Below, piece by piece: positions 1-64,000 of a stretch of 64,000 bases of DNA (its first letter is position 1; each line of letters opens with the position of its first letter). This DNA is from Woeseia sp. (lineage in GTDB: Bacteria; Pseudomonadota; Gammaproteobacteria; Steroidobacterales; UBA11654): positions 4,071 through 68,070 of the forward strand of contig BPCL01000005.1 in assembly GCA_019653755.1 (NCBI GenBank), in the 5' to 3' direction. The notes below the pieces were generated by a model. That model saw only the letters and a program-made list of their open reading frames with translations. It was not told where the DNA came from and made no database searches. The position numbers and the translations under genes were made by a program.

Positions 1-1647
1 CACAGCATGATGTGCTAAACCAGAGTCCATCCATACATCCATTGTGTCACTAGATTTCTCATACTCTTTGTAATCTTTACCTAGATAATCTTTAACAGAA
101 GATTCAAACCACTTTTCAATTCCATGATTTTTAACATCATCCGCTATTGATTCCATAATCTCATTTGTTTTCGGGTGAAGTGTTTGATCTTCTTTTCTAA
201 TAAATAAGGGAATAGGAACACCCCAGTATCTTTGTCTTGAAATGCACCAATCTGGCCTAGTTGAAACCATTCCTAATATTCTCTCTTGGCCCCATTCAGG
301 AAACCATTTAACTTCGCCTATAGCCTTTAAGCAATTTTCACGAAAACCTTCATTGTCCATACTGACAAACCATTGCCGGGTAGTTCTGAAGATCAAAGGC
401 GACTTATGCCTCCAACAATGAGGATAACTATGAACAAATCTTTCTTGATGAATGAGATTTTTCCTTTCATCCATTTTTTCTAAAATCATAGGCTCTGATT
501 TAAAAATATGCTGACCTGAGAAAAGTTCTTTTTTCTCATGGAAAACTCCGTAAGAATTAACGTAGCACTCTAAATCTAGATTATTCTCCTTCCCAATCAC
601 AAAGTCATCTTGTCCATGAGCAGGTGCAGTGTGAACAGCTCCAGTTCCATTCTCAGTTGTTACATAATCGCCAATTAGAATAGGAACCTGTTTTTTATAT
701 ATAGGATGCTCTAACATTAATCCTTCCAAAACGGATGCATCTATCTTATGAGGCTTACCTATTAACTCAACTCCCCATTTTTTCAAGTTAGTCTCTAATA
801 ATTCTGTAGCCAAAAGGCAAATGGTTCTTTCATTGTTTAAATTTGTCTCAAATATTGAATAGTCAATATCCCCTCCAAGAACAACCGCCTCATTTGAGGG
901 GAGCGTCCATGGAGTTGTTGTCCAAATAGGAATTATAATTTCACTTTCTGATTTGAGATTTTCTAATCCTGAACGATTAATAAATTCCTCATTATCAATA
1001 ACTCTAAATGAAACATCGACTGATAAAGAATCTTTATCTTGATATTCTACCTCTGCTTCTGCGAGTGCTGACTTGCAGTCCAGACACCAATGCACTGGTT
1101 TATGCCCATAAATAACATGGTTATTTTTTACAATTTTAGCAAAAGCATTAATTTGTTCAGATTCATAATCTTTATCTAGAGTTAAATAGGGCTTACCCCA
1201 CTCGCCCAAGACACCTAGCCGGATAAAATCTTCTCTCTGCTCCTCAACTTGCTTAATGGCATAAGATTTGCAATATTCTCTAAATTCTTTCGCCTCTATT
1301 TTTGCTCCTACCTTACCTTTCTTTTTTTCAACTTGATGTTCAATTGGCAGGCCATGGCAATCCCACCCAGGAATATATGGGGCATTAAAATCTGAGAGCG
1401 TTTTTGATTTAATAATAATATCTTTAAGAATCTTATTAAGAGCATGACCAATGTGTATCTTGCCGTTGGCATAAGGTGGCCCATCAAGAAGAATAAAAGG
1501 TTTTTTATCCTTCTGTTGTTTTCTAATTTTTTTATAAAGACCTATGTCCTCCCAGAATTTAAGAATTTCAGGCTCTTTATTTGGCAAATTTGCCTTCATT
1601 GGGAAACTGGTGTCGGGCAAATTTAATGTTTCTTTATAGTCTTTCAT
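1..1647 (-). CDS. ileS: isoleucine--tRNA ligase, N-terminal part (gene runs off the window start)
   Basis: Minus-strand frame is open from the window edge to ATG at 1647..1645; it is absent from the ORF track because it is truncated. My translation: MKDYKETLNLPDTSFPMKANLPNKEPEILKFWEDIGLYKK...LDGPPYANGKIHIGHALNKILKD...YIPGWDCHGLPIEHQVEKK. This shows the class I HIGH motif and the WDCHGLPIE block typical of IleRS. Confidence 0.9.
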   Translation of the reverse strand, partial: MKDYKETLNLPDTSFPMKANLPNKEPEILKFWEDIGLYKKIRKQQKDKKPFILLDGPPYANGKIHIGHALNKILKDIIIKSKTLSDFNAPYIPGWDCHGLPIEHQVEKKKGKVGAKIEAKEFREYCKSYAIKQVEEQREDFIRLGVLGEWGKPYLTLDKDYESEQINAFAKIVKNNHVIYGHKPVHWCLDCKSALAEAEVEYQDKDSLSVDVSFRVIDNEEFINRSGLENLKSESEIIIPIWTTTPWTLPSNEAVVLGGDIDYSIFETNLNNERTICLLATELLETNLKKWGVELIGKPHKIDASVLEGLMLEHPIYKKQVPILIGDYVTTENGTGAVHTAPAHGQDDFVIGKENNLDLECYVNSYGVFHEKKELFSGQHIFKSEPMILEKMDERKNLIHQERFVHSYPHCWRHKSPLIFRTTRQWFVSMDNEGFRENCLKAIGEVKWFPEWGQERILGMVSTRPDWCISRQRYWGVPIPLFIRKEDQTLHPKTNEIMESIADDVKNHGIEKWFESSVKDYLGKDYKEYEKSSDTMDVWMDSGLAHHAV

Positions 1648-1677
1648 TTCACAAGAAAAATTTTTTGAACATTATAG

Positions 1678-3266
1678 TTATTTAATTTCATTTTTAATAC
1701 GTATCTCTTTGAATCTAAAGCCTAATAAAAATAGAACTCCAAAATAAATTATGACGGAAACTCCAATAAGAAATAAAAGCGAGAAGATTCTTTCGGTTAT
1801 CCCGCTGGAGATCCAGATGCTATTTTCTTGATTGAATCCTAATAGAAATGCTGACATAGCTAGTGTTGCAATAATTACTCTGGAGATTAGATAGAGAAAA
1901 CTTTTATCTAACAAGACTAAATTCTGATTAATTAATTCTCTGGCTAGTAATGAAGCATTTATTATACTTGCTATCGAGAAAGCTAAAGCAAGACCTATAT
2001 GTGGATAATTAACTCCTAACCAGACTAGAGATAAAACAAATAAGAGTGAACAAACAGCATTGCATGACATAGCAATTAAACCAAATCTTAAAGGTGTCTT
2101 GGCATCCTCTCTGGAATAAAAAGCTGGAGACAGAACTAAAACCAAACAAAGACCTATTAATCCAAATGAATAAGCCATCAAGCTGTATTGAGTCATATCT
2201 AAGTCATAATTTGTAAAATTACCCCCAAGAAAGATTGTCGCAATCAAAGGGCCAGAAAGAATAAACAAGCCAACTGCAGATGGGACAGAAATGATCAAGG
2301 CAATCTTTATACCCCAATCTAATGTTGATTTAAAAGTTGAAATATCCTGATTTGCACGTTCCCTAGACAAAGTTGGAAGCACAACAGTTGACAAAGCAAC
2401 ACCAAAAACACCAACGGGAAATTCAAGCAATCGATCAGAATAATAGATCCAACTGATACTTCCAGCACTAAGAAAAGAAGCAATAAGGGTGTTGAATAAA
2501 AGATTAAACTGGGAAGCAGAACTTCCTATCATCGAAGGAATCATCAATTTTATGATCCGCTTAACACCTTGATCATTCCAAGCCCATTTTGGCTTTGGAA
2601 GTCTCTTAAACGATTTTAAAAAAGGCATTAGAAAAGTTAATTGAATTAGACCAGCTAGGAAAACAGCAATTGCCAAAACTCTTCCAGGATTATTAGAATT
2701 TGGAGCAATCATACTAGCAGCGATAATTAAAACTAAATTTAAGATAACTGGATTAAATGCAGTCGCCCAAAAATGCTTTCTAGTATTTAGGATAGCCCCA
2801 GCAAATGCGGTTAAGGATATAAACATTAAGTAAGGGAATGTGAAACGTAACATCTCAACTGACAGCTGGTATCGATTAGTATTTTCATTTTGTTCATCAA
2901 AGAACCCTGGGGCAAAAATAATAATCAAAGAGGCGCCAATAAAATTCCAAATAAAGTCACCAGCAATAAAATCCCACCTAGAGTCCCAGATGTTTTATCA
3001 ATCAACTCTTTGGTTTCTAGTTCTGATCTATTTTCTTCATAATCACTAAGAACAGGAATAAATGCTCTCGAAAATGCGCCTTCAGCAAAAAAACGTCTAA
3101 ATGAATTAGGTATTTTAAAAGCAACAAAAAAGGCGTCCATAATTGGAAAAGCGCCAAATAAACGAGCAAAACAGATATCCCTTATCAATCCCATAACTCT
3201 AGAAAGGAAAGTCATTAAACCAACTACACTTGTTGATCTGAAAAGCTGTTTACTTTCTTTATTCAT
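1678..3266 (-). CDS. murJ: lipid II flippase MurJ (MviN), frame-broken in this sequence
   Basis: ORFs 2925..3266 (113 aa) and 1678..2928 (416 aa) together give a polytopic membrane protein of about 530 aa. The N-terminus MNKESKQLFRSTSVVGLMTFLSRVMGLIRDICFARLFGA...FKIPNSFRRFFAEGAFSRAFIPVL is the MurJ signature region. The protein continues seamlessly (..ILLAPL / IIIFAPGFF..) across a frame switch near 2925-2930. Confidence 0.85.
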
Positions 3267-3341
3267 AAACTCATTATTAATCTAAAATTAAAAAAAGGGC
3301 CTATTTGCTCAATACATATAATTATTTTGAAAGAAATAGTA

Positions 3342-3370
3342 TTGACAAAGACAGATAAAAATAAAAGAAT
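3342..3370 (+). promoter_or_regulatory. candidate sigma-70 promoter for rpsT
   Basis: TTGACA at 3342..3347, a 17-nt spacer, then AAGAAT at 3365..3370, about 40 nt upstream of the rpsT ATG. Sequence match only. Confidence 0.3.
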
Positions 3371-3412
3371 ACACCCCTTTTTCATTATATAAGTAAAGGA
3401 TAGGTAAAAAAG

Positions 3413-3672
3413 ATGGCGAACACCAGTTCAGCAAAAAAGAGAGTTAGGCAAAGCCTTAAGCATAGAGAGAGAAATATGTCTCTCAAAAATAGAATGCGAA
3501 CGGCTGTAAAGAAAGTTATTAAAGCCACCGAGGAAAAAAATCCTGGGCAGGCAAATGAGCTTTATAGAAAAGCCCAGCCTTTAATTGATTCTTTAGCAAG
3601 AAAAGGAATCATCCATAAAAACAAAGCATCGAACCAAAAAAGGAAATTGATTAAAGGTATAAAATCTATTAG

Positions 3673-3676
<4 letters not shown>
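3413..3676 (+). CDS. rpsT: 30S ribosomal protein S20
   Basis: 87 aa, [35 protein letters not shown]..: canonical S20 N-terminus, very basic. An AGGTAAAAAAG RBS-like stretch lies upstream. Confidence 0.95.
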
Positions 3677-4703
<1,027 letters not shown>

Positions 4704-4704
4704 C

Positions 4705-4737
4705 TAAAATAAAAAACCCCGTAATAAAACGGGGTTT
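4705..4737 (-). terminator. intrinsic terminator downstream of rpmA (between rpmA and obgE)
   Basis: On the minus strand: AAACCCCG - 8 nt loop - CGGGGTTT, followed by TTTTTATTTT. Stem arms are at 4714..4721 and 4730..4737. Confidence 0.6.
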
Positions 4738-4762
4738 AGTCTAAAAAATAGCTCGACAATTA

Positions 4763-5023
4763 TTAAGAAGCAGGAAGAACAGTTGCGTATTGCTTCATCT
4801 TTGGACCCTTTCTTTCAAACTTTAACTCACCATCTACTTTAGCAAATAAAGTATGATCCCTACCTATTCCTACGTTCTTTCCTGGATGAAATTTAGTGCC
4901 CCTCTGACGGACTATGATGTTCCCCGCTTTTACATGCTGACCGCCAAATTTTTTTACACCGAGTCTTTTGGACTCAGAATCTCTTCCGTTTCTTGAACTT
5001 CCGCCTGCCTTCTTATGTGCCAT
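4763..5023 (-). CDS. rpmA: 50S ribosomal protein L27
   Basis: 86 aa, [48 protein letters not shown]: canonical L27. Confidence 0.95.
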
Positions 5024-5043
5024 TATATTTACCCTTTAAAATT

Positions 5044-5421
5044 TTATTCTTTTTCTGATTTTTTAGTTGTTTTCTTTACTGCCGTTTTCTTTGGCGCTGC
5101 TTTCTTTTTCTTAACAGTAATGTTTGTCACTTCAATCAAGGAATAATGCTGTCTGTGACCAAAGTTACGTTTATAATTCTTTCTTCTCTTGAATTTAACG
5201 ACTTCAATCTTCTTATCTTTCCCCTCATCTAACACTTTAGCTTCAACAATAGTATCCGCCAAATAGGGAGTGCCAATATTAATATCCTTGCCCTCACCAA
5301 CAGAGAGAACCTGGTCAAAAACAACTTTCTTACCTACATCAGTCTCTAGTTTCTCGAGTTTTAACTTCTCACCTTTACTGACTCGGTATTGTTTTCCGCC
5401 TGATTTAAATACGGCATACAT
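5044..5421 (-). CDS. rplU: 50S ribosomal protein L21 with a Lys-rich C-terminal tail
   Basis: MYAVFKSGGKQYRVSKGEKLKLEKL.. is a canonical L21 start. At 125 aa it is longer than the usual ~103 aa because of the tail KKKKAAPKKTAVKKTTKKSEKE. It sits immediately upstream of rpmA. Confidence 0.9.
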   Translation of the reverse strand: MYAVFKSGGKQYRVSKGEKLKLEKLETDVGKKVVFDQVLSVGEGKDINIGTPYLADTIVEAKVLDEGKDKKIEVVKFKRRKNYKRNFGHRQHYSLIEVTNITVKKKKAAPKKTAVKKTTKKSEKE

Positions 5422-5537
5422 AGTTTCTTACCTTTGCTTCACTTAAAGAATCTGGCAATTCTATAGATTAAAGCTTTTTAATTCAATAATTATAAAGGTT
5501 TGCTATATTGTCGTCATTAATAAAAAAGTATAGATAA

Positions 5538-6545
5538 ATGATACAAAGCGTTGACAAAGTAAATGAAACTAAATCTTTAATAGAAGAGATAAGAGGTCTC
5601 GTCAAAGACGACTGGATGCTTATGGATCAAGAGATTGAGGATCAATTAAGCAGTGATATTGGTCTTATCAATAGTATTTCTAGCTATATCATTAATAGCG
5701 GTGGGAAAAGGCTAAGACCTTTACTTGTGCTTCTATCCTCAAAGGCTTGTGGCATTGATAACAATAGAGAAGCAATCAAAGCAGCAGCGATGATAGAGTT
5801 TATTCATACCGCTACCCTACTCCATGATGATGTGGTCGATAACTCTGATACCAGGAGAGGATCAATTACAGCACATAAAAACTTTGGCAATGAAGAAACA
5901 ATTCTTGTTGGTGATTTTTTATACTCAAGGGCTTTTCAGATTATGGTTGAAATAGGCAATATGAGAATTATGGAGATTATGTCAGAAGCCACAAATAGGA
6001 TTGCAGAAGGAGAAGTGATGCAACTCATCAATTGCGGTAATCCAGATACTAGTGAAGAACAATATATGGAGGTCATTTATAGAAAAACTGCAAAACTGTT
6101 TGAGTCGGCTGCAAAAATTGGAGCCGTTTTATCTGGTCAATCCAATAGAATTGAAAATAGTCTGAATGATTTTGGAAGAGAATTGGGTACTGCCTATCAA
6201 TTAATAGATGATGTATTAGATTATAATTCTTCATTTGAGATAATGGGCAAAGATATTGGCGATGATTTATCAGAAGGTAAGCCAACCCTCCCTTTAATTT
6301 ATGCGTTAAAACGGGCAAATCCTGATGAACAAATCCTTATAAGAAATGCTATTAGCCAAAAAGATAGATCTAACAGCAATAAAGTAATTGAAATTATAGA
6401 ATCAACTGGCTCACTGGCTTTAGCTGCTAGTAAAGCAGAAGAGACAACAAAAAAAGCTATCAATGCCTTAAAAGAATTACCAAATAATCAGTACAAGGAG
6501 GCATTAATTAAACTCTCAGAATTTAGCTTCAAACGCACTTTTTAG
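5538..6545 (+). CDS. ispB: octaprenyl-diphosphate synthase (trans-polyprenyl diphosphate synthase)
   Basis: 335 aa with both Asp-rich motifs (LLHDDVVDNSDTRRG and YQLIDDVLDY). Divergent from rplU-rpmA-obgE, as in enteric and pseudomonad gene order. Confidence 0.85.
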   Translation: MIQSVDKVNETKSLIEEIRGLVKDDWMLMDQEIEDQLSSDIGLINSISSYIINSGGKRLRPLLVLLSSKACGIDNNREAIKAAAMIEFIHTATLLHDDVVDNSDTRRGSITAHKNFGNEETILVGDFLYSRAFQIMVEIGNMRIMEIMSEATNRIAEGEVMQLINCGNPDTSEEQYMEVIYRKTAKLFESAAKIGAVLSGQSNRIENSLNDFGRELGTAYQLIDDVLDYNSSFEIMGKDIGDDLSEGKPTLPLIYALKRANPDEQILIRNAISQKDRSNSNKVIEIIESTGSLALAASKAEETTKKAINALKELPNNQYKEALIKLSEFSFKRTF

Positions 6546-6555
6546 AACTGGAGAA

Positions 6556-7485
6556 ATGGAAGAGAATAAATTAATTGCTGCATTCTATAAATTTGTTGAT
6601 TGGAACAATCTTAAAAAAAAGAAATCAGACATCGAGAAACTATGCCTAAAAAATAATATCGTAGGCACGATTCTACTAGCAAATGAAGGCATCAATGGAA
6701 CCATAGCCGGATCTGAGGAATCAGTTTTAGCTGTTATACAAGGACTCAAGGATGACCCGCTTCTCTTAGATATTGAACCTAAATTCTCCAAAGCAGAAGG
6801 TGAAATCTTCAAAAGGATGAAGGTCAGATTCAAAAAAGAGATCGTTTCAATGGGTATGGAGAATATCAGACCAGCAAACCTTAAGGGTAAGACTGTTAAG
6901 GCGAGTGACTGGAATGCATTGATAAGTAACCCAAAAACATTAGTTATTGATACAAGGAACCAATATGAGTGTGCTATTGGAACATTTAAAGGTTCGCTAG
7001 ACCCCAAAACAAAATCCTTTAGAGAATTTCCTAAATGGTCCAAAAATAATCTGAAAGCCTTAATGAAAAAAGAAGGGAAAACCAAAGTAGCAATGTTTTG
7101 CACGGGTGGGATAAGATGTGAAAAAGCATCATCTTACCTTCTAGGTGAGGGTATTGAACAAGTCTATCAACTTGAAGGCGGGATTCTTAAGTACCTAGAA
7201 AATATATCATCTGATGAGAGTCTGTGGGAGGGTGAGTGCTTTGTCTTTGATGAACGTGTTTCTATTCAACATGGCCTTGTTGAAGGCAATTATTCGATGT
7301 GTCACGCCTGTAGGATGCCTATTGATGATGATGATATGAAAAGCAAAAAATATAGCGAAGGAATCAGTTGTCCACATTGTTATGCAACACACTCAGAAGA
7401 AAGAAAGGAAAGATTTGCCGAAAGGCAGAAACAGATTAAGTTAGCAAAAATAAGGAATGAAAAACATCTTGGAAAAACCTATTAG
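6556..7485 (+). CDS. trhO: rhodanese-domain protein of the YceA/TrhO family (tRNA U34 hydroxylase)
   Basis: 309 aa. N-terminus FYKFV...LLANEGINGTIAG, rhodanese active-site loop CTGGIRCEKAS, C-terminal Cys cluster CHACRMP...CPHC. Confidence 0.75.
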   Translation: MEENKLIAAFYKFVDWNNLKKKKSDIEKLCLKNNIVGTILLANEGINGTIAGSEESVLAVIQGLKDDPLLLDIEPKFSKAEGEIFKRMKVRFKKEIVSMGMENIRPANLKGKTVKASDWNALISNPKTLVIDTRNQYECAIGTFKGSLDPKTKSFREFPKWSKNNLKALMKKEGKTKVAMFCTGGIRCEKASSYLLGEGIEQVYQLEGGILKYLENISSDESLWEGECFVFDERVSIQHGLVEGNYSMCHACRMPIDDDDMKSKKYSEGISCPHCYATHSEERKERFAERQKQIKLAKIRNEKHLGKTY

Positions 7486-7505
7486 GACTTCTTATAAAGC
7501 TAGTC

Positions 7506-7904
7506 TTAAGGGGCGTCATGCTCAAAATGTTCACAATCGTTTGGGATAGAGTAATAATTGCCAGCATCTTTAGTATACATATGAGCCGCTGGTTCTAAGT
7601 CTGCTAAATCTGATATTGTTCCTACCCAAATAAAAATTCTAGATGACCCTTCTTCTTTCCAAAAGAGACTAGACCCACAATCTTCACAAAATCCTCTTTG
7701 AGCCACCTCAGATGAAGAGAACCATTTTAGGCTCTCTGATTTCGAAAAACTGAGTTGAGATTTTTTGATTCCAGCAGCGGCAGCAAAGTGTCCGCCCCAT
7801 CTCCTGCATTGTTTACAATGACAGAAATAAACCTTAGATATAGACCCAGAAACCTCAAAGCTTACCGACTCACACAGACAACTCCCTGTTGTAATCTTAC
7901 TCAC
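7506..7904 (-). CDS. GFA family protein (glutathione-dependent formaldehyde-activating enzyme / CENP-V-like Zn-thiol fold)
   Basis: 132 aa with the family Cys pattern: GSCLCESVSFEV, FCHCKQCRRWGG, FCEDCGSSLFW. Confidence 0.7.
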   Translation of the reverse strand: MSKITTGSCLCESVSFEVSGSISKVYFCHCKQCRRWGGHFAAAAGIKKSQLSFSKSESLKWFSSSEVAQRGFCEDCGSSLFWKEEGSSRIFIWVGTISDLADLEPAAHMYTKDAGNYYSIPNDCEHFEHDAP

Positions 7905-7910
7905 AATGAT

Positions 7911-10253
7911 CTAATTATTTATTTCAGCCAATGCAAATTGGCCCAACACCTGGCTCTCAAAAGTATAAGTACCTTTCTCTTGATCAATTTTATTTTTATA
8001 GCTATTTCTAACCTTGGGATGCTCTTCAAATTCTTTGGTCAACTCATTATAAACAATGGGTGTAATACTCTCTGGATTTGTCATTCTTTCCTTGTCATAA
8101 GGAATAGTTATCTCTGCAGGAACATTCAGAGTTGTTCGATACGGGCCAAAGAATACAGTTTTAGAAATTGCATTTGAATGTATCGGCATCTGCACTGAGG
8201 GTGTGGCCTTTTCTTGAGTGCCAATTACAGCCATAAAATCGTCTTTAGCACTGTCTAAGAAATCTGAATTTTGATCATATTCATTTATTGCCCTGACAGC
8301 ATCCGGTCCAGTATTTGGTTGTTTGTCTGTTGATGGTCTCCACCGATTATACCAACTATAGGATTCTGGTCTGTCAGGGTTTGGATCGGCACTGATAACG
8401 AGTTTCGCTCCAGCCAAAGAGCCGTCTTTTACCTCTACGATTCCACCTTCAATTTTAGTAACCTCACCTTCAGCTGCAATGCTGATGTCTAGCTCGGGAT
8501 AAATCTTAAGTCGCTCTATTCCACCTCGAATTCTGTTTACATAATTGATAGCCATTTCCTTAGAATAATCTTCAAAAGCCTCTGTTAACTGGAGTCTAGT
8601 AAAACCCTCAGGACATTGGTGCTCAATAGCTGGAACTTGTTCATAGTCTCCAGGCGCATTGTGCTTCTCACACCAGGTCATTCTTAATTCACCATTATGT
8701 ATCTCTTCTATGGAGTTCAGAGGTATATTGAGAGCCTCTCTCATGTTGATGATCAGCACCCAGTAAGTATAGCCCCAATGGGATAATTGAATAATCACCT
8801 CTTTTTTACCTTGGTTAAGTATCGCATCCTCAATTGCTCCTCGAAGATTTGTAAAACGAAGGGGATCTTCTTTGTAGCCTAGTTGAGTACCACTGAATAA
8901 AGCATAGGAGTATAAATTATTTGTTCTAGCATCTTCGGTTCCATAACCTCCTGTTTTAAGGAAACTAATCTTATGGTCATTTTCATTCTGCTCAATATAT
9001 CTTTTAAAACTTAGGAAGTTTAAATAGGCATTCTCATGAAACACTTCATTTATAAATGGTGCTGCATTTGACATCGGACCCACAGGGTTAGCTCCAGGCC
9101 AAGGTAAACCAAATGTGGTGTATATAACTGAGACCTCACTTCCTGGTTCTATATGATCCAGGTGACGTTCTAAATTCTGATGCATCATATAGTTGTATTC
9201 TGGAGTTCTTCCATACATTCTCACTTGATTGATATTAAAATCTTTAACATCAAAACGAGCCCTACATAAAGATTGCAACGAGAGATGAAGGTCCCAGAAA
9301 TTGTTTGCATAAACATTGTGATCAGTTATCGGCTTAGCTAGCACGATGTTTCTATAACCATTTCTTGCAGCACGAGGCATGGTATCTTTGAGATGCTTTG
9401 TCATTCTTGGGACATTAGAGTAAAAACCTTCTGTAACCTTGATATCCTCAGAAAAATATTCCCCTATCCAATCCGATATAAAAGGGTCTTGAACTCCCTC
9501 GACTGCATCATAATCTGGATAGAAAACAGGTTCATCTAGATCCCACCCCATCATTCCTGCAACCCTCGCTTTATAAGCTTTATCTATCTCGTAGAAATCA
9601 TTAATCCCATTGGGTTTTTTTATTAGAAAAATACCTTCCAAATAATCTTCACCATTTCGAGGGTCTGGCGTGTAACGTGTTAGAGGAAATCCTCCTGTGT
9701 CAGAAGATGCTGAAGCAGGAGCATAATCTTTCATAGCAATTATTTCTATTCCGTCTAGATCTTTTTTATAGAGTGTTGGCGCATCTCCTCCCGCATAAGG
9801 AAAATCTCCAGCACGATTATTAACTACGGGCACATAACTTTGTTTGTCCTCACTAATCCTATAAGCTCCAACGCTGTCCCAGAGCCTCTCCATACCCTCT
9901 ACTTTTCTCCCTACTGCAAAAGGCAATCGAGAAATTTCAACTTGGAAAGGATAAGAGCCTACATGCCATTCAGTGCATGCCTGATTTGGAGAAGTTATTC
10001 TTTCTCCTCCTGAAGTTCTCCAAAATAGGTAATCATCATAGGCCTTATTAAAACCTTCTGGGGTACCCCAGCCAGATAATATAACTATTGGCTTCTCCTT
10101 TTTTCTTAAGGATATTGGGTCACCTTGATGATCTAAAAGTACCGCTGGTGCATAACCACTAGCAGGAATGTAAGTATTTCTAGCAAAAAATATTGCGAGA
10201 AATAATAGGTATAAACCAAGAGATAATAAAACTGTGTTTTTGACTAGACGCAT
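7911..10253 (-). CDS. hypothetical 780-aa membrane-anchored/exported protein, no family recognised
   Basis: Long uninterrupted ORF. The N-terminus MRLVKNTVLLSLGLYLLFLAIFFARN is a single hydrophobic anchor or signal. Its stop is 6 nt upstream of the GFA gene start. I could recognise no motif. Confidence 0.6.
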   Translation of the reverse strand: MRLVKNTVLLSLGLYLLFLAIFFARNTYIPASGYAPAVLLDHQGDPISLRKKEKPIVILSGWGTPEGFNKAYDDYLFWRTSGGERITSPNQACTEWHVGSYPFQVEISRLPFAVGRKVEGMERLWDSVGAYRISEDKQSYVPVVNNRAGDFPYAGGDAPTLYKKDLDGIEIIAMKDYAPASASSDTGGFPLTRYTPDPRNGEDYLEGIFLIKKPNGINDFYEIDKAYKARVAGMMGWDLDEPVFYPDYDAVEGVQDPFISDWIGEYFSEDIKVTEGFYSNVPRMTKHLKDTMPRAARNGYRNIVLAKPITDHNVYANNFWDLHLSLQSLCRARFDVKDFNINQVRMYGRTPEYNYMMHQNLERHLDHIEPGSEVSVIYTTFGLPWPGANPVGPMSNAAPFINEVFHENAYLNFLSFKRYIEQNENDHKISFLKTGGYGTEDARTNNLYSYALFSGTQLGYKEDPLRFTNLRGAIEDAILNQGKKEVIIQLSHWGYTYWVLIINMREALNIPLNSIEEIHNGELRMTWCEKHNAPGDYEQVPAIEHQCPEGFTRLQLTEAFEDYSKEMAINYVNRIRGGIERLKIYPELDISIAAEGEVTKIEGGIVEVKDGSLAGAKLVISADPNPDRPESYSWYNRWRPSTDKQPNTGPDAVRAINEYDQNSDFLDSAKDDFMAVIGTQEKATPSVQMPIHSNAISKTVFFGPYRTTLNVPAEITIPYDKERMTNPESITPIVYNELTKEFEEHPKVRNSYKNKIDQEKGTYTFESQVLGQFALAEINN

Positions 10254-10374
10254 ATGAATACTCCCCTTCGGTAATACTATGATGAAGAGGCATTAATTTT
10301 AAATAAGGCACTTACTAAAAAAGGTAAATAGCCAAAGTAAAAAATACTCTGGCTATTTTAAATAATTAGATTCT

Positions 10375-11061
10375 TTAGTCCTGTATCAGAATTAGCAAAT
10401 CATCTGAGTGAGTTCTGATGTCTAGGTCTGCTGTCCCGAGTTCTTCCCCTATGATTGCATTAATTGCCTCATGTTTTTTTCCGAAGTCAGAGAAGTCCTC
10501 AAAACCACAATTGATATAATGACCCATAGTTGGACCCCAAGCATGATTATAAAGATTACAACCACCAAAAGCTCTGTTGAAAGCATCATAGAGTTTTTCT
10601 GCCCTATCCTGCCTTTCAGCATTAGTTAAATATGGCCCAAATGCCCATTCCATCCAGAGAAGATTGGTTGGTGCTTTTGTCATGCCTACCTTCTGCCTAA
10701 GGAGTATATGGTCTGTGTGTGATGAATAATTCTGAGTTATACCCATACGATCTTCATTTGCTTCTGCTCTTTTATGGATTGCGTCCAGTTGATCAAAGTC
10801 TGCAAAAAAACAATACGCATAAAAAGCGCGCTCTCCGCCATACCAATGTCTATATAAACCACAATCGTTGTAGCCATCCTCTTCTTGATCTAGAGTTAGT
10901 TGCACTAATTCCTTTTCAAGTTCTGCTGGATTTTGCCCAGCAGCAATTTCATAAGTAGAAAGCAACATAAAAGTATTCTCCGCAGGTTTAGCCTCCTCAT
11001 GACCTCCTGCAAAGACATTCATAGAAAAGCTTACTAAAATTAATAACAATAAATTCCTCAT
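10375..11061 (-). CDS. hypothetical secreted protein made of two tandem homologous ~95-aa domains
   Basis: Signal peptide MRNLLLLILVSFSMNVFAGG. There is an internal duplication: CGLYRHWYGGERAFYAYCFFADFDQL...SSHTDHILL versus CNLYNHAWGPTMGHYINCGFEDFSDF...RTHSDDLLI. Confidence 0.6.
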   Translation of the reverse strand: MRNLLLLILVSFSMNVFAGGHEEAKPAENTFMLLSTYEIAAGQNPAELEKELVQLTLDQEEDGYNDCGLYRHWYGGERAFYAYCFFADFDQLDAIHKRAEANEDRMGITQNYSSHTDHILLRQKVGMTKAPTNLLWMEWAFGPYLTNAERQDRAEKLYDAFNRAFGGCNLYNHAWGPTMGHYINCGFEDFSDFGKKHEAINAIIGEELGTADLDIRTHSDDLLILIQD

Positions 11062-11111
11062 TGATTTTCTCCCTAAAAATATATTCTTAACTCTTAGCTT
11101 ATATATAAAAC

Positions 11112-12073
11112 TTAATAAATTGTGACAATTTCATCTCCTTTGGAATTCTTGTAAGCTCTTGCCATCCCATCAGTGTTAAAAATCATTGATGCATTGCCTT
11201 CTTTATCTATAACAATTACTCCACCTTCAATTCCCATTCCACTAAGCTCATCAATTACCTGATTAGAGGCTTGATCTGCAGTTAATCCTAAATAATCCAT
11301 CCTTACACAAATCTCTCGAGCCACATTAAATCTCATAAAATATTCACCGTGACCTGTGCCTGAAACTCCACAAAGATTATTCTGTGCCCAAGTTCCCGCA
11401 CCTATTATTGGCGAATCTCCTACTCTTCCAGGCAGCTTGTTGGATCTTCCGCCAGTCGATGTTGCGGCAGAAATATTCCCCTCCTTATCAATAGCAACTG
11501 CGCCCACCGTGCTCAATTCATCCTTTGTTTTTTGTCTTCTTACCCTGTCTAATTTTTCTTTAGAGTAAAAATAACTTGGATCAACAACCTCTAAACCGCC
11601 TTTGATAGCTACTTTTTCAGCTCCTTGGCCGACAATTAATACATGCTCTGTCTTTTCCATAACATATCGAGCAAGTTTAATAGGGTTTTTTATTGTTGAA
11701 ACAGAAGCCACGGCACCGCGTTCTGAAGTTCCCCTGTCATTATAGAAGCATCCATTTCTTGCTTTTCTTCAGCTGTATAAACAGAACCTTTGCCAGCATT
11801 AAAAGTGACATCATCCTCTAATATAACTACCGCAGCCTCCACAGCATCTAGACTAGTTCCGCCCGATTCAAGAATTGCGAAACCCTCATCCAAAGCTCTC
11901 TTTAATCCATCTTCAATGGACTTTAGTTTTTCTTCAGTCTGATTTCTGCTCCAACCTGCGCCTCCATGAATAACTATGGCAATATTAGAAGCCATAACGT
12001 CTGAATTGGGCTGGCTCGCGATCAAAAAATTTGATTGAGCCAGAAGAAGAAAGAGTAGTAGGTATTTTTTCAT
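11112..12073 (-). CDS. isoaspartyl peptidase / L-asparaginase (Ntn hydrolase, asparaginase-2 family), secreted, one frame break
   Basis: ORF 11690..12073: signal peptide MKKYLLLFLLLAQSNFLIAS, then IAIVIHGGAGW. ORF 11112..11711 has the autoprocessing/active-site region LSTVGAVAIDKEGNISAATSTGGRSNKLPGRVGDSPIIGAG. Frame break near 11716. Confidence 0.8.
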
Positions 12074-12213
12074 TAGCTAAATAGTATTTCATTATTTACA
12101 AACATAACAAATCTCAGATTAGCTTAATAGAGCTTGATTATTGTATTATTAAAAAAATATAACTGAGAACGATTCTGAGCAACTCTGAAAAAATTATCGA
12201 TATACCTTGGAGA

Positions 12214-12813
12214 ATGGCTGTATGGGTATTTCCTATCCATCTTTATGCACTACTCGTGCCTTTAATTCTTATCCCAGCAGCAAATAACAATAGATTGTTA
12301 TTAGAAGAAAAGACCTTCAATGTAGATCTTTTGTTTCTTGCCGCTGTGGTCTTGGTATTAGGTAGTTTATTCGAAATTATACAAAACCATGTTGACCGTT
12401 GGCTTGTCACAACTGAAAGCGCGAGCGGAAATGGCTATAGCCTGATGGATGGATTGTTTACTTTTTTCATCTTACTTGGTCAAGCTCTTATTCTTATTGC
12501 GCTCATAGGTCAAAGCAACATAGTTAAAGCTTTTGCAGTAATTTGTGTGCTTGCAGGACCAATTTTATATTACAGGAAACAGCTGGTTTTCTTGCCCACC
12601 AGTCTAATAGGCACTGTTAACACTATAGTTGCTTTCATAATTTTTAATGATTGGGTTATTTTTATGCAAATAATCACCGTTGCTCTAACTATTATTTTCT
12701 TTAACCGGCTTCTGGACACTGGTAATCAGTTCTATCATGGCTTAACAACATTGGCAGCCTCATCAGGAATCTTGTTTCTGGCCTTCGTTATTAATAATGC
12801 TAGCTATGGATAG
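12214..12813 (+). CDS. hypothetical polytopic membrane protein
   Basis: 199 aa with 5-6 hydrophobic spans and no recognisable motif. Its end overlaps the next gene's start. Confidence 0.45.
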   Translation: MAVWVFPIHLYALLVPLILIPAANNNRLLLEEKTFNVDLLFLAAVVLVLGSLFEIIQNHVDRWLVTTESASGNGYSLMDGLFTFFILLGQALILIALIGQSNIVKAFAVICVLAGPILYYRKQLVFLPTSLIGTVNTIVAFIIFNDWVIFMQIITVALTIIFFNRLLDTGNQFYHGLTTLAASSGILFLAFVINNASYG

Positions 12814-13997
12814 ACGCACTTTTTCAAAATTGCTTTCACTTCTGATGATTTCCTCGAATCATGCATTAGCAGCTGTCAATAAGCGTGAAAAAATAATTGT
12901 AATTGGGGCCGGCATTATAGGAACCTCCATAGCCTATGAATTATCAAAAATGGGGGCGCAAGTTACTCTTATTGATCAAAAATTTCCTGGGTCCGCTGCT
13001 AGTGGAAGCACTTTTTCTTGGATTAATGCCACCTACCCTAAAAAACCTTATCCCTATAATTTTCTGTCGCAGCTCGGTATAGATGCTTACAAAAGTTTAG
13101 AGAAAGAAATAAATTTAAAAATAAAGTGGGGCGGTTCTCTTGAATGGTTCGATTCAGATGAAGAGCAAAACCAACCTTATGAATGAGGTCAATAATTTAA
13201 AAAAATATCCAAGATACTCAGCTGTTGATGTGATCAATGAAAGAGAAGCAAAAACTCTAGAACCTGGTATTGATTTCAAAAATAAAAATATTGTCTTCTC
13301 CAGAGCTGATGGAGCAATAGATACTATGCATGCTATCAACTTGATGATAGAAAATATTGAATTTAATGGGGGTTCTGTGCTCTACCCCTGTCAGTTTCAA
13401 GGACTCAAATACACAAATGGAAGATTGTCATCTGTGGAAACCACAATTGGGGAATTAGAAGCACATCAAGCAATATTTGCAACAGGTATTGATAGCGGAC
13501 GATTATTATCAATCGATATGATGAAACCATCAACACCAGGAATCATAGTTACATCAAAACCTACAGAAAATATATTAAACAGGATAATAGTAGGTCCAGG
13601 AGTGCATATTCACCAACAAACAGACGGGAGAATAATCTTTGGTGAGCAAACAGGAGCTCCCAGTTCTCACTTAGATAGATTGAGCGATAAGCCAAAAGAA
13701 TTTCCATCCGAGATTTTTGCTCAAGATCACACCAATCGAATTTTTGATACAGCAAAAACGTTTATGAAAAAAGTTGAAGATCTTAAAGTTGAAAGAGTCT
13801 CCATCGGCTGGCGTCCGCTTCCAAGAGATGGAAGACCCATAATAGGAAGGCCTGAAGGATTATCAGATATATATGTGGCAGTTATGCACAGTGGGGTAAG
13901 TCTTGCAGCAATCGTTGGGAAGCTTGTATCAGAAGAAATTCTTAGTGGATCAACAAATTTATTATTGAAAGATTTTAGACCGTCTAGATTCAATTGA
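12797..13997 (+). CDS. FAD-dependent oxidoreductase (DAO / D-amino-acid or glycine oxidase-like) with Tat-type signal, one frame break
   Basis: N-terminus MLAMDRRTFSKLLSLLMISSNHALAA (RRxFxK twin-arginine motif), followed at once by the dinucleotide fold KIIVIGAGIIGTSIAYELSKMGAQVTLIDQ. ORFs 12797..13186 and 13140..13997 join near 13170. Confidence 0.7.
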
Positions 13998-14032
13998 TAT
14001 CTTCTATGATTACTATAAAATTCGACCCATAG

Positions 14033-14185
14033 ATGAACCAAGATAAAAAATATCTCTATATTTTTGCAGGACTCGCACTGATCCCGTTTGTAATACTATT
14101 ACTATTTAATGCCTGGGCATTAATTTCATCTATATATTTTCCAGAATATAACCCAGTGGCAGTTATATGCGGACCTCGTGTCTAA
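14033..14185 (+). CDS. possible 50-aa small membrane protein
   Basis: ATG at 14033, TAA at 14183. MNQDKKYLYIFAGLALIPFVILLLFNAWALISSIYFPEYNPVAVICGPRV contains one hydrophobic helix. Its stop overlaps the internal ATG (14185) of the next ORF as TAATG. Below the ORF-track cutoff and weakly supported. Confidence 0.25.
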   Translation: MNQDKKYLYIFAGLALIPFVILLLFNAWALISSIYFPEYNPVAVICGPRV

Positions 14186-14622
14186 TGATTAGAAAACCAC
14201 TGCTCTTATTAGGGCTACTATTTTTTATACCCCATTCAGCAATAAGTGAAATTGTTGTAAAAAATGCATGGGTCAGAGCTGCGCCAGCGGGATCTAAAGC
14301 TATGGCAGCTTATATGTTTATCGATAATCAAGGCCCAAAAACAATGAGTTCCTCAAAGATCATCGCCAATGGTTTTGAGAAAGCAGAAGTACACATGAGC
14401 TTTATTGGCAATAATATTGCACAAATGAGAAAACTAGAGAATATCTCTATTGATGGAAAAGAATCAATAACCTTAGAGCCAGGTGGGTTGCATTTAATGT
14501 TAATTAATCCTAACAAAGTACCTAAAAAGAATTCTAAAGTTGAGATACTCATGTTTTTTGAAAATGAAAATAATGCTGAAGTTGTAAGAATTGAAGCTGA
14601 TGTTAGGAGTCAAGAATTATAG
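14167..14622 (+). CDS. copper chaperone PCu(A)C (DUF461)
   Basis: Signal peptide, then VKNAWVRAAPAGSKAMAAYMFIDNQG and EPGGLHLML, typical of PCuAC. The real start may be ATG 14185 (MIRKPLLLLGLLFF). Confidence 0.7.
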   Translation: MRTSCLMIRKPLLLLGLLFFIPHSAISEIVVKNAWVRAAPAGSKAMAAYMFIDNQGPKTMSSSKIIANGFEKAEVHMSFIGNNIAQMRKLENISIDGKESITLEPGGLHLMLINPNKVPKKNSKVEILMFFENENNAEVVRIEADVRSQEL

Positions 14623-14636
14623 AAACGAAAAATAAA

Positions 14637-15236
14637 TTGTTCTTAATATTTGCTGTGATTGCTTTGGTATTCATGGTCTTAATCATACAAAAAGGTCCGA
14701 TATTAAATGAGAAACAACCCATACTTCAAAGTGGAAAAGCATTAAAACAACCCTTAGAAATTATTGACTTTGAGTTGAGAGATCAGAAGAATCAACTGTT
14801 TACAAAAAATGATTTTAAAAATCAATTTACCCTTCTTTTCTTTGGTTATACGAACTGTCCAGATGTTTGCCCAAGCACCATTTATAAACTTAGCCAGATG
14901 AAAAAGAAAATAAGTCAGGATATACCAGAGGCAACTCTCGAGATTGTTTTTATTACGCTTGATCCAGAAAGAGACACGACAGATCGACTTGATGAGTACA
15001 TGAATTTTTTCGATTCCACGATGATTGGTCTAACAGGAAACATTAGTGAAATTGTTAAGCTATCTGCAAATCTTAGTGTATTTTTTCAAAGGATAAACAA
15101 AGAAGATGGGTATGATTTTAATCACACAGCTTCAATTTTTGTAATTAATACAGAGGCTCAGCTTGGAGCTTCGCTCAGCCCGATAAGTTCACTTGAAATG
15201 CTTGAAGAAGATATAAGAATCTTACTGTCAAAATAA
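14637..15236 (+). CDS. SCO1/SenC family copper chaperone (thioredoxin fold)
   Basis: TTG start and an N-terminal TM helix. Has the CPDVCP metal-binding motif in the context LLFFGYTNCPDVCPST and a downstream His (FNHTASIF). Confidence 0.8.
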   Translation: MFLIFAVIALVFMVLIIQKGPILNEKQPILQSGKALKQPLEIIDFELRDQKNQLFTKNDFKNQFTLLFFGYTNCPDVCPSTIYKLSQMKKKISQDIPEATLEIVFITLDPERDTTDRLDEYMNFFDSTMIGLTGNISEIVKLSANLSVFFQRINKEDGYDFNHTASIFVINTEAQLGASLSPISSLEMLEEDIRILLSK

Positions 15237-15248
15237 TACTAAATTAGA

Positions 15249-15617
15249 TCAATTCTTTGATATGCCAATCTTATCTCTGGCCAATAGATTATTCTCTTCT
15301 ATGTCATCAAGAACCCAATCACTTGTTAACAACCTTGCAGAATATTGCCTGTTATATAGAAAAGGCATAATTAGTTGGAAAATTCCGAAAGTTACTAATG
15401 AAAAAATTAAGTGAAAGACGCCAATAGAGATCTCCCCTCTGAAAATAGGAACAAAAAAGCCAAAAAAGAAATAGGTCCAAGAGTAGCCAACAAAACAAGT
15501 CCCGTTTAAGCCTGATCCCTTATGCCTTATTTTTATCTTTTTTTGCCAGCCCATAACCAAGGTTCCAATGATTAAGGGTAGGAAAATCATGATAATTATA
15601 AATAAAGCAATTCCCAT
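15249..15617 (-). CDS. hypothetical membrane protein
   Basis: 122 aa with about 3 hydrophobic spans. Its ATG overlaps the stop of the upstream SDR gene (TAATG on the minus strand), suggesting translational coupling. Confidence 0.5.
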   Translation of the reverse strand: MGIALFIIIMIFLPLIIGTLVMGWQKKIKIRHKGSGLNGTCFVGYSWTYFFFGFFVPIFRGEISIGVFHLIFSLVTFGIFQLIMPFLYNRQYSARLLTSDWVLDDIEENNLLARDKIGISKN

Positions 15618-16495
15618 TAGATAACTCCTATGTCGTTAATATCAGTTACTTTAGAAGCATAATCCCATACGGATTCTTTTAGATTATTATCATATGAAAG
15701 TGGCGATGCTTCTTTTCTTTTGCCATGCTCCCAATAGAAACCGGATTTGCCAATATATTGTAGATCAGAAGTCATTACAATATGATTTAAAGCCCCTTTT
15801 TCAGCGGACTGTAGAAAAGGTTTTATTAAATTTACAATAACGCCATGCATACCTCGCATATGCCGATGAATATTTGTGTTAATAAAATAACCGGCGACAC
15901 TGCAAAAACGTCTATGTTTGTTTGTTCTAGTTTTTCAGACAATATAAAGCTAAAAAGATTAAGGCATAGTTTTGATCTTGCATAGGCTTGAAATCCCATG
16001 GAATGATTAACTTTTTCCCAACCAGTTTCAAAATTAATATCATCAAAATCAAATTCCTTTGCCATTCTATGACCATCTGAAGAAATATTTATTATCCTAG
16101 AATTGTCAGGTTTCTTGAGTAGATCCAAAAGAAGATGGGTCAAGAGGAAGGGTCCAAGAAAATTCGTAGCCATAGTCATTTCAAAACCATCCTCACTTTG
16201 CCTTCTAATTGACTCAGTAATTCCAGCATTATTAATTAAGACATCTAATTGAGAATAATGATTATGGATTTGTCTTGATAATTCTCTTAACGCCCTAAAA
16301 GAAGAAACATCACAATCAAAATATTCAATATCTTTATTTCCAGAAGATCTAATAATCTCATCTTTTGAGCTAATACCTTTTTCAGTATCAAAATCAACGA
16401 GAATCAGTCTAGCCCCTTTATCTGCGAGTGCTTTGGCTGCAATTCTACCCCCTTCCGCTGGCTGTGCCAGTAATTAAGACTGTCTTATCTTGCAT
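15617..16495 (-). CDS. short-chain dehydrogenase/reductase (retinol-dehydrogenase-like SDR), two frame breaks
   Basis: My reading from ATG 16495: MQDKTVLITGTASGRG.. (TGxxxGxG), then ..LDVLINNAGI.. (NNAG). ORF 15832..16179 gives ISSDGH...YARSKL (YxxxK). ORF 15617..15859 supplies the C-terminus. Breaks near 16450 and 15891. Confidence 0.7.
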
Positions 16496-16499
16496 TAAT

Positions 16500-17466
16500 T
16501 TAGCTGAGCATGCTTGGATCCATGCCAACACTTTTCATCTGTTCCAAGACTACAGATTTTGTTATCTCTTCAATTCCATTTTCCCTTGCAAAATCCTTTT
16601 ACGTTATTAATAGCCATTTCTATAATGCCTGGTGGGGTTGATGCAATCATATCTTTTGATTCCTGATCCCAAATCATGCTTAGTTTCGACTCAAATTCAT
16701 TTTTTGGAGCATCTTCTTTTAACTTTCTTTCTTTTGCTTTTTTAGCTCGTTTTCTTTTGTCCCAGTATTCAGATTCTTCTGGCTTAGTGGCTTCTAATAC
16801 AGCTCTTGCGTCAGGGGTTGAAGTCATAATATTTAACAAACTTTCCAAATACTCATTTGGAACAACCACAAACATTTCCTCAGGTTTTAATCGATTATTC
16901 ATTCTGCCTCCCAGATCACCAGGAGTAATGACAACGTTGCCGTCATGCCAAGGTGTTGCAAAAAGATCACTGCAAAAAGAAGAGCCAGCAGCTCCTCTTG
17001 GCGGGGTGCCATCCAATACAGTCCTTGCACCTCCAATAAAGTTAGCCCAATGGGGTGTGCAAACTACGACTATCCAATCTACAAATATATCATCAGGGAC
17101 ATCAGAAAGCGGTGCGGCACCAATCCCAACAACAGTATTTTGGGGTAAAACATACTCTCCAGTTTTAATTTTCTCAGCCCCCACATCTGTATAGGCAGGT
17201 ATATTTTGTGCAAGGTATTGTCCGTTCCTTATCTCGTCAGTTCCCTCATGAACTCCTGCGGTGTAGACCCCTGTGGTGCAATCGTGATGATGTCTATCAA
17301 ATGAAACTATCTCACCTTTATCCATGGCATGTCTAACAATAGAACATGGAACCACTTTCTTTTGTTCATAAGGTTTAGGTATTTCTTCTTTGAATAAGCT
17401 AATGGCAACCGGATTACCTCTTACCTTTCCAACTAAAGAGTCACTAAGTTCTTTGAAATCTATCAT
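16500..17466 (-). CDS. DUF169-like protein fused to a C-terminal PCP_red-like helical module, one frame break near the 3' end
   Basis: 298-aa ORF 16570..17466. The ~230-aa N-terminal part resembles DUF169 (family call from memory). After a Lys/Glu linker comes WDQESKDMIASTPPGIIEMAINNVK. Shifting frame near 16595 continues FARENGIEEITKSVVLEQMKSVGMDPSMLS, with a stop at 16502..16500. Confidence 0.55.
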
Positions 17467-17485
17467 ATTTGAATTATAGCCTGTT

Positions 17486-18283
17486 TTATTCTATTGGTCT
17501 TCCAGGCAAAATGCCGCCGTAAAGCATCAGGTCTTCTTTTGGTTTAGATCGCCAAAGCTCTTTAGCAAAACGGGGTATTGCCATTGCTGCTATAGGAAAA
17601 CATTCAACAAACTCTGAAGTTGAAAAAGGCAATCGATGGATGGCGTAACAAAACATGTCTCTTTCTGTTATATGCCAAAACCCACTAACCCCCTTAAGGC
17701 TTGTAGAAACTGACCCATTAGTATTGAAGTAAGCGTCAAATTCAATCTGATTGTCACTATCAACTAACCGATAGTGAGTAGTGTTGGTCATCAGATGATT
17801 CCAAAAACTTGGGAAGCGCTCAGAAACAGGGAGACTTTTATCAATTGTTTCTGCAATAAATGATCTTTCTATATTGGGTTTATTTGGAGCACCCGTTTCT
17901 ATCATCATAAAAGCAATCATATCGATTAAAAATTCTTCAGGAACAGGCTCGGGAATCATCATGGTGCTCCCAGGAAAAAGTTTCTGAGGACCTTGTAGAA
18001 ATCTATAAATTAATTCCTTGTCCCAAATCGAATCAGATGAACCCATTGAAGATGAGTAATTATAATCAGGATCTTCTCCTACGCCTCTACCAAATATTTG
18101 CCAAAGATTTGGGCCTATAATGTTTGCGCTATCTGCAGCTAAAGTATGACAAGCACTGCATCGCTGCTGAAATGCATTTTTACCGTTGAGATAATCGGCA
18201 TTATCCAGCTGATCAGTTGTTGGTGTTGCAAGAACCGCTGTGCTAAAAAAGCAAAAGAAAAATATTTTTAATCCAAAACCCAC
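17486..18283 (-). CDS. exported c-type cytochrome (class I N-terminal domain) with an uncharacterised ~130-aa C-terminal domain
   Basis: Signal peptide MGFGLKIFFFCFFSTAVLA. Haem-binding CSACH in GKNAFQQRCSACHTL..GPNLWQIFGR, and a distal Met candidate in PGSTMMIPE. The C-terminal half has no motif I recognise. Confidence 0.7.
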   Translation of the reverse strand: MGFGLKIFFFCFFSTAVLATPTTDQLDNADYLNGKNAFQQRCSACHTLAADSANIIGPNLWQIFGRGVGEDPDYNYSSSMGSSDSIWDKELIYRFLQGPQKLFPGSTMMIPEPVPEEFLIDMIAFMMIETGAPNKPNIERSFIAETIDKSLPVSERFPSFWNHLMTNTTHYRLVDSDNQIEFDAYFNTNGSVSTSLKGVSGFWHITERDMFCYAIHRLPFSTSEFVECFPIAAMAIPRFAKELWRSKPKEDLMLYGGILPGRPIE

Positions 18284-18359
18284 TTTAATTTAGTATTTTT
18301 TTTATAAGAAATATAAATTAGCATTATTACTTTAAAGATAAAACGGTTAGAATTTTGAC

Positions 18360-19235
18360 ATGAAATTTTGGGGTAAGAAAAATGAGAAGTGGGTTGAAAG
18401 CCCAATGCATAATAACTGGTATCAATCCAGTTCATATTTTCTAAGCTCTTTCGCTCTAATAACCTCTGTAAGCGAGGACGGAGTAACAAGTATTGGACCT
18501 TATCAACTTTCTTTCCCTTTTGGCGTTATTGAACGCAGAGAAGTAATTGTGATTTCAAGAAGAGGATCAAATACCTCGACTAACTTAAAAAGAGTCAAAA
18601 AGTGCGCAATGAATTGGGTTGAATACGATAGAAGTAAAGTAAAGAACATCGTCGACCTAGGTTACCCTGGCCAAGAACCGGTGGAAAAAATGGAAGACTG
18701 TCCTTATGAACTTGAAGAAACTCCAACAGAAGCTTTCCGTGATGATCCAGACAGACCAAAAGTTATTAAAGATGCGTTTCAAGTTTTTGAATGTGAATTA
18801 AATGATAATCCTGATGATTTTTACTACAAGGGAACTGAGCATACAGAGTATCTTCTTCTTAAACTTAATAACATCTACCTAAGAGAACGATGGAGAAATA
18901 ACCTGGATTTAGGCGATGACATGAAGATTCCAAATATGCCTATTAGCTTTGGTTTTAGAAATGCTAATCAGTTCTGGTTCGCCAAACATAAGAAACCATT
19001 TTGGTTACCAACCCCAGAAGGGAAAGGTGCTGCTCATGACGCTGTAATGTATATAGGAAATAGAATCGATCCAGAAATCAACTTTACAGAAAATGCCTGT
19101 AAACAACTAACTGGAGTGCCAAAGGTTTTTGTTAAAACAGTCCTAAAAGGCATCATTAAAGAAGCAAAACAAGAAGGCGTCACAGTAATCGATGAAGCTT
19201 TCGTTAAAAAAGTTAACGAAAACAGAAATAAATAG
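18360..19235 (+). CDS. flavin-reductase-like (split-barrel) protein fused to a C-terminal PCP_red-like module
   Basis: 291 aa. The N-terminal ~190 aa resemble the flavin reductase-like domain (..FALITSVSEDGVTSIGPYQLSF.., ..AFQVFECELND..EYLLLKLNNIYLRE). The C-terminus is INFTENACKQLTGVPKVFVKTVLKGIIKEAKQEGVTVIDEAFVKKV. Confidence 0.55.
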   Translation: MKFWGKKNEKWVESPMHNNWYQSSSYFLSSFALITSVSEDGVTSIGPYQLSFPFGVIERREVIVISRRGSNTSTNLKRVKKCAMNWVEYDRSKVKNIVDLGYPGQEPVEKMEDCPYELEETPTEAFRDDPDRPKVIKDAFQVFECELNDNPDDFYYKGTEHTEYLLLKLNNIYLRERWRNNLDLGDDMKIPNMPISFGFRNANQFWFAKHKKPFWLPTPEGKGAAHDAVMYIGNRIDPEINFTENACKQLTGVPKVFVKTVLKGIIKEAKQEGVTVIDEAFVKKVNENRNK

Positions 19236-19239
19236 ATTA

Positions 19240-20537
19240 ATGTCTCATCGAACCAAGGACCTTCCTAAACTATCTGGGTTCGCTCATCTGATTAGAGAAC
19301 TTAGATATCATGAATTCTCTAGGCAAAGCATAGGCATAATACTAGTAAGTGTTTTTTGCTTTGAAACATCTCCAGATTTAATTTTTCCTTATGCATCTCA
19401 TTTTGCTATAAGCCTCATTCTTCTGGGCCTAGCTAACCGAATGTACGCATCAGGATTCGTGTTAAAAAATAAAGAACTTTCCACAACAGGGCCTTATGCT
19501 TTTATGAGACATCCTCTCTACACTGGAAATATAATGATTCTAATAGGTTTGTGTCTAATTAATGGTTTCTTTTGGTCTTTTATAACTGCATTTATTTTTT
19601 TGTGTTTTATTACCCGACTGCAATTGAATATGAGGACAGAAAACTAAAATTACTTTTTCCAGAAACTTGGGATGAATGGGCATCTGTGACACCAGCGCTA
19701 ATGCCTAAAATGGATCTTAAAGGCACTTTTAATGGAAAAATTTTTTCTCAATTAGATCTAAGAAGCTGGTCTTTGAAAAAAAGTTTAGTAACAAACTACG
19801 AACCAGTCATTGTGATTTATGTAATTGCCTGGTTAATTGTTATTGTAATCGTGGCTAATCAAGAAAATGAATCAATAGAGCCGAGTTTCATTGAATCTGT
19901 TGAAAAAGCTCTTAGAGATGATAAAGCTCTAGTCAAATCCTATGAGGGCAACCAAGGCATTCTCTTTAAACTTAATCTTGGTGGTAAAAACTATCTCATT
20001 AAACGAGCAAATAAATCAAACGTCTTCTTAAGATACTTTAATCAAAAAAGCTCTCAATCGAGAATTAGAAATATACAACAAACTTAAAGACATCATGGGA
20101 TTCCGAATTGTTTTGGAATGACTTGGAGAGGTGATCTTATTCTAGAATACATTGAGGGACAATCCTATCGTGACAAACAATACGAATTAGCAGGTAATCA
20201 GTCATTCTTTCAAGAATTATTAGATCTAATATTAAATATCCATAATAAAGGCATAGCCCATGGCGATCTTAAAAGAAAGGATAATATTCTTGTCAACAAC
20301 GACAATCAGCCATTTTTAATAGATTTTGGCACTGCAATCTCCATTGATAATTCCAAAGGACAAATAAAAAGGTTCGTCTTTCGTTTTTTGAAATCAACTG
20401 ACCTAAATGCCTGGATCAAACATAAATACAACAGGAACTATAACGATATAATCGAAGATGATAGAAAGTATTACTCACCTACACTTATAGAAAAGTGTTA
20501 TAGAATTATAAGAAAGATATTTACCAAAAACGGATAG
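19240..20537 (+). CDS. membrane ICMT/PEMT-family methyltransferase fused to a protein-kinase-like domain, about three frame breaks
   Basis: ORF 19192..19647 has GPYAFMRHPLYTGNIMILIG (ICMT motif). ORF 19572..20087 continues in one frame from the methyltransferase end (YYPTAIEYEDRKLKLLFPETWDEW), through a TM helix, into a kinase N-lobe (GNQGILFKLNLGGKNYLIKRA). ORF 20118..20537 has HGDLKRKDNILV and LIDFGTA. Breaks near 19598, 20037 and 20103. Confidence 0.55.
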
Positions 20538-20548
20538 TAGTAACAAAA

Positions 20549-20748
20549 ATGATGCTTGAACCTCCATTGCTCTATTATTGGGTTATACCACTGATAATTT
20601 GGTCGGCCTGTTGGAAACTTGTTGCACTCTGGAAAGCTGCTAGGAACAGACAATTAGCCTGGTTTATTGTTCTAGCAATTTTTAATACAGCAGGGATGCT
20701 CCAATTCTCTATATCTACTTCTACCAAAGAGATAAATCTGAATTCTAA
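20549..20748 (+). CDS. small two-helix membrane protein (DUF5652-like), probable frame break near its 3' end
   Basis: MMLEPPLLYYWVIPLIIWSACWKLVALWKAARNRQLAWFIVLAIFNTAG.. An alternative frame after ~20697 reads ..PILYIYFYQRDKSEF and stops at 20746..20748, 2 nt before the next ATG. Confidence 0.4.
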
Positions 20749-20750
20749 AG

Positions 20751-21641
20751 ATGAAATATATTTTAGACACTGGAATGGGAACAGAACTCCAAGAAAGAGG
20801 AGTCAATGTTCCTGACTGGAAGAAATCAATATGGTCGGCTGACGCTCTAATTCATAACCCAGAATCAGTAAAAGATATTCACAAAGCAAACATTGAAGCT
20901 GGCTCGAATGTCATCATTACAAATAACTACTATGTCACACCAAATATTCTGAAAAGAGAAAACTTAGAATCTGATTTCACAACTCTTATCCAGAAAGCTA
21001 TAGATCTTGCGAAAGATGCCAGATCAGAGCGTAATGATGTATTGATTGCAGGTTCTTTTCCTCCCATTGAGACAAGCTTCAGACCAGACCTTACACCAGA
21101 AAATGATCAAATCATTGATTTCTATAAAGATTTATTGGAAATCATGACCGGACAAGTAGACATCATCATTTGTGAAACCATGAGTTCAATTAGAGAAGGC
21201 AAAATAGCATGCGAGATCGCATTAAAGGAATTTGATGAGGTTTGGTTAAGTTGGACAACAAGAGGAGTAGATGGATCAACACTAATAAGCGGAGAATCTT
21301 TAGAAGATGCAATCATGGTTGGTAATAAGATTGGAGCTGCATGCCAACTGTTAAATTGTACTGCTACAAACTTAGTAACAGATCATCTTGAAACAATGAA
21401 AAAGGCCAATGCATTTGGCGCTTATGCCAACTCACATGCATTAAAAGAATCTCATTTAATCGAAGACTTAGGTAAAAATGTTGACCCAGATATCAATCAC
21501 TATCATAACTCCGTAAAACTCACGCCTGATGAGTATGCAAAACAAGCAAAGATTTGGTTCGATGAGGGGGCTTATGTAATTGGAGGATGCTGTATGACAG
21601 GGCCAGATCACATAAAAGCACTCGTTAAATTAACCAGTTAA
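20751..21641 (+). CDS. mmuM: homocysteine S-methyltransferase family protein
   Basis: 296 aa. MKYILDTGMGTELQERG.., ..NVIITNNYY.., a Zn-ligand Cys in LLNCTA, and the C-terminal GGCCMTGPDHIKAL motif. Confidence 0.8.
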   Translation: MKYILDTGMGTELQERGVNVPDWKKSIWSADALIHNPESVKDIHKANIEAGSNVIITNNYYVTPNILKRENLESDFTTLIQKAIDLAKDARSERNDVLIAGSFPPIETSFRPDLTPENDQIIDFYKDLLEIMTGQVDIIICETMSSIREGKIACEIALKEFDEVWLSWTTRGVDGSTLISGESLEDAIMVGNKIGAACQLLNCTATNLVTDHLETMKKANAFGAYANSHALKESHLIEDLGKNVDPDINHYHNSVKLTPDEYAKQAKIWFDEGAYVIGGCCMTGPDHIKALVKLTS

Positions 21642-21682
21642 CCTAAAATCTCTTTTACTTTACTTTTCGATAGACTTTGCAC

Positions 21683-24252
21683 TTACACCCCAAAAAGATC
21701 TCTTAAGGCTTCTCTCGTTTCGCTCAATCCAAAGCCATCAGTACCAAGAGCAGAAAAAGTTCCAGGAAATAAATGAGCAAGACTATCGGGTAAAAGCGTT
21801 ATCCAGTCACTAACAGAAATAAAATGGCCCTTTTCATTTTTTAGTATCGTTTCTAGATAAGACTCCCTGCCCTCTTCAATCGATTCTCGGTAATCTTTGT
21901 GCAATAAATTGTAGCTCGTTACACTCCATATATTCGTAGGAATCCCTTCTTTTTCTAATTCTTCTTGTGCTTGAATGACTTGTTGCATGATGCTGCCGCT
22001 TCCTAATAAGTGAATTGGATCACCTTTGAAATTCTTTACCAAATCCTTAGATGCTTTCTTGAAACAATACATCCCGTTTAGGATATTTTCTTTGTTCACG
22101 TCCTTTATTGGTGGATGAGTGTAATTCTCATTGTAGACAGTTATGTAGTAAAAAACGTCTTCTTGTTCTTGGTACATCCTTCGAATTCCTTCTTGGATAA
22201 TAACTGCTAATTCATAGCCAAATGCAGGGTCATAAGTCATAAGATTGGGGACTACAGAGGCTAAAACATGAGAATGCCCATCTTGATGTTGAACCCCTTC
22301 TCCGTTTAGAGTTGTTCGACCTGATGTCCCGCCTATTAAAAATCCTCTGGTCATTGCATCTCCACAAGCCCAAATCATGTCACCAACTCTTTGAAAACCG
22401 AAAATAGAATAAAATATATAAAAAGGAATCATTGGTAGCTCATAGTGTGAGTAAGCCGTTCCTGCAGCCATAAACGAAGCCATCGCACCAGCTTCACAAA
22501 TTCCTTCCTGTAAAATCTGCCCGTCTTTAGCTTCTTTATAGGGTGAAATTGTGCCCGCATCAACAGGTTGGTAATTTTGCCCATCATGAGAATAAATTCC
22601 TGCTTGGGAAAACAAGCCATCCATCCCGAAGTCCTAGCCTCATCAGGGACAATAGGAACGATATACTGGCCTATCTCGTCTTCTCTCAGCATTTTTGAGA
22701 TCATTCTTACAAGAACCAAGGTGGTTGATATAGATCGATCTATACCGTTTGTAAAATCTTCAAACAACTCTATATCAGGAGGCTTAATTGATTTGCATGA
22801 ATCGAATCTAATGGGTTGATAACCTCCAAGTTGCTTTCGTTGATCATGAAGATATTGCATTTCCTCAGATTTTGGATCGGGAACATAAAATGCTGCTGCT
22901 TTTTTCTCTTCATCAGATAAAGGAATGCCTAATCTATCGCCAATTTCTATTCTCTCTTCATCAGACATTGTCTTCTTTTGATGAGCAATATTTCGACCTT
23001 CTGAACCCTCACCTAAACCATAACCTTTCAATGTTTTAATCAAAACAACAGTTGGCTTACCCTTCGAATTAATAGCCTTTTCAAAAGCTGCATAGAGTTT
23101 CTTGCGATCAAAACCGCCTCGTTTTATATCTTTTAACTCCTCATCACTCAAATTCGACATAATAGACTCAAGTTCTTTATTGTCCTGAACCCAATGTGCC
23201 CTCTGGTCAGCGCCTGAAGAAACAGAATAATTTTGATATTCTCCATCAACTACTTCGTCCATTCGTCGCTGCATAACATCTTCTGTGTCAATTGAGAATA
23301 AAGGATCCCATTCAGAGCCCCAAATGACTTTGATGACATTCCAGCCTGATCCCCTAAACACAGCTTCAAGTTCTTGGATAATCTTTCCATTGCCTCTAAC
23401 AGGCCCATCTAAACGCTGAAGATTACAATTCACCACAAAAATAACATTATCCAGTTGTTCTCTTGAGGCAATATTAATTGTGCCTATTGTCTCGGGTTCA
23501 TCCATCTCACCATCGCCTAGAAAGGCCCATATTTTACCTGGTGATTTTTTCAGCAAGCCTCTGTTTTCTAGATACTTTGCAAAACGAGCATAATAAATTG
23601 AATTCACCCCATTAAGCCCCATAGAAGCAGAAGGACTAGGCCATAATTCAGGTCGACGTCTAGGATGCGGATATGAAGGAAGTCCTCCTGCATCCTGAAG
23701 CTCTCTCCTGAAGTTACCTATCTCATCTTTTGTCAGGCGTCCTTCTAAAAAAGCTCTGGAGTAAATACCAGGTGAAGCATGGGCTTGGATATTCATCATA
23801 TCGCCTTGGTAGTCCTCCGTTCTGGATTTGATAAAGTGATTTAAAGCGACTTCTGTCATTGTTGCGGCAGAAGCATACGTAGCAATATGGCCCCCAAGAC
23901 CTTCGCCTGTATCATAGGCCTGCAAAACCATAGCCATAGCGTTCCAACGGATAATATTTTCAATTTTATCTTCCAATTCCTGGTTACCCGGATAACTGGG
24001 CTGCTCTGAGAGTGGTATGGTGTTTCTGTAGGGTGTGTTTAGCGTTGCTTCAGTGAGTGTTATTCCTTGGCTCAAAGCAAAGTTCTGCAAAGATCTTAAG
24101 AGCTCTTTAACCTCTTTGTTCCCATAACTCTCTTTGACTGCCTCAAGGGATTCAATCCACTCGTTGATTTCAATTTTCCATTCCTCTTCGAATTTTTTAT
24201 CAATCGAATCACTCATGGAAATAACCTCAGCCGTTTTTTTTGGATCACTCAT
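21683..24252 (-). CDS. aceE: pyruvate dehydrogenase E1 component (homodimeric type), one frame break
   Basis: ORFs 22429..24252 and 21683..22624 together give about 855 aa. They include the ThDP-binding region GDGEMDEPE and ..PDEARTFGMDGLFSQAGIYS.. once joined near 22629. No aceF or lpd is adjacent. Confidence 0.9.
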
Positions 24253-24385
24253 TGTTTGTGATTAGCTCAATTAAATAATACCAAGTTAACTAAAATTTAC
24301 TGAGACTACTGTACCATGAGAATTATAATTGTTATTCAGAAATGAGATAATATCTGCAATGGAATTAACATACTGAAAAATTACT

Positions 24386-26238
24386 ATGCCTGACTACAGA
24401 TCAAAAACATCAACACACGGCAGAAACATGGCTGGCGCTCGAGCACTCTGGCGTGCAACTGGCATGAAGGAAGATGACTTCGGCAAGCCTATCATCGCTA
24501 TTGCTAATTCATTCACACAATTTGTACCCGGTCATGTTCACTTAAAAGATCTCGGACAAATGGTTGCCAGAGAGATCGAAAAATCGGGTGGGGTAGCTAA
24601 AGAGTTCAGTACTATTGCTGTAGATGACGGTATTGCAATGGGTCATTCGGGTATGCTCTATAGTCTTCCCTCCAGAGAGCTTATTGCTGATGCGGTTGAA
24701 TACATGGTCAATGCTCACTGTGCAGATGCACTGGTCTGTCTATCCAATTGTGACAAGATTACTCCTGGAATGCTGATGGCATCTATGCGATTAAATGTCC
24801 CAACTATTTTTGTTTCTGGGGGGCCGATGGAGGCTGGAAAAAGCATAGTTCAAGGAAAAGAAACAACACTGGATTTAGTTGATGCTATGGTCCTTGCAGC
24901 GGATGATTCGATTTCAGATGAGGATGTTGCAAGTGTTGAGCGATCCGCTTGCCCAACCTGTGGCTCATGTTCAGGAATGTTTACAGCCAATTCTATGAAT
25001 TGCTTGGTTGAAGCACTGGGTCTAGGTCTTCCAGGGAACGGGAGTGTTTTAGCCACTCATATTGATAGAAAAGGTTTGTTTTTAAAAGCTGGGAAATTAA
25101 TTGTAGAAATGACAAAGTCCTATTATGAGGATGACAATGAAGATGTTCTCCCTAGAAATATTGCCAATAAGGAATCCTTTGAAAATGCATGACACTTGAT
25201 ATCGCAATGGGAGGATCCACCAATACAGTACTTCATATTTTAGCTGCTGCTAAAGAAGGTGGCATCGACTTCAACATTAACGATATTGATCGATTATCTA
25301 GACGCGTTCCCAATTTATGTAAAGTAGCACCAAGCAGCCAATATCACTTGGAAGATGTTCACAGAGCTGGTGGAGTTATGGCAATTCTAGGTGAATTGGA
25401 AAAGTCAAAACTCTTAAATTCAGAGGCAAAAACAGTGCATGCACCCAGTCTAAAAGAGGCGATTGACAAATGGGACATTAACCGTAAACCAAGCAAAGAA
25501 ATTGAAGAATTTTATTCGGCAGCGCCTGGGATGATTCCTACAACTGAACCGTTTTCACAAAACAAACGGTACGACGAATTGGACACTAATCGCGAAACAG
25601 GATGCGTCAGAGATTTAGATAACGCCTATAGTCTTGATGGGGGTCTTGCTGTGCTTAGGGGTAATATTGCTGAAGAAGGTTGTATTGTTAAAACCGCTGG
25701 TGTTGATCAAAATAATTTGGTGTTTAGTGGGCCTGCAAAAATATTTGAAGGGCAAGATGAAGCGGTGGATGCAATTCTCAACAATGAGGTTAAAGCTGGG
25801 GATGTTGTGCTAATTCGATACGAGGGACCCAAGGGTGGTCCTGGAATGCAGGAAATGCTCTACCCCACGAGTTACCTCAAATCTAAAGGTCTTGGTAAAA
25901 AATGTGCCTTGATCACTGATGGTCGATTTTCCGGAGGAACATCAGGATTATCGATTGGCCATATATCTCCCGAAGCTGCTTCTGGAGGCAATTTAGCGTT
26001 AGTAGAAGATGGTGACCTGATCAATATCGATATTCCTAAGAGAAGCATTGATGTTGATTTATTACCTGAAGAAATTGAACAACGAAGACTGGCAATGCAA
26101 GGTAGAGGCTCAAAAGCCTGGAAACCTAAAGTTAGACAAAGAGTTGTAAGTGAAGCGTTGCAAGCCTATGCATTAATGGCAACATCAGCCTCTGATGGAG
26201 CAGTCCGAGTGGTTCCTAAGGAACAAGATCATGAGTAG
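24386..26238 (+). CDS. ilvD: dihydroxy-acid dehydratase, one frame break
   Basis: [53 protein letters not shown].., Fe-S Cys ligands ([25 protein letters not shown]). The junction ..ESFENA / [16 protein letters not shown] lies at about 25189. Confidence 0.95.
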
Positions 26239-26887
26239 TGAAATAAAAAGTATTGCGATCTTAGGTGGAACAGGTGCATTGGGCTCGGCTTTGACGAAAA
26301 AATGGGCTAATACTGGCTACAGAATTGTCATCGGCTCGAGAGACCCAGAAAAGGCAGAAAGAATAGCCAGAGAAATTAATCAAGAATTAGATTCTGATAA
26401 GGTCACTGGCTCTGATTTAAAGACTGCGGCGAGTCAGTCTGATATCTCGGTTTTAACTGTCCCTTATTTTAGCCAAAAAGACACTCTTACACTTATCAAA
26501 GAAGATCTGGCAGGAAAAATTCTAATTGATACAACAGTTCCATTACAAAAAGAGGTAACTAAAGTAAAACTCCCAAGCATAGGCTCTGCTGCACTTGAAT
26601 CTCAAGCCATTCTTGGATCTGAGACCGAGGTTGTATCTGCGCTTCAAAATATTGGCTCACATTTGGTTGGCTCAAAAGAAGAAATTAAAGCTGAGGTTTT
26701 GGTTACTGGCAATAATGAAGAATCTGTTGAGACTGTCATTTCTTTACTCGATGATTTGGGATTAAAATCTTGGTATGCAGGCTCATTGGAAAATTCAGCA
26801 GCAGCTGAGGCATTAACCTCAGTCCTGATTGTGATTAATAAAAAACACAAACTAAAATCATCAGGAATCAATATAACCTCCAACTGA
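26231..26887 (+). CDS. npdG: F420-dependent NADP+ oxidoreductase (Fno/NpdG)
   Basis: [42 protein letters not shown] matches the NpdG N-terminal pattern. ATG 26231 lies 8 nt inside the end of ilvD. The track ORF starts further upstream at 26195. Confidence 0.75.
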
Positions 26888-26903
26888 ATTCAAGATATAG
26901 TTT

Positions 26904-27692
26904 ATGAACTCAAGATCGGCTAATAATAAGCTTGAAGTGTTTGCACTCAATAACGTGCCCTCAATTAAAGAGCACGATGATATAGCTAAAATCATTCTCG
27001 AGAATTCCAAAGAAGATAATCTTGCGATTCAAAAAAATGACATCGTAGTCATAGCTCAAAAAATTATTTCTAAATCTGAAGGACGATTGATTGATCTAGA
27101 GACAATCGTTGCGAGCGAACAAGCAGAGAAAATAGCTAAACAAACCTCAAAAGATGCTCGGCTGGTTGAACTGATCATTCAAGAGTCCAATGAGATTATA
27201 AGAATTCAGGATGGAATAATCATCGTGGAGCATCGACTTGGTCATGTTCTTGCAAATGCAGGAATTGACCAATCAAACATAGAAAATGGAGATGGACACG
27301 TTTTATTATTGCCTGAGAATCCAAGTAAATCAGCGGATCAAATCAGACGTGCTATAGAATCCTCCCTAGATGTTGAAGTGGGCGTGATTATTACTGACAG
27401 TATGGGTAGAGCATGGAGGCTTGGAACAACTGGTCATGCAATTGGTTCATCAGGTGTAAAAACTATTATTGACCTGAGAGGAAAAAGCAAAGATTTGTTT
27501 GGGCGAGAATTACAAACTACCGTTATTGGTTTCGCAGACCAAATAGCCTCGTCAGCAGCCTTGATTATGGGGGAAAGCAATGAGGGAAAACCAGTTGCCA
27601 TTGTCAGAGGCATTGATATGCCCTCAGATTCTGATAACGTCAATGATTTGATAAGGCCAAGGAAGAAGACTTATTCCGGTGAGCATGAGTGA
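26904..27692 (+). CDS. cofE: coenzyme F420-0:L-glutamate ligase
   Basis: 262 aa. ..DIVVIAQKIISKSEGRL.., ..HVLANAGIDQSN.., ..VIITDSMGRAWRLGTTGHAIG..: the CofE/F420-ligase domain only, with no nitroreductase extension. Confidence 0.8.
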   Translation: MNSRSANNKLEVFALNNVPSIKEHDDIAKIILENSKEDNLAIQKNDIVVIAQKIISKSEGRLIDLETIVASEQAEKIAKQTSKDARLVELIIQESNEIIRIQDGIIIVEHRLGHVLANAGIDQSNIENGDGHVLLLPENPSKSADQIRRAIESSLDVEVGVIITDSMGRAWRLGTTGHAIGSSGVKTIIDLRGKSKDLFGRELQTTVIGFADQIASSAALIMGESNEGKPVAIVRGIDMPSDSDNVNDLIRPRKKTYSGEHE

Positions 27693-28631
27693 AAATAATC
27701 TTATAGCGATAAGTGGTGGCATTGGTGGCGCCAAATTATGTTATGGCTTAGACCAAATACTACAACCTGGGCAGCTTCGGGTTATTGCTAACACCGGTGA
27801 TGATTTCTTGTATCTCGGCTTTTATATCTCACCAGATATCGACACCTTGATCTACACCTTAGCCGAAGTAAATAATAAAGAAACAGGCTGGGGAAGAGAG
27901 GATGAGACTGGAAGACCCATAATGTCCTAGGTGAACTTGGCGCAGACAATTGGTTTAAATTAGGCGATAAAGATTTGGCTCTGCATCTGCATCGATCGAA
28001 AGCATTGAGGAACGGAGAAACCTTAACATCGATAACCCAAGATATTGCTGAACGATTTAAATTAAAAACTGTAATCTTGCCAATGAGTGATCATATCATC
28101 CAAACAGTTGTAGACACTGATGAGGGCTCGATGCCCTTCCAAGAATACTTTGTCAAAGAATCAACTAATCCTAAAGTTCGAGAAATCTCATTTGAAAGCA
28201 AACACCCTGAAACCACAAAAGAGGTTCTCGAGGCAATCAATGATCCTGAACTGTCTGGTTTTTTGATAGCACCTTCAAACCCTTATTTAAGTGTAGACCC
28301 GATTCTGTCAATAGATAAAATCAAACAAACTATTATGCAATCTAACAAACCTAGAGTTGCCGTCTCACCAATAATTGGTGGTGATAGCGTCAAGGGTCCA
28401 ACAGCTAAAATTATGGAAGAGATGGGACTTGAAGTTAATGTTATGACTATAGCAAATCACTATGAGGATCTTATCGACGGCTTAATCATAGATAATACTG
28501 ATGAGGAGTACGTCCAAGCGATAGAGTCCTCTGGTATTAAAGTTAAAGTCTCAAATATTCTCATGAATAACAACGACGATAAAACTAGATTGGCAGAAGA
28601 AGCTATCGAATTTTTAAACGAGTTAAGCTAG
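27679..28631 (+). CDS. cofD: 2-phospho-L-lactate transferase, one frame break
   Basis: NLIAISGGIGGAKLCYGL.., IANTGDDF.., ISPDIDT.., GWGREDET then (frame switch ~27909) WKTHNVLGELGADNWFKLGDKDLALHLHRS... Fragments are 27679..27930 and 27975..28631. Confidence 0.85.
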
Positions 28632-28641
28632 TTAATAAAAT

Positions 28642-29248
28642 ATGTGGGCTATCATTCCGATTAATAGTTTCAAAAAGACCATGACTAGGCTCTCTGAAGT
28701 ATTAAATGCCAACCAAAGAATAAACTAACTAAACTTCTCACTCAGCAAATAATTGATCATCTTTTGGGAATCCCAGAGATAGAAAAAATAGTTTTACTCA
28801 CAAATGAAACTGAATGGGCACAATCTTTTGATGATAAAAAAATTATTTTAAAAGCAAACCAAGATAGATTGAGCCTAAAAGAGAACATTAATCAAACCGC
28901 TGATTGGTTATGGGAACAAGGTGCGAAAAAAATGCTCTATCTATCAATTGACCTCCCGCTAGCATTAAAGGACGATGTCTTGGATCTAATTAATCAGCAC
29001 AGAAATGGGCTCACGCTTGTTATTGCAAATAAAGACGGGGGGACCAATGCATTGATTCTAGATATGCCGCGCTCTTTCCCTTCCAATTTGGAGAGAACAG
29101 TCTAGAAAAACATCTAGCAGAAGCAAAAAAATTTGGAGTAGAAACCCAAGCTCTTAATATTCATGGATTAAGTTTTGACCTCGATGATATTGATGACTGG
29201 AATCATCTTATTGCCACAAATAAATCTTTATTAAATAAGCTGGATTAA
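28642..29248 (+). CDS. cofC: 2-phospho-L-lactate (or PEP/3PG) guanylyltransferase, two frame breaks
   Basis: My reading from ATG 28642: MWAIIPINSFKKTMTRLSEVL..(break ~28726)..LTKLLTQQIIDHLLGIPEIEKIVLLTNE...LSIDLPL...NKDGGTNALIL..(break ~29081)..FQFGENSLEKHLAEAKKFGVE..; TAA at 29246. Position between cofD and cofG supports the call. Confidence 0.65.
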
Positions 29249-29300
29249 TTAACAGGAAATAGTCATGGTGTCACGACAATTAAAAGGGTATAAATAACTC

Positions 29301-30513
29301 ATGAAGAATGAACTAAGTCGTTATAACGAGATTGGAATATCGACACCATTGATCGATTTAATGGAAGAAGCTAGCGGTCTTCGTGATCAAGAAAAATTCC
29401 TCATCACCTATTCAAAAAAAGTATTCATACCCTTAACCATGTTGTGCCGTGATGTTTGTCATTACTGTACTTTTGCCAAGGTTCCGAGAAAAATTATCCA
29501 GTCCTTTCTTAAGACCTGACCAAGTTTTAAAGATTGCCAAAACTGGAGAAAAACACTACTGCAAAGAAGCCTTATTTACGCTGGGTGAAAAACCTGAGTT
29601 AAGATACAAAGCTGCCAGAGAAGATCTTAAATATCTAGGCTATGACACCACACTAGATTATTTGCATGCCATGGCAAAAATGGTTCTAGATGAGACCGGT
29701 CTTTTGCCTCATCTCAACCCTGGAACAATGAGTATGGATGAGATCAAGCGTCTGAAAGAGGTCTCATTGTCTATGGGGATTATGCTTGAGTCTGCTTCAA
29801 AAAGACTGTGTCAAAAAGGAGGGCCGCATTATGGCTCACCGGACAAAGATCCCGAGTTAAGATTGCAAACAATACAAAACCTTGGTGAATTAAATGTTCC
29901 CGTCACCACCGGCATATTAATAGGTATTGGTGAAACCAGAGAAGAGCGACTGGAAAGTCTTTTGGCGATCAAACAACTGCATGAAAAATATGAGCATATT
30001 CAGGAAATTATTATCCAAAACTTTATACCCAAACCCGACACTAAAATGAAGAATGTAAAGGCACCAGAACCTGAAGAGCTCTTATGGACACTTTCTATGG
30101 CTCGCATTATCTTTGGCCCAACAATGAATATTCAATGCCCGCCAAATCTTAATAAGGGTCTTTTGTCTGAGATCATTGATTCGGGCATCAATGACTGGGG
30201 CGGAGTTTCTCCTGTTACTGATGATCATGTTAATCCAGAATCACCTTGGCCTGATTTAGAATTACTGAAGCTCTCAACGAATAATAAAGGCTTTGAGTTA
30301 CAAGAGCGCCTTGCTGTTTATCCTGAATATCAAAAAGATCCTAAGTGGGTGGACAGCAACCTCAGACCGCACCTTTTGGAACTATCTGACTCTGAGGGTT
30401 ATGGCCGACATAATAAATGGCGTTGTGGTGAATCTCTCAAGGTACCTAAAACCGGTAAACACCCATTTGGACAGATCATGAACCCAGTGGCTCAGTTGAA
30501 ATCTCAAATATAA
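29301..30513 (+). CDS. cofG: FO synthase subunit 1 (radical SAM), one frame break
   Basis: Radical-SAM cluster [10 protein letters not shown]. Fragments 29301..29519 and 29449..30513 join near 29490 (..FAKVPRK / [16 protein letters not shown]..). Conserved ..LFTLGEKPE.., ..LPHLNPG.. are present. Confidence 0.85.
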
Positions 30514-30563
30514 TCAGTAAATCCTTTACACAAAAAGACTTAAGTCATAGTGAAATCACTTCG

Positions 30564-31676
30564 TTGTTTAAAGCCAGAGGCAATGACTTTCATCTGATCT
30601 TAAATAAGGCCAATGAATTGAGGAAAATCATAAATGCAGAACAGGTAAGTTATGTGGTCACAAGAAATATTAACTACACGAACATCTGTAAATACACCTG
30701 TCATTTCTGTGCCTTTTCCAAGGGTAAAACAAAAGAAAACCTAAGAGGCAAACCCTACCTACTCTCTTTCGAAGAAATAGGTAATCGAGCACTAGAAGCA
30801 TGGAATCGAGGAGCAACTGAAGTTTGCATGCAGGGTGGTATTCACCCTCATTTTGATGGTGAAACCTATTTAAATATATGCAACGCCATTACGACCAAAG
30901 TACCAGACATGCATATTCATGCCTTCTCCCCACTAGAAATTACTCATGGAGCAACCTCTCTGGGAATCTCAATCGAAAATTTTCTGATCATGCTTAAAGA
31001 GAGCGGTCTCAAGACAATGCCAGGAACGGCAGCAGAAATCTTGGACGATGATGTAAGAAAAAATATCTGCCCAGACAAGCTTAATTCAAATCAATGGTTA
31101 GAAGTTATAAAGACAGCACATCGTGTTGGCATTAAAACAACATCGACAATAATGTTCGGTCATCAAGAACATATAGAACATTGGTCTACACATTTGATTA
31201 AACTCAGAGAACTACAAAAAGAAACGGGTGGAATTACAGAATTTATTCCCCTCCCCTTTGTCAGCATGGAATCACCCATGTATAAAAGAGGGAATGCCCG
31301 ACCAGGGCCCACATTCAGAGAGGTTCTTTTAATGCATGCCGTGGCTAGGCTTGCACTGCATCCTTATATTCAAAATATACAATCGAGCTGGGTTAAATTG
31401 GGATCCAGTGGCGCCGAGAGCTGTCTTCATGCAGGCGTCAATGATATGGGAGGCACATTAATGAATGAATCCATATCAAAAGCAGCAGGCAGTATTCATG
31501 GTCAAGAATTTGAACCTCTTAAAATGGAAACATTCATAAAAGGTTTGGGCAGGAAACCGGTTTTGAGAGACACCCTTTATAATGACATCAGTAATGAAAA
31601 AACTATAAATAAAGTGGATTCTGAAGCACTCGATCAAATGCAATTTTTCCTAGATAGCGCTCACCCGATTTACTAA
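30564..31676 (+). CDS. cofH: FO synthase subunit 2 (radical SAM)
   Basis: NINYTNICKYTCHFCAFSKGK (CxxxCxxC), ..CMQGGIHP.., ..TSTIMFGH... The frame is open upstream to about 30470 with no ATG/GTG. TTG 30564 is the first canonical start, so the start is uncertain (see finding on possible fbiC fusion). Confidence 0.85.
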   Translation: MFKARGNDFHLILNKANELRKIINAEQVSYVVTRNINYTNICKYTCHFCAFSKGKTKENLRGKPYLLSFEEIGNRALEAWNRGATEVCMQGGIHPHFDGETYLNICNAITTKVPDMHIHAFSPLEITHGATSLGISIENFLIMLKESGLKTMPGTAAEILDDDVRKNICPDKLNSNQWLEVIKTAHRVGIKTTSTIMFGHQEHIEHWSTHLIKLRELQKETGGITEFIPLPFVSMESPMYKRGNARPGPTFREVLLMHAVARLALHPYIQNIQSSWVKLGSSGAESCLHAGVNDMGGTLMNESISKAAGSIHGQEFEPLKMETFIKGLGRKPVLRDTLYNDISNEKTINKVDSEALDQMQFFLDSAHPIY

Positions 31677-31960
31677 TCTTTCTTGTTGGGATTTTTCGGA
31701 AACCATCCCTTTTCAACTCTTTTTTCTTGCTCGATTAACTCTCCGATGCTCCAGAGTGATGAAAAACCAAAAACGCCAAGAAAGATAGAAAAGAATATTT
31801 CTTCTGTAAACAGTGACCAGATAATAAAACCCCAACCGATGACAAAGAATAAGGGCCAGATTTTTTTGCCAATATAGTATTCAGCCTTGATAACCATAGG
31901 GTGAAAAACACCAATAATGAGAAAGACGATTAATCCCATTGCTAATCCCTCAAAGTGCAT
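31673..31960 (-). CDS. small membrane protein (DUF4491-like)
   Basis: 95 aa with three hydrophobic helices and the C-terminus EKGWFPKNPNKKD. Its stop overlaps the cofH stop by 4 nt (convergent). Family assignment from memory only. Confidence 0.45.
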   Translation of the reverse strand: MHFEGLAMGLIVFLIIGVFHPMVIKAEYYIGKKIWPLFFVIGWGFIIWSLFTEEIFFSIFLGVFGFSSLWSIGELIEQEKRVEKGWFPKNPNKKD

Positions 31961-32084
31961 CTTCTCTCCTTTTATTACCTGTTTCTTAAACCTATATTTC
32001 GTATCTTACTTGAAAGCAGATTTATTGAAATAACAATCAAATAAAAAGATTAAAAATAGATGTTTTTTTTGTTGATTTTAATAT

Positions 32085-32103
32085 GATAATGATTATCATT
32101 ATC
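32085..32103. promoter_or_regulatory. Fur box 1
   Basis: GATAATGATTATCATTATC matches the 19-bp Fur consensus GATAATGATAATCATTATC at 18/19 positions. It lies upstream of the TonB-dependent receptor gene. Confidence 0.75.
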
Positions 32104-32107
32104 AAAG

Positions 32108-32126
32108 TTTAATGATAATCATTATC
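32108..32126. promoter_or_regulatory. Fur box 2
   Basis: TTTAATGATAATCATTATC matches the Fur consensus at 17/19 positions. It lies 4 nt after box 1 and 42 nt upstream of ATG 32169. Confidence 0.65.
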
Positions 32127-32168
32127 ATTAATTATGAATTTTAAAATTAATAAAAAGGTATTTAAAAA

Positions 32169-34369
32169 ATGAGTAATAAAAAGTATTTAACTTTACTTGC
32201 TATTATGACTTTAAGCATGAATCTAACTAATGTTTATGCAGACGGTCATGAGAGTGATGAAAATAAAGTTATTGATAATATAACTATTATTGGTGATAAA
32301 AATGTACCTGGTTCAGCAACTGTAGTTTCTGCTGAAGAGTTAGAAAATTTTGAAACATTAGATGTTCATAAAGCTCTAGCTACTGTCCCAGGTATTAATG
32401 TTAGGCCAGAAGAAGGTTATGGCTTAAGGCCGAATATAAGTATTAGAGGTACCTACCCAGATCGTTCTGGAAAAGTTACGCTAATGGAAGATGGTGTATT
32501 GATAGCCCCTGCTCCATACGCTTCATCATCCGCTTATTATTTCCCTACATTTTCAAGAATTAATTCTGTTGAAGTAGTAAAAGGAGCATCAGCAATTGAA
32601 ACTGGTCCCTATACTATGGTGGAGCGATCAATATGATCAGCACGCCTATCCCTGATGGAACGTCAGGCATGGTCAACCTTGAAACAGGATCTGATGGGAA
32701 TATGAAAGCACACTTTCACTATGGCAGTTCATCAGAGAACTTTGGATGGATGATTGAAGGTCTTGAACACAGTACAGATGGCTTTGATGATATAGAGCAC
32801 ACTGGAGGTGATTCTGGTTTTGATAAAGGCGATCTATTACTGAAGATGAGATACAACAGCGATACTGATGCCGATGTCTATCACCAGTTTGATTTTAAAT
32901 ATCAAGACTCAGATGAAGAATCAGACCAAACTTATGTGGGTCTAGCAGAAGCTGATTATCGATCAAATCCAAGATTACGTTATGGTTTTACAGATTATGA
33001 CCAAATGAATAATGAGCATGATCAGATTGTACTTAGCTACAATGTTAGAACAGGGAATTCAGAGTTTGAAGCAACCTACTATCAAAATGATTTTGCAAGA
33101 GATTGGTTTAAAACCGATAAGGTTTACTATGGAGGCGCTTCAAAAGGCATCAATAATGTTATTGATTATGCTAATGCTGGAGACGCTTTAGCAATATCAA
33201 TTCTTAGAGGAACCAATACCGTTGCTGAAAAAATTAAGCTAAAGCACAACAACAGAGTATATACCTCTGAAGGTCTTGTGCTCAAAGGAAGCTTTGATCT
33301 AGGTAATCATAAGGTAACTGTTGGCTATCGAGATACTGAAGATGATGAAGATAGATTTCAATGGTACGAATTTACCAACTGGCAATCTGGCACTCTTAGT
33401 GCACTTGTAAGCGACGCTATGGATCCTGGATATGGAAGCAATAATAGAGTTACAACTGCAGAGGCTAGTGCGTTCTTTATTAGTGATGAAATAGACATGG
33501 GTGACTTAGTGTTAACTCTTGGAATCCGTAATGAAGATTGGAAAATAGTTGAAGAAAGATTTGTAGATAGTGCTAGAACAGCAGTTAAAACTGATAGTGG
33601 CTACCCTAAAATAAAATCTGACGATAGCGAGACTGTTTTCGGTATAGGTTTCACCTATGATATGGGTAATGGTTACTCTATGATAGGCGGGTATCATGAA
33701 GGATTTACACCGACATCAGGAGGAGCTGATCCTGAATCTGCTGATAACCTAGAAATAGGTGCTCGTTATGCAGATGAGAATACATCTTTTGAAGTTATAT
33801 ACTTCAACACAGACTATGCAAATATGTTTGGTGAATGTAGAGCTTCATCTTCTGGTGTAATAGAAGGCTGTGAAATTGGTGATACCTTTAATGCTGGAGA
33901 ATCAACTATATCCGGATTAGAAGCCTCTTATGCTACAGGCTGGGAATCAGCTGCAGGAAGTCTGATGACTGCCAAATTGGTTTACACACATACTGATGCA
34001 GAATTTGACTCTACCTTTGATAGTAGTTTCTGGGGTGCTGTTGATAGAGGTATGAATATACCTAATGTACCTGAAACACAGATTGCAGTTGTGCTTGGTG
34101 CCGACTTCCAAAACGGTTGGGAAGCAGATCTAAGGGGTCTTTATTATGGCTCAACATGTTCTGTCGCAGCTTGCTCTGCAAACACAAACATTGATTCAAA
34201 CAGTATGTTGGATCTATCTGTAAAAAGAGAAATTAATGAAAAAACAGATCTTTACTTTATGGTTCTTAACCTCTTTGACTCTGAAGACATCGTTGCCAGA
34301 GCACCGAAAAATGGGATAAGAACACAAAGACCAAGATCATACAGTCTAGGAGTAAGATATAGATTTTAA
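32169..34369 (+). CDS. TonB-dependent outer-membrane receptor (iron/siderophore type), one frame break
   Basis: Signal peptide, then a plug domain (ITIIGDK..GSATVVSAEELE..DVHKALATVPGINV...RGT...VTLMEDGVLIAPAPY...VEVVKGASAIETGPYT). Break at ~32615, then GGAINMISTP... The beta-barrel ends ..YSLGVRYRF (terminal Phe). Confidence 0.85.
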
Positions 34370-34379
34370 CCCCCTAGCG

Positions 34380-34438
34380 GTAGCAGGATATTGAGCACTA
34401 ACCCTCAAAAAGACTCTCACAACAAAATATCCTGCTAC
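34380..34438. repeat. perfect 13-bp inverted repeat with a 33-nt spacer (possible terminator or protein-binding site)
   Basis: GTAGCAGGATATT (34380..34392) and AATATCCTGCTAC (34426..34438), 11 nt after the receptor stop. Followed by TCACTTTTGATTT. Confidence 0.5.
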
Positions 34439-34480
34439 TCACTTTTGATTTATATCAAAAGAAAGGTATTATTTTTTATT

Positions 34481-34499
34481 GGGAATGATTATCATTACC
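34481..34499. promoter_or_regulatory. Fur box 3 (weaker)
   Basis: GGGAATGATTATCATTACC matches the Fur consensus at 15/19 positions, about 90 nt upstream of the FTR1 permease ATG. Confidence 0.5.
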
Positions 34500-34587
34500 A
34501 ATAAGATAAGGAAAGCAAGATTAACATCCTTAACCCTCAACCCACTGTTTTTCTTGCCTTCCTTTTTATCAAATAGGAATAAAAAAT

Positions 34588-35499
34588 ATGAATGAATTCA
34601 TTATAGTCTTCCGAGAAAGTCTTGAGGCTTGTTTGATAGTCGGTATCATTTTTACGCTTCTGGAAAAAAACAACCTTAAGAATGAAATAAAACAATTGTG
34701 GCTTGGTGTAGCTGCCGCCTTAATTGCTAGCATCATCGTTGCAATAGCTCTAAATAATATCAAACAATCAATAGGCAATGCTTCGTATACTGCTCTTTTC
34801 GAAGGAATCTTTATGTTTATAACTGCAGGATTGCTTTGGTATGTAATCTTTTGGCTATCAAAACATGTCAGTGATAAAAGTGAATTAGAAAGTGAAACTA
34901 GACAAGCAATGACAGCTTCGGGTTGGGGAGTTTTTCTGGTGGTATTCTTTGCCATTCTTAGAGAGGGCTTTGAAACCGTTATATTCTTAATGGGTAGCTT
35001 CTCAATTCTAGGATCTTTCTCATATGTAGGCTTCATTTCTGGAATGGTTATCGCAATCTTAATCGGCTATTTAATTGTTATTCAAGGCAGAAGAATTAAT
35101 CTTAAAAAATTTTTCCAAGCAACTACCCTTTTACTAGCAATATTCGCCTCTGGAATGGTTGCTTATGGGACACACGAGATTGAAGAATTTTTAGTTAAAG
35201 GCAATCACTTAAATTGGGTTGGTCTAGAAGAAAAAAGCGAAATCAAAAGGGTTTGGGATATCTTAGGGAAACCCAAATCAGAATTAAGCTCTTCGGATAA
35301 TGCTTCTATGTATTCATACAATCTAAACGGGAAAGGAAAGTACACTCATCTCTTTCACGATAAAGGTAATATTGGTGTTTTCCTTAAAGGTTTCTTTGGA
35401 TACAACAGCAATCCGAATTATGTTGAATTTGTCTTCTGGTTGTTATCGCTTATCTTTGGGCTAAAGCTTTGGAGAAAATTTTATTTTCAGCCTGCCTAA
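34588..35499 (+). CDS. FTR1/EfeU-family high-affinity iron permease
   Basis: 303 aa, polytopic, with two REXXE motifs in TM helices (FRESLEACL and LREGFETVIF). Confidence 0.8.
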   Translation: MNEFIIVFRESLEACLIVGIIFTLLEKNNLKNEIKQLWLGVAAALIASIIVAIALNNIKQSIGNASYTALFEGIFMFITAGLLWYVIFWLSKHVSDKSELESETRQAMTASGWGVFLVVFFAILREGFETVIFLMGSFSILGSFSYVGFISGMVIAILIGYLIVIQGRRINLKKFFQATTLLLAIFASGMVAYGTHEIEEFLVKGNHLNWVGLEEKSEIKRVWDILGKPKSELSSSDNASMYSYNLNGKGKYTHLFHDKGNIGVFLKGFFGYNSNPNYVEFVFWLLSLIFGLKLWRKFYFQPA

Positions 35500-35502
35500 T
35501 CT

Positions 35503-35530
35503 CTTGAAAATTTAAATTCCGATCATATAT
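35503..35530 (+). promoter_or_regulatory. candidate sigma-32 (RpoH) heat-shock promoter for ibpA
   Basis: CTTGAAA (35503..35509), a 13-nt spacer, then TCATATAT. Compare the sigma-32 consensus CTTGAAA-N13-15-CCCCATNT. The -10 match is partial. Confidence 0.35.
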
Positions 35531-35594
35531 CTAGGTTGTAGATGCCAATGATGGGTCTACATTTAATTAACTTGCTTAATAAAGGAGTAAAATT

Positions 35595-36017
35595 ATGGTT
35601 AATACTATATTTGACACAGTATGGAGAGACATCTCTCCTTTCGCGGTTGGTTTTGATAGAACCTTTGATGCATTATCAATTATGGCTAATTCAAAATCAC
35701 AAAGCGTTAACTATCCACCGTATAACATCAGGAAAGTTTCTGATGAAAAATACACCATTGAACTAGCTGTTGCTGGATTTGATGAAGAGGATATTGACGT
35801 TGAAGTCGAAGGAGAAAGCCTTACGATCTCAGGAAATCGACCTGAAGATGCCTCTGAAGGTCTAGTCCATCAAGGATTAGCATCTAGAAGCTTTATAAGG
35901 AAATTTGTCTTATCCGACGACATGGAAATCAAAGGGGCTGCTTTGTCGAATGGGATGCTCTATATCGGAATGGAGCGATTTATCCCGAACATCGCAGACC
36001 TAAAAAGATATCTCTAA
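35595..36017 (+). CDS. ibpA: small heat-shock protein (Hsp20/IbpA family)
   Basis: 140 aa. ..FDRTFDAL..YPPYNIRKVSDEKYTIELAVAGFDEEDIDVEVEGESLTISG...RSFIRKFVLSDDMEIKGAALSNGML: an alpha-crystallin domain very like IbpA/IbpB. AGGAG RBS upstream. Confidence 0.85.
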   Translation: MVNTIFDTVWRDISPFAVGFDRTFDALSIMANSKSQSVNYPPYNIRKVSDEKYTIELAVAGFDEEDIDVEVEGESLTISGNRPEDASEGLVHQGLASRSFIRKFVLSDDMEIKGAALSNGMLYIGMERFIPNIADLKRYL

Positions 36018-36049
36018 CTTCGAAAAAGAAGCTATTGGGATAAATAATG

Positions 36050-36078
36050 GAAAGGGGGCTTTATGCCCCCTTTCTTAA
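36050..36078. terminator. bidirectional intrinsic terminator between ibpA and the convergent membrane-protein gene
   Basis: AAAGGGGGC - TTTAT - GCCCCCTTT hairpin, followed by a T-rich tract on either strand. Confidence 0.6.
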
Positions 36079-36084
36079 ACAATT

Positions 36085-36477
36085 CTAGAATAAGTCTCTG
36101 ATGGGTGGTGAGAGATAAGCCAAAGAAATTTTAAGGCCTGCCATCAATGATGCGACTTGCACCATGACGATTGATAAGGGCGACATAATTGTCAGCTCTG
36201 GCATTAATGAGGCGAGAATATAAAAAAGACTGATGAGAAGTATCCAAATCTCCCTTGAATGCCTCACAAAGAAGAACATCATAAAATCAGCACTAAAGGC
36301 TAAAACAGCGATAAGAAGTTGAGCATTATACAATCCGCTAAATCCATCGACAGCTAATTGGCCATAATACCCATTAACAGACTCAGGAAACGGATATGCA
36401 AAATCAAGTATCACGGCCACTATTACCATCAGAATAGGAGCCACGATTAAAAATCTAAAATAACTTATATAGTTCAT
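36085..36477 (-). CDS. hypothetical membrane protein
   Basis: 130 aa with four hydrophobic spans and no recognisable motif. It lies 10 nt downstream of the LLM gene. Confidence 0.45.
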   Translation of the reverse strand: MNYISYFRFLIVAPILMVIVAVILDFAYPFPESVNGYYGQLAVDGFSGLYNAQLLIAVLAFSADFMMFFFVRHSREIWILLISLFYILASLMPELTIMSPLSIVMVQVASLMAGLKISLAYLSPPIRDLF

Positions 36478-36487
36478 CTATCCTCTA

Positions 36488-37526
36488 CTATAAAACCTCA
36501 TTTGCTATTACTTCTATTGACTTCGCATTGACATTACCTAAAACCAAAGTGCCAATTCTTCCAGTTTTATCTAATTCTTTCCAGGCCTGAAGTCTTTCCT
36601 TAATTCTTTCAGGAGGTCCTATCAAAGCACACTCATCAACCAATGAATCTGGAACCGCCAAAGCTGCTTCTTCTTTTTTTCCGTCCAAGTATAAATCTTG
36701 TATTGTTTCAGCTGCCTCTTCGTAACCGAGACGTCTGGCGTAATCATTGTAAAAGTTTTTCGATTTTGCTCCCATTCCACCAATATAGAGAGCAAACATT
36801 GGCTTCATTGCCATGGTACAAAAATCCTTGTCTCCCATAGCCACGGGAACAAAAGGAGCCACATCAAAATTATCATAACTTTTTTCGCCATCTGCCTTTG
36901 CAAACCCTTCTTCAACATGCTGACCAATAATTTCAAATTTATCTGGATTCATCCATATTGGGAAAACTCCATCTGATACTTCGCCCGCACACCTTAAACC
37001 AGCTGGGGTAATTGATGCAGTATAAATTTTAACCTCACTAGTGCTGTGTAAAATACTTTTAAGAGGCTTTTCCTAGACCTGATGAACCCTCCCCTCTATA
37101 AGGGAATTGATAGAGTTCTCCATCATGCTCAAGAGGCCCTTCTCTAGCGATAACTTGTTTAATAACTGAAATATATTCCTTTGTTCTGGTCAAAGGCTTT
37201 CCATAAGCTTGGCCATACCAACCTTCAACTACTTGAGGTCCAGAAGGCCCAATACCTAAGAGGAACCTATTACCTGATAAGGCATTCAAAGACATAGCTG
37301 TCATAGCAACCATGGTGGGTGTTCTTGCTTGCATTTGCATAATAGCTGTACCTGCTTTTATTTTAGACGTTGAAGCCAAAACATAAGCGGCAACTGAAAC
37401 TGCATCCGACCCGTAGGATTCAGCAGCCCATACTGAGTCAAAACCAGCCTTCTCTGCGGCTAAAATATCGTCCATTGGTATTGTTAACTTTGCTGGAGAA
37501 TAACCTAATCCCATTCCTAGTTTCAT
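36488..37526 (-). CDS. luciferase-like monooxygenase (LLM) class oxidoreductase, probably F420-dependent, one frame break
   Basis: MKLGMGLGYSPAKL..AEKAGFDSVWAAESYGSDAVSVAAYVLASTSKIKAGTAIMQMQARTP..LLGIGPSGPQVVEGWYG is a typical LLM TIM barrel. Fragments 37059..37526 and 36488..36952 join through a frame that reads ..KSILHSTSEVKIYTASITPAGLRCAGEVSDGVFPIWMNP (break ~37063). Confidence 0.7.
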
Positions 37527-37703
37527 GATGCATCGATGCCTTAAATTGATTAATAAACCATTATAAGATGAAGTATTTTTATTTCAAAATAAGAACTTAA
37601 ATAAATAAATATTAAATTATTTCTTTTCTTTTCTATGATTGGTAAATCCACAGCTATACAATAGAAGACTTAAGTTCAAAAGCGAGTATCAATAAGCGTT
37701 GAG

Positions 37704-39824
37704 ATGAGCAAAGTAGACAAAAAATGGCAGAAAAAAGCAGAAGAAGAGTTAAGAGGTGAGAGCATTGATTCTCTTAACTGGGATACCCTTGAAGGCATCC
37801 AAGTTAAGCCTTTATATACATCACAAGATCTTCTTGAGCTAGAACACCTTGATAATTTACCTGGATTCTTACCGTTTCTCAGAGGCCCAAAGGCCACCAT
37901 GTATTCCAAGAGACCTTGGACAATTAGACAGTATTCGGGTTTCTCGACTGCCGAAGAATCAAACAGATTCTACCGAGATAACTTAGCCGCAGGACAGACT
38001 GGGTTATCTGTGGCTTTTGATTTAGCGACTCATAGGGGTTACGACTCCGATCACCCTAGAGTTCCAGGTGACGTTGGAAAAGCTGGGGTTGCCATTGACA
38101 GCATTGAAGACATGAAGATCTTGTTTGATCAAATTCCTTTAGATCAAATGTCAGTTTCAATGACAATGAACGGTGCTGTCATACCAATAATGGCGATGTT
38201 CATCGTCGCTGCAGAAGAGCAAGGGGTGGATAAAAATGATTTAAAAGGAACCCTCCAAAATGACATTTTGAAAGAATTCATGGTTAGAAACACCTACATC
38301 TATCCTCCAGACCACTCGATGAGGATCGTTGCTGACATCATCGCTTACTGCTCAACTCATCTGCCGCAATTTAATTCAGTATCGATCTCTGGATATCACA
38401 TGCTTGAAGCTGGAGCAACTTGTACTCAAGAGCTAGCTTACACCATAGCTGACGGACTTGAATATGTCAGAGCAGCCAAAAATCAAGGTCTCGATGTAGA
38501 CTCATTTGCACCTCGATTATCATTCTTCTTCGGTATTGGTATGAATTTCTTCATGGAAATTGCGAAATTAAGAGCTGCCAGATTCCTATGGTCTGAATTA
38601 ATCGAACAAGAATTTAAACCAAAAGACCCAAGATCCCAGATGCTTCGGACTCATTGTCAAACATCGGGAGTAAGTCTAACCAGTCAAGACCCCTACAATA
38701 ATATCATTAGAACGACTATCGAGGCGATGGCAGCTGTGCTTGGTGGGACCCAGTCTTTGCACACAAATTCATTCGATGAAGCCCTAGCCTTACCGACACC
38801 CTTCTCTGCTGAAATTGCACGTAGTACTCAATTGGTGTTAAGAGAGGAAAGTGGATTGACCAAGGTCGTGGACCCATTAGCTGGCTCGTATTATATCGAA
38901 TCACTCACTGGCTCAATCATCAATGAAGCAAGAAAACTCATTGAAGAAGTTGAGGAGCTAGGGGGCATGACAAAAGCGGTACAAGCTGGTGTTCCAAAAC
39001 TCAGAATTGAAGAATCAGCTGCTATAAGACAGGCAAGGATTGAGAAAAAAGAGGAAATTGTTGTTGGTGTGAATGATTACTTTTCATCAAAGGAACAAGA
39101 TGTTGATATCCGATCAATTGATAATGAGGATGTCAGAAATCAACAAATTACCAAGCTCGAATCAATCAAGGAATCAAGAGACGACAGCGTTTGTCAAAAA
39201 ACTCTAGAAAACATTGAATCAGTTGCAAAAAATGGTGGTAATCTTCTTGAAGCAGCTATAGATGCAGCCAAAGCTAGAGCCACAGTGGGTGAAATCTCAG
39301 AGGCAATGGAGAATGTTTTCGGAAGGCATCAAGCTGTCTCCCAATCCATCAGCGGAGTGTATCGCAAAGAATATGAAGGTGAAGATGAATTTATGGATGT
39401 CGAGAAAAAAGTAGAACAGTTTTTAAAGACCAATGGGCGAAGGCCAAGGATTCTTGTTGCCAAACTCGGGCAAGACGGTCATGACCGGGGAGCAAAAGTT
39501 ATTGCAACCGCCTTTGCTGATCTGGGTTTCGATGTCGATATTGGTCCCTTGTTTCAAACCCCTGAAGAAGCTGCTAAACAAGCAATAGAAAATGATGTTC
39601 ATATCCTCGGTGTCTCAACACAAGCAGCCGCACATAAAACCTTGGTGCCAATGCTTATAGACTGCCTAAAACAAGAAAATGCTGACAATATCTTAGTCGT
39701 TTGTGGAGGTATTATTCCAGACAATGATATACCTGAATTGGAATCTATGGGTGTGGGTGCCGTTTTTGGCCCAGGTACTAATATCTCAAAAGCGGCGCTA
39801 AAGGTTCTAGATCTAATTCAATAA
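37704..39824 (+). CDS. scpA: methylmalonyl-CoA mutase (single-polypeptide, B12-dependent)
   Basis: 706 aa. ..[50 protein letters not shown].. The C-terminal B12-binding domain has [23 protein letters not shown]. Confidence 0.9.
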
Positions 39825-39828
39825 AGTA

Positions 39829-41361
39829 ATGAAGAAAAATATAGAAGAATTAGAGAAAAGAAAACAAGCCGCTAAATTGGGTGGCGGAGAAAATCGAATA
39901 GAAAAACAACACGCTAAGGGCAAGCTCACAGCTAGGGAGCGTATTGAGATATTAATTGATGAAGGGACCTTTGAAGAATTGGACATGTTTGTAGAACATC
40001 GTGCGGTGGATTTTGGAATGGAGGAACAAAAAATTCCTGGCGATGGTGTGGTCACAGGCTACGGAAAAATTAATGGTCGGTTGGTTTATGTCTTCAGTCA
40101 AGATTTCACTGTGTTTGGTGGCTCATTATCAGAATCTCACGCTGAAAAGATATGCAAAGTTATGGACCATGCCGTTCAGAATGGAGCGCCTCTGATTGGA
40201 CTCAATGACTCTGGAGGAGCAAGAATACAAGAAGGTGTGGTTTCCTTAGGGGGCTATGCAGAGGTCTTTAAACGAAACGTTTTAGCCTCTGGGGTTGTTC
40301 CACAAGTATCATTGGTCATGGGTCCTTGTGCTGGCGGTGCGGTCTATTCTCCTGCAATGACAGACTTTATATTTATGGTTGAGGATAGCTCTTATATGTT
40401 TGTAACTGGGCCTGATGTTGTTAAAACAGTAACCCATGAAGAAGTATCAGCTGAAGAATTGGGTGGCGCTTCGACGCACAGTAAAAAATCTGGGGTCGCA
40501 GATCTTACCTTCGAAAATGACACTGAAGCTTTATTGATGACTCGAGAATTTATGAGTTATCTTCCTCAAAGTAATAGGGAAAGACCTCCGCTAATTGCAT
40601 CGCAAGACCCAGTGGATCGCCAAGAAAAATCCTTAGACACCTTAGTGCCTCAAGATCCAGCAAAGCCATATGACATCAAGGAAGTAATCCATAAGGTTGC
40701 TGATGAAGGAGAATTCTTTGAAATCCAACCCAATTATGCACAAAACATTGTTATTGGCTTTATTCGATTAGATGGATCCACCATTGGTGTTGTTGGCAAT
40801 CAACCTATGGTTTTAGCCGGCTGCTTAGATATTGACTCATCCATTAAAGGGGCACGTTTTGTGCGTTTTTGTGATGCATTTAATATTCCCCTACTCACCC
40901 TTGTTGATGTCCCAGGATTTATGCCAGGGACTTCACAAGAATACGGGGGGATTATTAAGCACGGCGCTAAACTCTTATTTGCCTACGCTGAAGCAACTGT
41001 GCCCAAGGTAACTTTGATTACCAGGAAAGCCTATGGTGGAGCCTATGATGTCATGAGTTCAAAACACATTAGAGGTGATGTTAATTTTGCGTGGCCTTCA
41101 GCTGAGATTGCAGTGATGGGGCCGAAAGGTGCTGTTGAAATTATCTTTAGAGCCGATATTGGCGATGAAGAAAAAATTGAGAAACGAACTGAAGAATATA
41201 GGGATAAATTTGCTAATCCTTTCATAGCTGCCAGTCGTGGTTTCATTGACGATATTGTTTTACCTCATCAATCAAGAGAAAAGTTGTGTCGCTCATTCGA
41301 AATGCTTAAAGATAAAGAACAAGATAATCCCTGGCGTAAGCACGACAATATTCCGCTCTAA
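39829..41361 (+). CDS. pccB: propionyl-CoA carboxylase beta subunit (carboxyltransferase)
   Basis: 510 aa. ..[20 protein letters not shown].., ..[13 protein letters not shown].., ..AYGGAYDVM..: the acyl-CoA carboxyltransferase family. Confidence 0.9.
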
Positions 41362-41364
41362 TTC

Positions 41365-43328
41365 ATGTTTAAAAAAATCCTCATTGCCAATCGTGGAGAA
41401 ATTGCTTGTCGAGTGATTAGGACTTGCAAAGAAATGGGAATAAAATCGGTCGCTGTTTATTCTGATGCCGATGAGAATTCTATGCATGCAGACCTAGCTG
41501 ATGAGTCGATATGTATTGGTGGAACAGCATCTTCAGAGAGTTATCTGGTTATTGAAAAAATTATTCAAGCTTGTATCGAATCCAAAGCCGAAGCCATTCA
41601 CCCAGGCTATGGATTCTTATCTGAGAATGAAGAGTTTGCAAAGGCTCTTGAAAAAGAAAAAATTGTTTTTATTGGTCCCGGAAAAAGGGCGATTGTCAGT
41701 ATGGGTGACAAAATTGAATCTAAAAAGATAGCAGAAAAGGCTGGGGTAAATGTCATCCCTGGTTTCACAGAAGCTATAGCTGATGCTGATCAAGCTGTTC
41801 AGGTAGCAAATGATATTGGTTATCCAGTGATGCTCAAGGCAAGCGCCGGTGGTGGCGGTAAAGGCATGCGGGTAGTTTATTCTGATAGTGAATGCAAAGA
41901 CGGATTTGAACGAGCAAAAAATGAAAGTCAAGCCAGCTTTGGAGACGATCGAATTTTTGCCGAAAAATTTATAACTGAACCTCATCATGTCGAGATACAG
42001 GTGTTAGCTGATGAGGTTGGTAATACTGTATATCTTGGGGAAAGAGAGTGCTCGATCCAAAGACGACATCAAAAGGTCATCGAAGAGTCGCCATCGCCGT
42101 TCATTAGTGATGAAACCAGAAAAAAGATGGGCGAACAGGCCGTGGCATTAGCCAAAGCAGTTAATTATAAATCTGCGGGTACAGTTGAGTTCATTGTCGA
42201 TAAAGATCAGCAATTCTACTTTCTTGAAATGAACACTCGTCTTCAGGTAGAACATCCTGTAACAGAATTGGTCACTGGGGTCGATCTGGTTGAAAAAATG
42301 ATTAGAATTGCTGCCGGCGAAGAACTAGATCTAGAACAAGATAAGATCATCTCTAAAGGCTGGGCTATAGAATCAAGGATATATGCTGAGGACCCCTACA
42401 GAGACTTTATGCCCTCAATTGGCCGGCTGACAAAATACTTAACGCCAGAATCTTCAAAGGAGGTTAGGATTGATACCGGGATTAGAGAAGGCAGCGAAGT
42501 TTCAATGTTCTATGATCCCATGATTGCAAAGCTCATTACCTATGGAAGGAATCGTAACGAAGCCATTGAAAAGATGTTAGGTGCCATCGATCAGTATGTA
42601 ATCACAGGCGTCTCTCATAATCTCAATTTTTTAAGCTCAATCATGCAAAATGAAACCTTTCAATCTGGATATACAACCACGAACTTTATAGAGGAACAAT
42701 ATCAAGATGGATTTAAAGGGGAGCAAGCAACCTCTGAAGAAAGAGAGTTAGTAGCGGCTCTCCTAACTGCTTATCATACATCCCGACTGAAACGTATGAT
42801 CTCCTATCAAGATCTTCCCAATCACTGGACAATTTCGATCCATGGTGAACAAATAGAGGTGCTTATTAAAGAATCAAAATCATCATTAATAGCTGTGATT
42901 GGGTCTAGGGAGTTTGATGTGAATCTTAATGCCCTTCCCAATGACCCAAGAGTGAGATGCGAAATTAATGATGATGAATTCATATGCAGATTATGTATAG
43001 CTCTCCAGGTTACCAATTGATCTACAGGGGTAAAATATTCAACGCCCTGGTTACCAGACAAAGAACGGCAAAGCTGAATGAATTAATGCCAGAAAAAGTG
43101 CCCTTAGACCTATCGCAGTTCTTGATATCGCCAATGCCTGGACTCCTAATGAAGGTTTGTGTTGATGAGGGTCAATCTATAAAAGCGGGGGAAGAATTAG
43201 CTATCGTTGAAGCTATGAAAATGGAAAATAGCCTTAGAGCAACTAAAGACGTTAAAATTAAATCGATATTAGCCTCAGAAGGCGCTAACCTAGCAGTGGA
43301 TCAGAAAATTCTGGAGTTTGAGGATTAA
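41365..43328 (+). CDS. pccA: propionyl-CoA carboxylase alpha subunit (biotin carboxylase + BCCP), one frame break
   Basis: MFKKILIANRGEIACRVIRTCKEMGI.., ATP-grasp GYPVMLKASAGGGGKGMR, C-terminal biotinyl motif EAMKMEN. Fragments 41365..43020 and 42984..43328. Confidence 0.9.
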
Positions 43329-44243
43329 TTTGAACACATTAGACATTGAAGAATTATGCAAATTGATTTTTTCAGGAGATCGAAAAGCCATTGCGACTGC
43401 CATTACTCTCGTTGAATCGACAAAACGTGAAGATCAAGATTCAACTAACCATCTATTAACCCTTTTAGAATCTCAACAAACACAGAGTATAAGAATTGGT
43501 ATTTCGGGTCCCCTGGAGTTGGAAAATCAACCTTCATTGAAGCCATTGGGCATTCGGTTCTAGAAAGTGATGAGCGATTAGCTATCCTTGCTATTGACCC
43601 AAGTTCAAGCATCAGTGGCGGGTCAATTCTTGGGGATAAAACAAGAATGGAATCTTTATCACGCAATGAAAACACTTTTATTAGGCCGTCTCCTTCAGGA
43701 GGGAATCTTGGTGGTGTGCATCGTTCCACTAGAGAATCTGTGAGTTCTTGAAGCAGCAGGGTACTCTGTTATTTGATAGAAACTGTCGGTGTCGGACAAG
43801 CTGAAACTGAAGTGTTCGAGATGACTGATGTCTTCCTCGTCCTCCTTAGTCCGGGTGGTGGTGACGAACTTCAAGGTATTAAACGTGGAATTATTGAGTT
43901 GGCTGATATCCTGGTTGTGAATAAAGCCGATGGTAACTTGGAAGCCACATCAAGAAGCACAGTATTGGATTACAAAAATGCACTTAAGCTTCTCAAACCA
44001 CGAATTCAAGGCTGGTCTGTTCCTGTTTTTCCATGTTCTGCATTAGAAAAGAATGGTATTGACCAAATTTGGGATAAGGTAAACAACTTAAAAGATCACT
44101 TGGTAAAAACAGGGCAACTTGAAAAAAATCGACTAGAACAACGTAAGATCTGGTTAAAAAATAAGAAGAAAAATCTTATACTATCTGCCATTGAAAGTGA
44201 CGAAGAACTGCTTGATAAGCTAGGTGAAAAAATAAAAGAATAG
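43318..44243 (+). CDS. meaB: methylmalonyl-CoA mutase-associated GTPase (MeaB/ArgK), about three frame breaks
   Basis: Fragment 43318..43563 ends at the P-loop (..IGISGP / with frame shift GVGKSTFIEA..). The middle frame reads LAILAIDPSSSISGGSILGDKTRM. Fragment 43773..44243 has ETVGVGQAE and VVNKADG. Confidence 0.8.
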
Positions 44244-44254
44244 AGAAAACAAAA

Positions 44255-44662
44255 ATGATTGGACGACTAAACCATATTGCGATTGCTGTACCAGACCTTG
44301 AGGAAGCTAGTAAGATTTATCGAGATACTTTAGGTGCAAAAGTTTCTGAACCAGTTCCTCTTCCTGAACATGGGGTGACCACTGTTTTTGTGGATCTCCC
44401 TAACACCAAAATAGAACTCATTGAACCCTTAGGTGAACAATCGCCCATTTCTGCATTTATAGAAAAACATCCCAAAGGTGGTATGCATCATTTGTGTTAC
44501 GAGGTTGACGATATCTATGATGCAAGAGACAGAATGATTGAGCTAGGTGCTACTATTGTAGGGACTGGCGAACCGTCCATTGGTGCTCACGATAAACCTG
44601 TAATTTTCATGCACCCCAAAGACTTTACAGGAACATTGATTGAGCTTGAACAAAAAGACTAA
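44255..44662 (+). CDS. mce: methylmalonyl-CoA epimerase (VOC/glyoxalase fold)
   Basis: 135 aa. MIGRLNHIAIAVPDLEEA.., ..KIELIEPLGE.SPI..F.., GGMHHLCYEVDDI.., ..IFMHPKDFTGTLIELEQ. Confidence 0.85.
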   Translation: MIGRLNHIAIAVPDLEEASKIYRDTLGAKVSEPVPLPEHGVTTVFVDLPNTKIELIEPLGEQSPISAFIEKHPKGGMHHLCYEVDDIYDARDRMIELGATIVGTGEPSIGAHDKPVIFMHPKDFTGTLIELEQKD

Positions 44663-44664
44663 TT

Positions 44665-46986
44665 CTAGAAACGATATCTAAGTTTGGCTGAGAAAACATT
44701 GCCCTCTGGTTCCTGCCAAGTGGTTCTATATATTTTAGAAGTGTCCGCCTCATCGTCAAAAAAGTAGCCACCGCCGCGTGTGTAGACGAGATAGAAATTT
44801 GAGAGAGCGTCAATTTCATATCGGTAACGCATTTGGAAAGCTAGCTTGCCTAAGTTAATACTATTTACGGCCTCCTCTTCACTAACTAAGAACCCGTTAC
44901 TATCAGCAAACCAACCTTTACCTTGCTGATTCCTAAAGGCAGTAGCTTCCAGTTTTATTTGTATTTCTTGATTACTGGTCGGGTACCATCGGCTACCTAA
45001 ATTGACACTGGTTCGCCGTTGCTTAAAAGTCCCGTAATGATTATCAGATAATCGATTTAACCAATTGGTTCTTGAGTGATGTCTGAAAAACATCCAAAAT
45101 CTGAGGTTATCTTGAGGGTTAAAATTTAAACCAACATTAATCTTTTTGTGATGATCTTTGAAAGCAAAGTAGTCATCTATTTCTGATTGGAGTCCAAAAC
45201 TATAGCCCCATTTTCCATTATTGTATCGAGGACTGCTGTAACCGAACTCAAAATTTGAGCCCGAACCAATTCTGATGAAAGGTGCGACAATACTGCCCCT
45301 AGGAATCTGATCATCTCTCCCTTCCCCTCTTGCAAAGACATTGAGGCTAATGGATGAAGTGCTCTTGAAGCCTTGCCTAAAAAAGAGGGTATAAAATTCG
45401 TTCAAATTATCGTTATCAGAGTTATTCTCATCCCAATAATCAAGATTGTAGGTTCGAAAATTTACATTTGAATCTTCTGGAAAGTCAGTTCTTAGATAGT
45501 TGAAGGATGTGCCCCAGGAAGCAAGATCGTTCCTCCACATATATCCCATATCATTGATATTAATGTCCTTATCAAAATAATAATATTCAGCACCAAATTT
45601 GAGTTCTTTAGATGGCCTGTAAGAGGCCATGGTTCTTGAGCCAAAACCACTGTCTTCACCACTGACATTAGACACCATAGACAGGTGCTCAACTTTTATC
45701 CCACTTTTTGGAACGTACTGATAATCAACTGCGCTAACTGTAGCTGATCTATCTAAAACATCGTTTTGATTATGAGTAGCCATATAGCCAAGCTTTTGAT
45801 CATCTCCAATTTTTCTAAGTGCCCTAAAAGCAAAAAAGTCTTCGCCTTTACTAAAGTCCTCGTCTTTCTCAAAAGCAGCGAAAACACCTATGTCTGTGGT
45901 TTCACCGAGTTGGGTGTATTTAATTGCAGTATCTATATCATTGACACTCTTGCGACTAGCTTCGCACTGCGATTCAAGTTCATCGCTCCCTCCCTCAAGT
46001 GCTGAGTATTTAGAACAATCATAATTAGGGCTATCGCCAATTCGCCTTGTATGAAAGATTGAATAAAGTTCAAAACCTGGATACCAATCCTCGCTAACAT
46101 CGAATAAAGATTGGCTTTGAGTAAAGAAAGGTCGCTTATCAGAATAAAATGTTTCTCTTGGAGAAAAATTGATCACCACATTATCGCTCTCAACTTGTCC
46201 AAAATCAGGGTTAATCGTCGCGCTTAATTCTCCACCGCGACCATTGTTATAAAAAATTTCAGCCCCTACATCATAAGAGGAGTCATCTTCAATAAAATCA
46301 TTGTTTGCAACCATATATGGTAAAAAATCTAAACGGGTTGGATTGGACTTAAACACTTCTATCTTCGGTAATCGTGAAAGAAATTTCTGTCTAGTTGAAC
46401 TAACTTTTGCAGACCCAAACCATTGATTTATATATCGTGCTTGCCTCCCTGTTAATAGCCTGATGGTTCTTTTTTCTCCTTTTTGCTCGTTCATTGGAAC
46501 CATGGTCCAAGGAACAAAGAACTCAGAATACCAATTCTCTTCGGACTCTGAAGTCTTGGCAAACCATTCACCATTCCAATCGCCGTCCATGCTGTTTTCA
46601 TTGGTGATAGTAAAATCAACCAAGGCATCACTGAGTGAGACTCCGAGTAAATAGCCCGTGTTACCTTTGTTATCAAAGTCAATGGCAATTGTATTTCTAT
46701 CAAAATCACCCATTAGATCATCTCTTCTATGGGTTCTTCGATCTCTAGTGTCGATGTCTTGAGCATTGATAAAACCGACATACAGACCCTCTTCGTTCGA
46801 ATAAACAAGTGCCTTAGTTTTCAAAGGTGCAGCCTCTAAACTGAACGGACTAACAACAAAAAATTCTTCTATTGTTTGTGCTTCCTGCCATTCTGGCTCA
46901 TCCAATACCCCATCGACTGTTATTTCAGCCATAACAGATGTTGAGAGCCCGCTTAAAATAATTATGATTGTGATAAATTTATGCAT
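44665..46986 (-). CDS. outer-membrane protein with an N-terminal CBM9-like domain and a large beta-barrel (DUF5916-like)
   Basis: 773 aa. Signal peptide MHKFITIIIILSGLSTSVMA, then ITVDGVLDEPEWQEAQTIEEF..(CBM9-like). The long region rich in alternating aromatic residues ends ..FSAKLRYRF (terminal Phe). Family name from memory. Confidence 0.55.
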   Translation of the reverse strand: MHKFITIIIILSGLSTSVMAEITVDGVLDEPEWQEAQTIEEFFVVSPFSLEAAPLKTKALVYSNEEGLYVGFINAQDIDTRDRRTHRRDDLMGDFDRNTIAIDFDNKGNTGYLLGVSLSDALVDFTITNENSMDGDWNGEWFAKTSESEENWYSEFFVPWTMVPMNEQKGEKRTIRLLTGRQARYINQWFGSAKVSSTRQKFLSRLPKIEVFKSNPTRLDFLPYMVANNDFIEDDSSYDVGAEIFYNNGRGGELSATINPDFGQVESDNVVINFSPRETFYSDKRPFFTQSQSLFDVSEDWYPGFELYSIFHTRRIGDSPNYDCSKYSALEGGSDELESQCEASRKSVNDIDTAIKYTQLGETTDIGVFAAFEKDEDFSKGEDFFAFRALRKIGDDQKLGYMATHNQNDVLDRSATVSAVDYQYVPKSGIKVEHLSMVSNVSGEDSGFGSRTMASYRPSKELKFGAEYYYFDKDININDMGYMWRNDLASWGTSFNYLRTDFPEDSNVNFRTYNLDYWDENNSDNDNLNEFYTLFFRQGFKSTSSISLNVFARGEGRDDQIPRGSIVAPFIRIGSGSNFEFGYSSPRYNNGKWGYSFGLQSEIDDYFAFKDHHKKINVGLNFNPQDNLRFWMFFRHHSRTNWLNRLSDNHYGTFKQRRTSVNLGSRWYPTSNQEIQIKLEATAFRNQQGKGWFADSNGFLVSEEEAVNSINLGKLAFQMRYRYEIDALSNFYLVYTRGGGYFFDDEADTSKIYRTTWQEPEGNVFSAKLRYRF

Positions 46987-47952
46987 TACCTAAACTATTC
47001 GCAGTTTCATTGATTGTGGATGAATTGATGGCAGCATAATAACTCATTTCACGCTTAAAACCTCTAAAGTTTTTCTTAGTTATTGCTTCTAAATTTGGTC
47101 TTTTGTCATTAGCCTCTTCTCCTCCACCTATCCCGCCTCCAAACTCAACAATGGTGTCAATGGCAGAATTAACTGAAGTTCTCATACAACCTAACCAATC
47201 CACAGTCTTATATAACTGATGAAATAAAAGATCAGCTGTTTCGCTTCCAGACTCCTTGTGAACTTTGGTTGAATAATTGGATAACACTGGTGTTTTCATT
47301 GTGAAAAATTAGTTACTGATAGTGTTTTCTTAAACTCTTCAGCTGCAACCATCATCAAATCTGTATGAAAGGCGCCTTCAGTATCTAGCTTAACGGTTCT
47401 CTTCTTTGGATAAAGTTTAGAAATGCCCTCTTGGAGAGAGGCTATGTTGGAATCTGTGCCGCCCACAACCGTTTGCTGCTCCAAATTAATCGTGGCCACT
47501 TGGCAATCATATTCTTCTGCTAGAGATGCACTTTCTTCATAATTAAATGGCAGAGCCAACATGGATCCCTCACCGTGTGCTCCCATCAATTGACCGCGTC
47601 GACTCACAAGCTTTAATCCATCCTCAAAACTGATGCATCCTGAGGTAACCAAAGCAGCGTATTCACCTAAGCTATGTCCAGCCATTAACTTCGGCTTTAA
47701 ATGATTCTCAGTTAATTGATTAAACACAGCCAAGCAAGCTATTTGGTGGGTTAATAATACCGGTTGAGTAAATTCTGTTAGGCTGATCTTGTGATCTTCA
47801 TCGTTGAATGACAATTTGACAATATCATAACCTAAAATCTCATTGGCCTGATCATAAAGATCTCTAGCTATATCAAATTCAGAGTACAAATCCTTGCCAA
47901 TACCTTTGTATTGTGATCCCTGACCTGGAAATATATACATAATCTCAGCCAT
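46979..47952 (-). CDS. malonyl-CoA:ACP transacylase-like acyltransferase (FabD paralog), one frame break
   Basis: FPGQGSQYKG and the active-site GHSLGEYAAL in fragment 47296..47952. The protein continues (..NFSQ / KTPVLSNY..) in fragment 46979..47299. The C-terminal ~70 aa diverge from typical FabD. It is not in a fab cluster, and its stop overlaps the next gene's start by 8 nt. Confidence 0.7.
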
Positions 47953-48123
47953 CTATTCCCCAAATTATATAGTGAAATTTTCAGCCATTATGACTTATAA
48001 AGGATTAAAAACAATAATAAAGTCGATATTTTATTAGCATTGAACGTAACTTTTTGTAACGATGGAGATCCAGAAATCTATATCGTAATATTATCTACAT
48101 TCAAATCATTAGAGGTACAAGAA

Positions 48124-49296
48124 TTGAGCAATAAACATATAGCTATTATTGGGGCAGGAATTGGGGGAATGACTGCAGCTGTAACCCTTGCTAAGAAGGG
48201 AGTAAAAGTCAGTATTTTTGAGCAAGCCCCAGAACTAAGTGAAGTCGGCGCAGGACTTACAATTACGCCTAACGCAACTAAAGGTCTGATGTATCTTGGC
48301 CTTGAAAAACAAATGAAAGAAGTGGGCATGGCTCATAGACAACAGGGGGTTAGGCACTTTGAAACAGGTGAAATGATAGTGCCGCTAGAACGTGGTGAGA
48401 AGATGCTAGAGAAATACGGAGCCTATCAGTTTCAGGCTCATCGAGCAGATGTGCATAATGTGCTGATTGACGAATTAAAATTGCACAATTCCAATACAAT
48501 TTACACTGATCATGAACTCATTGATCTTAACGAAAAAAATAATAGTGTTGAATTAGTTTTCAGTAATAACGAAACCCATGAGGTTGATTTTGTCATTGGA
48601 GCTGATGGCAATAGGTCAGTAGTTAGAAAAATAATTCTAGGAGATGACGATCCACAATTTGCCGGTTATGTGGCCTGGAGAGGTCTGGTCCCAGTTGAAC
48701 TCCTTGGTGAGGACGATTTTGATGAATGTGGGTCTTCTGCCTTTATAGCGCCTGGTCGAGTCTTTGCTAGATATCTAGTTCGCAATGGTGAGCTTTATAA
48801 TTATGTGGCCTTTCTAGCAACTGATGAATGGGCAGAAGAAGGATGGGCTATCCCTTCAAAAGTTGATATCGTCATGGATATTTTCTCTGACTATAACCAA
48901 CAGGTAAAAAATATTATTGCTGCAACGCCAGCTAAAGATCTTTTTAAGTGGGGTATTTTTGCTCGAGAACCTGTGTCTAAATGGTCAACTAAAAATATAA
49001 CTCTTCTAGGTGATGCCGCCCACCCCTTGGAGCCTTTCATGGGACAAGGAGCTAGTCTTGCGATTGAGGATGGTGTGGTTTTAGGAAGAATAATAGAGGA
49101 TTCAGATAGCTCAGATGAGATTGTATCTAGATACGAGTCAGCTAGAGTTGAGCGAGCTCATTTTGTTACAGAACATTCAAAACGTGCTGGGGCCAGATTC
49201 ACAGGAATAGATCCTGAAAAATACACAAAAGAAGAACATAAAAATGAAGAAGAGCTGGGTCTTTTTAATTATCACCCAGGAGATGTTATAGTTTAG
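48124..49296 (+). CDS. FAD-dependent aromatic-ring monooxygenase (salicylate/3-hydroxybenzoate hydroxylase-like)
   Basis: HIAIIGAGIGGMTAAVTLAKKGVKVSIFEQ (GxGxxG), ..GADGNRSVVR.., ..LLGDAAHPLEPFMGQGASLAIEDG... The track ORF starts at TTG 48040, but TTG 48124 (preceded by GAGGT) places the Rossmann fold at the N-terminus. Confidence 0.75.
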   Translation: MSNKHIAIIGAGIGGMTAAVTLAKKGVKVSIFEQAPELSEVGAGLTITPNATKGLMYLGLEKQMKEVGMAHRQQGVRHFETGEMIVPLERGEKMLEKYGAYQFQAHRADVHNVLIDELKLHNSNTIYTDHELIDLNEKNNSVELVFSNNETHEVDFVIGADGNRSVVRKIILGDDDPQFAGYVAWRGLVPVELLGEDDFDECGSSAFIAPGRVFARYLVRNGELYNYVAFLATDEWAEEGWAIPSKVDIVMDIFSDYNQQVKNIIAATPAKDLFKWGIFAREPVSKWSTKNITLLGDAAHPLEPFMGQGASLAIEDGVVLGRIIEDSDSSDEIVSRYESARVERAHFVTEHSKRAGARFTGIDPEKYTKEEHKNEEELGLFNYHPGDVIV

Positions 49297-49320
49297 CCGT
49301 GATTACTCTAGAGGAATATA

Positions 49321-50484
49321 ATGTTTATCAATTTTTGGTATGTGGCTGATGAAAGCAAAAACATAACTGATAAACCAGTTAAAAAAATGATGCTGGGGCA
49401 GAACTTTGTCCTTTTTAGGGATTCCAAAGGTAAAGTTCACTGCCTTAGTGATGTTTGCATTCATCGAGGCGGTTCACTATCTGGCGGTAAAATTGTTAAA
49501 GACTGTGTGCAGTGTCCTTATCATGGTTGGCAGTTTAATGGGGCTGGGAAATGTCAACAAATTCCATCTCTGGGCAAGAATGCAAAAATTCCTTCCAGAG
49601 CTAAAATTGATTCGTATCCCACAAAAGAGGTCTATGGACTGGTCTTCTGCTTCTTAGGTGATGTCCCAGAAAAAGAACGATGTCCAATCATGAAAGTTGG
49701 TGAGTACGAACAAGAGGGTGGCGAACGACAATGCAGTATTTTCAATTTGATATTGATTATAAGCGATCAATAGAAAACGGTATCGATGGTGCTCATAATG
49801 AATTTGTTCATCCTACGCATGGATTTTCTGGTGAAGACGAGGAATACAAGTCACCACCGATAGATATGAAGTCAACAAAATGGGGGACAGGGTTTTGGAG
49901 TAAGATGTACGCTCCTCCTTTGAAGGAAAAAAAGATGCGAGAAGCATCAGGTCGAGATAAAAATGCTGTGATGGAGGCTGGCACAGGCCACCATGGTATC
50001 TCAATGCTATGGACACATATCCACCCTACTGCACAAGTTTTTATTCATCAATATATGTACGAAACACCCATAGATGAAGACCGCACTAACCTCTATTTGA
50101 TTAATACAAGAAACTTTTTAACCTGATCCCGAGCACGATGAAACAGTCATGGAAAGAAATCAGGTCGTTGCCTTTCAGGATAGAGATGTCTTATCAGGTC
50201 TGCATCCACCACTAACCCCTGAAACAACTAAAAATGAATTCTTTGTCACTATGGATAAGCCAATAAAACGCTATCGAGATCTCCTGGATGACTGGGAAAA
50301 CAAAGGCTGGAGAATTAATAGTGAAGAGGTAAGGAAAAATCAAAAAACACATGCCTATGCTATCCCTAGTCCCGCAAGAAGGAGGAGTAAGGGCTGGGTT
50401 CTTGACTCTATCCCTTTGATAAAACATAATTTTGAAGAAAATTATTTTATCTCAGTTACATTTAGTTACGATTTAACATCTTAA
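49321..50484 (+). CDS. Rieske [2Fe-2S] non-haem-iron oxygenase, copy 1, two frame breaks
   Basis: Rieske ligands CIHRGGSL...CPYHGWQF. Mononuclear-iron motif ENGIDGAHNEFVHPTH. Fragments 49321..49773, 49731..50126 and 50149..50484. Colinear with copy 2. Confidence 0.7.
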
Positions 50485-50542
50485 AAAAAGATTAATATCG
50501 TCATAAAATTTTCAGTTAGTCGAAAATTAAAAGCTATTTAAT

Positions 50543-51665
50543 ATGTATATTAATTTCTGGTACCCAGTCTGTTTAAGCAAAGAACTTAAAGATAAACCCT
50601 TTAAGGCGACAATTCTTGGTCTTGATTTTGTGGCTTTTAGAGACAGCAAAGGGGAAGCGCACTGCTTAAGTGATGTTTGCTGTCACCGTGGAGGTTCATT
50701 GGCTGGAGGTCTATGTCACAGTGAAGATGATACAATTGCCTGCCCTTATCATGGTTGGCGCTTCAAGGGGTTCTGGTAAATGCACACAGATTCCATCGTT
50801 AGGCCCAGGCAGTAAAATCCCAGCTAGAGCCAAAGTTGATAGTTACCCTGTTGAAGAAAGGTACGGCATTGTCTTTGCTTTTTTAGGTGACGATTCTGAA
50901 GATGAACGATCACCTCTTTATGAAATAGAAGAATTTGAAGCCGAAGGATGGCGAGCAAATAAAACCGTTATTATTGATATCAACTATAATTATGAACGCT
51001 CTATAGAAAACGGGTTGGATCCTGCTCACAATGAATTTATTCATCCTACTCATGGCTTTGAAGGCACAAAAAATGATTACAAAGTTAATCCCACGCAAAT
51101 TACTGATCATGAATGGGGAGCAGACTTTGCACAAGTCTTTGATGCGCCCCCACTGGATAAAGATGTTTACGGTGACACTGCACGAGAAGAATCGGGAGAA
51201 TTAACTGTCTTTGGTGGCTATCATGGGCCCAATACATTAATCACTCAAATCCACACAAAAAAAGATATCAATTGGTTTCATCAATATTTCTTTGAGCAAC
51301 CTGTGAATCAATTTAAGACCAGGATTTTCTTCGTAAATATGCGAAATTGGATTATGGATGAAAAAATGGACGATATGGTGATGGAACGAAATATGGTTAT
51401 CGCCAATGAAGACATTGCGGTAATGACAGACCTTAGGCCTGTGGTTACACCTCCTGTTAAAACTAAGGAGATCATGGTTCCAGCTGATTTAATTATCGGT
51501 AATTACAGGAAAACTTTGGAGGGGTTTAAAAATAAAGGCTACAAAATTGATGTGAAAAAATTCAAGGAAGAACAACATGAAACCGCGTTTGCCATTCCCA
51601 GCCCAGACAGAAAGACAGAAAAAAACTGGGTGCTTGACCCCATTCCATTGGTTAACGGAAAATAA
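50543..51665 (+). CDS. Rieske [2Fe-2S] non-haem-iron oxygenase, copy 2, one frame break
   Basis: CCHRGGSL...CPYHGWRF, ENGLDPAHNEFIHPTH. Fragments 50543..50779 and 50670..51665 join near 50768 (..RFKG / SGKCTQIPSLG). Confidence 0.75.
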
Positions 51666-51673
51666 TAAGAGAT

Positions 51674-52426
51674 TTACTGAGCTGATAAACCGCCATCAAT
51701 AACTAGCTCACTTCCAGTTATTAATTTTGATTCATCTGAAGCAAGAAACAATATTGCATTAGCTACATCGCCAACATCTGCAAGACTTCTTGCAGGGATC
51801 TGTCGTTCTATTTTACCTATTAATTCATCGCTTGGGTCTGCAAAGAATGATTTCATCATTTCAGTTTTAGCAAAAACAGGGTGGATACTATTGCATCGAA
51901 CCAACTTAGTTGTTCTAGCACAGTGTAGGGCAACTGATTTTGAAAGATGCCTTACTCCTGCTTTAGCACTGTTATAAGCAGCAAAATTATGTCCTGCAAC
52001 TATTCCAGATATTGATGAAACATTAACAATAGATCCGTTTCCTGAATCTCTCATAAGAGGAATTGCGTATTTACAGCCGTAGAAGACAGAGTCTAAATCA
52101 ACCTTATGAACCAAATCCCACTCCTCGATCGTCGTGGCCTCTACATCAGCCATGAAACCAATTCCGGCATTGTTAACCAATATGTTGAGTTTGCTTTCAT
52201 TGACCTTAATATGATCAATAACTTTTTCCCAATCTTCTGTTTTGGTGACGTCATGACTGACAAAATTCACGCCAAGTTCTTCTGCAACTTTTTTTCCGCC
52301 CTCTTCATTGATATCTGAAATATAAACCACCGCACCTTCAGCATTAAAAACTTCTGCAGTTTTTTTTCCAAAACCTGAAGCGCCTCCTGTTATAAGAGCA
52401 ACCTTGTCTTTTAACCTATTAGCCAT
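51674..52426 (-). CDS. classical SDR oxidoreductase (3-oxoacyl-ACP reductase / hydroxysteroid dehydrogenase-like)
   Basis: 250 aa. KVALITGGASGFGK (TGxxxGxG), NNAG, S...YNSAKAG (YxxxK). Confidence 0.8.
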   Translation of the reverse strand: MANRLKDKVALITGGASGFGKKTAEVFNAEGAVVYISDINEEGGKKVAEELGVNFVSHDVTKTEDWEKVIDHIKVNESKLNILVNNAGIGFMADVEATTIEEWDLVHKVDLDSVFYGCKYAIPLMRDSGNGSIVNVSSISGIVAGHNFAAYNSAKAGVRHLSKSVALHCARTTKLVRCNSIHPVFAKTEMMKSFFADPSDELIGKIERQIPARSLADVGDVANAILFLASDESKLITGSELVIDGGLSAQ

Positions 52427-52531
52427 AATTTTTTTAAGTTGTTAAAATTGAGAGCACATTATAACTTCATAAAGCCCAAAAAAAATAAAAAGCACTTTAA
52501 AAAAACTTAATACCTGTCAAACGAATTACCC

Positions 52532-54214
52532 ATGAATCAAATAAAAACTGAATATTGCACTATAAAAAGTCATTGGGGAAACAGGCAAGTAAGATTCCTA
52601 ATTGCTGGTTCAGGACCTATAATATTTCTTCTCCATCAATCTCCCAAATCGGCTGATGAATATAGGCCACAGATTGAAGAATGGAGTAAGGACTTTACAA
52701 TTATCGCACCCGACACACCTGGATACGGTGACTCAGATGTTCTTGAAACAGATAAAGTAACAATAGAAAAAATTGCCCAGGCAAACATTGAACTTGCTGA
52801 CACCTTAAACATTAAAGAATTCGGACTATATGGTTTTCATACTGGGGCAATTATCTCTATTGCAATGGGTCATCATTATCCTGATCGAGTGAAAGCGATT
52901 GCTTGTAATGGGGTTTTTGGTTTTGACCGATAGTGAACTAGAGAATATAAGGCAACACTATTTACCGCCATATACACCCCAATGGGATGGAAGTCATCTA
53001 TCCTTTGGGTATGGTCAAGAATGAGGGAACAGCTGATCTTCTTTCCTTGGCATGAAAGAAAAGAAGCAGCCAGAATGAGATTTGATATTTCATCTCCAGA
53101 AATATTGCATGAGAATTCGATTGAGATTATGCGTGCTGGAGATAAATACCGACAAGCCTATGGAGCTGCCTTTGAATATAGACTTGAAAAATTTGTCCCA
53201 GAGTTGACTGTACCTGCATTAATTACTGCTGGTGTATCAGACCCCTTGAGTAAGTGCTTGGAAGAACTAACACCTTCTGATTCGGTATCAATTGAAACTT
53301 CAAACACACATGAAGAAGCTTTAGAAAAATCTAAAGGAATCCTTTTAAAACATCCCGCTGAAGCTAGCCCTTCATTGCAGTCACCAATAATTAATAATGG
53401 TAAATTTACAAAATCAATTTTTCATTCAACACAGGGGGATATAAAAATTGAAAAGAATTTTGATACAAACAATAACCCATTGTTTTGTCTTCACTCTGCG
53501 GGTGGCTCCTCGAAAACAATTAAATTTCTAACTGAATCAATTGATAAAAAAATTGATATTTGTTCAATTGATCTGCCGGGGCATGGGGAATCAGATAAAA
53601 AATTAATAGAAACGAATTGTGTTAAAACGCACACAGATATAATTTCGCAAATTATAGAACATGAAAGCTTTAATGAACTAATGATAATGGCTTTTCAGAC
53701 AAGTTGCGCCTCAGCGCTTGATGCAGCAAAGAATATCGCTGTTGACATGAAAAAAATTATTCTTATTGAGCCTTGGATTTTAGGCGATCAGGAAGTGAGT
53801 GATTATATTGATAACGGAATACCACTAATAAAGCCTGATTGGTCAGGAGGACATCTTCAAAGCTATTGGCATATGGTCAGAGACTCTAGACTATTTTGGC
53901 CTTGGTACAACAGAACTATCTCTGGAATCATTGAAGGAACACCTGATTTAGAGGAAAAACAATTAGATATCGAGGTCACAGAATTAATTAGATCTGAGGG
54001 TTATTGGCAACAAACTATTAAAGACCAATTGACCTATCCGACTAAAAATTGCCTACTTGAGATTGATTATCCAATTCTTATCTTGTCTCGAGAATCGCAT
54101 CCTCTAAAAAATACCTATGTTGAAATTGGAAAGAATCTTAAAAATGCTACCTATCTTTCTCTGGAAAATAATCCTGAAACCTGGGGTTTGACTGTTACAA
54201 AATGCATCTTGTAA
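52532..54214 (+). CDS. protein with two tandem alpha/beta-hydrolase-fold domains and non-canonical nucleophile elbows, about two frame breaks
   Basis: Domain 1: IIFLLHQSPKS..IAPDTPGYGDSD..FGLYGFHTGAIISIAMG. Domain 2: LFCLHSAGGSS..IDLPGHGESD..LMIMAFQTSCASALDAA. Fragments 52532..52933 and 52982..54214 are linked through a third frame reading ..DSELENIRQHYLPPYTPQWDGSHLS.. Confidence 0.6.
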
Positions 54215-54304
54215 GATTATAAAAGGTTACATTTAGTTACTTGTTATCCATAATTTTTTTAGTCAGACTTACACATTAGTCTTATTCTTATCAAAGGAAT
54301 CTCA

Positions 54305-55597
54305 ATGACAGCAAAAATTGGGCCAATAAAATTAGCTGAAGGTATTTCTAGATTTAATGCCGTCACTTATTTATACGCCTGCATCATTTGTATAGGGATT
54401 CTTGCAGGATTAAATTTCATCCAACCCTACATCCTCAGTGTGGTTTTGGAAATACCAAGATCAGAGCAAGGAACCATTAGTGGAAGCCTTGCTTTTATGC
54501 AGGAAATTATTGCTATTCTTTCTGTCTCCTTCTTCGGAGTATTATCTGACCGTATTGGTCGCAGGCCAGTTATGGTTTTTGGAACCATGGTTGTTGCTAT
54601 AGGTTTCGCTTTATTTCCCTATGCCTCAAATATCAATGAACTGTTTATTTTTAGATCAGTTTTTGCAATAGGTGCGGCAGCACTATCCTCAGTGCTTGCC
54701 ATTATTGTAAATGATTACCCAACCGAAAAATCAAGGGGTAAATTTGTCAGTTTGCATTCTGTTCTAAATGCCCTAGGTGTAGCCATATTTGCAGCTTTTT
54801 TGGGTCGACTACCCACTGTTTTAACAAACCTTGGTTATGACCCTATTACAGCTGGACGATACACCATGTTGTTTGTTGCAGCTGTAGCATTTTTATCTGG
54901 GATTATCTTTGCAATTGGCCTGAAAGGAGGAACACCAGAAACTCTGGATGAAAAACCAACCTTTAAACATCTTGTTGCCACGGCAATAAGATCCATGAAA
55001 AACCTCAGAATCTCTTTGGCTTTTGCAGCCACACTCTTAGCTCGTGCTGATGTCTCTGTGAACGGTATCTTTATTTCCCTTTGGGCTGCAACCAGTGCGG
55101 TTGACCTTGGAATTACCACTGGCGAAGCGTTCAAACAAGTTGTGCCTGTGATTGTGGTTACCAACCTTCTAAGTATTGTTTGGGCCTTTATTTTTGGATC
55201 AATGATTGATCGAATTAACAGGGTGACAGCCATGGTGATTGCCATGGGACTTGGCGCAATAGCCTATGGATCAATAATTTTTGTAGACACGCCTCTAAAT
55301 TATTCTTATCTGCCGATTTTTATATTAATCTCTGCCAGTGCTATCGGCACGGTGATCGCCACAGGAAGTTTAATCGGTCAAGAAGCTCCCATAAGAGAAA
55401 GAGGTAGCGTTATTGGTGTGAGTGCATTCTTTGGTGCATGCGGCATACTTGTTGCCACTTCAGTCGGAGGAATATTATTTGATGCATTCGGTCCTAAGGG
55501 GCCGTTCCTACTGATATGCTCTACCCACGCGTTAATCTTCTTTGGTGCTGTATATGTAAGGATAAAATCGCCAGGGGATTACTATGGCTCAAGCTAA
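54305..55597 (+). CDS. MFS transporter
   Basis: 430 aa with about 12 TM spans. MFS loop motif GVLSDRIGRRPVM between TM2 and TM3. Confidence 0.75.
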   Translation: MTAKIGPIKLAEGISRFNAVTYLYACIICIGILAGLNFIQPYILSVVLEIPRSEQGTISGSLAFMQEIIAILSVSFFGVLSDRIGRRPVMVFGTMVVAIGFALFPYASNINELFIFRSVFAIGAAALSSVLAIIVNDYPTEKSRGKFVSLHSVLNALGVAIFAAFLGRLPTVLTNLGYDPITAGRYTMLFVAAVAFLSGIIFAIGLKGGTPETLDEKPTFKHLVATAIRSMKNLRISLAFAATLLARADVSVNGIFISLWAATSAVDLGITTGEAFKQVVPVIVVTNLLSIVWAFIFGSMIDRINRVTAMVIAMGLGAIAYGSIIFVDTPLNYSYLPIFILISASAIGTVIATGSLIGQEAPIRERGSVIGVSAFFGACGILVATSVGGILFDAFGPKGPFLLICSTHALIFFGAVYVRIKSPGDYYGSS

Positions 55598-56381
55598 TCC
55601 CATAAAGAAAAAATACTCTGAAACTTCAGGGGGACAATGTCATTATAGATATATGGAGGGTGACGGCATACCAGTCGTTTTCTTTCACCAAACACCCAGT
55701 TCCTCTCTGATGTATGAACCCATCATGCATGAACTCAAAGGCATGAATATGTTTGCAATAGATACACCAGGTTTTGGTCAGAGTTTTGATCCTAACCACA
55801 ATCCTTCTATTGGTGAATATTGCTGTTGGTTAACTGAGGTTATGAACGATATTGGATTAAAGGAATATCACCTTTTTGGACATCACACAGGAGCCTCAAT
55901 GGCTTTACAGATCGCCTATGATCAACCTCAAAGCACTAAATCCTTGACAATGGTGGGAGCGTTTCTGGCTACGCGTGAAGAAAAACAAGAAATGAAGAAG
56001 AATATTAGCTCTGATTGGAGTCCAAAAGATGATGGTTCTCATCTGCAGCAAGTCTGGCATCTTACTGGAGAAATACTAGGGGCAAAGACAGATCTAGATC
56101 TTCGGCATCGTGAAACAATCGATGCTCTTAGAGCGCATCATTCTGCAAAACAAATTCACGAAGCCATTTGGCAACACTCTGACATAGAGCTTTATGAACA
56201 AATAACTTGCGCCAGCTTGATAATGTGTGCCCCCGATGATGTTATGTTTCCATTCTTTGAAAGAGCCTCAACAATTAATCAAAAATCTATTTTAGAAGTC
56301 GTAGAAGGTAAAAATTTAGAATTGGACCTTGATACAAAATCGATTGCGAATTATTTTAAAGCCTTTATAAATCAAAAATAA
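55584..56381 (+). CDS. alpha/beta-hydrolase-fold protein, same subfamily as the 52532..54214 domains
   Basis: 265 aa. VVFFHQTPSSS..IDTPGFGQS..YHLFGHHTGASMALQIA..DDGSHLQQVWHL.. Its start overlaps the MFS gene end by 14 nt. Confidence 0.65.
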   Translation: MAQANPIKKKYSETSGGQCHYRYMEGDGIPVVFFHQTPSSSLMYEPIMHELKGMNMFAIDTPGFGQSFDPNHNPSIGEYCCWLTEVMNDIGLKEYHLFGHHTGASMALQIAYDQPQSTKSLTMVGAFLATREEKQEMKKNISSDWSPKDDGSHLQQVWHLTGEILGAKTDLDLRHRETIDALRAHHSAKQIHEAIWQHSDIELYEQITCASLIMCAPDDVMFPFFERASTINQKSILEVVEGKNLELDLDTKSIANYFKAFINQK

Positions 56382-56385
56382 AGAT

Positions 56386-56907
56386 TTGGATATGGCTATG
56401 GATAATCAGATTGCAACAAGACTCTCGTCAATTACCAGCTGGTTAGTGTTTATTGTTTTTATGGTTATTTTTATAAATATGTCTTTCACCCCAAGAGTCC
56501 CCACAGAGTCTTTGGAGCGAAAAGTTCTGACTAACTTTCATCTTGTGGTGGGCACATTGTTGTTTGTCTTCAGTTTTTTTAGAGTCTATCTATGGGTTTA
56601 CTCTCCTCCTCAAAACACACAAAGACTATTGCCTGACCATGAATACACACAAATGCATATCCTCCAATTTATGCTCTATGTGACTTTTATTGCTCAAGGT
56701 ATTTCTGGGATATTAGCCGCCTGGTCTGATGGGTTGATTCTTTTTCTCCCAGGAGCAGATACTGTTAATCATTTGCTTTGGACGACATCAGGTTATCTGC
56801 ATAGCGTTTTTGGTTTTTTTTACATCGCCCTTATTCTGTTCATTATTTTGTTTAGAATTTATCATTTGGTTCGTTACAGAGTATTCAGCATCAATATTTT
56901 TGCCTAA
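56386..56907 (+). CDS. four-helix membrane protein, cytochrome b561 (CybB)-like
   Basis: 173 aa with four TM helices, each carrying a His (NFHLVVG, QMHILQF, YLHSVFG, IYHLV), as expected for a di-haem b561. No closer evidence. Confidence 0.45.
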   Translation: MDMAMDNQIATRLSSITSWLVFIVFMVIFINMSFTPRVPTESLERKVLTNFHLVVGTLLFVFSFFRVYLWVYSPPQNTQRLLPDHEYTQMHILQFMLYVTFIAQGISGILAAWSDGLILFLPGADTVNHLLWTTSGYLHSVFGFFYIALILFIILFRIYHLVRYRVFSINIFA

Positions 56908-56912
56908 CTAAG

Positions 56913-57452
56913 ATGAGAAACTATTTTATAAATGCAAGAGGAAGGCACTGGTTACTGATCATTATCCTATTGGCAGTCTCAGCATATCTTCCGTATCTAA
57001 TCTTCGGGGCTTATCCAATCGCAAAACGAGTTAATCTTGAACAAGAACAAATTGAAGCCATTGTCGAGGAATTAGACCTTCCAAACTATTATGAACTCTA
57101 TGATTATGAATCGACAGAAGCAGAACAATTATTAGAAAAACAAGCTTTTGATGGTTGGGAGGGAGGTAAATGTCGATTCTGTCATGCTGTAAGGAAAGAT
57201 GACAGAGATAGGATGGCACCAAGTCTTTATAAAATTTTAGGTCGTCCTGCAGCGGTTTCTGAGAATTTCACATATTCAGATGTTCTGATCAACATGCGTG
57301 AAAACGGATTAGTCTGGACACCAGAAACAATCGATGCTTTCATATCAGATCCAGAGAACTTTGTTCCTGGAAACAGGATGCGTGTTGAAGGAATAAAAGA
57401 CGCAAAAACCAGGGAACTTATAATTAACTATTTAATTCGAGAATCTAAATAA
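56913..57452 (+). CDS. membrane-anchored class I c-type cytochrome
   Basis: N-terminal TM helix (WLLIIILLAVSAYLPYLIF). Haem site CRFCH in GGKCRFCHAV...APSLYKILGR, and Met in PGNRMRV (cytochrome c2-like). Confidence 0.7.
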   Translation: MRNYFINARGRHWLLIIILLAVSAYLPYLIFGAYPIAKRVNLEQEQIEAIVEELDLPNYYELYDYESTEAEQLLEKQAFDGWEGGKCRFCHAVRKDDRDRMAPSLYKILGRPAAVSENFTYSDVLINMRENGLVWTPETIDAFISDPENFVPGNRMRVEGIKDAKTRELIINYLIRESK

Positions 57453-57463
57453 GGGAGATTAAA

Positions 57464-58336
57464 ATGGGGATAAAATTTGAGACTGAAATTAATTTTCAAT
57501 CCAACACTTGGAATAGAGACGCCTGGGCAAGAATTCAGGCCGATATGGACTCTGAGAAAGAATCTATTTGCTACACCACTGGGCAAATTTTAGGAGTTAG
57601 GCCAGGAGAAGCTGTTAAAGAACTCTGTGGTTTTGAGACCTTCTTGTGCACCAGATTAATGCCAGCAGCTGAAGACGGAAGTATAAGGCGACTTAATAAA
57701 GAAGTTATTTTTTACACCGATTCTAGAACAGGACAAATGATAGATGAGTGGACCAATCCTTGGACAGATGAAGTAGTTAAAGTCGTTCATGTCGCTAATG
57801 ATCCCTTTAATTACACCATCTCTGAATGGCTGATTTTGGCACCAGAAGACTTTGGAGGAGGAGAAAAAGGTGAACCCAGAAAGATTCCTTTAATCTTCCC
57901 TTGGAAACGTGCTGGAGACATTATTACTCTAAACACTGATATGCATCTGTATTACCCCAATGCACTACAACCAGATAAATGGGTTAGAGAATCATCAGGA
58001 CCCATGGCGCAAGTCTCAGAAATGATGAGATATTTTGTATCGGCTAAGGATTTAGAAAATCCTGAACTTACCTCGGTGCCTTTTACTGGGACTTGGAACA
58101 GAATTACACCTTGGCTTCCATGGATGTTGATGGGTCAAACACCAGGACATTGTCTGTACATGAGCACAATGATTAAATCAGATAGTATTGATATTATTCC
58201 TCAACATGTCAGAGATTTCTCAGAAGAAAGATATCCTGGAATGCTCTCAGCTCCTACAGAAGATTATGGTCCAAGTATCTCAAGCCTTGAGTACTATTCA
58301 AGAGAACAAACGCCTGCGCCCCCTCTAGAAGATTAA
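57464..58336 (+). CDS. hypothetical soluble protein (possibly DUF1838-like)
   Basis: 290 aa with no signal peptide or catalytic motif I can name. The DUF1838 resemblance is from memory and unverified. Confidence 0.4.
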   Translation: MGIKFETEINFQSNTWNRDAWARIQADMDSEKESICYTTGQILGVRPGEAVKELCGFETFLCTRLMPAAEDGSIRRLNKEVIFYTDSRTGQMIDEWTNPWTDEVVKVVHVANDPFNYTISEWLILAPEDFGGGEKGEPRKIPLIFPWKRAGDIITLNTDMHLYYPNALQPDKWVRESSGPMAQVSEMMRYFVSAKDLENPELTSVPFTGTWNRITPWLPWMLMGQTPGHCLYMSTMIKSDSIDIIPQHVRDFSEERYPGMLSAPTEDYGPSISSLEYYSREQTPAPPLED

Positions 58337-58352
58337 GCAGGGCAGGATTAAA

Positions 58353-59012
58353 TTGAAATCGGTCGTTTTATTTGGATCGACAGGCAGAACTGGTATGGCT
58401 CTGTGTAGCCAGATTCGTGAAAAAGATTATGCCCTTTATGCAATAGCTAGATCCAACAAAAACAATTCAGAGCTAGAATCAATACAAGCAAAAATTATGC
58501 TTGCTGACGCCTTAGATAAGAAACAAGTAAGTGAGGTGTTATCAACAATAGATAATCAATCAATTGTGGTCAGCTTAGTTGGAGGCCAGAATGCTGAATT
58601 AGCAATTCGATCAGATTTTCCAGCAAATAAAAATATTATTGATGCCTGCAAAGAACTTGGCTTTTCTCGTTTCATATTTGTAACCTCTATAGGGGCAGGA
58701 GAAAGCAAACCGCAGCTACCCGAAATGCTAAAACCTTTTTTGGGGCCAGTGGCAGAAGAAAAAACAAAAGCAGAAAATGTTCTTAGATCTAGTAATCTCA
58801 AATACACCATAATAAGACCGGGACAATTAACCAATGACCCAGCAACAGGAAATGGAATATTAACTGAAGAGTGCATTCTGGGTACCATGACAAGACAGGA
58901 CTTAGCAAGCATGGTTATGAAAGCTATCGATGATGATGAAACTATTGGTAAAATCTACTCAACGCTAGATCAACATAAAGATCCTGATTTCAGTTGGGTG
59001 CAAAATAGGTAA
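58353..59012 (+). CDS. NAD(P)H-binding atypical SDR (NmrA / flavin-reductase-like)
   Basis: 219 aa. MKSVVLFGSTGRTGMAL (GxxGxxG at the extreme N-terminus), ..FIFVTSIGAG.., ..YTIIRPGQL... Confidence 0.7.
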   Translation: MKSVVLFGSTGRTGMALCSQIREKDYALYAIARSNKNNSELESIQAKIMLADALDKKQVSEVLSTIDNQSIVVSLVGGQNAELAIRSDFPANKNIIDACKELGFSRFIFVTSIGAGESKPQLPEMLKPFLGPVAEEKTKAENVLRSSNLKYTIIRPGQLTNDPATGNGILTEECILGTMTRQDLASMVMKAIDDDETIGKIYSTLDQHKDPDFSWVQNR

Positions 59013-59017
59013 TTGAT

Positions 59018-60367
59018 TTGGACACAGATTTAAAACAACAAGATGCATATCCCTCTAACTCTAGAGCCTGGTATGCTGTGGTTATCCTAACCATAGCTTA
59101 TGTCGTTTCATTTCTTGATCGACAATTATTGTCTCTAGTAGTCCAAGATGTCAAAGCTGACCTGGATCTTAGTGATACACAAGTCAGCCTTTTACTGGGC
59201 TTTGCTTTTGCCCTTTTTTATACCACCATGGGGATCCCAATAGGCCGCTTAGCAGATAAAAAAAGCAGGCGAGCTATTATCGGTGTTGGAATTACTTTTT
59301 GGTGTTTAATGACAGCCGCCTGTGGGCTAGCTAAAAATTATACTCAACTCTTTCTAGCTAGGGTTGGAGTTGGCGTTGGTGAAGCTACTTTAAGCCCAAG
59401 CAGCTTATCAATGATCAGCGATTACTTTCCAAAAGAAAAAAGAGGAAAGGCTATAGGATTCTTCAACATGGGTGTCTCAGTGGGATCTGGAATAGCACTA
59501 ATTGTGGGCGGTCAGATTGTTGCTTATGTGGCCAACTCACCACCATTGGTACTGCCCTTTTTTGGTGAAATTTTTGCTTGGCAAGCTCTGTTTTTATATG
59601 TGGGTCTTCCAGGACTAATTGTCGCTGCTCTAATGGTTACAGTCAGAGAACCTAAGAGAAAAGAAAAAATTAAAATTAAGACTGAGCTTGGAGAAGAAAC
59701 TGAAGAAGTTTCGATCAAAGAGACCCTAAACTTCCTGCTTCAAAGAAAACAAGCTTACGGATGGTTATTCCTCTCAATGGCTTGTTCAGTACTTATTGGC
59801 TATGCGTTCCTTTCATGGATGCCTGCAATGTATATGAGAACCTATAATATTGGCATTGATGTTATTTCTATATGGCTGGGTTCTGCATTTTTGATTGCTG
59901 GCCCGATAGGTGCAATTTCGACAGGTTGGCTGGGTGATTACCTCTTAAATAAATGCGACAAAGGAGCTCATCTTAAACTATTTGGTTACACCATGATTGT
60001 ACTAACTATTGCAGCGACTCTGGTGCCATTAATGCCGTCCTATCAAACAGCGACTTTGATGTTTGTTCCTCAGTGCCTGATGGCAGCTGGTCAGACAGCC
60101 CTAGCTCCCTTAGCAATAGTGAATATCACTCCAAACCAACTAAGAGGTCAAGTGGTTGCTATTTACTTTTTTGTAATTAGTATGACCGGCTATACTCTTG
60201 GTCCAACCAGTGTTGCCTTATTGACTGATTTTGTCTTCCAAGACGAAGCATTAATCACCTACTCTATATCTACAGTCTCCTTAGTAGTTGGGATAATAGG
60301 AGCCTACGCAGGGTTTAAGGGAGTGAAACACTATAGAGAATATTTATCTGAATCGGATGCAGATTAA
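59018..60367 (+). CDS. MFS transporter
   Basis: 449 aa with about 12 TM spans. Loop motif GRLADKKSRRAIIG, and a charged central loop KRKEKIKIKTE. Confidence 0.75.
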   Translation: MDTDLKQQDAYPSNSRAWYAVVILTIAYVVSFLDRQLLSLVVQDVKADLDLSDTQVSLLLGFAFALFYTTMGIPIGRLADKKSRRAIIGVGITFWCLMTAACGLAKNYTQLFLARVGVGVGEATLSPSSLSMISDYFPKEKRGKAIGFFNMGVSVGSGIALIVGGQIVAYVANSPPLVLPFFGEIFAWQALFLYVGLPGLIVAALMVTVREPKRKEKIKIKTELGEETEEVSIKETLNFLLQRKQAYGWLFLSMACSVLIGYAFLSWMPAMYMRTYNIGIDVISIWLGSAFLIAGPIGAISTGWLGDYLLNKCDKGAHLKLFGYTMIVLTIAATLVPLMPSYQTATLMFVPQCLMAAGQTALAPLAIVNITPNQLRGQVVAIYFFVISMTGYTLGPTSVALLTDFVFQDEALITYSISTVSLVVGIIGAYAGFKGVKHYREYLSESDAD

Positions 60368-61557
60368 GACACAATAGATTTTTCAAAAAGTGACTGTATT
60401 ACCTCATCACTAAACCCAAGCTCTTCTAGAATTTCTTTCGAATGTTCACCAACTTTTGGGACTTGTTGGTGCACATCAAAACGTCGTTCGTTCATTTCAA
60501 TTGGCATGGCAGGCAATTTCGTTGAGCCGCCATCTGGGATATCAATCTTCAGAAGCCCTCCTGATTCATTCAAATGAGGGTCATCAAAAAGATCTTCGGG
60601 TTTGTTGATTGGTGCAAATGGCAATCCGGTTTGATCCAGTTTCTCCATTAACTCCTTCTTTGTAAAAGTTTTAAAGAGTTCCTGCAGCTTGGGAATGATG
60701 ATGTCTCTTTTTTCCACTCTACCGCTATTAATATCCATATCTTTATCTTCAATGAAATCGACTAAACCAAAGGACTGACAAAAACTTTTCCATTGGCTGT
60801 CACTAACAACGCCAATAAATATTTGCTCTTGATTTTTTGCCTCAAATATATCGTAAACAGCCCAAGCTGACACCCTGACTGACATTGGTGGTGGAGCTTC
60901 ACCAGTGGTTGCTGTTTGAGCCATATGCTGTCCCATAAGATAAACAACATTCTCATAAAGTGAACTAGTTACTTTCTGACCTTTTTCAGTTTTTTGCCTT
61001 TCTTGTAGGGCCGCTAAAATTGCTATAACGCCAAACATACCTCCCATAATATCTATCACTGATGAGCCAGCTCTTAAGGGTTGACCTGGTGGTCCAGTCA
61101 TATAAGCAAGCCCTCCCATCATTTGAGCTACTTCATCTAATGCTGTTCGGTGCTGATAAGGTCCATTGAGAAAGCCTTTAGCTGAACAATAAATTAGTCG
61201 GGGATTAATTGCCTCTAGTTCTTTATGGCCAAATCCGAGTTTATCCATAGCTCCGGGCCTAAAATTTTCAATAAAAATATCGGCAGTTGATAACAAACTT
61301 AAAACTACTTCCCGACCCTCGGGGCTCTTAATATCTAAAGCAATGCTTCTCTTGTTTCGATTAAAAGTAAGAAAATAACCTGACCCTGATTTTTTTAATT
61401 TTCTTGTTTTATCCCCTGTTACCGGCTCTATCTTTATAACATCAGCGCCTAAATCACCCAGTATAGAGCCTACAGCAGGTCCCATGACCATGTGAGTCAT
61501 TTCTATCACTTTTATACCCGACAAAGGGCGTAATGAATCGTCCATAATCAAAGTCAC
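60364..61557 (-). CDS. family III CoA-transferase (CaiB/BaiF/Frc-like)
   Basis: 397 aa. PLSGIKVIEMTHMVMGPAVGSILGDLGADVIKIEP.., ..DIFIENFRPG.. Its stop overlaps the convergent MFS stop by 4 nt. Confidence 0.8.
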   Translation of the reverse strand: MTLIMDDSLRPLSGIKVIEMTHMVMGPAVGSILGDLGADVIKIEPVTGDKTRKLKKSGSGYFLTFNRNKRSIALDIKSPEGREVVLSLLSTADIFIENFRPGAMDKLGFGHKELEAINPRLIYCSAKGFLNGPYQHRTALDEVAQMMGGLAYMTGPPGQPLRAGSSVIDIMGGMFGVIAILAALQERQKTEKGQKVTSSLYENVVYLMGQHMAQTATTGEAPPPMSVRVSAWAVYDIFEAKNQEQIFIGVVSDSQWKSFCQSFGLVDFIEDKDMDINSGRVEKRDIIIPKLQELFKTFTKKELMEKLDQTGLPFAPINKPEDLFDDPHLNESGGLLKIDIPDGGSTKLPAMPIEMNERRFDVHQQVPKVGEHSKEILEELGFSDEVIQSLFEKSIVS

Positions 61558-61630
61558 ATAATTTAGGAAGAATATATTACTATTCTAATGGATATTATGT
61601 TTAGATATCACCCAAAATCATTCGAGTGTT

Positions 61631-61918
61631 ATGAGCAAACAAACTGAAATTGAATCAGCTATATTTAACAGGCTAATAAATCATCTAAAAAATGAACCTG
61701 AAATACAGAATATAGATCTGATGAACCTAGCTGGGTTTTGCAGAAACTGTTTAAGCAAATGGTACGTTGAAGAAGCCTCTGCTTTAGGGGAATCAATCAA
61801 TGAAGAAACTGCTAGAAAACTGATCTATGGGATGGATTATAGTGAATGGAAAACGAAATACCAAAAGCCTGCCAGTGAAGAGCAATTACAAGCTATGAAG
61901 GCTCGACAGAAAAAATGA
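61631..61918 (+). CDS. DUF1244-family small protein
   Basis: 95 aa. ..LMNLAGFCRNCLSKWY..IYGMDYSEWK.., as I remember for DUF1244. Confidence 0.55.
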   Translation: MSKQTEIESAIFNRLINHLKNEPEIQNIDLMNLAGFCRNCLSKWYVEEASALGESINEETARKLIYGMDYSEWKTKYQKPASEEQLQAMKARQKK

Positions 61919-63117
61919 ACGCTGAACCAAAGTTTGGTGTTGATAAAATTGTACTCATTTTAGGTCTGGTAATATACGGTACTGGATTTTCACTGTTATA
62001 TATTATTTTTGCACCATTATCTAGAAGCATTGGCCTTTCGACTACTCAATTTGGGATACTGATCGCTATCTCTAATGTTGCTCTCGTATTCTCTTCATAC
62101 TACTGGGGTAAAAGAAGCCAAATCATAGGAAGAAAAAGAGTGTTCATTATTGGTCTATTCTCATATGCTCTAGCCTATTCACTCTTTGCCTTTGGTATCC
62201 AGATTGGAATCTGGAAGCTTTTAGAGCCAATCTATCTTTTTATCTTACTGTTTATCATTAGACTAATTTATGGTGCCTTAATTGGTGGAATTCAGCCTTC
62301 TGCTGTCGCCTATATGTCAGATACCACCGAGGCTTCAGATCGAGCACAGGGGATGGCTCTAATTGGTATGGCCTCTGGAATTGGAACAATGATAGGACCC
62401 GTCATTGGTGGTGGTTTAGCCTTCATTCACCCGCTATTTCCAATGTATTTTGGTGCATTCATAGCCGTGGGCGGAGGTCTTCTTGCAATCAAATATCTAA
62501 AGCAAACTAATATAGAACCAGTTCAAGAAGCTCATGGCACACTAAAATTCTATGACAACAGAATCTCACCCTATCTTCTTGGATGGATGATAGCGTTCCT
62601 GGTCTTTACCGGTACACAAGTAATTGCAGCCTTCTTTATTGAAGATAAACTAGGCGTGGTAGGTCAGAGTGAAATAATCAAGGCAACCAGTATCTCATTG
62701 CTCTCTATGGCACTGATGACAACTTTTATGCAAGCAGTGGTGTTGCAAGTTATTAAACTAAAACCTGAAACGCTTCTAAGAATGTGCTTTCTAATTTTTG
62801 GTGCTGTTTTAACATCAATCAGTTTTGTAACTAATTTGACACAATTCTATCTTGCTTTTGGTGGGATTGGCATTGCCTTCAGTATGATTACACCAGGATT
62901 GAATTCAGCAGCTACCCTAAGCGTCAAACCTTCAGAACAAGGTGAAGTTGCTGGATTTTTAGCAGGAGCGCCTGTTGTTGGAATGATTTTTGGACCACCA
63001 ATTGGTGCCTTCTTATATAACGTCGATCCAACTTATCCGTTCTATTACGGAGGGCTGGTGGCAATTATTCTAGGTATCTATTTTCAGTTTATAAAAGTGA
63101 ATGAAGATACCAATTAA
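61915..63117 (+). CDS. MFS transporter
   Basis: 400 aa with about 12 TM spans. Loop motif WGKRSQIIGRKRVF. ATGA overlap with the upstream gene. Confidence 0.75.
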   Translation: MNAEPKFGVDKIVLILGLVIYGTGFSLLYIIFAPLSRSIGLSTTQFGILIAISNVALVFSSYYWGKRSQIIGRKRVFIIGLFSYALAYSLFAFGIQIGIWKLLEPIYLFILLFIIRLIYGALIGGIQPSAVAYMSDTTEASDRAQGMALIGMASGIGTMIGPVIGGGLAFIHPLFPMYFGAFIAVGGGLLAIKYLKQTNIEPVQEAHGTLKFYDNRISPYLLGWMIAFLVFTGTQVIAAFFIEDKLGVVGQSEIIKATSISLLSMALMTTFMQAVVLQVIKLKPETLLRMCFLIFGAVLTSISFVTNLTQFYLAFGGIGIAFSMITPGLNSAATLSVKPSEQGEVAGFLAGAPVVGMIFGPPIGAFLYNVDPTYPFYYGGLVAIILGIYFQFIKVNEDTN

Positions 63118-63681
63118 TCAGGTATGTTTTGCTTCGGTGAAACCATCAGAAGCCTGTTCAGATTTTTCATCTCGTCGCCAAATTTGTCTTGGTCCGTAAC
63201 CGTCTTTCCTTAAAAAATGTTCAGTGTAGACGATCCGCTCTGGATCCAATCGCATCAGCTGATATTGTGGCGGCTGTTCAAATCCAGTATTAATTTCAGC
63301 TGCTGATGCCTGCCATCTGAAAATGGTCATGCCGTATTCCCAATCAGGCGTTCCTGGATCTAATATCTCGGCGTTTCCAAATAATTGAGCACCCTGAGCA
63401 ACCACCCAGCCTGCCATCGGGTTTGCAACTGCAAAAGAAACCCTAGGATTACGCTGCATAGCCTTTAGTTTTGGGCTACCTGGCTGAGGTAAAATATAAA
63501 TGGTAAATTTGTCAGCATAAAACTCCAATGGGCTAACGATTGGTCCCTTTAGACCCAAAGTTCCCAACATGCCGAGATTGGTTAATGTTAAGGCTCGTTG
63601 AATTCTATGTTCCAACATGTCTCGTGGAAGTGGTTTAGTTGTCCAAGGTATTTGATCCAACCAAGGGTGTGCATTACTCAT
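63118..63681 (-). CDS. pyridoxamine 5'-phosphate oxidase-like split-barrel protein (FMN- or F420-binding)
   Basis: 187 aa. ..LGMLGTLGLKGPIVSPLEFY..KLKAMQRNPRVSFAVANP..AQGAQLFGNAEIL fits the PNPOx-like barrel pattern. Assignment is tentative. Confidence 0.45.
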   Translation of the reverse strand: MSNAHPWLDQIPWTTKPLPRDMLEHRIQRALTLTNLGMLGTLGLKGPIVSPLEFYADKFTIYILPQPGSPKLKAMQRNPRVSFAVANPMAGWVVAQGAQLFGNAEILDPGTPDWEYGMTIFRWQASAAEINTGFEQPPQYQLMRLDPERIVYTEHFLRKDGYGPRQIWRRDEKSEQASDGFTEAKHT

Positions 63682-63701
63682 GTTAATCTCCTAATTTAAT
63701 A

Positions 63702-63778
63702 TGGCGCGCCCGGAGGGATTCGAACCCCCGACCACCTGGTTCGAAGCCAGGTACTCTATCCAGCTGAGCTACAGGCGC
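63702..63778 (-). tRNA. tRNA-Arg, anticodon UCG
   Basis: The reverse complement GCGCCTGTAGCTCAGCTGGATAGAGTACCTGGCTTCGAACCAGGTGGTCGGGGGTTCGAATCCCTCCGGGCGCGCCA folds as a 77-nt cloverleaf. It has a 7-bp acceptor stem, D arm GCTC/GAGT, anticodon stem CCTGG/CCAGG with loop CTTCGAA, a TTCGAAT T-loop and an encoded CCA. Confidence 0.9.
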
Positions 63779-63789
63779 ACTTTTATCTA

Positions 63790-64000
63790 TTATATATGAG
63801 AAATAATTGGAAAACTTATCGCCTTATCTCTCCATAGTTCTCCAGCTTCTTGTAGGCTAATTTTCTTGAAGCGCAATTGATCTCCAGGTCTTAGTTGTCC
63901 AATCAATGCACGGTCAATTTTAGCCACCTGCAAAATCCTAGGATAACCACCTAGAGTTTGAGCATCAGGTCCAAGCATAATCGGTTGACCATTAGCAGGA
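63790..64000 (-). CDS. pxpC: 5-oxoprolinase subunit C / allophanate hydrolase subunit 2 family (C-terminal part; gene runs off the window end)
   Basis: The frame is open to the window edge. ..GQPIMLGPDAQTLGGYPRILQVAKIDRALIGQLRPGDQLRFKKISLQEA is the conserved C-terminal cyclophilin-like region of KipA/PxpC. Confidence 0.65.
   Translation of the reverse strand, partial: PANGQPIMLGPDAQTLGGYPRILQVAKIDRALIGQLRPGDQLRFKKISLQEAGELWRDKAISFPIISHI

Follow-up and report, generated by a model that had tools for sequence, protein, structure and literature searches.

The window, a 64,000-nucleotide stretch of DNA from an uncultured marine gammaproteobacterium, encodes two cytoplasmic redox-type proteins, each ending in a PCP_red-type module (predicted as strand, short helix, long helix, strand, and helix): a DUF169 protein on the minus strand and a flavin-reductase-like (FR) protein on the plus strand. 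Their genes are divergently arranged and flank a cytochrome c gene, the layout that an earlier note on this DNA had described. The features of the locus are as follows.

12214..12813, plus strand: polytopic membrane protein of cluster c6, located by tblastn with c6 members
15617..16495, minus strand: SDR, from a three-frame translation; its start lies 4 nt past the DUF169 stop codon
16500..17466, minus strand: DUF169-PCP_red gene, 321 aa after removal of a 1-nt insertion at about 16596; stop codon at 16500-16502
16570-17466, minus strand: DUF169-like open reading frame as it stands uncorrected in the ORF list
16500..16680, minus strand: PCP_red-type C-terminal module of the DUF169 protein (residues 263-321), with the frameshift at about 16596 inside it
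16681..16779, minus strand: Lys/Glu/Ala-rich linker between DUF169 domain and tail, varying in length and sequence across alignment A2
16834..17427, minus strand: DUF169 domain (Pfam PF02596), residues 14-211
17486..18283, minus strand: cytochrome c, 265 aa, with Pfam Cytochrom_C and NCBIfam c-550-like matches
18284..18359, no strand: AT-rich divergent intergenic region between the cytochrome c and FR genes
18360..19235, plus strand: FR gene (family FR1), 291 aa, with a PCP_red-type tail
18387..18989, plus strand: split-barrel flavin-reductase-like domain (by Foldseek), residues about 10-210
19080..19235, plus strand: divergent PCP_red-type C-terminal module of the FR protein, residues 241-291

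The break that the earlier note had placed near 16595 is real: a DNA alignment with three relatives (L004, L005, and L001) reveals one extra base at about 16596, and the corrected frame yields the tail that the note had read. Intact 321-aa DUF169-PCP_red proteins at 99% identity are recorded elsewhere (P0001-P0052). Compared with a 96%-identical single-cell genome, the window carries 22 small indels over 21 kb, which also disrupt the SDR gene (at about 15892 and about 16451), a pyruvate dehydrogenase E1 gene, a kinase, and a methyltransferase; the frameshift therefore points to assembly or sequencing errors, and a DUF169 pseudogene is not the likeliest explanation.

The DUF169 protein and its PCP_red-type tail

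The N-terminal 210 residues of the protein match the uncharacterized family DUF169/COG2043 (PF02596) at 87.2 bits over model positions 7-207 of 209 (gathering score, 27). The domain contains a GDxGGRM motif, and in alignment A2 Cys41, Cys63, and Cys165 are invariant and Cys136 nearly so, a pattern common to the window protein and tail-less DUF169 proteins such as P0259 and P0260. Although the domain is modeled by AlphaFold mostly at a pLDDT of 85-96, a Foldseek search with this model returned no PDB fold match for it at E≤0.001, nor did searches of PDB sequences with the full-length DUF169 and FR proteins return any match. A representative search with the full-length DUF169 protein yielded just 125 sequences at E≤0.001, which are diverse and carry no annotation. 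We found no functional study of DUF169 in the literature, where the family appears incidentally (in a selenium gene-neighborhood table, in SepRS operons, and in a Desulfovibrio nitrate fitness table); it is widespread and, on present evidence, has no solved structural relative. Unlike tail-less DUF169 proteins, members of the window's subfamily possess the linker and the PCP_red tail at all 66 loci at which the C terminus is present, and whereas the few published mentions of DUF169 concern archaea and anaerobes, this subfamily belongs to aerobic marine Gammaproteobacteria and to Actinomycetota.

The flexible, charged linker, modeled as a long helix followed by a stretch of low pLDDT at residues 252-255, tethers the PCP_red module to the DUF169 domain. 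The tail itself matches Pfam PCP_red (PF08369) at an E value of 1.2e-5 (25.6 bits, model positions 1-42 of 45). This score, like that of P0002 (26.4 bits), lies below the gathering score of 32.5 bits, which two orthologs exceed (P0241 at 33.5 and P0243 at 36.3 bits; P0245 reaches 31.6), and PF08369 is present in the precomputed annotation of most close homologs. The top PDB sequence matches of the tail are ChlB (2XDQ) and 2KRU. When the AlphaFold model of the whole protein is searched with Foldseek, the best match is again 2KRU (TM[target] of 0.76 and rmsd of 0.9 Å over 51 columns), with 2L09 also at the top and ChlB 2YNM_D ranked 21st (rmsd, 1.2 Å); as modeled, the tail has the same fold as the solved PCP_red domain.

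PCP_red is otherwise known as the C-terminal domain of the BchB/ChlB subunit of DPOR, and has been solved in isolation (2KRU), as Nostoc asr4154 (2L09), and within ChlB (2XDQ and 2YNM). Both window tails share with it the pattern W/F-x2-E/D-A-x3-L-x3-P-x2-[FIV] followed by A-x3-G-x3-[IV]-[TD], and the matches are colinear over the full model, with the FR tail predicted to have the same topology; FR1 tails differ in that the leading Trp is replaced by Phe and Ile-Thr by Ile/Val-Asp. What sets the window proteins apart is the scaffold: their modules sit on DUF169 and on a flavin reductase, not on a nitrogenase-like subunit. They do not fit the BchB/ChlB subunit of DPOR, in which nitrogenase-like (Oxidored_nitro) catalytic domains precede PCP_red and which has bchN and bchL partners: Pfam results include no nitrogenase-like domain, and NCBIfam BchB models cover only the last ~90 residues, at 23 bits versus a threshold of 509.

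The flavin-reductase-like protein and the homology of the two tails

The modeled N-terminal domain of the FR protein (AlphaFold pLDDT of 83.7 for the protein) has the split-barrel FMN-binding fold: Foldseek returned 102 PDB matches at E≤0.001, led by NbaA (4Z85; E value, 1.1e-10) and followed by flavoredoxin, HpaC, PheA2, and others, and the best 50 of the 102 are all flavin reductases or FMN-binding split-barrel proteins. By this criterion, and with no PDB fold match for DUF169, the catalytic domains of the two window proteins are unrelated, as the earlier note had held. At the sequence level, the window protein has no match to PF01613 at E≤1 (weak matches are to DUF447_N at 0.017 and PNPOx_N at 0.093); PF01613 or PF01243 is precomputed for some of its 496 homologs, some of which JGI names flavin reductase. 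The FR1 family aligns globally, tail included, with the family of Flavin_Reduct+PCP_red proteins, or FR2 (hhalign probability of 98.6%; E value, 1e-14). FR2 (PF01613+PF08369) numbers at least 667 proteins, which JGI names only "flavin reductase (DIM6/NTAB) family" and which have the same domain order and length (about 275-295 aa) as the window protein. The window FR protein is a divergent member of this large split-barrel family; unlike FR2, FR1 has diverged too far to reach the Pfam threshold for either PF01613 or PF08369.

Whether the FR tail belongs to the PCP_red family at all requires more than the window sequence, whose tail alone matches PCP_red at an E value of 0.036 (14.6 bits, below the gathering score). 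The Pfam searches that the earlier note had proposed were divided: DUF169 was clearly found, both tails fell below threshold, and PF01613 was missing. The note had also expected the two tails to align with each other better than with shuffled controls. Taken literally, as a pairwise Smith-Waterman alignment, this fails (837 of 5,000 shuffles reach the score); in the note's fixed gap-free register it holds, with a z score of about 4 and 0 of 20,000 shuffles scoring as high. A search of PDB sequences with an FR-tail profile likewise returned no BchB chain and only chance matches such as caspase-3 and SimC7. These three weak results are what one would expect if the FR tail were a generic amphipathic helical C terminus resembling PCP_red by chance, with no shared module. 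Family-level comparisons make such a coincidence highly implausible. Among non-redundant FR-family tails, 23 of 34 match PCP_red at E≤1 (best E value, 4.2e-5). Aligned by hhalign with modules from non-FR proteins, FR tails give a probability of 89.9% (E value, 1.7e-6) over 44 gap-free columns, versus 1.1% for a reversed control, and this profile-profile alignment independently returns the colinear, gap-free register that the earlier note had drawn. An HMM built without any FR sequence matches the C terminus of 116 of 117 FR-family proteins colinearly, at a median of 11.9 bits versus a maximum of 6.9 over 2,400 shuffles. FR1 is also globally colinear with FR2, whose tail passes the Pfam threshold, and at each of the distant loci the tail portion of the FR2 HMM matches the tail of the DUF169 protein (E values, 1e-5 to 1e-11). 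Finally, the same beta-alpha-alpha-beta-alpha pattern is predicted, in register, for both window tails (pLDDT, 86-95). By sequence comparison, the FR tail is clearly homologous to PCP_red modules at the family level, and the observation of one shared module of ~45 residues at the ends of both window enzymes is confirmed.

Precomputed Pfam annotation already lists both PF02596+PF08369 and PF01613+PF08369, and neither architecture is therefore new. PCP_red is carried by every member of one DUF169 subfamily and by a large flavin-reductase family that includes a branch missed by Pfam.

Gene neighborhoods and co-occurrence

The cytochrome c encoded between the two genes has a signal-like hydrophobic N terminus, one CxxCH motif, a Pfam Cytochrom_C match of 29.1 bits, and a C-terminal region of ~150 aa with no family match. 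Only 19 nt separate its gene from the co-directional DUF169 gene downstream, a position that would suit a single electron-transfer chain joining DUF169, FR, and SDR to the cytochrome, with the latter as the docking site of the tails. We regard such a chain as very improbable, and the cytochrome as an electron-transfer partner, which the earlier note had entertained, finds little in its favor. The signal-like N terminus together with the c-type heme motif implies export, whereas neither the DUF169 nor the FR sequence has a signal peptide; of the 20 loci in the close clade (one gammaproteobacterial clade, with DUF169 identity of 75% or more), only 11 have the gene, which is missing from the other 9 and from the alphaproteobacterial operon L023. 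The signal segment and this patchy presence make a role in the enzymes' electron-transfer chain unlikely, and the cytochrome is probably not part of the system. Genes for the copper chaperones SCO1 and PCuAC lie near it, suggesting a respiratory role; it may more plausibly belong with these, as a periplasmic bystander.

Other neighbors are steadier partners of DUF169-PCP_red, and are so across phyla: the SDR, the c6 membrane protein, and lipid-binding domains of the SRPBCC type. The DUF169 gene is co-transcribed with the tightly coupled SDR gene, its most widely conserved neighbor: an adh_short gene lies directly 3′ of the DUF169 gene in L001 and L002, and 15 loci, among them the distant L021, L023, and L026, have a member of SDR cluster c0 at position +1 (neighbor counts, obtained by greedy gene calling with strict coverage, are lower bounds because the DUF169 gene went uncalled in 13 GC-rich loci). 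Members of c6 match the window membrane protein by tblastn (E values down to 5e-24); this protein has no Pfam match, and its homologs adjoin DUF169-PCP_red genes in Alphaproteobacteria, Gammaproteobacteria, and Actinomycetota. An SRPBCC gene is adjacent at some DUF169-PCP_red loci, fusions of DUF169, PCP_red, and Polyketide_cyc2 exist, and in Actinomycetota an SRPBCC domain sometimes follows PCP_red.

Co-occurrence of the two tagged enzymes, which the earlier note had expected to be conserved in related genomes, holds in part. At every close-clade locus whose upstream sequence is long enough (18 of 18), the FR gene is divergent to the DUF169 gene, and a ~40-nt element preceding the FR gene (judged by eye at nine loci) is kept with or without the cytochrome c gene. 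L023 supplies an independent case, ordered DUF169-PCP_red, SDR, membrane protein, a 70-aa stand-alone FR-type PCP_red (E value, 4.7e-4, which itself argues against a chance likeness of FR tails to PCP_red), and a Flavin_Reduct+PCP_red protein scoring above threshold at 37.3 bits. Adjacency within the close clade amounts to one evolutionary event, so that, with L023, there are only two independent cases: DUF169-PCP_red and a tagged flavin reductase are co-encoded in two unrelated lineages. Elsewhere the association breaks down. Neither FR1 nor FR2 occurs within 10 kb at 44 of the 66 DUF169-PCP_red loci of the genome scan, these being the more distant ones, and none of six FR-type loci examined in other genomes has a DUF169 neighbor. 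FR1, which adjoins DUF169 only in the window's clade, and FR2 are found elsewhere alone or beside UbiD or SDR genes (UbiD or SDR in the FR2 members examined), so in most organisms each tail has to function in the absence of the other partner.

Possible roles of the shared module

The explanation that we favor, tentatively and with confidence just short of even, is a DUF169-SDR system with a recruited, tagged flavin reductase and docking tails. The joint substrate of the DUF169-PCP_red protein and the SDR would be a small hydrophobic molecule, probably associated with the membrane. Recruitment of a flavin reductase with a PCP_red tail to a place beside the DUF169 operon would have occurred in the window's lineage and in one alphaproteobacterium; this reductase would supply reducing equivalents, as reduced flavin or electrons, with the matching tails helping to bring the two enzymes together. 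The PCP_red module lacks any conserved Cys or His (what is conserved are hydrophobic core residues and Pro/Gly), from which we infer a protein-protein contact element rather than a cofactor site. A docking role for the shared tail draws on limited evidence from gene neighborhoods, and one might further speculate that reduced flavin passes to the DUF169 protein. Two-component flavin systems (HpaC, PheA2, SMOB, and NtaB) likewise place a small split-barrel reductase beside a differently folded enzyme, but differ in that DUF169 is not a known flavin-dependent oxygenase; the two-component flavin-dependent systems are not known to have a shared tagging domain.

We found no functional study of PF08369/PCP_red or of the BchB C-terminal domain in the literature, although DPOR itself is well studied, and hence no precedent for a docking role. 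A real possibility, although we lean against it, is that the tails are homologous and functionally independent, each serving its own enzyme (for example, as a homo-oligomer stabilizer or a tethered lid), and that the adjacency is lineage-specific synteny without physical coupling. Both architectures are widespread with the other gene nowhere nearby, and in BchB/ChlB the domain lies within a heterotetramer that has no separate PCP_red partner; split-barrel flavin reductases are typically homodimers, and a C-terminal aid to oligomerization is therefore plausible. Independent tails fit less well with L023, an unrelated operon that again holds a PCP_red-tagged flavin reductase, of a different subfamily, plus a stand-alone PCP_red, or with the strict maintenance of the divergent order in the close clade, both where a cytochrome c gene is inserted and where there is none. 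If the tails are docking tags, as in the reading that we favor, they would constitute a new organizing principle for two-component redox enzymes; if not, PCP_red would be a recurrent C-terminal stabilizing domain.

A bolder version of the docking idea, which we consider unlikely, casts PCP_red as a general plug-in heterodimerization tag: the flavin reductase and the DUF169 enzyme, whose four conserved cysteines might make it a metal or Fe-S protein, would be docked to each other as a two-component reductase and work with the SDR on a membrane-associated hydrophobic substrate, the BchB/ChlB domain being a relic of this docking system. Were this true, it would give DUF169 its first function and explain the unexplored C-terminal domain of BchB/ChlB.

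PCP_red is also found on its own, as tandem arrays of 3 to 5 copies, and combined with Usp and rubredoxin-like domains. Stand-alone and tandem-repeat forms would suit a module that binds not a protein but a small ligand or cofactor common to its carriers (a tetrapyrrole, a flavin, or a hydrophobic substrate, for instance), the tail reflecting a shared metabolite, as would its presence on enzymes whose substrates are large and hydrophobic or resemble cofactors (DPOR, flavin reductases, and SRPBCC fusions). We think such ligand binding quite improbable for a domain of only about 45-55 residues that lacks conserved Cys or His and shows no obvious residues to form a pocket, and the titles of the two PCP_red NMR entries name no ligand.

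Cultured carriers exist in Halioglobus japonicus and Thalassomonas sp. M1454.

Locus layout and reading frame

The genes considered here lie in the following order in the window (G+C content, 38%), which derives from an uncultured marine gammaproteobacterium:

12214–12813, plus strand: homologue of a polytopic membrane protein family (c6)
14167–15236, plus strand: PCuAC and SCO1/SenC copper-chaperone genes, just beyond the SDR gene
16570–17466, minus strand: DUF169-like ORF
17486–18283, minus strand: cytochrome c ORF, 19 nt upstream of the DUF169 ORF on the same strand
18360–19235, plus strand: flavin-reductase-like (FR) ORF, separated from the cytochrome c ORF by an AT-rich spacer of 76 nt

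The DUF169 ORF ends in a premature stop, and a second frame reads on as ...DFARENGIEEITKSVVLEQMKSVGMDPSMLS* to a stop at 16500–16502. The earlier note had assumed a break near 16595, which is borne out by alignment with three related contigs: there is one surplus base at ~16596, along with a neighbouring substitution. The repaired protein has 321 aa, and intact, 99%-identical copies exist in many metagenomes and one single-cell genome. Compared with a single-cell contig (L004, from AG-435-A22), the window is 96.0% identical but carries 22 small indels in 21 kb (window 6500–27463), many of them intragenic (SDR, ~15892 and 16451; DUF169, 16596; methyltransferase and kinase, 19598–20094; pyruvate dehydrogenase E1, ~22630). 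Because these indels disrupt other genes as well, the sequence comparison suggests an assembly or sequencing error as the source of the frameshift, and gene decay, the alternative reading of the premature stop, is disfavoured.

The C-terminal module and its two scaffolds

The DUF169 tail matches the Pfam PCP_red model (PF08369) over positions 1–42 of 45 (E 1.2e-5, 25.6 bits). This falls short of the gathering score (32.5), whereas orthologues with 46–58% identity exceed it (33.5 and 36.3 bits); PF08369 also appears in the precomputed annotation of most close homologues. Searched against PDB sequences, the tail matches best to the C-terminus of ChlB (2XDQ) and to 2KRU, a structure of PCP_red as an isolated domain. 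In a Foldseek search with the AlphaFold model of the protein (pLDDT 85.4), the strongest PDB match of the whole model is its tail on 2KRU (TM 0.76, rmsd 0.9 Å), followed by 2L09, another solved PCP_red structure, and ChlB (2YNM). Foldseek also overlays the modelled tail on the small helical domain of RuvB/RuvBL AAA+ ATPases (rmsd ~1.9 Å, 56 residues), probably a generic fold resemblance.

The earlier note had read the FR tail as the same module. Taken alone, the window FR tail reaches only E 0.036 against Pfam PCP_red, and the two window tails, aligned pairwise by Smith-Waterman, score no better than shuffles. Profile-profile alignment, however, recovers the proposed relationship: in hhalign, the FR tail profile and a profile of non-FR modules align with a probability of 89.9% (E 1.7e-6) across 44 columns without gaps, precisely in the proposed register, versus 1.1% for a reversed control. 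PCP_red is the top family for FR tails, matching 23 of 34 non-redundant ones. An independent HMM built without FR sequences (from DUF169 tails, stand-alone 58–61-aa proteins, and tandem repeats) finds the extreme C-terminus, colinearly, in 116 of 117 FR proteins (median, 11.9 bits; maximum, 19.1 bits), against a maximum of 6.9 bits among 2400 shuffled proteins. The deciding evidence comes from a sister family, FR2 (at least 667 members annotated PF01613+PF08369), with which the window's family, FR1, aligns globally, tail included (98.6%, E 1e-14); the tail segment of the FR2 HMM matches the DUF169 tail at every distant locus. A 272-aa member of FR2 on an alphaproteobacterial contig, L023, combines Flavin_Reduct (2e-19) with PCP_red (37.3 bits, above threshold), and AlphaFold predicts for both window tails, with high confidence, the same strand-helix-helix-strand-helix order in register. 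The module common to DUF169 and FR proteins is real; in FR it takes a divergent form that falls below Pfam's threshold.

The scaffolds bearing it are unrelated, as had been proposed. The N-terminal ~210 residues of FR, which no Pfam sequence model matches at threshold, are modelled as a split-barrel flavin reductase fold (top Foldseek match, NbaA 4Z85, E 1e-10; then flavoredoxin, HpaC, PheA2, SMOB, and NtaB). The DUF169 domain scores 87 bits against its own Pfam model, and no PDB fold match was found for its AlphaFold model. Alignment reveals invariant Cys41, Cys63, and Cys165, a nearly invariant Cys136, and a GDxGGRM motif, a pattern also found in DUF169 proteins without the tail; a Lys/Glu/Ala-rich linker of variable length connects domain and tail. 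Neither protein has a signal peptide.

Gene neighbourhoods

A scan of species-representative genomes yielded 66 DUF169-PCP_red loci, and the tail is present in all those whose C-terminus is covered. Carriers include Gammaproteobacteria (among them Halieaceae, Spongiibacteraceae, Halioglobus japonicus, and Thalassomonas sp. M1454), Actinomycetota (including Acidimicrobiales and Nanopelagicales), and one alphaproteobacterium. Neighbour counts are lower bounds, as gene calling missed DUF169 in 13 GC-rich loci.

The co-occurrence expected from the earlier note holds in the close clade, where an FR gene lies divergent to DUF169 in 18/18 loci (DUF169 identity, 75% or more) with sufficient upstream sequence, but not beyond it: neither FR1 nor FR2 occurs within 10 kb in 44 more distant loci, and the FR1 genes examined in other genomes and the FR2 genes examined have no DUF169 neighbour. 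FR2 genes instead neighbour a divergent UbiD-family decarboxylase in two genomes (L073 and L074) and an SDR in one. The main rival to docking by way of the tails, which we consider somewhat less likely than docking itself, would have each tail serve only its own enzyme, in oligomerisation or as a lid, with gene adjacency reflecting synteny. Alongside these separate occurrences stands L023, a second, independent co-encoding with a different reductase subfamily, ordered MarR-like, DUF169-PCP_red, SDR, membrane protein, a 70-aa stand-alone FR1-type PCP_red module (4723–4935, plus strand; Pfam E 4.7e-4), and Flavin_Reduct+PCP_red.

Steadier companions than FR are the SDR, the membrane protein, and SRPBCC. 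The SDR occupies position +1 in 15 loci, distant ones included, and in the window it starts 4 nt past the stop codon of DUF169. The c6 membrane protein, which has no Pfam match, is nearby in 11 loci from three phyla (Alphaproteobacteria, Gammaproteobacteria, and Actinomycetota). SRPBCC (Polyketide_cyc2) domains are encoded adjacently or fused behind the module: in Actinomycetota (loci such as L041 and L043), P0244 and P0245 are DUF169+PCP_red+SRPBCC triple fusions, while other actinobacterial loci have a separate SRPBCC gene directly upstream of DUF169.

Membership of the cytochrome c in this system is unlikely because of its topology (a signal-like N-terminus) and variable presence: the gene is polymorphic for insertion/deletion between FR and DUF169, with 11 close-clade loci having it and 9 lacking it. 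The SCO1 and PCuAC genes nearby offer this cytochrome a better context; its ~150-residue C-terminal region matches no family. A ~40-nt element, AAATTAGCATTATTACTTTAAAGATAAAACGGTTAGAAT, upstream of the FR gene (about 18300–18345) recurs 5′ of FR in L001, L004, L007, L009, L012, L014, and L025, with or without the cytochrome c gene, and may be a promoter or operator.

Possible roles of the module

Beyond the observed domain identities, folds, gene order, and extent of conservation of each, we infer a mechanism in which DUF169-PCP_red and the SDR would act on a hydrophobic, membrane-associated substrate. No metal ligand is conserved in PCP_red, and the module is found by itself, as tandem repeats, and attached to several redox scaffolds, so it may be a protein-contact element. 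A PCP_red-tagged flavin reductase would have been recruited in two lineages to supply electrons or reduced flavin, the tails assisting its assembly with the DUF169 system; such docking we regard as a reasonable prospect, if just short of an even one. The idea is readily testable, and cultured carriers exist.

Both architectures (DUF169+PCP_red and Flavin_Reduct+PCP_red) are already in automated Pfam annotation, and our literature search found no paper treating PCP_red as a module or giving DUF169 a function. New here are the recognition of the divergent FR1 tail as PCP_red, the constancy of the tail in the window's DUF169 subfamily, the two independent co-encodings with a PCP_red-tagged flavin reductase, and the set of companions (SDR, membrane protein, and SRPBCC). 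Tandem modules also surfaced in a representative search, with three copies in P0354 (221 aa) and five in P0359 (773 aa), the latter additionally bearing two Usp domains and a rubredoxin-like motif.
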